Source: the human T2T-CHM13v2.0 reference genome, Homo sapiens
Reading direction: 5' to 3' (one strand)
Length of the DNA stretch: 64,000 bases
Assembly (NCBI RefSeq): GCF_009914755.1
Contig: NC_060930.1
A program made the position numbers and the translations under genes. How positions within the stretch are numbered: the first letter of the stretch is position 1; the number at the start of each line of letters is the position of its first letter. Shown in pieces: positions 1 to 64,000 of the stretch. The notes beneath the pieces are model-generated. The model saw only the letters and a list, made by a program, of their open reading frames with translations, did not search any database and was not told the origin of the DNA.

Positions 1-790
1 TTTCCTAATAGTCTGAATCAGTGAAATATACGTATGAAAAAAATATTGATTCCTATCTTACATCATATCTTAAAAAATTAGTTCCAGGAAAATTACAAAT
101 ATAAATATGAAAGCTGAAACAATTCAAACTCTAGTTTAATAATAGGGCTCTTTCATAACATTAAAGTGAAAAATTGTTTATTAAGCAGGGCACACACAAA
201 AGGATAATAACTATAAAATAGGTGATTAATAAGTTTTACTACATAAAAAATAAGAATGTCTATTCACAAAAATGTCTCTTAATAGAGACTGAAAGTCAAG
301 CCTGACAGTAGGAAAAAGATATTGGCAATACATCTCTCTGAGGAAAGTCTCCTATCTAGAGTAGATAAAGATATCCTATTAATCAATAAGAAAAAGATGA
401 CTCAATAGATAAATGTGCAAAAATCCTTGTTGAGCACCTCTGAAAGAAGACATCCAAGTGGCTAATATGCATGTGGAAAGGTGTTAAATCTCATTAGTCT
501 TCAGGGAAATGAAAATTTAAGCCATAATGTAACAACAACACTACATATCCACCACAATGGCTAAAATTAAAAAGATCAACAACACTCAGTGTTGGTGAAG
601 ATGTGAGGTCCAGCTGAAATTCTCATATCCTGACTATGTGCTGTGGTGTTATACAGTATGAATTGAAAAACAACACCTTGAAAAACTATGTGATGGGATC
701 TACTACAAAAACTATATGGTGGTATCTACTTCATTGTGGTATATGAACATACATATACCACAAGACTCAGCAATTCCACTCCTGCTGTTT
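1..790 (+). mobile_element. Old L1M (L1ME/L1MC-like) fragment, 3' end of ORF2 region
   Basis: A-rich degenerate L1 motifs, e.g. 'gacatccaagtggctaatatgcatgtggaaaggtgttaaatctcattagtcttcagggaaatgaaaatt' and 'actcagcaattccactcct'. Boundaries approximate. Confidence 0.75.
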
Positions 791-882
791 GCTGGGCAGC
801 CATCTCTCACCCACATCTTTAAGGTCTGCCCTCTTACTGATGTCCAGTGCTTTTGAGGGCCCAAGGCAGTGCCTCACTGTGG

Positions 883-1718
<836 letters not shown>

Positions 1719-2154
1719 GTGGCCATTCTCTGCCCAGGGTGCTAACTATGGAAGCCCTTCTGGTGACCAAATGGTACTGCAGTTTCTCCTATCTCAACTG
1801 GACCTGAGCCACACTGAGCTCCTCACAGACACAGGGCGCAGTTGTGTGCTGTATTTCATGACAGAAGTCTAAAGCAGTTTTGCTTGTGCCCCCATTCACA
1901 CAAAACCCCTTGGATTTTCAACTACTCCTGCCTGCTGGCACTCTCTCCACAGACAAAGCCTAGTCCATGGGTTCTGATCAGGAAACAGACCCCATGCTGT
2001 CCCCTCCATCTGTGTCTTGCCCCTAGGCCCCTGTCATCAACCTTCTGTAAGTGCAAACAGATGCCTGCAGGCTGCTTGTGACATTCATTACTCAGACACC
2101 ACAATTCTAGCTCTTGCTTTAGGCCCCTTGGGACTCCTGCTACATGGTGTGTCA

Positions 2155-2620
2155 TTTAGGAATTCTTTGGGCTACAAGTAAGAGAAATCCCAGCCAATGG
2201 TACCTTAAATCAATAGGCACTAGCTTTTCTGATTAAGAAATTGGGAGGTAGGTAGAGGCTGGTATTGGTTCAGCTGCTCAGTTGAATCATCAGGGAGCCG
2301 GATGTTTTCTATCTGATCGCTGTGACATCCTTAGTATTGGCTTTTTGTCCCTTATCTTTGCCATCTCATAGTTACAAAATGGCTATGTAGCTCAAAGCAT
2401 CACGACCATGTGCAGTACAGAAACAAGGGGGAAGAGATAGTATAGCTCACGCTATGTCCCACCTGTCTCTTTTATCGGAAAGGAAAGCCTTCCTTTCCCC
2501 AGCTCCCACCCTCAGCAAACCCTGATGTCTCCTTTGTCAAAACCATGTCACATGGACACGCCTAGATACAGAGGACACTGGAAAGTGAATATTCAGTAGT
2601 TCAAAATGGCCTTTGCATAG
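2155..2620 (-). mobile_element. MaLR LTR (MLT1J/K/L-like), degenerate
   Basis: 'ttaggaattctttgggctacaagtaagagaaatccc' and 'ccatgtcacatggacacgcctag' resemble the reverse strand of old MLT1 LTRs. Confidence 0.5.
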
Positions 2621-4096
2621 CCAACTAGCAGTGCCAAACAACAGTCACTCAGAAACACAAATCGAAGCAAAACTGTTGTATAATCCACCTAGAATGGAAT
2701 AATTGGGAGCTGGATTTACCTATTCAGCTTGGCTTTCTTTGGGGACAGATATGTACTTTCATCTTCCCCATGCAGGCTTTGAAATTACTTGCTTGGTTTT
2801 TCTGTGTTTCCAGTCAAAATGAGGTTTTCCTTTGGTAAATATAACGATTTTCTAATAAAAGTGCCAAATTATTTTATTGAGTGGTGACTTTAGACTTTCC
2901 TCCCCGCTACTTATTTGAACATCAGAGTCAATTCCCCCAGTGTCATTCTAGACAATTTGATAGAGTAAAGGAATGAGAAGCCTCTGCTCAGTCAAGTGTC
3001 TGATTAATACAGGTGCAGTATGCAAATTGCTAACTTTCTAAAAATTAGAATCAGATAAAACATGCTTACAACTGCTCTTACAGTATCTCTTCTTTTTCTC
3101 AATCTCTTAACATCTTCTTCCCAAACATTACCTGTTATGTGTGGTAGGATGTTACCTTTTTGAGACTGTTGTTAATTTTCCCTCTTTTCTTAGCCCTAAT
3201 CACTTCCCTCTAGACTCCTACGCCTCTCTGCCACTCTTTGCTGATTGTCTTATATGGACAAATCATAAATCCAACTGAGAAAATGGCAGGTTGCAGAGTG
3301 TTTACACCAGTATTAAATTTAATCACAATACACACCCTTATCTGGACATGGCACCTCCCCACAAAAAATAGATACCCATTTATCCATAAGACGTTTTTCC
3401 GACCTACTTCCTCTGTCATCGCTAGGCAAGTATTTCCAATCTGCTTTCATATTGCGTTTACGGCAAATGCAGTGTGTCAGGAATTCTAGATTATCTTTCC
3501 CAATGTAGTGTGAGGGGGTGAATTGACAAGTTGTTTCTGTTTCTTTGTGTCTACCTGTACTTTTTATGTACAAATAGAGAGTGTACTGAAAATTGTTGCT
3601 ATTTAATGATTCCTTCCTTCAAAACATCCTATGAACCTGCTCACAGCTCTCAAAACATCAAAGGCATGATGCAGTGCAAAGCTAAAGCCTTAATGGGAAA
3701 CCAGAAATAGAAGAGTTGGTTTGGAAAATGCAGGATGTGCCAATTAAGATGGGAAAGACAAAGAGAAAGCCTGCACATCGAGTTTTAGGACACAGAAAAG
3801 AGAGAAAATGGGAGTTTTAACGGTTAGAGTCTGAGAGGTGGGCAGCCTGACTGATGAGCTGAGTGACCAGAGAATCAGCATTCCAACACGGAGGTTTCTA
3901 TGTGTGGCTGAACATCATCTCCTGCATCGAACAGCCACCAAAAGCTGGACTCCACCAGTCAATGGCCAGTGAAAGACAGAGCAAGCCTGGTGTTGAGAGC
4001 CTCTGCTAGCACACACAGCTTCTGAAAAAAAAATTTTTCACGGAATGGGTTTAATAGGAGTCTTAAGTTTTTTCTTTTTGTAAAATGTGTTTTTTA

Positions 4097-4379
<283 letters not shown>

Positions 4380-4409
4380 TGTGTTTTAAAAATTTGTTTG
4401 CATTCTTTA

Positions 4410-4645
4410 AAATGGCTTTATTGAGATATAATTCACATACCATATAATTTGCCCACTTAACGTGTATAATTCAATGAGTTTGGTATATTGCAGTATTAAC
4501 CTTTCTATAATTGTGGTGAGAAATATAACACCAAATTCATCATTTTAACAATTTTAAGTGTACAATTCAATGACACTAATGACACGCATCGTGTTGTGCA
4601 ATCATTACTACAGTCCATTTCAAATTTTTTTTCATCATTCCGATA
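4410..4645 (-). mobile_element. L1M (L1MB-like) 3' end fragments
   Basis: 'ctttattgagatataattcacataccat' and 'tttaagtgtacaattcaatg...gttgtgcaatcattac' are typical antisense L1M 3' ends. Confidence 0.7.
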
Positions 4646-4739
4646 GTATCTTTCCTTGATTTTGAAAGACGACATCTTCAACTGGGCAAACTGACAAAAA
4701 ACCCACTTAACTTTGGGCTGTCAAGTGTAGTCTTTGGCT

Positions 4740-4860
4740 GCCTGACATGTTGGCTCACCCCTATAATCCCAGCGACTTGGGAGGCCAAGGAGGATTGCTT
4801 GATCCCAAAAGTTTGAGACCAGCCTGGGCAACATAGTAAGACCCTGTCTCTTAAAAAAAA
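4740..4860 (+). mobile_element. FLAM / Alu left monomer
   Basis: 'tggctcacccctataatcccagc...gaggattgcttga...gagaccagcctgggcaacatagtaagaccctgtctc' plus A tail. Confidence 0.85.
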
Positions 4861-5330
4861 TGTCTACTCTTGGTTTGGTGAATGGGGCGTGGTGGAATTC
4901 AGCTCCCATGTCCCCCTTGGCCAGCCACCTGGTGCAGCACACACTCCCAGGCTTTCTCAGCAGCCCTGTTGATGCTGTCACTGAAGCACTAGGCCCAGAC
5001 AGGACAAGAGCTTGCCATCCAATGGGGAGAAGTGTTGGAGGGGAGGAGAAGGAGGATATTCATTGGTTGGGTACTGATGCTGAGCTACGCCCTATGCTGA
5101 GGGCTTGCATATCTCTCCTGAAAAGGACTGCTTCATGCTTTAATTCCATACGCAGTGAACTGAATAACATACCATACCTCAAAGTATCTCACAATTCTTC
5201 CAGTTCTATTGGAGACTCGGGGACCTGTGTAGCTGTACAGAGCAGAGGAGGTAGAAGAAAGGGGTGTTTGTGGAGGCAAAAAGAGGACTCTTGATGGGCA
5301 AATCTCTGATGGACAAATCTGTCCTACTCC

Positions 5331-5785
5331 TGTGCTAACTTCCTGGGATTACTGTAGCAAACTACCACAAACATAGGGACTTAATGTAAAGAAATTTATT
5401 GTCTCATGGTACTAGAGGACAGAGGTCCAAAATCAAGGTGTTGTCAGGGCCATGCTCCTTCCAAAGGCTCCAGGGTAGGATCCTTCCTTGCCTCTTCCAG
5501 CTGCTGGTGGCCCCAGGCATTTCTTGGCTTGTGGCTGCACCATTCCAATCTCTGCCTCTGTTTTCACATGGCCTCTCCTCTTCTCCATGAGTCTCTTCTT
5601 TTTGTGACCCTTATAAGGACACTTATCACTGGATTTAGGGCCCACCTGGATAATCCAGGATGATCTTATCTCGAGATCCTTAATTATATCTGCAAAGCCC
5701 TTTTTCTAAATAAGGTCACCCTTGCAGGTTCTGGGATTTAGGACATGGACACATCTTATTGGGGGCCACCATTTAGCCCATTACA
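5331..5785 (-). mobile_element. MaLR LTR (MLT1B/C-like)
   Basis: 'caaactaccacaaac...aaatttattgtctca...tccaaaatcaaggtgttgtcagggccatgctcc...ggatttagggcccacc'. Confidence 0.85.
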
Positions 5786-7202
5786 CTCCCATGTGCCCTT
5801 GGCCAACAGCAGTGAAGAATAAACCCTTTGATCCACCAAGAGGTGAGACCCAGTCCTATGTCACCTCTGTCTATTATAACAATGGTGGCAGAACCAAGGC
5901 CCAAGGCTCGTGCCAAATCTGCCATTTTGGAATGATGCCACCATTCCCATTTTATGTCCAGGTCACAGGACACAATCTCACATTAATGGATAGGCTTCCT
6001 ATTGGGTGTATTCACATGCAGGGACCATGGCAGCCTCAAAGAGAGACACTCAATTTTCTGGTTTGCTGTAGGGGGATGGCAGTGAGCTGAGGAAGCTGCC
6101 CCGGTGTAAGCTAGAGGTTGCCTGACCTCGAGGGGAATTTGCAACTCTTTGTGCTGCTTCTCTTCCCTCACTGATAGCTGAGGTGCAGGTGGAGGAAATG
6201 CTGCTTCTTTAAACAGAGAGCTTCATTTCCCTCAGGGCTTCAAGTGAGGTGCCTGGGGTGGAGACAGAGGGGCCTGCCTTCCCTGGCTTCCCAAGGTAGC
6301 TTTCCTATTCACCCCTCACTCCTTTTCTTTAGTGAGACAAAGCTCACAGGCTGGAGGAGAGGTGTGGGGAGAAGGACTCTACCACTCTACTTTTTTCTAG
6401 ATGTTCTCATGTGCAGAGAATTGGGCAACTTCTTCCTCCTGACACTCCCTAGCTTTCTCCTTTTCTAAGGATCCACTTATACACCAGCAGTGTCTAAGTA
6501 AAAAGGAATCGCAGATTCCTGCTAACATGGTTTGCTAGGTGATTTGTGCTGCTTATATATAATTTTTTTTTTTTTAATTTTGGAAAGATTGAAAGGAAGG
6601 AAGGCAGTCATGGGCTCTGCGTACACTTGGAAACATAAATGAGATGTAATTTCAAGACCTCCCTGATGGGCAATGTCAATATGGAGAATTCCCTGGAGAG
6701 TGAGAGCTTGGGCTCCACCAAGGGGGAGGAGCTGTGGTGGACAACAGGAGGTCAGCTTCCTAGCAGGTGAAAAGAGCCTGGACCTGGAGGGGAGGATTGG
6801 GGGATGAGGGAGGTGAGAATGAAGAGGGTAACAGGAGGCACACCATGCGCAGAAAGAAGACCAGGGCTCACCAAGACTCTCACAGGGTGGTCTATAGGAA
6901 AGGAAAGCCTGAGCGCAAGGGTGGGGCTGTTCAGTGGACAGTGTGGAAGGCTCTGAAACTCTGGTCTCCACTGCACTGGCGAATGCTGGGGAAAACCAGC
7001 AGTGATGCATTGGGAAGGAAGGATGCACACATCTGGGCGGCCTGTGGAATTACTATTTCTATTCTTGCTTCTAAATGGATGGGTAGGATTCAGACTTGAA
7101 CTTAGTACATTTATCCTATAAATGAAGGTCTTTCTGTCAGGGATCTCTGCTCCGAGTGGTTTCACAAATGAATGAGTAGGATGCAGGGTGTGACAAAAGA
7201 AC

Positions 7203-7420
7203 TAACATTTATTGAGCACCTACTATGTGTCAGGCACTGTCCTAGGGGCATGTGTGTGTGTGTGTGCACATATTGTCTCATTAAATCCTCACAGTGACTC
7301 TCTGAAGTTTGTTTTTGTCACTTTTGAGGAAATTGAGACTCAGAGAGCCAAGACTCTTTGGCCAAGGCCACACAATCAGGAGTCATGGACCCACATTCCA
7401 ACCTGGGTGCACCTTACTCA
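7203..7420 (-). mobile_element. MIR SINE
   Basis: 'taacatttattgagcacctactatgtgtcaggcactgt...aatcctcaca...gaggaaattgagactcagagag' MIR core. Confidence 0.8.
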
Positions 7421-8400
7421 AGGCCTGTTTGTTGGACAAGCTCTTACTGAGGTCAACGCAAAGCCTGATGTTGGTTCTCTCCCCTGCAGAGCGCCAAGCT
7501 GCCCCACCTCTCTAGGTAATCTTTCCCTTTCCAGCTCTCCTGTGGCTGGGTGTGGCTGAGCTGACACAGCATCTGGGTTTTTTTTCCAGACTGCACCCTT
7601 GGTAAGGTTCCAGTCTGGCTTATGGTGACGCTATTTCCTTTAGGGCCTGTCATCGCTTGTGGCTTTGCCTCTCAGCCCTCCAGTGGGTGACGTGCTGCCT
7701 TTGGTGCCAAGCAGTCACTCATTTGGAGAAGCCCAAGGCAGGATGGCATGCACTGGCATTCCCACACTAGCCACACTGGGCGGTAGGTGCTTTGGAGTGC
7801 GGTGTCTCAGTGGGTTCCACCCAAGCTCCATCAGCTCACAGCAGCTGCCTGGAGAGCTGACTCACACCCGTCCTCCACATCCTCCCTGATCAGAAGGACC
7901 CGGACTAGCTTTTTTTTTTTTTTTTTTTTTGGCTTTAAGGAAGTGCCTTTGAATTTCAAAGGTGCCAGCCTCCTGACCAAGTGGAAGAAAGTCAATCCCC
8001 TCTGCAGCTGGTCTTCCTGCTGCTCTCCTTGCCTGGTAAATTTGGAACTAGGGCTTTTGGGACAGCCTAGTCATAACACTGCCAACCACTCATTCTTGTG
8101 ATTGGACTGTGGGGTCCGGTCACAGTGTGATTAAATGGATGTAGTAATTGGAGTACAGCAGATACTCAACAAGAGGAGAGGCCAGGTAACCAAATCTATG
8201 CACCTCCTAGAATGTTTGGATCTGGCATTTACTGAGCAGGTTTAAGAGCCTAACTCCTTTCTGTTAGAATAATAGGATGTTTCAGAGTTAAGGTCACACC
8301 CTCTGGGGTAATCTTTATCACAAAGGTTGTTGAATAATAGGCCAATTTTTCAAGTTATTCTATGCAACCTCAACCTTGAACTTAAAGGGAAGCTAGAGAT

Positions 8401-9201
8401 TAAAACTCCTTTGCAAAGATTATGACAATGAGAAAATCTAGTGTGGCCAACTCCATCTTGCTTCTAGCCTCACAGGCTGTTGGTCTTCATTCGTTCATGG
8501 GTGTAGGCCAAGCTAAACATGAAAGGAATTTAGCTTATAGTTTATCTTTGAAGCAAGAATGATAATAGTCCTTCCCAAAAACTAACCTTCTCCTTGCTAA
8601 GGGACTAAACCACCTTTGAAAAACTAATAAAAGTTTAAAAGATTATGGTTATGGGAGGGGCCTGAACTCTGCTAAAATGTAGGTACAGTTAAACAATAAC
8701 CCACCATTGTTCCTAGCTTGCTTTTCTATAATTCCTCACTGCTCAGGAATTATGTGGTCAGAGATTACAAGATTTGTGACTTCCCCAATTGCTCCTATAG
8801 ATAACATCACTATTGTATAACCTAAGATTGGCCTTTGGAGATAGTTTTCAGACTTTTGCATTCTGGCGACTTACTTCACCTGGACCCATGACTCATGACT
8901 CAACCAGTCTTGTGGCCTCCACCAAGATGCTGACTCAGGACAGGAGGACCATTTTCCATACTCCTGTGAATTCATCCCCAACCAATTAGCAGCCCCCATT
9001 CCCTAGCCCCCTGCCTAACAAACAATCTATAAAATCCATAGCCTCTGAGTTCTGAGGGAGGCTGATTTGAGTAGTAATATCTCCTGTCCTCCTGCTCGGC
9101 TAGCCCTGCAATTATTAACCCTTTCTCTACTGCAATACCACTGTCTCAATGAATTGGTTTTATCAGTGCAGCAGGCAAAAAGAACACATCAGGTGATGCC
9201 A
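8401..9201 (+). mobile_element. Solo ERV1 LTR (LTR8 family)
   Basis: Starts 'taaaactcctttgcaaagattatgacaatgagaaaatct...ctccatcttgcttctagcctc', ends 'gcagcaggcaaaaagaacacatcaggtgatgcca'. Confidence 0.8.
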
Positions 9202-10629
9202 CTAGAAACTGGCACTAAGCTGGATTTGGGTTCTTTAATTTTGTTTCCTGCTTAATAGGTTATAAGGATCATTCCAAGTCATGGATAGAGTCATCCAGGA
9301 TGGGTGTATTGATGCCACTGTTAAGCCAGTGGGCAGCTGTGATAGAGGGAGCAGAGTCAGTAGACCTGGAAGTTTGCCACTAATGAGGCTTGGCTGCTAG
9401 GAAGGTTGTAATGGCTCTGCACTTGAGCTTGCCCATCTCTAACATGGCAGTGACAAGGCTTCCTTCTCAGGGAGGTGACCTCAGGCCTAGCATGGCCCAC
9501 TGGACCCTACGCTCCTTGAGAACAGGGGTCTCCCTTGTTCTTTGTTACATCCTCAATGCCAGGCATGATAAGGGCTTGATGAAGCTTTGTCCATTGGATC
9601 TTTCTGGGTTTGCCAGCCTTCCTCGTCTACACCACAGCCACGGTCTCGTATCGACAGGATCTGGATTGAGATTTGCGTTTGGATCATTCCAATCTATCCC
9701 ACATCTCCACCTATTGTGGGAATAGCTCTATTTCCAAAGACCAATCTACTTTTCCACGAGGCCACACCCGTGCAGTATGTAAGTCGGAAGCAGAAATGAA
9801 AAGGGGAAGAAAGTTGAAATACTAAAAGTGGGAGGAGAGAGGGAGAGTGTGGGAGCAAGGCCGGGACCCACCCCAAAAGAGATTGGAATACATGTGCAGC
9901 TTTAGTTCATGGCCTGCCAAATACCTCGTGCTGTGCCTCTGAATGGAAAATGGGGTAGAACAATGAGCTGGAATTAACATCGCCTTTGAAAAGCAACTGC
10001 TGACAGCAGGCGTTCTGCATATGCCAAGTATTGCCTTCAGACCAGAGAAGCCTTTTCTGGCCCACATGAGCCCCGTGACAGCCTGCAGAAGGCAACACAC
10101 CCTAGATCCCTAGATGGCTGTGACCTCCAGCCCTCTGTGCCCTGAGCATTTCTGTAGAAAATGTGTGTATTTAAAAAGGCCATGTATGTTTCTAGAAGGA
10201 AGGTGAAAACAAGATAGGTATTTGAGGAATTATATATCGATCGGGTACACATTTTGTGGCCTGGTTTAGCAAAGATGTATTACAGGTCTCAATCAAATTG
10301 CTCAGATAGACGAATGAGAAATTTCTGATTTGATATTATTTAGGAGTCAAGCCTGCCATTGCTGAGATTGTGGTACTTAAGGGAAAAGTGCCCTTTTACA
10401 TATTCTTGACATGTTCTTGATTTTGGTTAATGGTATTATTCTCCAGTTTTGAGCCAGAAAAATCTGGAGCCACCCATAACTCCAGGCTGTCAGTCACTTG
10501 CCACTCTCACCCACTTGGTCCCCTAACCCTGTCTGCTTCCTTCCCAGTCACGTTACACCTCTGTATCTTCATTGCTGCCTCACTGGTGTTGATGATTGAA
10601 CTGACTGCTCCTGTCTTCTAGAATTTTCT

Positions 10630-11066
10630 TGGTTCAGTTTCTTAAGAATGGCAGAGCAGACTTTATTCAAGGGGAGCCATGGCGATAGGGTATGGGGACC
10701 ACAGCAATGGGGTCTTGCGGTGGGGGAGAGAGATCGGACTCCACTTCAACTCTAGCGAGGACAAGTGGGGATTTATAACCAGGGAGCTGAGTGGGGTCAG
10801 GGGTGGAAAATGACTAAGAGAAAACATCAAGGATGAGGGGTTTCTGGCTAAACTGACTTGATCAGTTACTGCAAAAGGCAGGTCGGGGTGATAAGGCATT
10901 AAGGGTGGTAAGGCACCAAAGAGGGGATTTTTGCTAAAGTGAGCAGAATTCTTGCTCAGACTGGATTCTATGAGGACACAGAAGGAAGCCCAAGTTCAGG
11001 CCCCATCAAGCAGAGGACTTGGAGGAGCCTAGATAAAGTTTTGGTCAAAGGAAAAGAGTCTGTTAA
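10630..11066 (-). mobile_element. Solo ERV1 LTR (MER31/MER67-like)
   Basis: Minus strand begins 'taacagactcttttcctttgaccaaaactttatctaggctcctcc' and has AATAAA near its 3' end (plus 'ctttatt', ~10661). Confidence 0.7.
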
Positions 11067-11282
11067 GTTCAACCTCTGATTCTGCCAGATTTGGCTTTCT
11101 TTCAGAAAGTCCAACTAAACCATTTCCGTTGCACAACCTCCATTGTATGCCACTTTACACAGGGAAAAACGGGAGTAACGTGTTTAACCAGCAAGACAAG
11201 GCAGAGTGCAGTGGCGGAGCCCACGCTGGGGTGCGTGTCTCAACAACTGGCCTGGGTACTGCTTTGAGCCTCAGTGATGAGT

Positions 11283-11470
11283 CACTTTATTCATTCATTT
11301 ATATGGCAAATTGTATGAAGCACCTGTGACGTGCAGGCAGTGTTCCAGGCACTGGAGATGCGTCCTGGTCCTCTTGCAAGTTATTTTGCTGTGGACCAGC
11401 CTCTATGAGAATCAGGCACATAGGCAGAGGTATCCAGGGTCAGGGGCCTTCTAGGAAAGGCTGATCGCAG
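11283..11470 (-). mobile_element. L2 3' end fragment
   Basis: 'ttattcattcattt...gcacctgtgacgtgcaggcagtgttccaggcactggagat'. Confidence 0.55.
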
Positions 11471-12426
11471 AGCTAAGGCAAGAAGCTCGCTGAGGTCAGC
11501 CCACGTGGTGTCAGGAGTGGAGGCGGAGAGGCCCCAGCTGCAGAAACACAGGCACCTCCTTGCTTGTTGAGGTTTGTTTTAGGAGCTGTCAGGGAAGAAG
11601 GGAGGGAAATGGGGCACTAAAAATACCCACGGATGTTTCCAGAAACCTCTGATGTCTGGGCTCCCACTGTGGATAGCCTGCCAGATGGCTGTGTCTCCCT
11701 CAGAGCTGTGAAACCCACCAGTGTCAAGGTTGGATCAAAGGCGCTTTATGGCAACCGGTCAAAGAATCAACCAGAACAGCTTGGCGTGTAGGCAATCTGC
11801 CCAGGCCTGACCAGCCATGCCCCTCATGAAGAGGCCACATTGCCATTAGATATCCAAATTATAAGTGACTTCCAGATGCAACCCCAGTGAGCATCCTCTT
11901 CTGACTGTCCTCTGTTGCCACCCTTGGGGCTCTGCTTCCAGCTCTTTCAGCTCTATGTGGAGATTGGCAGCCCCCAGTGTGCTCTTGGGCCTGGAGGGAC
12001 TCTACACAGCTCCACACTCGGGCTCCCTTGTTCATCCCAGCAGCGGCGAGCTTGGCAAAGCCAGGAAGTCTGGGATGAGGCCCAGGAGTGTCTCCCTCAG
12101 CCTGCACGCAGCAGCTGATAGGAAACCACAGCTGCCAGCAGCAGCGGCTGCAGAATGCTTGTGAGGGGCACCCTGCTCATAGCCATGGCTCCTGGGACAG
12201 GACGGAGCATGAGCCTCCAGCAGAGGTGGGTGGGGGTGAAGGCGAGGAGGCAATAATGCCTGCCCCTGATGCGCAGGGACGCAGGTGCCAGGCTGTGCTG
12301 GGGAGCTGTTCTAGAAGCCTAGCCTGGACTGGAAGGGCCCTGCCTGTGGGGGTTAGGGCAGGATCAGAGGAGTTGGGCAGGCAGAACTTTCTCCTGGGGA
12401 AGCACAAGTCAGAGGCGGTGGATGGG

Positions 12427-12870
12427 TGTCTTAGATAGGTCCTTCTGAATGCAGACACTGAGGCAAGACTTCAAGCACAAATCATTTATTTAGGAGGTTA
12501 GGCCAGGAAGCATGGATGGGGGAAGGGAGACAGATAAGGGAGGGAAGCAAGGGGGCTTATTAAGCCATTTGCCACAGTGGGCACCTGGAGCTTGATCCCA
12601 CAGGGAGCTCCCGGAGACACTTTAGAACATGCCTTGGATTTAATCCATCTACGGGACGAGGAAGCTGGGCATTATCCAACAGTTCCTTGCTCATGATTGC
12701 TTGAGGCAGGCTTTCTGGGCAGTGACCTGGCACTCTGGATTCCCTGCAGGTGGACCTAGAAGGTTCCCCAAACCAGGCAAAAAGCAGAATGCCAGGGTTG
12801 GCAGTGAGCAGCCTCAGACATCGAGGGAAGTGTGGAGGGGATATGGGCTGAGTGCCAAGGCATCTTTATT
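12427..12870 (-). mobile_element. ERVL LTR (LTR16-like)
   Basis: 'tgtcttagataggtccttctgaatgcagacactgaggcaagacttcaagcacaaatcatttatttaggagg' resembles the reverse-strand end of LTR16-type LTRs. Confidence 0.55.
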
Positions 12871-13390
12871 AGGGAGTCTTGGCAAATAAGAGAACCTAAA
12901 CATGGTGCTGCTGGGAGGTCAGGCCAGAGAGGGAGCCCAAAGAAGGTGAAGTGGTGGGCAGAGAATGAAGGAATTCCTGGAATGGAGAGATGACAGTTAC
13001 CTCCCTTTTTAATGGAGTGCCTGAGCCTCTGCTGTGGAGGGGAGAAGATGCCACCTGCCACGGTGATTTGCTGGTCACTCTGGTCTCAAGGGGAAGCAGG
13101 ACTATTTTCAGGTGGGCCATGCCTTTCCTCCTACCCCTTCCTAAGCACTTTTAGGAGTATCTGGAGTATGGAATAGGCCCTTTAACCCACAGAGCTGTGA
13201 ATGACTTTTAATTAACAGGAAATGCTGTGGCACATAGCACATATAGCAGACATTGAATCTGTCTCTAATTAGAGACATTTTGAGGTTCTGAACAGCTCAA
13301 GTCTGCAATTCTCATTCTCCTTACATGCAGCCACTCGTGACAGAGGGAAGGGCCAGCACTGCTCCTGAGTCCTGGGCTCCTGGCTAAGGG

Positions 13391-13548
13391 TCCTCCTCCT
13401 CTTCCTCCTCTTCCTCCTCTTCCTCCTCCTTCTCTTCCTCCTCTTACTCCTCCTCCTCTTTCTCTTTTTCTTGCTCTTCCTCCTCCTTGTCCTCCTCCTC
13501 CTCTTTCTCGTCCTCTTCTTTCCCTTCTCCTCCTGCTCATCTTTTTTT
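13391..13548. repeat. (CCT/CTT)n polypyrimidine low-complexity tract
   Basis: tcctcctcctcttcctcctcttcc... about 150 bp, almost purine-free. Confidence 0.95.
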
Positions 13549-13949
13549 CAAACTGGTTGCCACCTCTAAAATTATACTTTGCTAAACAACAAAAAAACCC
13601 TTAAATATAAAAAAATAAAGTGGTGGGAGGATGTGGTTTATTTTGGTCTGCTTTAGGTTCTGGGTGCATGAGCCAGTGCTTATTTTCAGATCTGTCTATT
13701 CCTCTTTCTGTGTCTTGTGATCTCACTTAACTCATCCTGCTAGAGTCAACAGATCTCTCCGTGCACAGGAAGCCAGACTATCAAGGCAGCAAAGAGTTTT
13801 AAGGCAGCTAAGTGAACAGTTTTGGTTTTTTAAGTGGAAAATTCTTTAAACGTGATGCTACATTTTACTTTTGATAGGTGACTAAAACAAATCCAGGAGA
13901 TGGGAAATTCCATACCTGGTATTTCCTGAGGCCTGCCTAGCAATGGATC

Positions 13950-14632
13950 TGACCATTCTCTTTCCACCTGTGTGCTATCTTCCCGCTCTGAGCTGCCATC
14001 ATCTCCATTGCTGTGATCACTGTCATAGCCTCCCTCCTCCACTTTGCCTCCCTGCAGTCTGCTCTCAACACAGCAGCCTGGGTGACCTGTGAGAACATGC
14101 CAGGTCAACTTTCTGCTCTGCTCAGAATTCCCCCACAGTTTCATGGATTGCAGAGGCTGCTCAGTGGGCTGTCCCACCCCATCTCTCTGGCCTCCCTCCT
14201 ACTCTTCCCTGCTCTCACTCACTCACTCCCACCTCTCCTGCTGACCAGTCCCTTTGCTACATGCCTCAGGACCTTTGCACTTGCCGTCACTCTCTCTCTC
14301 TAGAATGTTCTTCTCTTGTTCTCTAGGTGGCTTATTCCTTCAGGTTCTTGTTGACTTGCTGCCTTCTCACTGAAGTTTTCTCCAATTTTTCTATTCAAAA
14401 GTGGACACTAAACCACCTTTCCTATTGCCATCTTGCTTTGTTTTCCTCCATAGCCCTGTGTGCTATCTAATATAGTATACATTTTCTTCTTATTCATTTT
14501 GTTTACTGTCCATCTCTCAGTGAATGTGGCCTATTGAGAACAGGCATTTTATCTGAGTTTTCACTGCCTTATGTCCAGCACAGAACAGTGCCTGGCACAT
14601 AGTCAATGTCCAAAAACACTTGTTGAATGAAT
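13950..14632 (+). mobile_element. L2 (L2a-like) 3' portion
   Basis: 'ctctcaacacagcagcc', 'cctcaggacctttgcacttgc', terminal 'agaacagtgcctggcacatag...ttgttgaatgaat'. Confidence 0.85.
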
Positions 14633-14693
14633 CCGTGGCAGGCTTCAGGGTGGTAGGACAGGAAAGAGAAACACCTACTGGGCTTCCCTTAAC

Positions 14694-15205
14694 CCAGAGG
14701 TTGCAGTCGGGAAGCCCACAGAGACATTTGCTTTAGCTTGCACGGTGTTTTTCAAAGACTCAAGTTAGTCATCAGTGCTGAAGAATACGGTGACTACATC
14801 TCAAAAGAAATAATAATAATATGGTGACTTCACACAACACCCAGATAACTGGCATAGCTTGAAAAATATAGAAAAATCAGAAGTGCCCCTTGCATATGGC
14901 AATACTGAGCAGTAGCCACTCGCCAAACCACCTTGATGGGCACCCTCTCCTGTTTCACTCACTACCCAGCCCCTGGTGGGCAGGTGAGTTCGAAGAAGGG
15001 GAGGAGGAGATGGAGGGAGAGGTAGGGGGCAAAAGACGGGGAGGAGGAGAGGGAGAGGAAGGTGGGGGCAGGAACCAGTGCAGCCCCCAGATGCTGCTTT
15101 GCCAGCGAGGGGAAAGTGCCCCTTGCATTTAGCTGCCCAGGTTCCCACTGGCAGCTGCTCACAGCGTCCTGGTCCCTCTGATCTTTGAGCTGTAAAGCCC
15201 TTTGT
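14694..15205. mobile_element. hAT-Charlie DNA transposon remnant (MER102-like) with internal purine-rich stretch
   Basis: 'gcccacagagacatttgctttagcttgcacggtgttttt', 'gacttcacac', 'cttgaaaaat', and end 'cctggtccctctgatctttgagctg' resemble the recalled MER102 consensus. Confidence 0.45.
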
Positions 15206-15652
15206 CACATCCAGGCTCCCTAGCAACAGCAGCCATACAGGCATGTGGTCAAGAATGGATGGGCACAAATGCAGCTTAGGAGAGGAAAGAAAATGTATCT
15301 GTTGTTAAAGTGCATACAATTCTCTACACACGTTAGAAGTTTCAAGCGGCTTTACAACATCAGTTTTGCTAAATCCGGCAATCCTATAGTGTCATTGGCT
15401 GAGTATTCCTGAGCACGTCTTACACATGCCAACCAGGGTGCTCACTGAACAGAACTAATTAAAGAAGAATAAAAAAAGATAAGGAGACATATTTAAGCTT
15501 CAACTTCTGAGTTATTATAATTAACAAGCAATAAGAAAAATGATATTACTTGTTCCTCATCTTGTATTTGTTACATCCTTTTATTCTAGGCACCTTCCCC
15601 ACCTCCTGCATGGTTTTGCCTTTGAAGGAGCTTGGGCAGAAGTACTAAGTCA

Positions 15653-16070
<418 letters not shown>

Positions 16071-16604
16071 TTAGTTGAATTATCTATAAAATATTTCTTT
16101 TGCCTTATATGTCTGCAACATTGAAAAGATACAGATGTAACCTATTAACAGATGCAGGTTGCTATAAAATTACGTTTCTTTAAAATTTAAAATGCACACC
16201 TCCCTCCCATGTCCCCATCTGTCACGATCAACAGTTCTGATTTAAAACCTACACTTTGAAATTCGACTGCTTCGAATTATGAGAACCACGAATTTAGGTA
16301 ATTGATTTCTTCTCTCAGATTATTCAGTGTATACCCTGGAAATATGATTAATTAGGCTTGCCTGTATAACAACACATACTGATTTGAGAAAAACTAATGC
16401 TGTGTTTAGTAACCTGGACCTTTAGTTTGGTTCTGCAAAGAAATTTCTTCACACTGCTGGGTGTATTATCTTTCCCTCAGTAGAAGCTGAAATTGCATTT
16501 GCTAACTAATTGTTGGTTCACTGTTTAATGGCAGGGGAGAGACCTCAGCCGATCAGTGAGCAAGTTAGCTAAGCACCTATAATGTAACAATCACTGTTCC
16601 CTAC

Positions 16605-16979
16605 TGTCTTAGTCTGTTTGTGCTGCTATAATGAATGACCACGACCTGGGTGGAGTAGACAACAGACATTTATTTCTCACAGTTCTGGAGGCTGAGAAGC
16701 TAGAGATCAGGGTGCCAGCATGGCTGGGTTCTGGGAAGGGATGGCTTCTATTATGTCCTCACTTGGCCTTTCACTGGTGATTGCAGGCAGAGAGGGAGCA
16801 AGGGATCTAGTGTCTCATCCTCTTGATAAGGTCACTAATCTCATTATGAGGGCCCCACCCTCATGCCCTCATCTAACCCTAATCACATCCCAAAGGCCCC
16901 ACCTCCTAATACCAGCACAGTGGGGATTAGGGCTTCCACATATGGATTCTGGGGGCTACAAACATTCAGCCCCATGGCA
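16605..16979 (-). mobile_element. MaLR LTR (MLT1A-like)
   Basis: 'tgtcttagtctgtttgtgctgctataa...catttatttctcacagttctggaggctgagaag...aaacattcagccccatggca'. Confidence 0.9.
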
Positions 16980-18329
16980 CAGGCCACAGAGAAGCAAGGA
17001 TAATTGAGGACCACGAGGTCCTCTGGGACTCACGGTTCATAGAGAGACAGATAAAGAAGCAAGTACAGTGTTTGGAAAACAAACAAAAACCTACAAAGAG
17101 TTCTAGAGGATTGTAGAGGGAATGACCCTTTTCATAAGCAAAGATCAAGGGGCTGGAAGGATGTGTGACATTTAGGAAACGGTGCCCAGTCTGACTATAA
17201 TGGTGGTGGCTGCTGCGCCTTCGGCCCCCTTTGCCTATGCCATTGCACAGTTGCTGCTCCGATTATGATTGTCACGCCTGGCCTCACTAACCAGTTGTCT
17301 TGGGACATGGTTCTGCCCGGCGAATGCCGCCTCTACAACCTGTGCTTTTTCCAAGGTCTTCTTGAGGAGCCAAAACAAGCTCCCCAGAGACAAGAAAAGA
17401 GCATACACTGAGGACCGCCCGCTCTCTCCTGGTGACATATCAGACTGGTGTCTGAGGAGGGTGCACTCTCCTGCCACCTGCAGGACACGGGGCCACCCTT
17501 GGGATGTGCCTGGTGCAGGAATGCTGGGGCGAAGGGGACTTCACTGGGCAGAGGGAGCCTTTGGGTATGGGAGGGTCTGGGGTAGAGGTGGTGGACCTCA
17601 TCGGTCATCACAGACGTGCCCTGGGGATGCTGGCGCCACTCCAGCCGCGTGGTGGGCAGGCATCAGAGATCCATTCTAAAAAGATAAACAAGGCATGGAT
17701 TTGGGAGTGTGGGAGGCAGGAAGGCCGCGTCCCGAGCCATCAAATGCAACGGCGCCTTGATGTGAAGTAGGGGAGACTGAAGGCAGAAGTGTCCCCTCTG
17801 CCTTGCTGAAAACTGGAGCTGCTGGGTGAAGACAGGGTGATTACCCACGTCTGACTTTCCTTTTTATATCTGGGGTGCCAGGGCTTAACGATCCCTCCCC
17901 CTACCCCCATTTCTCCAGGAAGCCTTGAAATCCTTTGCCAAGCAGGGCACCAGAGTTCCTGGGGCTCGTCTGCAAATTAGGTCCTCACCAGCATCCTCCT
18001 TTCATTGTGGGACCTTCTCATTTCTGCGGCATTTTCCATCACACCAAAACCTAAGACTAAGTACCCTCACCATCCTAATGTACCTAATGATTGTCTACAC
18101 CTCCTGAAGTTTCCTGTCACCTTCTCTTCAAGTAGCTTTGCCATTAACTGGGTCCCTTTAAGCAGGTTGCTGAATCCCAGTTTTCACTTCTATAGCAAGA
18201 AGGACTAGAATCAGATAATTTCTAAGATCCCTACCAGGTAAAGAGGAGAATACCAGCATCCACTCAGACTTTTCCTACACATATTGGCTCCTGTAGAAAG
18301 TAAATTGAAAGGAAATGGGAAGGAGAGAC

Positions 18330-19480
18330 GGCACGTATTGAATTTCTCATTAGCCCCACTGCCTGGTTCTCATTAGTGAGCCTTCCGGGTTACAGGCACA
18401 AGGGCCAGGACTTATTTTCATGGCTGAATAGCACATGTGAAATGTAGGCGATTTCTAATCCATATTATATGAGCTCCACACTTTGCTATCTTATAAAGTA
18501 ATGGGCAACGCTCAAGGAAAACCCCATCAGAATGACGGGCTAATCCTTCAGGGGGAAAATATTGCTGTTCTGCATAAGCTTTGGCTCTCTGCTTAATTAA
18601 TCCCTAAAACTTTCAGGCCTTAATGAGAATAATTAGACTTGACAGTACTGAGCTTAATGCACAACTACAGACAACAAAAACCGTGTTCGGTTTATAAGCT
18701 TCCCAGAGCTTGCTGAAAGACAGGCTAATGTTATTTACAGCGGCCCCAGTGAGGGGCCGGACGAAGGTTCGGACTGGAAATGTGCTTGGCTCTCCCTGAG
18801 GACAATTTCTCTGAGGAACGGGGTACTATAGCCCCCTTTTGTGGCTTTCCCTCCATAACAAACCGTGGTCTAGACAGGATCTGGCTAGAAATTCCCTTAT
18901 TACCACCCCGGCCAGACTCCATTTATCATCACCTTGAACGTAATGCTCGAGCAAAACCTCCAGGCCTCTCCCGTTCACATAACGAATCGAGGGAGGCAGA
19001 GCTCTTACGGCGCTCCAGCCAGTGTCTGCCTGCTTCTGGAAATACCTCATCTTCCAGAAAAGCATTCATTTGTCAACAGAGGGATAATGCTAAAACCTTA
19101 AAGACAAATCGGCCAGAAGGCAGGGATGGGAGAAGCAGGCAGGGTACAGCCCGGGAGAGACGGCAGCTTTGCCTCGGTGCAGTTATTTGATTTGTTAGCC
19201 TTGTGCCAGCCTCAGTCTTCTCCAAGAAGAGGTTTAAATCTCTTCTTGAAACGGTTTGAGCGTACACTCCCCAAACAGAGAGTCCAGAAGTATCCCTCCG
19301 GCGCTGCAGGGATGACCAAGTTAATTTTGTCTGTAACCGTGAGAGGCTTTTCAATGAGGGGCCAAATAACTGCACAGATTCTGGGTGTTGGGTGAAGCCT
19401 GTCCCCAAACTTGGGCGAAGCTGTTGGAGCTGGGCGTGCAGACTCGAGCAGGACAAACCGTCCCACCTGGTGAGATGACA
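18330..19480. promoter_or_regulatory. Candidate enhancer: repeat-free, CpG-enriched, clustered TAATCC/TAATTA motifs
   Basis: TAATCC at 18456, 18541 and 18598. Roughly 25-30 CpGs counted by eye in 18720-19460, well above local background. Motif inference only. Confidence 0.35.
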
Positions 19481-19808
19481 TCAGGAGTCCTTAGGAATAG
19501 GGATGGATTTCTGCACATTCCATTGGTGCTGATTATCACAGGAGATATGAAAGTGGCGATCAAAGCTACCTTAACCATCCTCGAGATTATAACAAAAGTG
19601 ATAATGTCCATATGGAGATTCTTCTCAGAAATGAGAAACCGCAGATAAGCAAAATGACTGTCCAGTGCTTCTCAGTTTGGACATAATCTATGAGTTCAGA
19701 GTTCTTGCAGATCTAAGGAGATGAAAAGAAAAGGGTGCAACATTGGGATTCAGAAGCCAACATGTTACCTTTTTAAAAACAGAAATCAATACACACACGT
19801 GCCTGTGT

Positions 19809-19831
19809 ACACACACACACACACACACACA
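19809..19831. repeat. (AC)n microsatellite
   Basis: Direct reading. Confidence 0.9.
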
Positions 19832-20849
19832 AAGCAATGTGAGGACAGGAACTTTGACCCTGGAAATGGCACCAGGCTAGAGAGCTTTGTTTTTAATTTT
19901 CAATCAAGGATTTAAAACAGACTTCAAAGGGCATTTAAGCTGACAGTTTTATTTGCTCCTTGAGGAAGAGGAAAGATGAATAAGCGTAAAGACAGATCAT
20001 TCGCAAAATAATTGCAGCCCTGACATATCTAAATGAGTTTGTAAAAGAAAATACAGTGGCAATTGATCTTATTAATTAGAGATGTACCACGATGGTAATA
20101 CCCACTTATCCACAGATTGCCTGCAGCTACAAAAATAAAATAAAATAAAATAGAATAAAATAAAATTAACCACTTTCTCCTGGAGAACACAATTTCTTTC
20201 CCTCCCTGCCATAGAAAGTCATCTGGGAAAAAAATCCCTGGTGATCTCTTCTCTTCACAGTGGTTAACAGCCCTTAGAGGGCAGTGTGGATGGGTTTCCT
20301 TTCTGCCCATGTAGGTTTGGGTTTATACTGGATTGCACAATGCCTTGCATGGTACAGTGGCTTGTCGCAATTGATCGAACATGTAATCTGACAAACAAAC
20401 AAACAAAAATGGGCTACAAAAAAGAGAGAGCTGCTTTTTAAGCCTGTATGTGTCATTTACCTGTGACGAACAGCAGTAAGCGCGATGGTAGGCCCGACTC
20501 TCTCCATTGCTCATTCTGTCTCTGCTCTTTCCATTATCTTATTTCTGTGAACAATTGCTTAGCACTCGAACAGAATAGCCCAGCGATAAAACGCTGAGTG
20601 ACGATTGGGTGGCAGCCACCTCTGAGTGCGGTCCAGCCCTGTGCCATTGGAGGCGAATCTTCAGGTTGCTGGATTTGAAACTTACACAAACACTCACTGT
20701 ATTATTGCAGAAGAGAGAGAGAATGGAGAGAGAAAGGAAGAGGAAGAGGACAAGAAGAGGAAAGAGAGGAGGAAGGGAAGAGGTGGGTAAATAATAAATT
20801 GTTTAGCACTGGAAGAATCATCTAGTGCTACTCCAGTCATTTCAAGGGT

Positions 20850-20880
20850 TGTGTGTGTGTGTGTGTGTATGTGTGTGTGT
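20850..20880. repeat. (TG)n microsatellite
   Basis: Direct reading. Confidence 0.9.
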
Positions 20881-21249
20881 ATTTTGGGCACCTGTGGGCA
20901 GGGGGGATCAAAGTGGGAGTACAGGCACAACTGTGTTTATAAGGCAAGTGGGAACTAAAACCCAGCCTTTGGTGTCTCACCAAGATGGACACAGTGGCAG
21001 GGCCCTGTATCTGCCCCTCAAGGGGGAGGTTTTTACTAATTTGCACTAAGGCCTAGTGGGGCCAGAGGGTGAAGAGTGGTGTGATTTGAAAACAAAGCAG
21101 GGCAACAGGTTTGATATTAAAAATGACCCATTTCACCCTTGATCTTCCAACTTGTCTGGAATAGAAAAACTCATGGCCAGCAGACTCCAAGCACATATCG
21201 ATATTACCCACACAAAGTTAAAAAAAAAAAAAAAGACATGAAGTAGTGA

Positions 21250-21397
21250 GGTGTAGTGGTGGTGTGCAGCTGTAGTCCCAGCGACTCAGGAGGCTGAGGC
21301 AGGAGGATGGCAAGTTTGAGGCTACTGGGAGCTATGATCATCCCACTGTACTCCAACCTGGGCAGCAGAGCAAGATTCTGTCTCAAAAAATAAAAGA
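21250..21397 (+). mobile_element. FRAM / AluJ right monomer
   Basis: 'ctgtagtcccagcgactcaggaggctgaggcaggaggat...gagctatgatcatcccactgtactccaacctgggc' plus A tail. Confidence 0.85.
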
Positions 21398-22421
21398 AGG
21401 ACCTGATTCTTTCAAAAGCAAAATACATTTTAATATCACTGTGACTGTGCCTTGACTTTCCTGGAGTAACAAGATTAAATTTATTATGAAATTTCAAATT
21501 AACTTTAAAGGAGGACTTGACAGCTTTTGCAGGTTGTAGGGACACCCAAGCCCATCTCACCTTTCTCTTACCTCCTGGAAGCAGCATCTTTGTTGAGGTG
21601 TGAAGAGCAAATATGGCTCATTGGTTCTTGGTGTCACCTGCTACAGGGACTCACCAGTTCTGACCTCCAAATTAGCCAGGGTGAACGCAGATGCAGGAGA
21701 TGCCGTGTGAATGCTGGGGAAGGCCATGGAAAAACACAGGCCTGAGTAGCCGACAGGCCCCAGTCAGGGAAAGAAAAAGAATGCTCCCAACAGATCAAAG
21801 CCCACAGTCTCTTAAAATGGAAATGAACATTTAAAAAAGGCCTTTCTCAAGGGAGAAATATGCAGTAAATCAGAGCTTTTGAAAGACAACTGGGGCCTGT
21901 GCCGGTTTTTGAATAACTCGTCGTTTAATAAATGTTCTATTTTTGACCCTTTAGGGAAATATACAACTCCATCTGAAACTTATGAGCCAAAATAATTTAA
22001 CTTTTTTTCCATCTCATTTTTATAAGTTTTGTGATGGAGACAAATGATCTGGAAGCTTTCTTTTTAAGGTTTTATGATGAAGCGAGGTCATTTAACAAGA
22101 GAGAAATGGTTTTCTCTGCACACCAGCTTTGACTCGGTGAGTGGCTAGTTAGTCCCAGCATCCGAAGTCTCAGGATCCACAAAGAGGAAGCTGTGCATGG
22201 AGTTTTGAGGAATTGTTCTTGGTTTTCTTTGTAAGGGCTTCATGAAAAGCATGTAAACATGCTATACTCATTGTAGATCATCTCTTCTAATGTGTGTGTA
22301 TGTGTGTGCGTGCATGTACATAGAACATTTGAAACTCTACATCGGTGACTGTACCTTGACTATATGAAACTATATGTCATGCATCCTCTGTACTGGTAAA
22401 AAGGAAGTACTTAATATATGT

Positions 22422-22607
22422 TGGAATTAAGTTGTTGGATGTTTTCCACATCTTTTCTAATCCCTAGGATCCTAGGCACACAGTTTGTCCACAATATATT
22501 CTCATTGTCTTGTTGTGCTGTTTTATCAAATCTTACCTATCTTCAACTGCCTTTGGACTGACACATACTGGACCTGAGAGATCAGCTTCCTGTCCACCAG
22601 AGGCTTG
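22422..22607 (+). repeat. Inverted repeat arm 1 (186 bp, presumed donor copy)
   Basis: Base-by-base comparison: exact reverse complement of 23783-23968. Confidence 0.97.
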
Positions 22608-23782
22608 AATTGTTAAAAATGTTACAGGCTCATTTTACCTCTGATGAGTGGGTGCCACAAAATCTCGGGAGCAGATGTCCCTCATTTACTCACATTGCTC
22701 CGTCCCATCCCTTTCTGCTGGGTCCTGAGAGCAGCCTTCTCCCTGGCACCCAGCTGGGATTCCCACTAACCCAACTCAGGTTCAAGGGCTGAGGGAATTC
22801 AGGATCTGAGGGATGGCTCAAAGACCACATGGAGTTCAGTTTTGCATGTTTTCTTTGAGTGCCAGCCAGCAAAGACCGTGGCCTCACATAATTTTTCTGC
22901 CGGGTGTGGAATAGTGCCATAGAAAGATGATTCATGAGAAGAAATTGTCAAGTTTCTGCCTGGAACTGAATGGAAAAAAATTGGTTGAAAAAAATCCCAG
23001 ACATGCACACAGAAGATACGTAGGACCAAATTTATATCTTTAGCTTTGGGAATCTACATTCATTATTTCTCTCACTTGACTTGAAAATGGGTAAAAATCT
23101 GGCCACAGTGCTCTTGTTGGGTTATAAATAAGATTTTTGTTTTTATATTAGCATCTGGCCCATAATAGTCGCTAATATTTACTTTGTGTTGCTCAGTTTA
23201 TAAGGTGTTTTTTTCCTGTGTATTTAAATTGCATATTAGACCTGAATATAGGTATTTTTCTTTTACAATAAGAAAACTAAATCTTTGTGAGAGCCACATG
23301 GACAATACCAGTGTAAGTAATTTAATCCAAGCCCTCTGCATTCTTGCAACCTTTGTTTTAGCCACAAGGTGATTCTATTTGGTGATTGCATTCCAACAGC
23401 AATTCTCTGACACCAACTGGGTGTCCTACAATTCAATTCAATACATTTTGACACTAACTATCCCTATTTAACATCAGAACCCACAAGGTAAAGGGCAAGG
23501 TCCCTAATAATACTGCCCTTACTCACATACCAGCTACAAACAGGGTCCCCAGGCTACCCTCACTTCAGTCTGACTTGGCAACAAATTTAGGGGTTCCCAC
23601 AACTCCCTCTGGCTCAAGAATTCAATAGAATGGCTTAGGAAACTCAAGTAAGCACTATACTTACTGTTACCATTTTATTATAAAGGATACAGATGAATAG
23701 CAAGAGAAAGAGATACACAGGGCAAGGCCTTGGGGGTAGAGGTGGGGTGCAGAGCTTCCATGGACTCCTTATGGAAGCCTTC

Positions 23783-23968
23783 CAAGCCTCTGGTGGACAG
23801 GAAGCTGATCTCTCAGGTCCAGTATGTGTCAGTCCAAAGGCAGTTGAAGATAGGTAAGATTTGATAAAACAGCACAACAAGACAATGAGAATATATTGTG
23901 GACAAACTGTGTGCCTAGGATCCTAGGGATTAGAAAAGATGTGGAAAACATCCAACAACTTAATTCCA
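23783..23968 (-). repeat. Inverted repeat arm 2 (186 bp, inserted in a MER21-type LTR)
   Basis: Exact reverse complement of 22422-22607. MER21-like sequence resumes on both sides. Confidence 0.97.
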
Positions 23969-24083
23969 GGTATGTTGCCTTCCCAGCACATGGATGCGTT
24001 CATAACCCAGGAACTTCTTGGAGCCTCTCTGTTTCAGCGTTTTATTAAGGTTCCATTATGCAGACATGATTTATTTAAATACC

Positions 24084-24287
24084 GGTCTTGGTGACTGAAC
24101 CCAACCTCTCTAGTCCTTCTACCTTCCCCAGAGGTTCAGAGTGGGGCTGAAATTCTAACTCTTTAATCATATGGTTGGTTTATCTGGGTCTTGGTGACTG
24201 AACCCAACCTCTAGTCCTTCTACCTTCCCCAGAGGTTCAGAGTGGGGCTGAAATTCTAACTCTTTAATCATGTGGTTGGTTTATCTG
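24084..24287. repeat. Tandem duplication, 2 x ~102 bp
   Basis: 24084-24186 vs 24187-24287 differ only by a 2-bp ct indel and one a/g substitution. Confidence 0.95.
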
Positions 24288-24480
24288 GGGACCAGCTCCC
24301 ATCCTAAAACTATCTAAGAGCCCTGTAATAAGTTACCTTATTAGCATAAACTCAGGTATGGTAGAAAGAGGCTTGTTATGAATAACAAGACAGTTCTATC
24401 ATTCAGCAAAGTCCAAGGGTTATTGAAGCTGTGTGCCAGGAACTGGGGATAATGACCAGTTATTTTCTGTATAATGTCTG

Positions 24481-24970
24481 TAGTAGGCATTCCAACTAGG
24501 GCCAACAACAACACCTTCCCTTTCTGTAGGTGCAAGCTGTCCCCCACCTCAAGAGGTGGGTTTATTTTTCCCTCCCTTGAATGTGACTTGCTTTGACTAA
24601 CAAAAGTGACATTCTAAAACTTCTGAGCCCAAGCCTTTCAAGAACTGGCAGCTTCTAATTTTTCTCTCTTGGAATGCTCCCTTTTGGGAGTCAGCTGTCA
24701 TGCTTTTAGGAAATTCAGGTTAGATGTTTGGAAGATGAGGAGCTGTATTGAGAGAGAGCCTGAGGGATGAAAGACCATCTTGGAAGTTCCCCTCTCTGCC
24801 AAGCTCCCAGCTGAATGCAGGCAGATCAGTGATGCGAAGTATACCATATGGAGTAGAAGACCATCCTAGCTGACCTAAGTCAACTTGCAGCATTGTGATA
24901 TGCCATAAATTACAGTTTTAAGCCATTACGTTTAGGCTGGTTTGTTGCACAGCAGCAGATAACTGAAACA
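24481..24970 (+). mobile_element. MaLR LTR (MLT1F/G/H-like)
   Basis: 'ccctcccttgaa...tgtgacttgctttgac' and end 'ttttaagccattacgtttaggctggtttgttgcacagcagcagataactgaaaca'. Confidence 0.8.
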
Positions 24971-25837
24971 TGGACCTATTAAGATCCTTCTGAAAGTTTA
25001 GTATTTTGGCAACAAAATCTCACAAAATGTCCTTCCCAGACACACCTCAGTTATGTAGGATTCTATTATATGCAGAAGAATGTAAAAGTGAGGCTGAACA
25101 TAAAAAGCTTAGAGCAACATATCCTGTATTAAAAAATTACAATATTGGATCTGATTAATTTTGATTGTGTTTTCTCCAATGTTTCTTTCACCTGTCTTCC
25201 TGTCACTCCTTTCCAGGTACTTTTCTGTGTCCTTCTGATTCACTCACTTGGTGAATCAGAACCTAGTACAATAACTAACTATAAGTTCATGAAACTCCTT
25301 CCTAAACATCTATACAAGGACTTACTTTTCCAACTAGGTTTTGTTTCTCATTAGAGACACCATTTTCATTACCTACAGTTTTTTGGAATTCTGTACCCAA
25401 AGACCCAACAATGCAGTGGTATTTACAGAAAAAGGAAACTTACATTCTTGTGACAAGTTTAAAAAAAGAACCTGGTTGGCAGGGTGGATCTACTTCACGC
25501 TGTCATCCAGGGACCCAGGTTTCTTGTATTACCAGCATAAGAATTAGAGTAGCTGCCATCTGCTAGGTCGATGCTGGGTTCCTATGGTTCCTGAGAGATG
25601 GAAACAGTCATGGAGAGCTCATGTGCAATATTTTGTACCAAGGTCTGGAAATGACTCATAGCACTTCTATTTTCTGTTAAGAATCTAGTCACGTGGCCAC
25701 ACCTGGTAATCACCAGCTGAGTAGCCATGTGCCCAGATGCCATTTTACTATTATAGAAGCCACATACTCAGCTTCCACATAATACAAAAGAAGAAAGAAT
25801 AAGTTTTGGTAAATAATTAGAAATATGTGCCACAGAC

Positions 25838-26206
25838 CATACACACCATGAAATACTATGCAGCCATAAAAAAGGATGAGCTCATGTCCTTTGCAGGGAC
25901 ATGGATGAAGCTGGAAACCATCATTCTCAGTAAACTATCACAAGGACAGAAAACCAAACACCGCATGTTCTCACTCATAGGTGGGAATTGAACAATAAGA
26001 ACACATGGACATAGGGCGGGGAAGATCACACCCCAGGGCCTGTCATGGGGTGGGGGTCGGGGGAGAAATAGCATTAGGAGAAACACCTAATGTAAATGAC
26101 CAGTTAATGGGTACAGCAAACCAACATGGCACATGTATACCTATGTAACAAACCTGCACATTGTGCACATGTACCCTAGAACTTAAAGTATAATACAAAA
26201 AAAAAA
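25838..26206 (+). mobile_element. 5'-truncated L1PA 3' end with poly(A)
   Basis: 'tactatgcagccataaaaaaggatgag...gttctcactcataggtgggaattgaacaat...gtaccctagaacttaaagtataat'. TSD tgccacagac / tgccccagac. Confidence 0.97.
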
Positions 26207-28589
26207 TGCCCCAGACATGTCGCAGTTTTTGAAAGCAATTTTTTAAAAAGTGGAAACTGGCATTCAAAAATCTGAACAATGGCAGCGGGATCATTGTGAT
26301 AATCGCTTTGGCTAACAAGTGTAATACTTTAAAGTAGTAAGAAGGCTAATCCTTTAAAGGGACGAATCTTTTGTTTTATGCATGTATAAAGTCTGAGATG
26401 TTTGTTTCAACCGTTCATTAAAGCATTTTTAGTCGTAGCTAATATTTTACCCCTTCGTGACTTCTATCTTCTTCTAGGAGCCAAGCCTAAGAAGGCATCA
26501 ACTCAACAGCTTCAGGTCCCAAGGAGATGTGGTATAATTGGCACACAGCAGTTCACATTCTGCTTGCTAGCGACTTCAAAACACTCCTCAAATAAGTATG
26601 CAGAGCCATTTCCTCCTATTTTTGACTTCTCACAGCCCTATTCCACCCTTGTATTTTCACCAGTGTTAACTTGTGAGGAAAAACTAGCACCTCATCTTCT
26701 TATTTTGTGTGGCTTACAAATTGCCACATATTAAATGGACATATTTGATTTAGTAGCATACATTTAAATGTTTAAAATATGAGGAGTGTTCAGGGAATGC
26801 CATTTCACTTAGCAGTCAGTGCTAACATCATTTTTTGAAATGCTCCCCATTTCTACGATGTAGCCAAAGCTTTATTTATCATCAGATTTGCATTTTGTGA
26901 TGTATTCTTGAGCCAGCCAAACTCATCTAAAAGCAAGCTCATTTAATGCAAAGTAGATTTAAATGTGACTGCTTTAAAATGGACCACCCTGTTTAAATGA
27001 TCCTCCGGATGTAATTAGAAAAAACTCGAGTTCCTAGGATAGGAAAAAAAAGGGTGAACTAAATGATTTCTCTCTCCCTGGGTAATTTTTGACCACGCAC
27101 CAATAAAACTGCTGATCATGAAATGATTTATTTTAAATGTAACTTTCCCACAAACGGTTTAACAGGAGGTGGTTTAGAAATGGTACACCACATTTGAGCA
27201 GACATCGAAAGTGTGTAACAAACCATGATGTTTATAGCCTTCAGCGTCCCAGACTCTTCAGACAAGAGAGAAAGAGAGGGACAAAAAGAGAAAACAGAAA
27301 GAAAGACGAAAAGAAACAAAAAACAGTAGAGTTGTGAGACAATCTATACTCCAATTTTGACTTATATTCAGAAGCATCTTGTTATCTCATGGGGGAACTC
27401 AGGCTCTGTTATCCTAACTCAATTTCCATACCAGTAGTAGTGAGTGATGGTAATGTTATTTAGGAGCTATTCACATAAAAGCTTACCATCCAAAGAGGAT
27501 CTGGTAGTATTAGCATGCTTGTCAAAGCTCCCATCCTCTACACAATGAAGAACCTCGAAACAGAGCTGCCTCTTCCCAAGCCCTGATGAGGCCACGCTTG
27601 GTGCCAGCCATTAAAAATAAAAGCCCGTTAAACTTTCAGGACATGCTTCCACATTTTTGGGCACCGCCAAGTTTTCAAGATTTGAGCCAGTTCAGTGATA
27701 GTATCAGCAGACCAGCATCTCCTAGGCAATGAAAGTAGTTACCATGGAAACCCCAGAGCTGCACCCATCAACAGCTTTACAATTTTGACAGTTCAGAAAG
27801 TGACTATTTAGGAATTTCAATTAGAGCAGAAACATACACATTTAGATGAACAAAATGCTTAAAAAGTCTATAGGAAATGATTTAGATACATATAAATATA
27901 TATTTTAAATCAGAAGGCAGACTCCTAAATATATTCTGCGTGTAGAAGTGAATTTCAGGAATAATGTAAAAAGCACTTGGTAACGAAAAAAGATGTTAAA
28001 GTTCTTTTATCCCTTTTCCTTCCTTGGAAAGGAAATAGGCACCAAGAATAAATAAGTTGTGAAAAATGATCAGCGGATTTTTTTAACAGGGTAGTCACAA
28101 TATGCCATGCTTGTTAAGTCAGAACTTGTGCATATTATTAAGAAATATTTTAGAATTTTATATTTGCCAATTCCTCATATTTGAACAGTTCTGGCAGGGT
28201 AGTCTTTCTTACAACTCTGCTGTAAGAGCTATAACTTTTTTTCCTTTTTATAATAAAGGAAACTGAGGTTCCTGAGGATGGATGGGCTCCACACAGTGGA
28301 TTCCAAATCAGGACCAGACTCAAATCACTTTGAGCCCTGGTTACTCTTTAATTCATTGGCAACAACAGCTGCTCAAATGAAAAGAGCCACATCAACAAAT
28401 CTTTCAAACAGAAAGTCAGGCCCCGTTAAATAAAATATACACAAAGCCGAAAACTCAGATCTATAATAAAAGAAACAGGTCCTGTTACTAGAGATACACA
28501 ATGGTAATAGCAATAATATTAATTTGCAATGGTTAATACTAATATTAATACTAATGCCAACTTCACTGCTAAGAATAGCTGTGCTAGTT

Positions 28590-28937
28590 ATCTTGGTTTT
28601 TCTCCTCCATCAGATCCAAGCTCTATGCCCCCCAAAACTGAACCCATGGACTGCTTCATGTGGGCTCACTTGCCCTCTGCTTCTGGCTGATTTGGCAATG
28701 GAGACATACAGAGGAGATCAGAAGGTGGGAGGAGAGAAAGGTTGGTGTGTTCATTCCTCCAATCCCCACCTTGCCTCTTGCACAGCTCCAGCCTCAGGCT
28801 AGTTCTTGGTCCTTTCACCATGCTTCATTGATTCCTGAAACCTGCTACCACCTGTGTAAATAGTATCAACATTAAATAACTCTTCAGTTAAACTCTTATC
28901 TGCACTATGTATGCCCTGCCCAGACCCGATTGTTACA
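28590..28937 (+). mobile_element. ERVL LTR (LTR33-like)
   Basis: 'cttgccctctgcttctggctgatttggcaatgg...gaggagatcagaaggtgggaggagagaaagg...tgtaaatagt...cattaaa'. Confidence 0.6.
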
Positions 28938-28944
28938 ATAATGA

Positions 28945-29268
<324 letters not shown>

Positions 29269-29279
29269 ATAAATGCTTA

Positions 29280-29392
29280 CTCTTAACTCTGCCCCTATTC
29301 TAAATGCTTTATGTATATTTAACCTTTGCAATAACCCTATGAGGTAGATGCTGTTGCTCCACCCATTTTATAGATTAAAAAATTAAGGCAGG
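29280..29392 (-). mobile_element. MIR fragment
   Basis: 'aataaccctatgaggtagatgctgtt...cccattttatagat'. Confidence 0.6.
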
Positions 29393-30383
29393 AACTTTGG
29401 AAATGCTTTTTGCATGGATTATTTCCTTGATCCTCATGACTCCCCTATGGGTTGAGGGTAGGGAACTGTGATACAAGACAGAAAAGTTAGGAGACAACTC
29501 AAGGGTGCTCAGCTATGAAGCCAACCTCTGTGCCTCCTTGCTCTGTGGATGTCCTCTTGCCCCGTTCTGATACTTTCCTCTGGTTTTGTCCAATTAGAGG
29601 TGTAGGATTCCATTCCATGCCATTGTTTTAAACTTCAGCTCTGGCTTTCTGTCAGGAGCCCTCACTTGGGGAACAGGAGAAAAAGGATTTGCCTGGGTAG
29701 CAGTGCTGCTGCCGATGGCAGAGAGAGGAGATGGGGCTTCCTGGCTTCTTTTGGCTCCTGGGTCCTCTCCTGTGGCTGAGTGAAAGGAATGCTCAATCCT
29801 GGTCTTGGGGTTTTCTAGTGCCCTGTGATGTTTTAAAACAAGGCAGTTAGAACCACTTTGGGGCAAGGGGATGGCAGAAAGGGAAGTAGGAGGTACTAAT
29901 TAAAACCTGTGGAAAGGGTTTTAAAGTTCCCATACCAAGAAAAGTTAACATACCAAGAATATCGTTACTGCTGGTCTACAGCAACCTCTTCTCCTTGCTT
30001 GTCCCCACACCCCATGCTGCCTCACCTGCACTTCAGGTGCAAGCTGCCCCTTCGGATAATTTCCTTCTGTTTATTTCCTAAGGTTTTCTTGTTGTTCATT
30101 TTGGTTAGATGTTACCTTCTAGGGAAAGTGAAGGGGGCAGAGAATGAGTCTCGTAAGGCATGAAGTGTCCTGGGTCCAGCGCTCCACGTGGGTGGGCCTG
30201 GCCATTTTCATTAGTAATAACAGACACGCTGTACAACCATTCAGGATCAGCTACCATCCTGGGCACTGCAACAAGGAACTAACCAAACAAATAAACTAAC
30301 CAATCCACAGACAAAATTCCTGACCTGGAAGGACCATGAAGGCAAAGAGGCATCTATCTCACTGGGCACTGAGACAAAGAATT

Positions 30384-30477
30384 CAAACCAAACCAAACCA
30401 AACCAGACTAAACCAAACAAAAACCAATGCACACAGACACACAGACACACAGACACACATACACACACACACACACC
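30384..30477. repeat. (AAACC)n followed by imperfect (CA)n
   Basis: Direct reading. Confidence 0.85.
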
Positions 30478-31169
30478 CTAGCCTGGAAAGATCCTAAAGG
30501 TAAAGAGATATCTCATTCACTATTCTTCCCCCAGAGCCTGGCCTGACACCTGTAACACAGAAAGAGTTTAATAGATAGTTGATAAATCAGTGGGTAAATA
30601 AATGATTGAATATTCTATTCACACTATAGACAAACATGATAAGTGATAAAGCATCGAAGAGGAAGAACTTGAGACAGGGTTCTACTGCTCACTCCAGGGA
30701 GTCTCTGACTGCCTAGGAATGACTGATACTGGTCTAGGACTTGCTTCTGTGTCTGCAGGACTTCCTGGAGCCTGGAAGTGGGGCTTAGCTGGGAGGCTGA
30801 AAAGGTGGGAAAAGCTCATTCATAACCCTGTGTGCCTTTCTCCAAATACCTTTGAGCTGCCAACCTGAGTCATAATTCCTCTGCCCTCCTCCAGGATCTA
30901 GAGTATGAGGCTAAAAGAGGGAGAGCCCACCCCTAAAGCAAAGGGGTACAGCCTGGTACATGCAGCAGCTTTGGGCTCCAGTCATCAAGCTGTGTCCAAG
31001 GTCGATCCACAAGTTATAGCTATGAGGAGAGCCCTCCCCTTCTCTTGATGTTTGTCCAGTGAAGAGGTCACATTTAGCAGCCTTGTGTATGGCTGACATG
31101 GCCCTAGATATCTCTCCTTCCTTTCAATGATGGCAACAGAAAGCAAGAGGCTCATTGTCTCTAGGGCCC

Positions 31170-31472
31170 ACTCTTCCTGCTCTTCCCTCTACTTCCCACA
31201 GGCACAGGAGCCTCACCCTATGGCCACCACTACAGGCCCACAGGGAGTACTGCCAGGCTTCCACCGATGTTTGCTTAAGGCCCAAGGGCTCTTCAGTCAG
31301 ATTGCAGTGGATGTTGCCAAACCTGGGACTCACCACTTCAGAGCAGTGGGCTCCCCTGTGGCCCAGCCAGGTCTGGAAATGCCATCCAAGAGCCAAGGCC
31401 TGGAGTCGGGGCCCGAAGAGCCCACATGATGCTCTTCCCACCTGTGGCTGAGCTGGTACCTAAAATGCAAGT
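31170..31472 (-). mobile_element. L1M 5'-region fragment (L1M2-like)
   Basis: 'aaggcccaagggctcttcagtcag...ggactcaccacttcagagcagtgggctcccctgtggcccag...aatgccatccaagagccaaggcctgga' resembles the L1M1/L1M2 5' end. Confidence 0.6.
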
Positions 31473-33027
31473 TAGATACACTGATGACTAGTAGAACACA
31501 ATATGCTAGCCTTGGTCTTGGCCATGGCTGGTTGATGTATGGGAGGTCTTAGAGCCTCCAGGTGGGCACAGGATTTGAAAGCTTAGGCTGATCTTAAGGG
31601 CTGGAATACCATTTCCTGCCCTGGGGACAGATTATGTTGACCCCCAAAATCCTGGCAAGGGGCTGGGATAGGAGCTCAGATGTGCATTATTTTTATCTCT
31701 TAAGAAAAACGGAATGACATTTAGAGCTTTCCTATGGTATTAGAGAGATAGTTGAAAAAATACATATTTAGCCAGAAAAAAAGAGTGAAGAAATACAGCA
31801 CTACTTTTGCAACTGATGCTGGCCACAGACCTCAAAGCTGTTCAGCTCCTGTTATCAGACTCTCCTGTGCAGTCCTCATGTCTGTTCACCAGTGTGTTTT
31901 CCAGTGTATCTATTTTCAATTGAGAAGGGAAGAAATGATTAATCATTACTTTCAAGTAATTGTGAGGCTTTTGGACTTAAACAGCTATGACTTTTGGTTA
32001 AAAATTACCTTAAGACATTTATTATTTTGAAACAAATTGCTTCCATTATTTAAAAACTGCACATAATTCTTACACTTATCTCTAAAATGTTTACAATTAT
32101 ATAATGCATTTAAATGTAACTTTATTCCCAAAGCACGTTTATATTCTGGTTCATGGTCACACCACAATGCTCAGCATTCTGATGTAGCTCAGCAGAGGTA
32201 CCTACCCTATCACTGAGACGCAGAGACAATCACAGACCTAGCACCACCTGGTTTCCTTGTATGAAGCAGGATTTGAACCTGAGTGTGTCTGAATCTAAAA
32301 TGTGTGCTCTTGTCAACATGGTTGCATCGAGGGTTTGGTTTCCTCTAGGCACATCTGGTAAACCCCATTCTTTAGTATCATTCTAACCCCATTCAACCAG
32401 CATTCCCTCTGCCCTTAGTAGAGAGCGGGCTCTGTGCTAGCTTAGCTAGGTCAGGGGATACAGAAATGAGTAGGTCACAGTCTACTCAAGGAAATAGGCA
32501 CATAAAGAAATACTTACCAATGAGTCTTCATTCTTCACCCAATTTAGCTTTGCAGCAAACCTCCAGAGCCCATATTAAAAACATCCATGGAACAGCCTAC
32601 AAAACACACACATGCACAAATACACACACACACACGCACACATGCACAGGCACGTACACCAACTATTGCCCATTGGGGAAGATGAGGTCAAGTAAACTTA
32701 TATGAAGCAAAAGAAAATAATTTCCTGGACCTTGTCTAATTGATTTCAAGGTTTGTGGTCCACCTTTAGATATGATGTGCAATAATTCCATCTCTCCAAG
32801 GAGGAACTCTGACGTTAGTAAAATCATTATGGGGCTCTTCTGGTATTCCCAAAGCAGTTAATGGAAGAAGGATGGACACCCAGCCTCCTCTCTCATTAGT
32901 GCCTTCAGGGTATTCAGCCAGATCAATTCCGCAGCCTTCCACCCTTTCTTCTGCAGCCTATTACTTAGTCCTTGAATGGGACCTGCTACAGGGCTGAATC
33001 TTTTAACTTTTTTTAAAAAAGACTTCA

Positions 33028-33320
33028 TTTTTTTTTTTCCTGAGATGGAGTCTCGCTCTGTCACCCAGGCTGTAGTGCAGTGGCGTGATCTTAGCTCACT
33101 GCAACCTCTGCCTCCCGGGTTCAAGCAATTCTCCTGTCTCGGTCTCCTAAGTAGCTAGGATTACAGGCATGTGCCACCATGCCTGGCTACTTTTTGTGTT
33201 TTTAGTAGAGACGGGGTTTCACCATGTTGGCCAGGCTGGTCTTGAACTCCTGACCTTATAATCCGCCCTCCTTGGCCTCCCAAAATGCTGGGATTACAGG
33301 TGTGAGGCACTGCCCCCAGC
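33028..33320 (-). mobile_element. Alu (AluSg-like) inside the L1M tail
   Basis: Antisense dimeric Alu. TSD aagacttcattttt. Confidence 0.97.
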
Positions 33321-33465
33321 TAAGACTTCATTTTTTAGAGCAGTTTGAGGTTCACAGCAAAATTGAGCAGAAGGTATAGAGATTTTCCATGTGTCTCCTG
33401 CCCCGACAGATGCATAGCCTCCTCCATTATCAACCCAGCCCCAACTAGAGCAGTACACTTGTAAC

Positions 33466-33916
33466 TTTCATGTGCGTCCATGTGAAGAGACCACCAAACA
33501 GGCTTTGTGTGAGCAATAAAGCTTTTAATCACCTGGGTGCAGGTGGGCTGAGTCCGAAAAGAGAGTCAGCGAAGGGAGATAGGGGTGGGGCCATTTTATA
33601 CGATTTGGGTAGGTAAAGGAAAATTACAGTCAAAGGGGGGTTGTTCTCTGGTGGGCAGGAGTGGGGGTCACAAGGTGCTCAGTGGGGGAGCTTTTTGAGC
33701 CAGGATGAGGCAGGAAAAGGACTTTCACAAGGTAATGTCATCACTTAAGGCAAGGACCGGCCATTTACACTTCTTTTGTGGTGGAATGTCATCAATTAAG
33801 GTGGGGCAAGGCATATTCACTTCTTTTGTGATTCTTCAGTTACTTCAGGCCATCTGGGCGTATACGTGGAAGTCACAGGGGATGCTATGTCTTGGCTTGG
33901 GCTCAGAGGCCTGACA
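33466..33916 (-). promoter_or_regulatory. 3' LTR7 (poly(A) signal ATTAAA 33529-33524)
   Basis: About 97% identical to the 5' LTR by manual comparison. Confidence 0.95.
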
Positions 33917-33930
33917 TTCCTGCCTTCTTA
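33917..33930 (-). other. Polypurine tract
   Basis: TAAGAAGGCAGGAA immediately before the 3' LTR TG. Confidence 0.9.
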
Positions 33931-34079
33931 TATTAATAAGAAAAATAAAACAAAATAGTGTTGAAGTGTTGGGGCGGCGAACATTTTTTGAGGGTGGTAT
34001 GGAGAGAGAAAGGGCGATGTTTCTCAGGGCTGCTTCAAGCGGGATTAGGGGTGGCGTGGGAACCTAGAGTGGGAGAGAT

Positions 34080-34560
34080 TAAGCTGAAGGGAGGTCTTGT
34101 GGTAAGGGGTGATATTGTGGGGATGTTAGAAGAAACATTTGTCGTATAGAATGATTGGTGATGGCCTAGATACGGTTTTGGATGAATTGAGAAACTAAAT
34201 GGAATAACAGAAGGAGAAAAACAGGTATAAAAGGTCTAAGAATTGGGACGACTCAGGATATCTGATTAGAGAGTGCCTGAGGAGATTCAGCATAGTCCTG
34301 CCAGCAAAGATTATTTATTTACTTCAAGAGTTAAGAGTGGCAGTTTGGGGATAGCACCAGGAGATATCAGCTGTGATGGCTTGGAGAAACAGTGTAAACC
34401 GGCAGTGTAAACAAGAGCAGGGCATGTATGAGTAGTTGAAAACGGTGAATAGGCGTATGACTAGACAGAAGATAGTAGGGATGACAAGTTTTTTGGGGGC
34501 ACAGTCTAAGTTGGTCTGGTGTCTGGAATGAGACTGGGGCCTAATAAAAAGGAACATCTA
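34080..34560 (-). pseudogene. HERV-H env remnant (mostly deleted)
   Basis: TM C-terminus-like 'SQFIQNRI*AITNHSIRQMFLLTSPQYHPLPQDLPSA*' just upstream of the PPT. Confidence 0.7.
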
Positions 34561-34699
34561 TATAGGAGCTTAAATGGGCTGTACCCTGTAGCATTCCGAG
34601 GACAGGCCTGACTTCTGAGAAGGGAAAGTGGTAAAAGTATTGTCCAGTCCTTTTTAAGTTGGTGGCTGAGCTTGGTGAGGTGTGTTTTTAAAAGACCTT

Positions 34700-36620
34700 T
34701 GGTCCATTCTACTTTTCTTGAAGACGGAGGACCATAAGGGATATAAAGGTTTCACTGAATACTAAGAGCCTGAAAAACTGCTTGGCTGATTTGACTAATA
34801 AAGGCTGGTCTGTTATTAGACTGTATACAGGTGGGAAGGCTAAACTGAGGAATTATGTCTGACAGAACGGAAAAAATGACTGTGGTGGCCTTCTCAGACC
34901 CTGTAGGAAAGGCCTGTACTTATCCAGTGAAAGTGTCTACCTAGACTAAGAGGTATTTTAGTTACCTGACTCGGGGCATGTTGAGTAAAGCTAATTTGCC
35001 AGTCCTGGGTGGGGCAAATCCTTGAGCTTGATGTGTAGGGAAGGGAGGGGGCCTGAATAATCCCTGAGGAGTAGTAGAATAGCAGATGGAACACTGAGAA
35101 GTTATTTCCTTGAGGATAGATTTCCACGATGGAAAGGAAATGAGAGGTTCTAAGAGGCGGGCTAGTGGCTTGTACTATAGTATAACTTGTCTTTGCTGGT
35201 GTGTGGCGATTAGGCCTGGTGGAACCGCCATCAATAAATCAAGCGTGATCAGGGTGAGGAACAGGAAAGAAGGAAATTTGGGGAAATGGGGTGAATATCA
35301 GGTGGATCAGAGAGATACAGTCATGGGGGTCAGGTGTGGTATCAGGAATGATGTGGGAGGCCGGATTGAAGTCTGGGCCAGGAACGATAATTGTGGGAGA
35401 CTCAACAAAGAGTGAGTACAGCTGAAGGAGCGGGGGAACAGAAAGTATATGCGTCAGGTATGAGGAAGAAAATAGATTTTGGAAGTTATGAGAACTGTAG
35501 AGAGTGAGTTGAGCATAGTTTGTGATTTTGAGGGCCTCTAAAAGTATTAAAGCAGTGGCAGCCGCTGCACGCAGACATGAGGGCTAGGCTAAAACAGTAA
35601 GGTCAAGTTGTTTGGACAGAAAGGCTACAGGGTGCGGTCCTGGCTCTTGTGTAAGAATTCTGACCGCACTAACCATGCCTAGGAAGGAAAGGAGTTGTTG
35701 TTTTGTAGAAGGTGCTTTGGTTTGAGAGATCAGTCGGACACGATTGGCAGGGAGAGCACGTGTGTTTTTATGAGAATTATGCCGAGATAGGTAACAGATG
35801 AGGAAGAAATTCGGGCTTGATTGAAGTAATGGGGGCTGTCTGTGAAGCCTTGCGGCAGTACAGCCTAGGTAATTTGCTGAGCTTCATGGGTGTCAGGGTC
35901 AGTCCAAGTGAAAGCAAAGAGAGGCTGGGATGAAGGGTGCAAAGGAATAGTAAAGAAGGCATGTTTGAGATCCAGAACAGAATAATGGGTTGTAGAGGCA
36001 GGTATTGAGGATAGGAGAGTATATGGGTTTGGCACCATGGGGTGGATAGGCAAAACAATTTGGTTGATAAGGGCAGATCCTGAACTAACTTGTAAAGCTT
36101 GTCTGGTTTTAGGACAGGTAAAATGGGGGAATTGTAAGGAGAGTTTATAGGCTTTAAAAGGCCATGCTGTAGCAGGCGAGTGATAACAGGCTTTAATCCT
36201 TTCAAAGCATGCTGTGGGATGGGATATTGGCATTGAGCAGGGTAAGGGTGATTAGGTTTTAATGAGATGGTAAGGGGTGCATGATCGGTCACCAAGGAGG
36301 GAGTAGAGGTATCTTATACTTGTGGGTTAAGGTGGGGGAATACAAGAGGAGGACGCAAAGGAGGCTTTGGATTGGGAAGAAGGGCAGCAATGAGATACAG
36401 CTGTAATCCAGGAATAGTCAGGGAAGCAGATAATTTAGTTAAAGTGTCTCAGCCTAATAAGGGAACTGGTCAGGTGGGGATAACTAAAAAGGAGTGGTTA
36501 AAAGAGTATTGTCTAAGTTGGCACCAGAGTTGGGGAGTTTTAAGAGGTTTAGAAGCCTGGCCGTCAATACCCACAACAGTTATGGAGGCAAGGGAAACGC
36601 CCTTGAAAAGAAGGTAATGT
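34700..36620 (-). pseudogene. HERV-H pro/pol remnant (frameshifted, internally deleted)
   Basis: RT motifs 'QYPIPQHALKGLKPVITRLLQHGLLKPINSPYNSPILPVLKP', then a frameshift to 'VPNPYTLLSSIP...YSVLDLKHAFFTIPLHPSSQPLFAFTW', then a stop before LPQGF. Outer limits approximate. Confidence 0.9.
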
Positions 36621-36777
36621 GGAGAGGGTAGCCTCCGTATTGATTAAGAAGGGGACGGGCTTACCTTCCACTGTGAGAGTTACCCGAAGCTCGGCGTCCA
36701 TGATGGTCTAGGGGGCTTCCGAGGCGATTGGGCAGCGTCAGTCTTCAGCCGCTAAGCCGAGAAGATCTGGGAAGCAG

Positions 36778-37140
36778 TCAGAGAGCCTTGGGCCAGAGTT
36801 CCAGGGGCTCTGGAAGTGGCTGCCAGGTGAGTTGAACAGTCCGGTTTTCAGTGGGTTCCCACACAGATGGGACGCGGCTTAGGAGGAATCCCGGGCTGCG
36901 GGCATTCTTTGGCCCGGTGGCCAGATTTCCAGGATATGTAGCAAGCTCCTCGGGGAGGAGGTTCTGGAGGAACGTCTGGCTGCTGCGGTTGAGGCGTTTG
37001 GAGTTCTTGTGTGCTGGAGATGTGGCTGGGGTTTGTCTCACAGTGGAGGCAAGGAATTGCAACTTTTTTCTGTTATTGTACACCTTGAAGGTGAGGTTAA
37101 TTAAGTCCTGTTGTGGGGTTTCAGGGCCAGATTCCAATTT
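36778..37140 (-). pseudogene. HERV-H gag C-terminal remnant (CA end and degenerate NC zinc knuckles)
   Basis: 'ESGPETPQQDLINLTFKVYNNR'. Another frame reads GACYISWKSGHRAKECPQPGIPPKPRPICVGTH*KPDC, with broken CCHC motifs. Confidence 0.85.
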
Positions 37141-38051
37141 TTGGAGTTTTATTTAATGTCGGGAGCAGATTGGGTAATAAAATGAATATTGAGAATAACA
37201 CGGCCTTTTGACCTTTTAGGGTCTAGGGCTGTAAAGCGTCTCAGGGTTGCTGCCAAACGAGCCATGAACTGGGCTGGATTTTTATATTTGATGAAAAAGA
37301 GCCTAAACGCTATCTGATTTGGGATAAAGAAAAAGGAGCATTAACCTTGACTATGCCTTTAGCTCCAGCCACCTTTTTAAGAGTAAATTGCTGGGCAGGT
37401 GGGGGAGGGCTAGTCACGGAACGAAACTGCAAGCCAGACTGTGTGTGAGGAGGGGAGGTGATAAAAGGATTATAGGGTGGAGGAGCAGAGGCTGAGGAAG
37501 AATTGGGACCTAGCTCGGCCTGGCGAGGAGCAGCCTGGGGAGGAGGGGAGAGGTCAGATGGGTCTGTAGAAAAGGAAGATTAGAAAGACTCGGCGACGCT
37601 TGGGGTTGGTACTGAGGGGACAGGCGGGAGGGAAAGAAGGAAGATTTGGGACGAGTTGCACTGGGCACAGAGACTAGGAAGGGACTGATGTGTAAAAGAA
37701 TGCCTGGATGTCAGGCACCTCAGACCGTTTGCCTATTTTATGACAAGAATTATTTAGATTTTGCAGGATGGAAAAATTCAAAGTGCCATTTTCTGGCTAT
37801 TTGGAACTACTGTCGAGTTTGTATTGGGGTCAAGCGGCATTGTAGAAGAAAATAAGGCATTTAGGTTTTAGGTCAGGTGTGAGTTGAAGAGGTTTTAAGT
37901 TTTTGAGAACACAGGCCAAGGGAGTAGAAGGAGGAATGGAGGGTGGAAGGTTGCCCATAGTGAAGGAAGCAAGCCTAGGGAAAAGAGAGAGTAGAGAAAT
38001 GGAGGGAAGGGGTTCGGGGGTTCTTACCTTCCAGAAAAGTGGGAAAAGGGG

Positions 38052-38311
38052 TTGGGGCGCAGAGATAAGAGGTTGGGGCATGGAAATAAGGGATTGGGGT
38101 GCAGAGATATAAGAGGTTGGGGTGTGGAAATAAGGGACTGGGGCACAGAGATACAAGGTTGGGGCACGGGAATAAGGGATTGGGGCACAGAGATAAGAGG
38201 TCGGGGTGTGGAAATAAGGGATTGGGGCGCAGAGATAAGAGGTTGGGGCACGGAAATAAGGGATTGGGGCACAGAGATAAGAGGTTGGGGCGTGGAAATA
38301 AGGGATTGGGG
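38052..38311. repeat. Minisatellite in HERV-H leader: 6 x ~42 bp (two alternating 21-mers)
   Basis: Unit ttggggcacagagataagagg-ttggggcacggaaataaggga. Explains the repetitive ORFs at 37830-38548. Confidence 0.95.
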
Positions 38312-38749
38312 GTTCTTGCCCCATAGAAAAGCGGGACTTGCCGCTAAGGGTGAAGGAGAAGGGGTTGAGGGGTACTTGCCCCTCCCCCAGAAAGGCAGAG
38401 AAGGGGTAGAGACAAGGAGAGAAGAGGTTGGGGTACTTGCCCCTTTCCCAGAAAAGCGGGACTTGCCGCTAAGGGTGAAGGACCAAGGCAGGCGTCCCTG
38501 CATGGTCTGACACCTTTGAAACGTGTGAATAATCAGGCGTCCCTGCAATGACTAAACACCAAGGGAAGGCTGCCTTCCCTGTCCGTGACTAGCGCCGGAG
38601 TTTTGGGTCCACGGATAAAACGTGTCTCCTTTGTCTCTCCCACAAAATGAAAGGAATTGAAATTAAGAGAAGGGAGAGATTGAAGAGTGGAAAGGAGAAA
38701 GTGGTTGAGGGACAGTGAGAGAGGTTGGAGAAGAGAGTAAGAAGAGGCT

Positions 38750-38758
38750 GCTTACCTG
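38750..38758 (-). promoter_or_regulatory. HERV-H major splice donor CAG|GTAAGC
   Basis: Minus strand 'caattttaaatcag|gtaagc', about 145 nt after the 5' LTR, the usual position of the HERV-H leader donor. Confidence 0.85.
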
Positions 38759-38881
38759 ATTTAAAATTGGTGAGATGTTCCTTGGGCTGGTCGGTCTGAG
38801 GACCTGAGGTCGTAGGTGGATCTTTCTCACGGAGCAAAGAACAGGAGGACAGGGGATTGATCTCCCAAGGGAGGTCCCCCA

Positions 38882-38899
38882 ATCCAAGTCACAGCACCA
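38882..38899 (-). other. Primer binding site, tRNA-His
   Basis: TGGTGCTGTGACTTGGAT, two CpG-type transitions from canonical TGGTGCCGTGACTCGGAT, 2 nt after the 5' LTR. Confidence 0.95.
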
Positions 38900-38901
38900 A
38901 A

Positions 38902-39349
38902 TATCATGCGCGTCCATGTGAAGAGACCACCAAACAGGCTTTGTGTGAGCAATAAAGCTTTTAATCACCTGGGTGCAGGTGGGCTGAGTCCGAAAAGAGT
39001 CAGTGAAGGGAGATAGGGGTGGGGCCGTTTTATAGGATTTGGGTAGGTAAAGGAAAATTACAGTCAAAGGGGGGTTGTTCTCTGGCGGGCAAGAGTGGGG
39101 GTCACAAGGTGCTCAGTGGGGGAGCTTTTTGAGCCAGGATGAGGCAGGAAAAGGACTTTCACAAGGTAATGTCATCACTTAAGGCAAGGACCAGCCATTT
39201 ACACTTCTTTTGTGGTGGAATGTCATCAGTTAAGGTGGGGCAAGGCATATCACTTCTTTTGTGATTCTTCAGTTACTTCAGGCCATCTGGGCGTATATGT
39301 GCAAGTCACAGGGGATGCGATGGCTTGGCTTGGGCTCAGAGGCCTGACA
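38902..39349 (-). promoter_or_regulatory. 5' LTR7 (promoter/enhancer)
   Basis: TATAAAA at 39034-39028, two ACAAAAGA SOX-type motifs (39255-39262, 39206-39213), CCCCACC KLF/SP-type boxes, ATTAAA at 38965-38960. Confidence 0.95.
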
Positions 39350-41149
39350 GTCACCATTGATACATCTACATTGATTTATCATTATCACTCAGAGTCCACA
39401 GTTTATATTAGGATTTGCTCTTGGTGTTGGATGTCCTATGGGTTTGGACAAATTTATGATGGTGTATATCTACCATTATAGTATCCTACAGAGTAATTTT
39501 ACTGCCTGAAAACCCTCTGTACTCTGCCTGTTCATCCCTCCCTCCCCTCTAACCTCTGGCAATCATTCATCTTTTTCCTGTTTCCATAATTTTGCTTTCC
39601 CAGGATGTCACACAGTTAGAGTCATAAAGTATGTAACCTTTTCAGATTGGCTTGTTTCACTTAGTACTATGCATGTAAACTTCCTCCATGCCTTTTCATG
39701 GCTTGATAGCCCATTTTGTTTTAGTGCTGGATGATATTCCTTTGTCTGAATGTGCCACAGTTTGTCCATTCACCTAATGAAGGACATCTTGGTTTACTCC
39801 ATGTTTTGGCAACTATAGACAAGCCATTATAAACATCCTGTGTAGGTTTTTGTGTGGACATACATTTCCAACTCATTTGGGTACATAGCAAGGAGCGTGA
39901 TTGCTGGATCATACGGTAAGAGCATGTTTAGTTTTGTAAGAAACTGTCAACTGGTCCTCTAAAGTGGCTGTACGCTTTTGCATTTTCACCAGTGATAAAT
40001 GAGAGTTTCTGTTGCTCCGTATCCTCACTAGCATTTGGTGCTGTCAGTGTTTTTTGGCTATTTGAATAGGTGTGTAGTGGTATCTCATTATTGTTTTAAT
40101 TTGCATTTCCTTGATCACATATGATGTGGAGCATCTTTTCATATGCTTATTTACCATCTCTATATCTTCTTTGGATGGGTGCCTGTTAAGGACTTTGGTC
40201 CATTTAAAAAATTTGATTGTTTGTGTTCTTACTGTTGAGTTCAAAGCATTCTTATGTATATTTTGGATAACAGTCTTTTATCAGATATGTCTTTTGCAAA
40301 TATTTGCCCCCAGTCTGTAGCTTGTCTTTTCATTCTCTTGACAATATCTTTTGCAGAGCAGAAATTTTTAATTTGAATAATGTTAAGTTTATTATTTCTT
40401 TCCTTGTGCCTTTGGTGTCATTACATAAAAAGTCATGTCTAAGCCCAAGGTCATCTAGATTTTCTCCTATACCGTCTCCTAAAAGTTTTATACATTTTAC
40501 ATTTAAATCTGTGATCCCTTTTTAATGTTCTATATTGAAAAATTTTAAATATGCACATAAGTAAAGGAAAGAGAATAATGACTCCATCTACCCATCATCT
40601 GCTGCCCAGTGTCATCAATTATTATTATACCAGTTTTATTTCATTTATCTTTTCCCTCCACATTGGTGTTTTTGTTTGCTTGTTTAATATGATGTAATTT
40701 CACTCCTACCTGCTTGGGAGGGGTAACCTTTTCAGGCAGCAGTTCGACATGGGGACCTTACCCTGTATGTGCTGGGTTCACTAAGTGTTAGTGCTGGTTC
40801 TGCCTACACTTTGGGGGCCCTGGTTCCTACAAAATTTTCACAGTGGCCCAGCTAGCTTAGTCACATTACGTCTATTAATCTGAGTTGATTTTTACAATTC
40901 CTTCTGGATAGTCCTTATTATGTTTGCTTTGAAAATCTAGCTTTTGCACCTCCACTTAAGCACAAGCCTGAATAGCTTCATTTGCTTTGAGAGAAAAGCA
41001 AGTGGAGCCAGTCAACCTTATGAATGAATGGAAGAGAAAAACAGTCAATGTGCCTAACTACAAGACATTGAGTAAAGATGAGCATAGTGTGAAAAACAGA
41101 GGCAAATTTCCCAAACTGCACATCCAGACTTGCCTGCAAAACATTGTTA

Positions 41150-41300
41150 GTGTGGAATCACAGACTTTTAGTGCCCTAAGGACTTTAGCAACTGTTTGGC
41201 CATAACACCCTCATTTTATGGATCCAGAGATACTAAGTAATTTATTTGAGGTCACACCGCTTGCTTTCTGATACTAAAGTCTGAGCCCTTAAACCATACC
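41150..41300 (-). mobile_element. MIR fragment
   Basis: 'ccctcattttatggat...agagatactaagtaatttatttgaggtcacac'. Confidence 0.55.
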
Positions 41301-44300
41301 TCTCCGCAGCCTCCAGGTACTGGTAAAAGTACCAAGGCATGGAAGAGTGAGGAAGGGTGATTGTCTGAGACAATGGTAAGGAGTTAGCCTAGCCTTAAGT
41401 ATCTTTAACTGTTGACATTTTCTTCAAAGAAGTCATTTGCTTTATTTGTAACCAATACATATTAGATTCATGGTAGATATATACTAGGTGATAGCATAGA
41501 ATGGCCCATGATAGAAGAAAATTACCATTTTTTAAGGAAAAGGCCCTCCCAGTGGCACGGTTAGCTCAGATGGGAGAATGAGGCCAGGATGGACTGGGAA
41601 GGCCCGAGCATCTCTCTGTGCTGGGAAGAAGGCAGGCCTGACAAGCCACAACTCCCTCACCAGTAGAAAACTCACTGAAGGCATGTATCCACACAGTGGT
41701 AGGTAAGGTGCAGCATCCAGAAAGGTGAGAGGAAATAGGCTCGCTCACTAACATTCAAGGGAAGGGCCATGCAAAAGCCCTCAGCTGTAAGAAACCGTCC
41801 TTGCAACCCGTGTTGCCCTGACTCATTTCTTGTTCTTCCAAGTTTGAACAGTGCCCAGGTTGATGACAGGAACTAGAAATGATGTCAAGACTTAACTCTC
41901 ATTTTACTCATAAAGGCGTGGCAGGAACGTGGGTAGCCCCTAGGGTGAATGCTACCCATGGAAGAAGATGAACCATCCTTATTAAGCCCTCCATGTGCAG
42001 GGCATGGGGTGCTGCTGTGTGAGAAGAGAGAAAAATAGCTCTCTATAATATGGGTTGTTGAACATTATGGGCTTCTCAGAATGAGTTAAATTCTCTTCTG
42101 TGGCTGACCATAATTCACCATAGAGACTCCTCTCCTGGATATATATTTTTGAAATTCCTAGACATGCAGAGATAAGTCCACCCTGGAACCTGTAATGGGG
42201 TTCCTCCCTGAATTAGCTCAGGCCCCAAAGGGACAAGGTGCTATCTGTGACCTGTGCCAGGGAATACTCTGTACCCTGAAAGCCAAGCCTCAAGTATTCA
42301 CGGCTTGCTATCTCCAGGGTAATTAAAGGGGAGAGAGTAAATCACACACTGAAAAACAGCCCTGAGTGCTTAAGTACATGTCAGTCACCGAGACTGGCAT
42401 CTACTCAGAGTGGAGGAGACCTGGGGTTTGCATTACACACAACACCCCATGAGATCATTAGGGCTACTTCAAGCACATGGCTTTCAGGGTTACCACAGCC
42501 CCTCCTTTTTGCCCAAGTAAATGCAATCAGATTCAACTGGGAACAAATTAGGGAGGCAAAATAAAGCACACTTACTGAAAACCAGCAAGAAACTCTACTG
42601 TCTCCTATTAGAAAAATTAGAAACCATTTAACAACAAGAGACCATTTTGTGTTGGAAATAAAAGAGGCCCTGAATGAAGAGTGCCACGCCAGAGCTGAGG
42701 GCGCCTTCCAGGTGAGATCAAACGCGGAATGGGGGGCCAGCCTGGACTAAGCTGGGTTCACCTAAGTCCTTATTAGCTGATGAGCAAAGACTGCCCAGCG
42801 AACCAGATGTGTGAAAATTGGCCAAGAATCAACTTTCCATGGCATGTTTTCTTGGTAGATTTACTTGTATAATTTCCTATGTAAGAGGAAAAATAGCTTG
42901 GGCAGCATTTTCCAGAAGACTGGCACTAAGTCAATTTCAGTCCTTGAAAACTTAGAGGTCTAGCCAGGCATCCATAACGAAGTTGTGGCCAGTCTTTTTT
43001 TTTTTTTCATATGTTTTTTCTTCTCTATTTCCTTTTAGACCTCATGGTCACACCTCATATATTAAGATTCTAATTTGTTTAACATCTAGGTGCTGAGCAA
43101 AAAGGAAACACTAAACACTGATGGATAGGGTCGCTACTGGGTAGCAATAAATGGGGGTGGGGAGTTGTGCGAAGAGCGAGAAAGTACACAGCTGATTTTC
43201 ATTTCCTAATAGGCATTCTGCCTGGAAACCTGTATAAAGACCTGAAATATGTATTGCTCTAAAGACTGTGAATGTTTAAAATGTCATCTTAAATTAGTAA
43301 GTGTCTTTAAATCTTCACTCTTTTGTCACGTTTTAGTAATGTTTATTACACACCATAAATCTTATTCATATCCACATAAATTGAGCCCCTAACCACGAGG
43401 GAAACAAGTACTTCTACTCACTGATATAAGATTCCGGAGCAGTGGATGACATCAAATATTATGATTGCAAAAAAGAAAGCTCTCCTGGGGAAACTGGTTT
43501 GGGGAGAAGGAATAATCACCTTTCTACTTTCGTTGTGGAGAAAAAATGTTAATATCTCTGAAATTCTGTCTAGCAATTTTGGGGGTTCAAATAAGTGGTC
43601 ATGATCTAATGAAAGTTTAAATAAGTCGTTTCTACTGTGCTTGCATTCGGATTGATTTCAGCAAGTATAGTAATGGTGAATAAGATAAATCGAAAAGAAA
43701 TCAAAGTTTGTTAAGATAGTACAAAAAAAGAAGCAATTTATAAAGGTTGAGGGGTTATCTGCAGTGGGATTTTAGTGTATGTGAGGACAAAGAGTGACAA
43801 GATAAGAGTGGAGAGAAAAAAGAGTTCTGTTTAGAAGTTCTGGACTGGCTGTCCCCAGACATCTGGGTTTCAAAGACCAGTAAAATCTTTTTTTTTAAAT
43901 TTCAGAGACTGACATACGGTTGATAGCTTTTAATTTTTCCAAATAAAGGACATAAAAATGTTATTAACTATCATTTTGCATTCTTCTAAACAATAAGGAT
44001 CCTTTTACTCAGAGTTTTAAAAACTAAATCAGTTAAACTTTAGGGAAAATTCACCTTGTCATCCTTTATTTTCTCATTTTGCCATTACTTTGCAATGGAA
44101 CGCAGACAACTGTTTAGGAATTGCTGCAGGTTCCATGGAGACCTATTTTTAATACCAGTGAGGTCTTCAATATTTTAGGAAGAGATTTCCCCCACCCCCG
44201 CACCTTGGTCCTATGAGCTCTCCTCAGGTGATTTTGTCTGCTGACTACTCAGGTTCCCGATCAGAGAGAAACATTCAGCTAGGATGTTGTGTACAGTCAC

Positions 44301-44392
44301 CCATTAGCTTTTGTTCTGCCAGGGATTGTCAGAGATGGCCTGGTGGGGACAATGACTGGGCGAGGAACTCTGGACTTAACTAGGTCTAATGT

Positions 44393-44808
44393 TGATATGG
44401 TTGGGATCTGTGTCCCCACCCAAATCTCATGTTGAAATGTAATCCTCAGTGTTAGAGTTGGGGCCCGGTGGGAGGTGACTGGATCATGGGGGCAGATTTC
44501 TCATGAATGGTTTAGCACCATCTCCTCGGTACTGTCCTCACAATAGTCAGTGAGTTCTCACGAGATCTGATCTTTTAAACGTGTGTGGTACCTCCACCCT
44601 CTTTCTCTGGCTCCTGCTTTCATCATAAGACACCTGCTCCGCCTTCATCTTCTGCCATGATTGGGAGCTTCTTGAAGTCTCCCCAGAAGCAGTTGCCCCT
44701 ATGCTTCCTGTACAGCTTGCAGAACTGTGAGCCAATTAAGCCTCTTTTCTTTATAAATTACCCAGTATCAGGTATTTCTTTATAGCAATGTGAGAATGAC
44801 TTAATACA
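44393..44808 (+). mobile_element. Solo MaLR LTR (MSTA-like)
   Basis: 'tgatatggttgggatctgtgtccccacccaaatctcatgttgaa...ataaattacccagt...taataca'. 5-bp TSD aatgt/aaggt. Confidence 0.93.
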
Positions 44809-47800
44809 AAGGTCATCTCTGACTGCCTGGAAATGCTTTCTTTAGCTTCCAGATTTTCATGCAAGAGACATCTGCTCTTATAAATCCTTCCTGACCAGCA
44901 GCCACCTTAGCCCTGGGTAGAGTAGACAGGGGGTGGCAAGCTTGGCTGAAAAGCAGAACGATGTGGAAGCATTTATTAAATGTAAATTTGTTCTCCACCT
45001 GCTCTGGAAATTCTAATGTCATCGTTCTGGGATATGCTCTGGAAGGTGTATTTTGATTTAAGAACTAAAACTCTCTGGCTGATTCTGAAGCCTGAAGCCC
45101 ACCTTCTCCTGGGCACCCTCCTTCCCTAGGACAGACTTGGTATTATATCCCCTATAACACTTCAGTGCACTTCCTGAATTGCTTTTCTCCCTTGGCAGTT
45201 GTCTCTCTCAACCCCCATGTCCATCCCTGCACCAACACACACACCTACACACACACACGTGTGCATTTTCACACCCCAAATTATAAAATCTTTAGTGAGG
45301 GAAATGATTTATGTTAGTTTCCATAATAACTAACATAATGCCTGGCACATAGTAGAGGCTAGCCAAATAAATACTTATGCAATGTATATCAGTAAATGGA
45401 TCTTTTCCAACTCAAAAATTCTGCATTCTGCTCCTTCCCACTGATAAGCAGTAAGATAAAATAATAGAAAGTGTAGATGCACACAGAATGATAAGCAGAG
45501 AGCTAATAGTCTGTGATGGCATGGAAAGAGCTGAGTTCCAACACAGGTTGTATTGCTACAGCCGTGCGCCCAGGAGCCACCCACTTACCTCCTTACTTCA
45601 GTATGCTCAATAGTTAAAGAGACCACAGGGTCACTCTGGTCATTTTTGGCTCTAAAATTCAATGATAAATGGATACAAATAATTTTCTTTCTAAAATTAT
45701 AAACTTGCTTACGCTTTGAAAAGTAATACAATTTCAAGGAAAGCAGAATTCCAGCATAGACAGCTGGCCCCTAAATGAACTCTTTTTATGGTTACTATTT
45801 AAAAACAAAAAGATCTTTGATTTTTTTTAAAATCTGCTTTTGCACTGCATAATCCATTCCTCCATTGATGAAATAGTTAATATAGAAACGCTACACAAGA
45901 GCTTACCTGAGTTCTTATTAAATATTTTCTTTGAAAAATATATTTTGTAGCTGGTGTTACCAGCTGTCACTAAATCCACTGACAACCTACCAAAAGAATA
46001 GTAAAAATGCCAGTCAAAAAATTAAAGCCAAATTGCTCACCATTTTAAAATGAGGAGAAATTTTAAGACTCTTCCTAGCATTTGACATATGCTCAGACCA
46101 TAATCTGAACACCGTCTTCCCTTTAGTGTAATATTTTCAGCATAAACTGAAGTTAATATAAATTGGTGTCAACTACCACCTGTCACACAATGCTGGAAAG
46201 CCGTGTCACCATGAGAAATGGACCAGGGGAAATAAATAACCTGCAAAGTGGTAGTCTGCAAATATTGACACACATGACCAGAATTCTAGATAAATGATAG
46301 CAAACATGGCACAGATCGAAACTTAAGGGCTTGCACATCTTTGTATCCTAGTCAATCTGCTTTTCATAAATCTGCTTAGCGCTAATGACTAGAATGCATT
46401 TTTAATAAATTAATTTTGAATAGCTGGTACTCTGGAGGGAGGTTGGGACTTGCCCTCATGTTATTAATAGTGAAAATGGAAGCCTCAATTTAGAAACACG
46501 TCTGTAGCTGTTGTAATATAGAGTCCAACAAAATGACCCCCACAACAGGTGACCCTGATTGTGCTGTAGATTTGCTTAGTCCTTAACACTGTTCAGTGGG
46601 TTTTCGAAGACATTGTCAGTTTTGAAAAATGACCCATTATGTCTCCAATATGTGTTTTAAGCTGTTTATCCTATAGTCATGACAAATATAGTCTTATCCA
46701 CGCCCTGCCTTTATGTGTTCTGAACTGTGGACGTGCAAGGCAGCTAACTGGGGCCGGGACTAAGTACTGTCTGTGACGCTGAGATAGAGATTCATAGTTT
46801 AACTGGGACAAAGAGGATCAGGGGCCACATGCCTGCTTTATCCAACTGACCTAAAAAGAACAAAGTCTGCATTGATGCCTGTAGGTTAATCCCTAAGATC
46901 CCCAATACTCGAACATAATGTTTACATGAAAGTCAGTGATTTTCTAGGTCACCAGTGCCTAAAATTGGGTGACCCAAGTGTGAGAAGTAGTCAGACTTGG
47001 GTGGCAGAAATTGCTGCTTTAAAATTTTTCCTGCATACAAAAGACTTAATTGGGTCTCCTGAGACCTAAGTCCTTGTGGCCAAAAGAATGTCAACTCCCA
47101 GAGGGCAGGAACAGCCTCTGCATCATTTAGTATTGAATGGCACAGCACCTAGTGGAGTGCCTGGGACTTAGTAGATACTCAGTACATTTGTGTTGAGGGA
47201 ATGATTGATTAAATGAATGGATTCTATGGTTTCTGCCACAAGTAAAATAGCTTCATTCTCCCACTTCCCATGTTACCCAGTGTTACACCCACTGTCAGTC
47301 CGCCCCTTTCTTTGCAGTGACCTATCTTCTCAGAGAGCTGAGACTGGTGTGATAATTACCATTTGCCTTACAAAAATAAGAGATAATTGTTTCCCCTACA
47401 TTCACCAAACTCTTAGAGATAGCCAAGGAACGTTTTCTGCATAAACATGCAGTCCTCATCATATCACCATCAGCCTTGTATTGAAAATTAATGACTATTT
47501 CATAAAATATTGAGACCTAAGACTGGCACTTAAAACAAAATTATCCTTTTCTTTTCCCTTAAAACCGCTCCTGATTAGATAACTGCCAGACTCCAGTAAT
47601 GTTGTGAAATAAACCTGCAAACACTCCACGATCAGAGTGACACAGCGTGCCTCACTCTCACGCTAGTGGGCTGGTGGTTGGTTGGTTCTAGCACCCATTA
47701 GCATGAGTTAATGAGTAAGCATTCCCTTCCCTGTCACATTCCTTGCCTGTTATTAGCCAAAACCTGAACTTTAGCTTAATTGCAGAAACCAGCCCGCCCA

Positions 47801-48440
47801 TAGCAGATGAGGGCATGGTCCCTATTGTTTTGACTGCATTCAAAGTGCTAACCTGGGGGACCATGACAGATGACATGCTCCAGCACTGCAGAGAGCAGCA
47901 GGTGGGGTGCTGGGACTATGGGTGCAGAGAAGAAAAATGGCATTTTCCAAGCCCCCAGGATTTGATTTTCCTCACACTTACTTACTCAGCTGTGCACAGT
48001 AAACTAGATTTCACAAGTATCAGAGATTCTTACAGATCTAGCTTCTTAGATTTTACTTTAGACTCTTGCCAGCTTTTCTGAATTTGAAATTGGTCATTTC
48101 ATAGACTCCCTATACCTCCCCTTTTCGCCTCACCCTGAATTCCCTGCTACTTTCCTGAAGCTTCTGTTGGCCTACTGGGAGATTTGGTTTCTCTGGCGCT
48201 GAATCAATTGAAGAATCAGAAATATTTGAGACTGGATGTGATCAGAAACTCTGGCTTTTGAGTTTTAAGTTTTATTAAAACTCATGTATTTATAGGGCAC
48301 TTTAGTTTTAGAATATTTGGTATCTTCAGCCTCTGTATTTAATTCACACAGCTCTTTTACTGACTGGAGATCATTTTTTTTTGCTCACATTTCTTTATCT
48401 TAGAAACAGACGTAATCATACCCAAAGTCTGCTGGTTGCC

Positions 48441-48970
48441 TGTATCAATTAGGATTATTTTGGTTGTGAGTGACAGTAAACAGCACAACTGGGTTAAGTA
48501 AAATGGGATTTTTGACACTCATATAATTGAAAAGTCCAGGAAAGGGGCTGGTTTCAGATGCACTGTGATTTAGAAGCTTAGATATCATGATGGCTTGTTT
48601 CTCTACTACCCTGGGTTTAGCTCTACTCTCCTCATCAGGGTTGGGACTGCAGCCCCATAGTGCCTTTCTCTGAGCCTCATACCCAATGGAGAAACAGAAA
48701 TTTGTGATTCCTAGACTTGAATCTCATTAACCTTGATGGGCCAGACTTTGGGTCACATGCACACTCATGAACAAATCACTGTGGACAGGCGGCAGGTAGA
48801 GTGTGGTGATTGGATTATCTTAGATTACATGCTTCACTCTCAAGCCTGGGGGATGGAGTTGGCTGAATGAAAACAATATAGACTAAGAGTTGGTGGATAT
48901 ACGCCCAATAATATTAGGGCACTGCTGCCTCTAGATGGGAGAGTGGAGAGTGAGTGGTATAAACAACAAA
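48441..48970 (-). mobile_element. MaLR LTR (MLT1J-like)
   Basis: 'tgtatcaattaggattattttggttgtgagtgacag...ataattgaaaagtccagg...gggtcacatgcacactcatgaacaaatcactgtgg'. Confidence 0.7.
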
Positions 48971-50414
48971 TATCCGCTAAACTACCGCAGAAAAAGGAGC
49001 AATAATTGAAAAAAGTAAAGCACTTTGAATCTCTTGAATTAAAAAGCAATATGAATTTACAAGATGCAAACACCCCTTTTTTTTTCATGCTGACATAGGG
49101 AGATGGAAGTGGCACGCTATACAAACTAAGTGTTACTTGGCATTTGTCTGAGTGATAGTGTTGTGATTCGATTGACGTGACCGAAACTAAATGTGGAATT
49201 GAGAATCTGTTCATGCTATTCTGAGGTCCTCTTTTGCAACTTTATATTTATCAGCATGGGCTATTGTAAGAAACAAGATGGTTGTCATAAATTGATCAAC
49301 ACTCTCTGGTCTTCTGTTGTTCTTGCTTATTATGGACTTTGGGAAGAAGTCAATTAGAGAAGTTCTTTAGCCAGTATCATAATGAGTAATGGGAACATTT
49401 ACATGATTGCTAATGGCTGAGTTTACACGATGCCTCAAAGCATCAGTGGGGATGTTTGGCAGCAGCACATTATGACGGTGATTATCACTATAAATTAAGT
49501 TTATGTTGATATAATTAGCAGTTAAAAGCTAAAGTAATATTTATACTGATACAAGTTCTATCAAAGCCATACCAGTGCAAACAGGCTGTGAATGTTGATA
49601 TAGTGGGGATAATTTCATCTTGCAAGAGGGGATGTTTCTAGAATTGAGATAGCCTATTGGCATACAGTTGCCCCTCCCACTCCTAGCCAAAAATAGAAAG
49701 TATAAACTTGACCAAATTGCTTCACAAATTCAGAATCTATAACTTAGTGCAGCAATCCCCACTGAGGATAAGTAAGATGCATCTTGGTAGTTTAGGCCTT
49801 GAATCACTGAACCTGGAAAGAGAGAGAGAGAGAGGGAGGAGGAAGTGAGAAGGCATGGGATGCCTAGGTAACTGGTTGTGAGCACAAGTCCACAATGACA
49901 AAGATAGGGTCTTGCCAGACAGGATCATTTGTCACAAGGGAAACCACCTAGGAGGATCGGGAGGTCTCATTAAAAGCACCTGATCATGAGCTCATTGCAT
50001 GAGCTTTCTTGAGAAACTACAGCTGGGGCCAAGAATTGTGAATCCATAGTCTTCCTTCTCTGCCCTAAGAGGTTGAAGGTTGTAGCAACACTTTACACTT
50101 TTGAGGTCACCAGCATCAGATGACAGTTCTTTCCTCAGAGAGTGGGCCAGATCCTCCCGACTCCAGATCCTCAGCACAGTATCTAAGGCTGCCAAGTCAC
50201 TCTGATTTCTTCTTCACGTCACATGCTTTGCAGGTACAGCCCCTAATCCATAAGACTATCCCCATAGTTGGTGGGATTCTCTCTTCTTTAGGGAAAAGGA
50301 AATAGAGTAGAGGAAGGATAAGTGACTTTTAAGAAGCCCCACAGTGAGTAAGTGGTAGAGAAGGTGGTCAGGCGGCCTGAGGCTGGCTGGTTTTGGAGCC
50401 ATTTTGCCCCAGAA

Positions 50415-50560
50415 GCATTCATTCAGTCAGCAAATATGTATTTATTCAACACATATTTTTTCAGGGCCTGCCATCTGCCGGGCACTTTTCTAGGAGCTAT
50501 ATATATATATATATATATATATCAGCGAACTGAATAGGCAAAGACCTCTGTCCTCTGGAA
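50415..50560 (-). mobile_element. L2 3' end fragment containing (AT)n
   Basis: 'cattcattcagtcagcaaatatgtatttattcaac...gccgggcacttttctaggagct'. (AT)n at ~50498-50522. Confidence 0.55.
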
Positions 50561-50919
50561 GTCTGTATTTTAGGCCTCTCTCTGGAAGTGTATGATCTAG
50601 GGAGGAATCCTAGAGTGCTCATTACATGCTTGCTCAAAGCCCTCACCTGCAGGGCTGCTTGTGTTAACATGCTCTCTAGAGGGCTCATGGTGGTCTGATG
50701 TCTCTCTACCTGCAAAATATCCAGCAACTTAGCACTTTGAATACAAAAAAGAAAGAAGTTGGTAGTTTTTGCAAATTGAGGGAAGTAGGAAATGATGACA
50801 GCAACTGGCCCTCAGTATCCTCTTTGGACAGGGAAAGCTGTTTGTTGTGCCTAAGATGGGAAGAGAAATAACTGGCATCCCAAACCCTGAATTCAGTCCT
50901 GCCAGCTCTAGGTGACTAC

Positions 50920-51110
50920 CTTGGCCTGCTTGGACTGCTATAATGGATACCATAGACTGGGTGGCTTAAACAATAAACATGTATTTCACACAGTTCTAGA
51001 GGCTGGGAAGTCCAAGATCTAGGTGCTGACAGATCTGGTGTCTGGTGAGGGCTCCTCAGTTCCCATTTGCAAACATTTGGTCCATATGGACAAACACTTA
51101 GTCCATAACA
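50920..51110 (-). mobile_element. MLT1A-like LTR, internally deleted
   Basis: 'ccatagactgggtggcttaaacaataaacatgtatttcacacagttctagaggctgggaagtccaagatc' joined quickly to terminal 'aaacacttagtccataaca'. Confidence 0.8.
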
Positions 51111-51124
51111 GTTACTAAGAGAAC

Positions 51125-51310
51125 TGACATTTCCTGAGGACCTATTAGTTGCCGCACAAGTTATTTATGTCATCTCATTTAATCATCACAGCAGGCCTAA
51201 TGAAGTGGGAACTGTTTTTCCAATTTTATACATGAGGAAACTGAGGAACGACTAGTTAAGTAACCTGTCCACATAGATTTTAGTCACTGAGCTGGGTTTC
51301 AGACCCTGGC
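51125..51310 (-). mobile_element. MIR SINE
   Basis: 'ctcatttaatcatcacagca...ccaattttatacatgaggaaactgagg...gttaagtaacctgtcc'. Confidence 0.8.
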
Positions 51311-51717
51311 CCATCCCCTGCCACCGCTGAGGTGCCTGCTAACACCCCTCACCTAGGCGGGGGGCACTCAGAGGAAGAAAGTCAGTAGCCCCCCTGTCCT
51401 TCTCCACCGTGCTCCCTCAGGATGCAAGCAGGAAGTCTTGGGCAGGAAGAGGTGGCTCCCCTCAGAGGGACACGGATGACTAGACTGTCAATGAGAAGCA
51501 AAGAAAAACCAGAGTGGTGAAATCTGCAGAAGAGAAGGTCCCTTTTATGCTTTTGAAAAATTGTGTGGGGTGCTAGTGGCCTCTAAAGTGGTAAGGAAAA
51601 TTTTCCATCATCCAGACAAAGGAGGTTAAGAAGAACAGCGGCAGATGTGCAAGAATAACTACAATAATTAGCTAGGGGAACATATATACTGCTAACATTT
51701 TAAACTTTACCCAAACA

Positions 51718-52120
51718 GGCCGTGCACGGTGGCTCACGTCTATAATCCCACCATTTTGGGAGGTCGAGGTGGGAGGATTGCTTGAGCTCAGGAGTCTGAG
51801 AGCACCTGGGTGACATAGTGAGATCCTATCTCTACAAAAATGAATAAATAAATAAAAATTAGCCGAGTATGGTGGTCCTAGCTACTTGTGTGGCTGGGGT
51901 GGGAGGATCACCTGAGTCCCAGAGTTCAAAGTAGCAGTGATCCATGATCACACCATTTCACTCCAGCCTGGACTATAAAGTGAGATCTAAGAAAGAAGGA
52001 AGGAAGGGAAGGATGGAAGGAAGGAAGGAAGGAGAAAGAAAGAAAGGAAAGAAAGAAAAAGAGAAAGAAAAAGAAAGGGAAAGAAGAAAGGAAGAAGAGA
52101 AAGAAAGAGAGAGAAAAAAA
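51718..52120 (+). mobile_element. AluJ with (GGAA/GAAA)n tail
   Basis: 'ggaggattgcttgagctcaggag' AluJ-type diagnostic, purine repeat 51989-52120, TSD tacccaaac. Confidence 0.92.
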
Positions 52121-52899
52121 AGTACCCAAACCAGCAGTATCTGAGAGAGGGGATCTAGCACTATTCATTACTAGAGATCCTGGGTGCTGAAGCTGAGAAG
52201 GTTCTCTGTCCCCTTTCCAGGGATTCTCAGTAATCCCTGTGGTGGGGGTGGGAAGGCAGATGACAAGCAACATTCATTCTTGGACTTCAAAGAGCTGGGA
52301 AGACTGGGACTTCCAAGCACCCCTGGGGCACTGCCTATGCAATATTTGTCAACGACATTTTCTGCTAATTAGGCCCCTTAAAAACAAGCAGGGTTGTAAG
52401 TGAGGAACAAGGATCTATCCAGAAGGGTGGGTGGTCCATCCTGTGTAATGATGGGGCGCTCCAGTCTGTGAAGCGTGACACTCCCTTTATGTTCCTTCCC
52501 TCTGCCAAGAGTAACAAGTGTGTTTCCTACACGAGGATTAGAATTTACTGGAAGACCGTGGAAAGCCCTAGCACCAGAGACTGTCCGGCTAACATGAATT
52601 CCCTCCTGGACTGGTCTCATTTGGTCTTTTCTGACACCTGGAGCAAACTCTACCCCCACCTTTCCTTTTGTCAAAGGACCCTCTGTAGTCAGAAGAGCTC
52701 TGGACTGAGCAGGAGGCCTGCGTTGCAGGCCCCACTGTGCTACCAACAGGGGCTGTGTGTGAGGTGGGCTGTGGACGGTCACCTCGTGCTTCTGGACCAG
52801 ATGCCTTCTCCCTAAAGTCCTTTCTCTTCGGTTCTTACAGCCATGGCATCAAGCATAAAGAGCAGGCATACAACGCATAGCCTTGTGCCATCACATGGG

Positions 52900-52972
52900 C
52901 ACACCCTCACACATACCAATAAACACACACAAACACACACGCACACACACACAGACACATGCACACACACAC
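52900..52972. repeat. Imperfect (CA)n
   Basis: Direct reading. Confidence 0.8.
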
Positions 52973-54073
52973 TTCCTTTCAGTGCCCAAGTAAGAAGACA
53001 AACCTATCTTCAAGGTGAAAAATAAAGGCTCAGACTATCCTTTCCTTCAAATTCACCCAGGATGCCCTTTCTTGGGGCACATATGCTGCAGTGAAAGGAG
53101 AGCAGGCCGGGCTTGCTGGCTGTGTGGGTGCAGCTTCAGTGCCTGGCCCAATCCTTTCCTCCACGCCATGCTCCCTGCATGTGTCCTTGGGCAAGCCACT
53201 CTCCAAGGGCCTCAGCATCCTCTGCAGTCCGGGTAGCAGCAGTTCCTGCCTCACAAGACTTTCGTTAGGATTGCTGGTGTCCATACATTGGTAGCTCCTA
53301 GAACAGGACCTGGCACCTGCTAGCAGCGAGAGTGATGTGGTGGCTCTCATTACCTCACCAAGCCATCTCTGGGTAAACCTCTGGCTTTTTTTTTCTGCTG
53401 AGATTTCTTTCCTTTTCATCTCAGCTCTTGGTCCTGCCAACTTAGGTTAAGAAATGTACTGACAAGAATCTTTGAAAATTCCTAGCAAAAGCCTCTTCCA
53501 GCACTGCATTAGTAAAATCACATTTCAGTCTCTAAAACAAACAAAAGTGGCCAGCCCAAACCTCCCCCGCCCCCAAAGTCACTTGGAAACACAAACATTA
53601 AGAGTGTGTACTCTGGTGTTGGAGGTGATTTATGATTTGGGCCTAGGGCTCTCCTCCCCCAATAATAAGCACAGAAGAGGAAGGGGTGATGGCTGGCAGG
53701 AGTTTCTGTTGGAGAAGTTTCTGCTAACAGTGGCTTTACTGTTAGGGTGCTGCCCGTTCCCCAGAACTGGGGGATGTCAGCCCATCACAGGAAACCACCA
53801 GGAGAAACTGCCTGGGACAGGCGCCATCTGTCTGCAGCTCTGTCATTTAGATAGTCGATAGATCAATCCACTGGGGCTGAGCCACAAACAGAGCTTGGCT
53901 TTGATATTTAGGAAGAGGAAAGATGCCTGACAGCTCCTTTCCAGGTTACATTTACACTCCTTGACTGTCCTTTGCTATTGTTTCTAGAAAAAAAAATATA
54001 CTGATTGTGAAGTGTTCCTTTGGTGTTTTCTGTTAGCTTACAAATAAATTGGGTTTGAATCTAGTCTCACATT

Positions 54074-54098
54074 CACACACACACACACACACACACAC
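54074..54098. repeat. (CA)n microsatellite
   Basis: Direct reading. Confidence 0.9.
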
Positions 54099-55884
54099 CC
54101 CCGAAAATAAAGCCCTTCCAACAAATTGCTTACATGCTGAGGCTCTGTGTTCCAGCAAGCCTTCAATTTATTTTAATGGACAAATAATAAATCCTTCCAA
54201 AGGGGGTATTTAGAATGGAAATGCTGATAGGTCCTTTAATTGTGACATGCTGCCAGGCACTGCTTTGACACGGAGTGCTGCAGTGTGCCCGGGGGATTGG
54301 ATGGCATGCATCAGGACGACGGTGTTGGGGGGAGGGGGACGCAGAGCTCAGATGCTGTGCCTGGGCCCAGTAGTCTCACATTAGTGCTGGAATCAGCAGC
54401 ACGGAGCTGTGGGTCCCAGGCTCATCAGAAACAACATGTTGTACAACTTGTTTTCAAGGAACTGACATTGTCATGGTGTTTGCAGTGTGTGTGCTGACTG
54501 ATCCTCTGCCCCCCAGGTGGGTTCCTCAAGTCTTTCTTGGACTCTGTGGAACGTTGCTAATATTGCTGCTTCAAGTCATAGGATGTTAGGGGTGGGAGGT
54601 ACCATCTGATTTCTAAAAGCATCAGGCTGTGGAGATAGAGTGGTCCAGAGAAACAGCACAATAGCCTGATGTCTCAGCTGTTGCCCCTCCCACGCAGGTA
54701 GGATCGCTGTCAAGGTCTCACCCCGTTAGGTCTGGACGGCCCCCATCTGTAGCGGTTTGTCACTAGCACCTGTCATTGTCTTCCTCTCTAGTTGCTCCTA
54801 GGTGGTGACAGCCTCTGCTCCCTAAGTTGCCTGAAGATTTCTCCCCACCTCCACTGCCCCCTGTTCCCTGGAGAATGCCACATCACCCAATGCTCCCTGA
54901 GGTCTGGGGGCTTAGGATGCCAGTGGGGAGCTCCCTCCCTTGCCTTCTACTGGGGACATGGACTGCAGGGTGTGTGCCCTGTGGTGTTACACAACTAACC
55001 TCTACCAACTCACGGCCACACTGACACAGTTGTGCACCCACTTATACCCTCACTTGAGTGCTGTATCCCCTGTTCCTTCTCTCCCCTTAGTTCAAAGCAA
55101 AACCTGTGCAAGTAAGATTCTGCAAATAGAATTATTTTGGATTTGCTCACAAGTGATCAGACACACTAAACTCTCCCTTTGGGTTCAAAATAGTATTCCT
55201 GAAACATCTGTAAGGAGTCCAAGGCCCAGAGAGGTGGAAATGTAATTTTAAGTATCAGGAACATCAAGTTTTTTTATTTGGACTGGTCTAAATATCCCTT
55301 TCCCTAAGCCCCTGGTGGCCTGCAATGCAGGGGGTGAGAATTAGACACCTGTGCACCCACTTGGGTCTGGTCTCTCCCCTCTGATCCCAGATTGACACAT
55401 GCTTTGAGAGTGAAACCTCTTTCCCTCCTCCTTCAAGGTGGATCCCAGTGTACAGGCATGCTTGGGACCTATCTCCTAAGTTCCCAGCTTCCTTAACTTT
55501 TCCCTGCATGCTGAGGAAGGGGCATTCAACATCTCGGAAGTCTCTGGGCATTTGTTATTGGATTCTTGTGAGTTTCTGATTTAATCCATCAATAGAAAAC
55601 ATCACAACTGATGATGAAAAAGAGATTGTCCCAAAGAATACTTGCTATCTACAGAAGTACGAACGCTGAATGGACAGAGCACATGGATTGCACTGAACTA
55701 AGGGACAGAGGTAGGGAGTATGGCTGATAGACATGGCTTCACATCCCAGAATCACCACTTATCCAGGAGTATGGTCTTAGGCAGGTCATTTCTCTGAGTG
55801 CTAGTTTCCTTACCTGGAAACCTCTGCTCCAGGGTTATCACAGAAATCAGAGATAAGCTAGGTTTGTCCACTCACATACACCCA

Positions 55885-56365
55885 TGTACACACATTTGTA
55901 TATTCATATTCATGGTAGCATCATGCACAACAGCCAAAAGGTAGAAGCAACCCAAGTGGCCACTGGCCACTGACAGATGAAGGATGAACAAAATGTGTGG
56001 TCCGTACATACAATGAAATATGATTCAAATTCTGACATGTGCTGCAATATGGGTGAATGAAGAACTATGCTCAGTAGAATAAGCCAGTCAAAAGGACGAA
56101 TATTGTATGATTCCACTTACATAAGGTGCCTAGAATAGTCAAATTCATAGAGACAGAAAGTAGGATGGTGAGTACCGGGGACTGAGCATGGAGAAGAGAC
56201 AGTTATAGTTTAATAGGCACAGAGTTTCAGTTTAGAATAATGAAAAAGTTCTGGAGATGGATGGTGGTGATGGTTGCATAGCAATGTGAATGTAATTAAT
56301 GCCACTGAATTGTAATTGAAAAAATGGCTAAAATGGTAAATTTGTTATGAATAGCTTACCGCACA
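55885..56365 (+). mobile_element. L1MB-like 3' end, apparently inserted in a MIR
   Basis: 'acaacagccaaaaggtagaagcaacccaagtg...tgtatgattccacttac...ttctggagatggatggtggtgatggttgca...aaaatggtaaattt'. MIR-like flanks at ~55750-55850 and ~56380-56450. Confidence 0.88.
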
Positions 56366-58149
56366 TATAATATACACTGAAAATCACTGTAGGTGGCACA
56401 CTGAGAGTGTCTGGCACATGTCTGGAAGCTCAATAGATGGTTGCTACGATCATCATTTGCAGGAGATCGGACACAGGTCTGAGTCCACTGTGAACCAGCT
56501 GGAACCATTTATGATGCTCTGTGTTGCCCTTGCTCCATTTGTAAAAAGATGCCTGACACTTCTCCCATCTTTCCTTTGTGACCTCCAAATGAGATCGTTG
56601 ATTCTTTATGGGATATTCAGGAAATATTTAGTTTAATAGACTCATTGAAAATAATGGAGCTAAGATCAATTTAAAACTGTCAATTTGCTCTTTGGAGAGA
56701 GAAATTTCTGCCCCTCTTCCGTCTGCCCCAAGCTGGATTTCTTAGACTTGCTTTAAGAAAATGGTAAGTAACATTGGGACCTCCAGAAGGACAAGTTACT
56801 CGGCCTGGGCTTGGAATCTACGGCCTCTCCTCGGACTGCAGAGGCCTTTTTCTCACAAAAAAGGTCCCCCGAAGTGAGAAAGCAGATTTTCTTCTGTCCT
56901 AAAAAATGCAGTTCCAGCCTGATCCTCCCTCAGAATGGTCACTAAGAAAGCAAAATGTGTCTAATGCTAACAGAGCCCCGATTCATTGCTTCCAGAGCCT
57001 GCAGCGTTTTATACTCACTCTGCAAGCATAATCAAGGGAGTGATTCTGAACCTTGTTAATCAGAAAGGGCCCTTTAAAAATGTCATGCTGTCAATATAAA
57101 ACTTTGCTAAATTGCATTATAAATGCCAGATTCAGTCAACTAACACATTTAACACCGTTTCTTAAGTACAGTTTAGATTTTATCCATGCCAGGGAGAAAG
57201 AGAAAAATACCTCAGGAGAGCCCAGGCCTGCGGATTCATTGTGCTAAGCTCACTTCCCCCAGAGAGGGATTAGAAATATTTATTCCAAATCCAAGCTGTA
57301 CTTCTGGCATTCTTGTCAATAAGGTGTCCCCCCAACGTTGCTGGCTTTAGAACTGGATGATTCTCAGTTATGAAGGTTAGAAGGGGTGAGCCCTTTACAC
57401 TTGTTTTTTCATTAGCAGGCAATGCCTAAAGCTGTTGTTTTATACCAGAGGGGAAAGGTTTCTTGCAAGTCAAGAGCTAAACATCGTGTGCACACCTGTT
57501 AAAAATAAGACCTTATTTTTTACATCTGCAGAGTCCGAAATAGCCCTTCAATGTGAAACGACATTGTTCTTTGTTTTGGGGAGAATTCATTGTCAAGTTA
57601 ACAGAGAACTAACCTTTCTCCTCCCCTCCCACCAAATGAGGCTATTTCTACACTATTTTGACTAATTTGATTATGTCTTTTTCTCTATGATCCTGTTCAG
57701 AATAGAAAAGGTTTAATTGAAAACTTATAGCTTGAAGTTTGGCTAAACAGCACTTTAAGGATCTGAAGATGGTGACCAAACATTGTGATTTCCTATTAAA
57801 AAAAATCTTAAGATAATGAGATGATTTTTTCCGTGTTACATGCGTAAGCTTATTCTGAGATGAAAGGGTCTAAGTACACACAGCAGGATAATATTTTAAA
57901 ATATTAACCAATTTCCCCCCTTTCCTCCTGCCTGTTCTTCCTTTTACCTGTTCACCTCTTTCAAGCTAGACTGTTCCAAATTCATTATCTCAGGAAGCAG
58001 TGACCTAGGGGAAGCCTGGAGTTTTTTCCTGGCTTTTGAATTTCAAGTCTTGCCCTGACAAAAAAATGCAAAGAACTTGTAAGCATTATAAAATAGCTGG
58101 CATTTCCTGAGAACTTTCTGTGTTATACGTAACATTTAAAGCATGCTTT

Positions 58150-58151
<2 letters not shown>

Positions 58152-58194
<43 letters not shown>
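58152..58194. repeat. (TG)n microsatellite
   Basis: About 20 perfect TG units. Confidence 0.95.
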
Positions 58195-58197
<3 letters not shown>

Positions 58198-58199
58198 TT

Positions 58200-58372
58200 T
58201 TTCTCTACAACTCAGTAAGATAGGTACTCTTAATACCCCTATTTTACAGATGAGAAAACTGAGGTAGAGAGAAATGGAGTATTTTGCCCATCATAGCATC
58301 TCTGGTGAGCAGCAGAATTGGCTCACTATTCCAGCAGTGTGTCTCCAGTGCTCACATTTCAAACCACTGCAC
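58200..58372 (-). mobile_element. MIR SINE
   Basis: 'cctattttacagatgagaaaactgagg'. Confidence 0.8.
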
Positions 58373-58384
58373 CAAGCTCCTTGT

Positions 58385-58780
58385 TAATGTGCAGGAAGTT
58401 CTTGGGAATGTACTCAGTATTTCCACCTGTGAAAAGGAAGGGACTTTAGCAGCATTGGATAGGAGAAGAAGTTGGGCTCTGGGGTGATGTCAAGAAAGCC
58501 TTTGGCTGACCAGAGGAGAGATCTGAGGCTGGAGTGACCCTTCAGAGCCATCTCAAACTGGGGCAACACATTTGGGTCTTCATATTCCTGCATGGACCAG
58601 TCATTGGATGCAGGCTGCCCTGAGACAGGTATGGCTTTGGATGGAGGTTACTCTCTTCAGTTGTGGGAATTCCCATGTGGGCGCCCAGCAGAGGGCCATC
58701 TTCCAGCAGCACTCCCAGTAGCTGAGGGAGAAGTCCTTCAGTCCTCAGGCCCAATCTGGATGGCACACCAGTGTCCTAGT
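58385..58780 (-). mobile_element. ERVL LTR (LTR16-like)
   Basis: 'tgtgcaggaagttcttggga...ccacctgtg...ggagaagaagttgggct...accagtcattggatgcaggctgccc'. Confidence 0.55.
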
Positions 58781-60121
58781 ACTACAGAAAGGGGAGAAGC
58801 CAAGCGGGGGTACAATTCCTCACTTCAGCCTCATCCCTCAAGGACATCTGAGTATAAATGATGCCTCAGAGTGTGTGCCAACCCGAGATAAGAGATCTGA
58901 GCTTTTAAACTCCCTTACCCATTAGTCTTAGGCTAAACACCACCCTGGGAGTCGGGAGATTTGGATCTAAACTCCGAGACACTTCAGGCTCTCTGCGTGT
59001 GCATGTCCAAGGGTAGAGCTCAGAAGAGAGTCACAGGTGCATGCCATTAAAAGCAAATGTACACAGAGGCCAAGGGATGGGCACAAAAGGGCAGTTGAAA
59101 GAATCCACGTGATCATCTGCTCCAGCTTCTATAAACCTGAGAACATTCCCTGAACTGGAGGTAAGCAGCGAATCGGAGGAGAGAGATGAGTCGCTAAGCA
59201 AAGGCATATGCATATGCATCTGCCAAGAGAGCACTGGGTCCCAGGCAGGCTTGAGGGACAGGAGAGCAGAGGGACTCTCAGCCTCCCTTTCACGGAGAGC
59301 CTTGTGGGGAAAGGGGACTCCAGAGGGAAGAGGGCTGTGTGGGGTCTACAAGGGACCTTGTGGAGCTTGTCAGAGAGGGGTGTACCCAAAGATTCCCATG
59401 TGCCTGGGAGAGGAAGAGAGGTGGCTGGGGTGTCCTAGAGTTCTGGACACCTAGGGTGGATAGGAGCAGCAGGACAATCCTGTGAATGGAGGAGGACAGA
59501 ACATTAGAGCCACAGGGGAGGGTGCAGCCATCTGTGTGCGTGGATCTCTGAGGATGAGGCCAGGCAGTGGCACTCAGTGGATGCCAATGTGAACACAGAG
59601 CAGTGGGGACCCATATCCTGCCTGGCATCTTGGTACAGGACATCATTACCCCTGAATTCACGTGGGAGATGACGGGACCCTGAACTGACCAAGAACACAT
59701 TCAGTCACCTGTACAGATGGAGGCTGAGAATAGAAATTGAGTTCAAGGAAACTAAAGAAAGCTACATTTCTCATCCACATGCATTTATGGAATGAGTTTG
59801 CCACTGCCATAGGTAGTAACTATTAACACGATCTTGTGAAAATTTCTGAACTATATACACGATGCTTCTGATGACAGGTGTTAGCTTGGCCTGTTTTAGC
59901 TCAGCATAAGTACTGCTTTGTTGAAATTTTCTCTTTCTTACATAAAGAATGAATTAGACTCTGATACACTGTGCCAGGACTGAATCGACTGACGGAGGGA
60001 TAGATTACGCAAGTAAAACCCAGGCCCCTAAGGAAGAGAATATACTTTACGGACTTCACTTTGATTCTGTGTCAGCGGTTTTGACATCATAACCCATGTG
60101 CCCAACACATAGAACCACAGG

Positions 60122-60123
60122 GG

Positions 60124-60158
<35 letters not shown>

Positions 60159-60277
60159 GGACACTGTCTTCTGAGGCTTTTATTTCTTTTTCTTTCTTTT
60201 TTCTTCATGCTACAGTGAACTGGGAGAACAAAAAAAAAGCTAAAGAAATACATGCCCGCTTAGAGGCGTGTGTGCGA

Positions 60278-60317
<40 letters not shown>

Positions 60318-60318
60318 A
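60122..60318. repeat. (CA)n and (TG)n microsatellites in inverted orientation
   Basis: gcgc(ac)n at ~60129-60158 and (gt)n-gcgc at ~60282-60317. Confidence 0.9.
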
Positions 60319-61564
60319 CCGTGCCTTTTTCACCCAGGGTCTCCGAGCTGCAGTTTCCCTCTTGGAGCTTTTCTTGTCTATTTCAAAGCCCCTTCACAAG
60401 TTTAACACTGACAGGGAGAACAATGAAAAGTGAGCCGCAGCTTAGAAATGAACAGAAAGAAGTGACTGACTTTGGGCTACTCTGCTGGGGTAAATGGACT
60501 ATAAAATGTAATTTTAGATTAAATAGGTGTTTTATGTACAACACGATATTGATTTTGTTTCTGCAGGCAGAGGCTGAAGAATTGTGTGCCGCCCATTTAT
60601 GTGTATAACTGTGTGTGTGTGTGTGTCAGAGAACCTGGGCAGATTATGAGGGTGAGTTTTAATTTAACTTAACTGTACAGAAAGAGCTTGATGACTAATA
60701 TCTTTGGCTTTCAATTCTTCTTAGTATTGAAATAATGCCTATTCTTCCTTCACCCTAACCTGTATGCTTTTATAGCCTTTGTCAACTCTTTAAAAAGTCC
60801 CCGCTCTCTCCCCAGCACTGGTGACTGTGACATCACCCATCAGCTCTATACTCCGCTGTTCCAGCCTCACACTTTCATCTTTGTCCTTAACGGAGTGGCG
60901 AGAAAGGCCACACTAATCTTCAGAAGCAGGAACATACGGGTGCTCTTCCATCATTTTACCGCTAATATCACTTCCACCTCTCCAGAAAAAAAAATAATAA
61001 TAATAAGATGTAAAAGGTCACGTGGGATTCTTCCTCCAAATCACTGTTTGAAGGTCACCTTCAGTGATATATTGAAGAGATGTGGGAACACCCACATCCT
61101 CAAGGTGGAAGGGTCAGCAGGGCCGTAGGCACAACTGAGATAAGGGATGTTTGCCTTCACCTTCCTCCATGTGTATACTTCCTTAATCCTTGTAGCAAGT
61201 CCTGCGTGGTCCCCAAACTCAGGGCCTAATATTTTCTAGAATGTTCCATGGAGCAGAAAAAATGATCTGATCAACTCATTTACATGAATAACTTCATGCA
61301 TTTCAAGTTAAGGAAAAAACCCTGAAAGATATTTTGTAGTTGTTGGCAAGGATGAGGAGAATAGGCATTCTCTTTTATACTACTTTGTAGGGGAGAATTT
61401 GGTCTACAAAAGTCTTAAAAATTAGTCCACCCATTGATTCAGTAATTCGCTTTCTAGGACCTTATCTTAAGGGAATAATTGGAAATGTGTACTAAAATGT
61501 ATGCACTTGAATGTTCACTGTAGTATAATTTATAATGGCCACAAACTGAAAATAACCTATTGTG

Positions 61565-61745
61565 TCTGTTCTTCTTCATATAAGAACGCAAGTCATTGGA
61601 TTTAGGGCCCACCTTAAACTCAGAACAATTTCATCTCAAGATCCTTAACTAATTACGTCTGTTAATACTCTCTTTCAAATAAGGCCACAGTCTGAGGTTC
61701 CAGGGGGACATGAATTCTGGGGAGGCAACACTCAACCCAACACAG
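61565..61745 (-). mobile_element. MLT1B/C-like LTR fragment within old L1ME-like sequence
   Basis: 'gtcattggatttagggcccacc...catctcaagatccttaac...aaataaggccacagtctgaggttcc'. Confidence 0.75.
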
Positions 61746-62186
61746 GACTGAAACTGGAAAATGAAAAATTATAGGGAGTCCAAGGAATTTCTTTCCTTCC
61801 GTCTCTTGTCCCTGCTTCTCTCTAAAAATCTTCTCCAATTATCCGTATCTTAGCCAACTGTTCTGCTTCTTCTTTATCATGGGAGGATATGGCTGTTCCA
61901 TACCTCCCCAAAATGGTTTATAACTCCACAAGAAACTGGGAGTCTCTAGGCTCCAAATTTCATTTCCTAGGAAGGATAATCTTCTTTGCTGAGCTTAGTT
62001 TATGGGTTCATTCCAGGCCAATATATTTTGACCAGAAGAATCGAGCCACAGTGTTATCATATCTTTGGAGCAAAGGCTATTAATTCTCTGGTTAGCTTGT
62101 GAGCTAAGTGGACACCCAAAGAATATCTTATACACAGAGAATGGGTTAAATTATGGCACAGTCATACCATCAGAAATTACTTTGCA

Positions 62187-62573
<387 letters not shown>

Positions 62574-62581
62574 CTAATATG

Positions 62582-62588
62582 CACACAT

Positions 62589-62629
<41 letters not shown>
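62582..62629. repeat. (CATA)n/(CA)n microsatellite
   Basis: Direct reading. Confidence 0.9.
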
Positions 62630-62633
<4 letters not shown>

Positions 62634-64000
62634 TAAGGATAGAAGAATGTACACTAGAAAATTTACAGTACTATCACTAGATGATAGATTATGCATAGGC
62701 TTTAATTTTTTTGTTTTTTTCCACCAATTTACTTTTAAATCCCATTTAAAATTCTTTTAAATAGATTTGATAAAGGATTTCTAACACAAAATAGTGACTT
62801 ACCAATAGTGAAATTTAAGACATAAATTAAGTAAATTTGGAGGTAATACCATAGGGGATATTTATGGGGTTATTTGCCTAATGCACAAAGATTTCTCTTT
62901 CCCTGAATTTCAATGACACCATCTCCTGTAAACTCTGGATCCAAAGGGGTAGGCATATTCTACCATGTGGACCAGGGATGCAGGGAAACTCAATCTGCAG
63001 AGAAGAGAAATGATAATAAAACTGATGTCACAAGAGGTACAAAGACAAAACCACAGGGTCTGGACAACTCTTCAGATACGATTTAATCCCTTCCCAGATC
63101 TCTTGATATTTCTGCTCCTGGGTTCATTCCAACACTTCTTTATGTTGATAATAAATGTCTTTTTGTGTTTACATGAGCTTGATTTGATTTCTCTTTCTTG
63201 AAACCAAAGAGTTTTGACCAATACGAGACCCTTCACAGTTTCTGCAAAGCAAAACTTGCAGGTGAGCACAGAGAGGTATTTCCAGTTCTAAGGAGAGTTC
63301 AGTAAGCGAAATCCTCTGATATGAGGACCAACCTTCTGGAGACTGCTATGCCCCTGAGTGCATAAGGCACAAGCCAATGAATAAAGAAAAGTCATAAAAG
63401 TAAGCTGATGATGAGAAGGAAGAGGTGAGCAAGAGGCAGATGAAAGAGGAAGTCAGTAGAGGGGAAAGGAAGCCTAGAGGATGAGAGGGCCCTAGAATCT
63501 AGAATGTCAGTAGAAATTCCTTCAAAAGGCTCTCCTGACCCTGGGTCATATTTCATTCAGATTAGCTCACTGTTCACCTTGCCTTTTATGAAGGTCAAAT
63601 TAGTTCCAAAATTAGAGAAGCCTTTACCGACTTGACCTTCATGGCCATTAGGTTGGCCAGCATACCCTCCAGTTCCTGGTTTCTGATTTCCATTAGGTAC
63701 AGCAACCTTTTGAAGGTCCAAATACTGGGTTTCTGGAGGAGATGTTATCTCCTAATTCCACTTAGTATGGACAGCTGCAGGCTGGGCACGTGGGCTCAGT
63801 TTCCTTCACTGACCACAATCCAAACCAACATCTCACTTGTCTCACAACATCTCAACAGCTCCCAAGTTCCATTTCCCAGTTATCTCTAAGGAAACTGTAT
63901 CCCAGGACTCTTCAAAAGTCAGGCAACGCTTCTGTACGGCCTTCCAGATCCCAATGTTTTACCGTCACTGTTTAAAAATCAATACCACATTAACAGATTA

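What the first reader, a model, noticed from the sequence alone, without database searches (positions are those of the whole stretch)
22422..23968. Perfect 186-bp inverted duplication of unique DNA bracketing a 1175-bp spacer
Seen: 22422-22607 and 23783-23968 are exact reverse complements (186/186 by manual comparison). I do not recognise the arm as a known TE. Arm 2 splits a highly decayed MER21-type LTR whose halves remain collinear, so arm 2 is the derived copy and this haplotype has the ancestral spacer orientation. Inference: zero divergence means a very recent, possibly polymorphic templated insertion, or ongoing arm-to-arm gene conversion. Established: short identical inverted repeats can mediate recurrent inversions by NAHR and form stem-loops in ssDNA or RNA. 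This is a candidate flip-flop 1.2-kb inversion that short reads would largely miss.
Basis: partly seen in the sequence, partly recalled or inferred. Interest (0 to 1): 0.8.

Follow-up and report, generated by a model that had tools for sequence, protein, structure and literature searches.

The report
Nearby DNA copied backwards into LTR
A 184-base piece of unique human DNA was copied in reverse into an old retroviral-type repeat 1.2 kb away, most likely by a one-off replication or repair slip, leaving a perfect inverted repeat that could in principle flip the DNA between its arms, though nothing here shows that it does.

Summary
Window 22422-22607 and 23783-23968 are exact reverse complements (186/186) with 1175 bp between them. 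The arm occurs only at these two places in the T2T-CHM13 genome.

Arm 1 lies in single-copy DNA. Arm 2 interrupts an old interspersed repeat whose two halves are adjacent and collinear in other genomic copies. I could not verify the name MER21.

The junctions carry no poly(A) and no target-site duplication. TTCCA stands at both junctions and family copies read TCCA at the site. This implies a net insert of 184 bp with 2-nt and 5-nt microhomologies. That is the signature of a template switch or microhomology-mediated repair: a kilobase-range version of the known "3-2-1-4" event that creates inverted repeats.

Zero differences in 186 CpG-free bases only bounds the age at about 8-19 Myr, so "very recent or polymorphic" is not implied. 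The flip-flop inversion is possible: a validated 1.55-kb inversion with 140-bp repeats exists. It is untested here, and the locus is absent from a 612-region inversion catalogue. This is a new member of a known kind, of modest interest.

The parts
22422..22607 (+). Arm 1, the source copy, embedded in single-copy DNA 452 bp upstream of the annotated LINC01108 transcription start (21970, minus strand)
   Evidence: 186/186; 22150-22900 and 22850-23400 have no other genomic copy apart from arm 2. One search gives the distance to the start site taken from the hub's table.
22608..23782 (.). Spacer of 1175 bp: single-copy DNA up to about 23372, then the left part of the host repeat copy (about 23373-23782)
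   Evidence: single copy. (family matches begin at about 23373-23412 and run to 23681-23776).
23783..23968 (-). Arm 2, the derived reverse-complement copy inserted into the host repeat. The net insert is 184 bp, because 2 nt (CA) are shared with the target.
   Evidence: none of 58 family loci gives an alignment inside 23783-23965; eight family copies show a gap across the arm, six of them complete and two aligning a few bases inside it.
23780..23784 (+). Proximal junction: TTCCA, made of TTC from the repeat plus CA, which is also the first 2 nt of arm 2 (2-nt microhomology at the departure point)
23964..23968 (+). Distal junction: TTCCA, the last 5 nt of arm 2, identical to the 5 nt of the repeat that precede the insertion point (5-nt microhomology at the return point)
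   Evidence: 9 of 34 family copies read (T/C)CCA directly before GG/AG at the projected site, and 11 of 34 right-flank alignments run into the last 3-5 nt of arm 2.
23969..24478 (+). Right part of the host repeat copy, collinear with the left part
24084..24289 (+). Locus-specific tandem duplication (103 + 101 bp; 1 substitution and one 2-bp indel) 116 bp right of arm 2. It may or may not belong to the same event.
   Evidence: both copies map to one and the same stretch of other family copies (L031, L034, L036, L041, L049).

Best explanation
This is the scar of a single templated insertion in cis. While the old repeat at about 23784 was being replicated or repaired, a growing 3' end left its template just after TTCCA. 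It re-primed 1.2 kb upstream on the opposite strand using a 2-nt match (CA) and copied 184 nt of unique DNA backwards, from 22605 down to 22422. It then returned to the original template through the 5-nt match TTCCA and carried on. In the four-point notation the switch points lie in the order 3-2-1-4, the type known to create an inverted repeat, here with a much longer copied fragment and a much longer jump than the catalogued short-range events. The source stayed in place, so a perfect 186-bp inverted repeat around a 1175-bp spacer resulted. Shown: the identity, the two-copy status, arm 2 as an insertion into a pre-existing repeat, the uninverted spacer, the absence of poly(A) and of a target-site duplication, and TTCCA at both junctions. 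Inferred: the pre-insertion state of the site, the order of events, and whether the enzyme context was a stalled fork (FoSTeS/MMBIR-like) or break repair with snap-back synthesis. I see no sign of a function and take it to be a neutral structural relic of the last several million years. It now offers a substrate for arm-to-arm recombination.
For: The arms match 186/186 and the arm has only two genomic copies. Arm 1 and its surroundings are single-copy. The flanks of arm 2 belong to one family: at least 818 and 514 first-look candidates, 40 of each scored, with matches at 69-80% identity. In six family copies (L010, L027, L031, L046, L050, L059) the alignment ending at window 23646-23735 and the one starting at 23966-24050 lie in order on one strand. 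They are 27-133 nt apart there against 230-331 nt in the window, an excess of 194-221 nt. Across the arm, six of 8 family copies have only gaps; L009 and L031 align a few bases inside it. Family copies read TCCA immediately before GG at the site: 9 of 34 exactly, and 11 of 34 alignments extend into the arm's last 3-5 nt. TTCCA stands at 23780-84 and at 23964-68, and the longest A or T runs near the arm are 4 and 3. There is no residual similarity beyond the arms. Loytynoja and Goldman 2017 (PMC5453318, passages read) describe the event type '3-2-1-4' as creating an inverted repeat; with its mirror it makes up 31% of their high-confidence human-chimp events. A donor only 1.2 kb from the target in a 3.1-Gb genome argues for use of a template in cis (inference).
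Against: No outgroup or second human haplotype could be read, so the empty site is inferred only from paralogous repeat copies that are about 70% identical. 23 of the 34 copies do not read CCA at the projected site (two more, L041 and L050, end in CA there but were not counted), and the projection is rough where alignments start further in. The 2-nt departure match is weak and expected by chance in 1 of 16 cases. Published short-range template-switch scans cover tens of bases within about 100 nt, so an event of 184 nt over 1.2 kb is an extrapolation. Junctions alone cannot separate a fork-based switch from break repair.
Confidence: 0.8

Rival explanations
1. One reading: whatever its origin, the repeat is active now. 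The 1.2-kb spacer flips back and forth by non-allelic homologous recombination between the arms, and/or gene conversion keeps the arms identical, so both orientations segregate in people. This is compatible with the origin given above. The confidence is for an inverted allele at 1% or more.
For: The arms are perfect over 186 bp. Validated human inversions have flanking repeats down to 140 bp (PMC13629690, sections 4 and 13 read). HsInv0147 has 140-bp SINE repeats around a 1550-bp segment and is polymorphic at MAF 0.05 in 54 people (Supplemental Tables S1 and S3). Inversions with highly identical repeats are mostly recurrent (PMC6748972, passages).
Against: CHM13 carries the ancestral orientation. 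Table S1 of the 612-region catalogue, which merges five long-read, Strand-seq and optical-mapping studies of 195 people, has no chromosome 6 entry starting at hg38 14.10-14.34 Mb. The hg38 position of the locus is my estimate, not a lift-over. Only 6 of 319 (1.9%) inverted duplication pairs chosen from reference structure alone, with far longer arms of 1-50 kb, were polymorphic. Porubsky et al. (preprint, passages) take 200 bp as the lower limit for NAHR-type flanks, and inversions with longer flanking repeats show more recurrence. No match to the PRDM9 hotspot motif lies in the arms or spacer; the nearest of 9 matches in the window is at 20894 (motif recalled). Identity needs no conversion, since 0/186 is unremarkable for several Myr.
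Confidence: 0.08
2. Patch repair of a double-strand break by a free fragment, either a cDNA of a local transcript or a DNA fragment (class 2 templated-sequence insertion), and not by copying in cis. For example, it could be a reverse-transcribed upstream transcript of the LINC01108 promoter, a gene active in pluripotent cells.
For: There is no target-site duplication and no poly(A), and there is microhomology at the junctions. These are the features listed for class 2 events in PMC5110952 (passages). Arm 1 lies 452 bp upstream of the start of LINC01108, named linc-ES3 and said to be required for pluripotency in a review (PMC4624819, passages).
Against: The templated insertions described there derive from distant genomic regions, mapped to 18 of 24 chromosomes without an obvious preference. 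A donor 1.2 kb away on the same molecule is what copying in cis predicts. The 5-nt return match to the already-copied target is natural for a strand that goes back to its own template, and is not needed for ligating a free patch. No annotated transcript covers arm 1 (hub table).
Confidence: 0.07
3. An inversion made by staggered breaks that duplicated the 186 bp at the far breakpoint (inversion with inverted duplication), perhaps followed by re-inversion.
For: That model also gives inverted duplications of unique DNA at inversion ends (recalled from the Drosophila inversion literature, not read here).
Against: The spacer is not inverted: the left part of the host repeat, which lies inside the spacer, is collinear with the right part outside it. 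A second, exact re-inversion has to be assumed.
Confidence: 0.02
4. The 1547-bp unit is a mobile element with 186-bp terminal inverted repeats, or a foldback element.
For: It has terminal inverted repeats. A loose TATGT occurs on both sides, but it is offset by 2 nt on the right.
Against: No other copy of the arm or of the left 790 bp of the spacer exists in the genome. The right third of the 'element' is simply the left part of a repeat that continues outside it. Human cut-and-paste elements are tens of millions of years old (recalled) and would not have perfect arms.
Confidence: 0.01
5. Assembly artefact in T2T-CHM13.
For: Nothing specific. Reads could not be inspected.
Against: The insert sits cleanly inside otherwise continuous sequence with microhomology junctions, in single-copy DNA that long reads span many times over (inference).
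Confidence: 0.02

Closest known systems
Template-switch mutation of the four-point model, type 3-2-1-4 / 1-4-3-2 (Loytynoja and Goldman 2017, PMC5453318; Walker et al. 2021, PMC7954356)
   Same: [quoted passage not shown]
   Different: Scale. Those scans treat fragments of tens of bases within about 100 nt; here 184 nt were copied from 1.2 kb away. The authors state that they do not model long-range switches.
FoSTeS/MMBIR replicative rearrangements and Pol-theta type snap-back templated insertions
   Same: Microhomology at the switch points, use of a template in inverted orientation, and no target duplication. Complex events may include several switches, and a tandem duplication lies 116 bp away.
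   Different: Classical FoSTeS/MMBIR cases are kilobase-to-megabase copy-number changes. Pol-theta templated inserts are usually a few to a few tens of nucleotides (recalled; for the Pol-theta papers I saw only the listing). This event lies between the two ranges.
Polymorphic inversions flanked by inverted repeats, e.g. HsInv0147 (PMC13629690)
   Same: Nearly the same geometry: 140-bp repeats around 1550 bp there against 186-bp repeats around 1175 bp here. HsInv0147 is polymorphic.
   Different: Its repeats are two SINE copies, not a duplication of unique DNA. No second orientation is known for our locus, and it is not in that catalogue.
Templated sequence insertion polymorphisms, class 2 (PMC5110952)
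   Same: An insert copied from elsewhere in the genome, with no target-site duplication, no poly(A), and end-joining-like junctions.
   Different: Their donors are distant and thought to pass through RNA. Here the donor is 1.2 kb away in cis, and polymorphism is unknown.
L1 twin-priming inversions, the main class of human inversions under 2 kb (Porubsky et al. preprint)
   Same: Size class: an inverted piece under 2 kb.
   Different: No L1 sequence, no poly(A) and no target-site duplication. The arm is unique DNA.

Membership tests
Templated inverted insertion by template switch (four-point 3-2-1-4; FoSTeS/MMBIR-like) | The insert is the reverse complement of sequence nearby on the same molecule, and the source is retained | tested here: met
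   186/186, both copies present, 1175 bp apart, and no third copy.
Templated inverted insertion by template switch (four-point 3-2-1-4; FoSTeS/MMBIR-like) | One copy interrupts sequence that is otherwise continuous (a derived insertion) | tested here: met
   other copies of the host repeat are continuous across the site. The window has 194-221 nt more there than six other copies do.
Templated inverted insertion by template switch (four-point 3-2-1-4; FoSTeS/MMBIR-like) | Microhomology at the switch points, with no target-site duplication and no poly(A) | tested here: met
   TTCCA at both junctions, A/T runs of at most 4; family copies read TCCA at the site (9 of 34). The pre-insertion state is inferred from paralogues, not seen.
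Templated inverted insertion by template switch (four-point 3-2-1-4; FoSTeS/MMBIR-like) | An empty site in an outgroup or another haplotype | not testable with these tools
   Only T2T-CHM13 is held. A scan of prokaryote genome contigs for stray human sequence gave 0 hits.
NAHR (inverted-repeat-mediated) recurrent inversion | Highly identical inverted repeats at both ends of the segment | tested here: met
   The length of 186 bp is above the smallest validated case (140 bp) and below the 200-bp criterion.
NAHR (inverted-repeat-mediated) recurrent inversion | Both orientations observed | not testable with these tools
   One haplotype only, in the ancestral orientation. The locus is not listed among 612 candidate regions.
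Cut-and-paste or foldback transposon with terminal inverted repeats | Multiple copies in the genome | tested here: not met
Cut-and-paste or foldback transposon with terminal inverted repeats | A target-site duplication flanking the whole unit | tested here: not met
   the flanks are TATATGT on the left and GGTATGT on the right, with no adjacent direct repeat.
L1-mediated insertion (twin priming, class 1 templated insertion) | Poly(A) tail, a target-site duplication of at least 5 bp, and a T-rich nick site | tested here: not met
   The TTCCA at both junctions is also present in the donor, so it is microhomology and not a duplication of the target.
Inversion with inverted duplication (staggered breaks) | The segment between the copies is inverted relative to the ancestral order | tested here: not met
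   the two parts of the host repeat are collinear across arm 2.
   No repeat library is on hand. Shown only: an interspersed family with hundreds of candidates or more, with matches at 69-80% identity, spanning about 820 bp of the window once the two local duplications are set aside.
Known structured RNA gene | A match to an Rfam family at its gathering score | tested here: not met
   in 21500-24800 there are only two sub-threshold matches (18.4 against 40 bits, and 14.9 against 65 bits).

The most novel reading that the evidence does not exclude
The inverted repeat is a human-lineage template-switch product that now acts as a toggle. The arms recombine, the 1.2-kb segment lying 0.6-1.8 kb upstream of the start of the pluripotency lncRNA LINC01108 exists in both orientations in people, and conversion keeps the arms identical. 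Read-through transcripts would carry a perfect 186-bp double-stranded stem (all 186 pairs form in the predicted fold). It would be a small recurrent inversion that current catalogues have missed, created de novo from unique DNA and not from transposon copies.
Probability: 0.06. Interest if true: 0.55.

Novelty: new member of a known kind. Interest (0 to 1): 0.3.

Why it matters
This is a clean, fully resolved example of how a long perfect inverted repeat can arise in one step from unique DNA. The donor, the target, both junctions and their microhomologies are all readable. The copied fragment (184 nt) and the jump (1.2 kb) are far larger than those scanned for in studies of short-range template switching. 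Such events create new substrates for small inversions and for long RNA or DNA hairpins, and alignment-based variant callers handle them poorly. For this particular locus nothing suggests a function. Its value is as a worked case and as a cheap target for a look-up in pangenome and ape assemblies.

Tried and rejected
- **Short flank search:** a search of the genome with only the 122 bp right of arm 2 found one other copy. It was too short for the first-look filter, so I used the loci instead.
- **Independent human haplotype:** I scanned prokaryote genome contigs for stray human sequence carrying the arm, in the hope of an independent haplotype. There were 0 hits.
- **Rfam scan:** nothing reached a gathering score in 21500-24800.
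- **PRDM9 hotspot motif:** none lies in the arms or spacer.
- **Rejected origins:** transposon, L1-mediated insertion and staggered-break inversion were each considered and rejected on tested features (see Membership tests).
- **One event or two:** I could not decide whether the neighbouring tandem duplication arose in the same event. With 0/186 differences in the arms and 1 substitution plus 1 indel in about 101 bp of the duplication, both one event and two events fit.
- **Supplements not opened:** I did not open those of Ebert 2021, Audano 2019 or the pangenome papers. A 184-bp insertion or deletion call at this locus could be listed there.

Full report
**Observation.**
The window carries a perfect inverted duplication. 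Positions 22422-22607 are the exact reverse complement of 23783-23968 (186 of 186), with 1175 bp between them (repeat finder; string comparison).

Similarity stops dead at all four ends. The next 30, 60 and 100 bases match at 6/30, 17/60 and 28/100 on the inner side, and at 5/30, 13/60 and 21/100 on the outer side, which is the random level. So the duplicated block was never longer than it is now.

In the whole window, 33 inverted pairs of at least 40 nt lie within 10 kb of each other, and the 25 longest are listed. This pair is the longest and the only perfect one listed. Of the other 24, 23 are microsatellite matches and one (I4) is a non-microsatellite match; all 24 are 41-65 nt long and 75-95% complementary. 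The arm has 41% G+C and not a single CpG.

**Copy number.**
The assembly that holds the window (T2T-CHM13, 3.1 Gb) can be searched.
- The arm gives two matches, both at 100%, and they are the two arms.
- A 751-bp query centred on arm 1, run at E<=10, finds only itself, arm 2 and a 40-nt match to the left flank on another chromosome.
- The left 550 bp of the spacer is single-copy as well.

The tool warns that only the best candidates are scored. Even so, a multi-copy element with these arms would have shown up, so the arm is unique DNA and not the terminal repeat of a mobile element.

**Which arm is the copy.**
The sequence on both sides of arm 2 belongs to one old interspersed family.
- The 403 bp to its left give at least 818 first-look candidates, of which 40 were scored, at 69-78% identity.
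- The 432 bp to its right give at least 514 candidates, of which 40 were scored, at 72-80% identity.

I compared window 23201-24600 with 58 fetched family loci. No alignment fell inside 23783-23965. In six loci (L010, L027, L031, L046, L050, L059), an alignment ending at window 23646-23735 and another starting at 23966-24050 lie in order on one strand. They are 27-133 nt apart in those copies but 230-331 nt apart in the window, an excess of 194-221 nt.

A multiple alignment with eight copies shows a gap across the arm: six copies have no base there, and L009 and L031 align a few bases inside it.

Arm 2 is therefore an insertion into a repeat that was already there, and arm 1 is the donor. The left part of that repeat (about 23373-23782), which lies inside the spacer, is still collinear with the right part (23969 to about 24478). 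This haplotype therefore has the ancestral spacer orientation.

I cannot confirm the name MER21, because no repeat library is available. The family's span here is about 820 bp once the local duplications are set aside, which fits my recollection of such LTRs and nothing more.

**Junctions.**
The window reads ...GCCTTC, then the arm beginning CA..., then ...AATTCCA at the arm's end, then GGTATG. The word TTCCA stands at 23780-23784 and again at 23964-23968.

Of 34 family copies examined at the projected site, 9 read (T/C)CCA directly before GG or AG (L018, L025, L031, L032, L036, L040, L045, L052, L059). In 11 of the 34, the local alignment of the right flank runs into the last 3-5 nt of the arm. 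The remaining copies read otherwise or are projected too roughly to say.

So the repeat most probably had TTCCA once, directly before GG. On that reading:
- the net insert is 184 bp;
- the first 2 nt of the '186' (CA) are shared by donor and target;
- the last 5 nt of the donor stretch are identical to the 5 nt of the target that precede the break.

There is no poly(A), no T-rich nick site and no true target-site duplication, since the TTCCA is in the donor too.

**Mechanism.**
This is the pattern expected when a growing 3' end leaves its template, primes on a 2-nt match on the opposite strand 1.2 kb upstream, copies 184 nt backwards, and returns through a 5-nt match to the template it had left.

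In the four-point description of Loytynoja and Goldman the switch points fall in the order 3 (22422), 2 (22605), 1 (23784), 4 (23969). Their '3-2-1-4' type is said to create an inverted repeat, and with its mirror it makes up 31% of their high-confidence human-chimp events (PMC5453318, passages read).

Those scans, and the great-ape scan of Walker et al., look only for short fragments within about 100 nt (PMC7954356, passages). The present event is a kilobase-range member of the same kind.

The junctions cannot tell whether the context was a stalled fork (FoSTeS/MMBIR-like) or resected-break repair with snap-back synthesis. I lean towards a strand that returned to its own intact template, because the return match lies on target sequence that had already been copied. 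That step is inference.

**Age.**
The numbers do not require that.

I used 0.43-1.0 x 10^-9 substitutions per base per year (values recalled, not from a call). Two 186-bp copies then collect 0.16-0.37 differences per million years.
- The chance of no difference is 0.09-0.35 after 6.5 Myr.
- The 95% upper bound on the age is 8-19 Myr.
- The lack of CpG in the arm pushes the bound further up.

The host repeat is far older, since its copies are about 70% alike. All one can say is that the insertion is young on the scale of the repeat. It could be anything from polymorphic in humans to shared among great apes.

**Does it flip?**
Only one haplotype can be read here, so the central proposal stays untested. 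The literature gives both encouragement and caution.

Encouragement:
- The ONT study of Moreira-Pinhal et al. (PMC13629690; outline, sections 4 and 13, passages and Supplemental Tables searched) includes validated inversions with flanking repeats down to 140 bp.
- Its HsInv0147 has 140-bp SINE repeats around a 1550-bp segment and is polymorphic with MAF 0.05 in 54 people. That geometry is almost the same as ours.

Caution:
- Its Table S1 of 612 candidate regions merges calls from five long-read, Strand-seq and optical-mapping studies of 195 people. It has no chromosome 6 entry starting between 14.10 and 14.34 Mb of hg38. I had no lift-over and searched that range to allow for the offset between assemblies.
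- Of 319 inverted duplication pairs chosen only from reference structure, with arms of 1-50 kb, six (1.9%) were polymorphic.
- Porubsky et al. (preprint, passages) use 200 bp as the lower limit for NAHR-type flanks and find recurrence enriched for longer repeats.
- Giner-Delgado et al. (PMC6748972, passages) report NAHR inversions with repeats of 654 bp to 24.2 kb.
- No match to the recalled PRDM9 motif lies in the arms or spacer.

I put the chance of an inverted allele at 1% or more at under one in ten.

**Hairpin potential.**
Folded as one strand, the 1547-nt unit pairs all 186 arm positions with each other, both as RNA and as DNA. The RNA duplex energy of the arms is -362.8 kcal/mol. This follows trivially from the identity.

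No annotated transcript crosses both arms. LINC01108 starts at 21970 on the minus strand, 452 bp to the left of arm 1, and runs away from the repeat (hub table). With a 1.2-kb spacer, cruciform or lagging-strand hairpin formation is expected to be rare (recalled from work on inverted Alu pairs, not read here). No Rfam family matches at its gathering score.

**Surroundings.**
LINC01108 is called linc-ES3 and said to be required for pluripotency in a review (PMC4624819, passages). That gives the novel reading some colour but no evidence.

A second local duplication lies 116 bp to the right of arm 2. It is a tandem repeat at 24084-24289, of 103 + 101 bp, with one substitution and one 2-bp indel. 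Both copies map to one and the same stretch of other family members (L031, L034, L036, L041, L049). It could be a further switch of the same replicative event or an independent slip. The divergence data fit either.

**Verdict.**
The feature is best explained as a one-off templated inverted insertion in cis with microhomology at both switch points. That makes it a new, unusually long-range member of a known kind of mutation, with no sign of function. The inference of recency is overstated, and the inversion toggle remains a low-probability hypothesis that is cheap to test in pangenome and ape assemblies.

Noticed in passing
window 24084-24289: A tandem duplication of a 101-103-bp unit (two copies, one A/G substitution, one 2-bp CT indel) inside the same old repeat, 116 bp right of arm 2. 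Other family copies have the unit once, so it is specific to this locus. It could belong to the same multi-switch event as arm 2.
   Followed up: partly
window 21970 (LINC01108 start, minus strand) relative to 22422-23968: The inverted repeat occupies the region 452-1998 bp upstream of the annotated start of LINC01108, which a review calls linc-ES3 and describes as required for pluripotency (PMC4624819). No annotated transcript or RefSeq functional element listed by the hub overlaps the repeat.
   Followed up: partly
window, whole (e.g. 4781, 5043, 13482, 15004, 20894, 29214, 33267, 39537, 57915): The degenerate 13-mer recalled as the PRDM9 hotspot motif occurs 9 times in the window, against 1.84 expected from shuffles (0 of 100 shuffles reach 9). 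None lies in the repeat. Several are probably inside Alu-type repeats.
   Followed up: no
L009 (G000:C1:192409310-192412707), about 1800-2010: This other copy of the host repeat family carries its own local tandem duplication at almost the same place where the window copy was interrupted. This may hint that this part of the family is prone to slippage.
   Followed up: no
L048 and L057, just left of the projected site: Two other family copies carry what look like Alu-type insertions within about 60 nt of the equivalent site (context lines).
   Followed up: no
window 58140-62650: Several long (TG)n/(CA)n microsatellites in opposite orientation account for nearly all other 'inverted repeats' in the window.
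   Followed up: no
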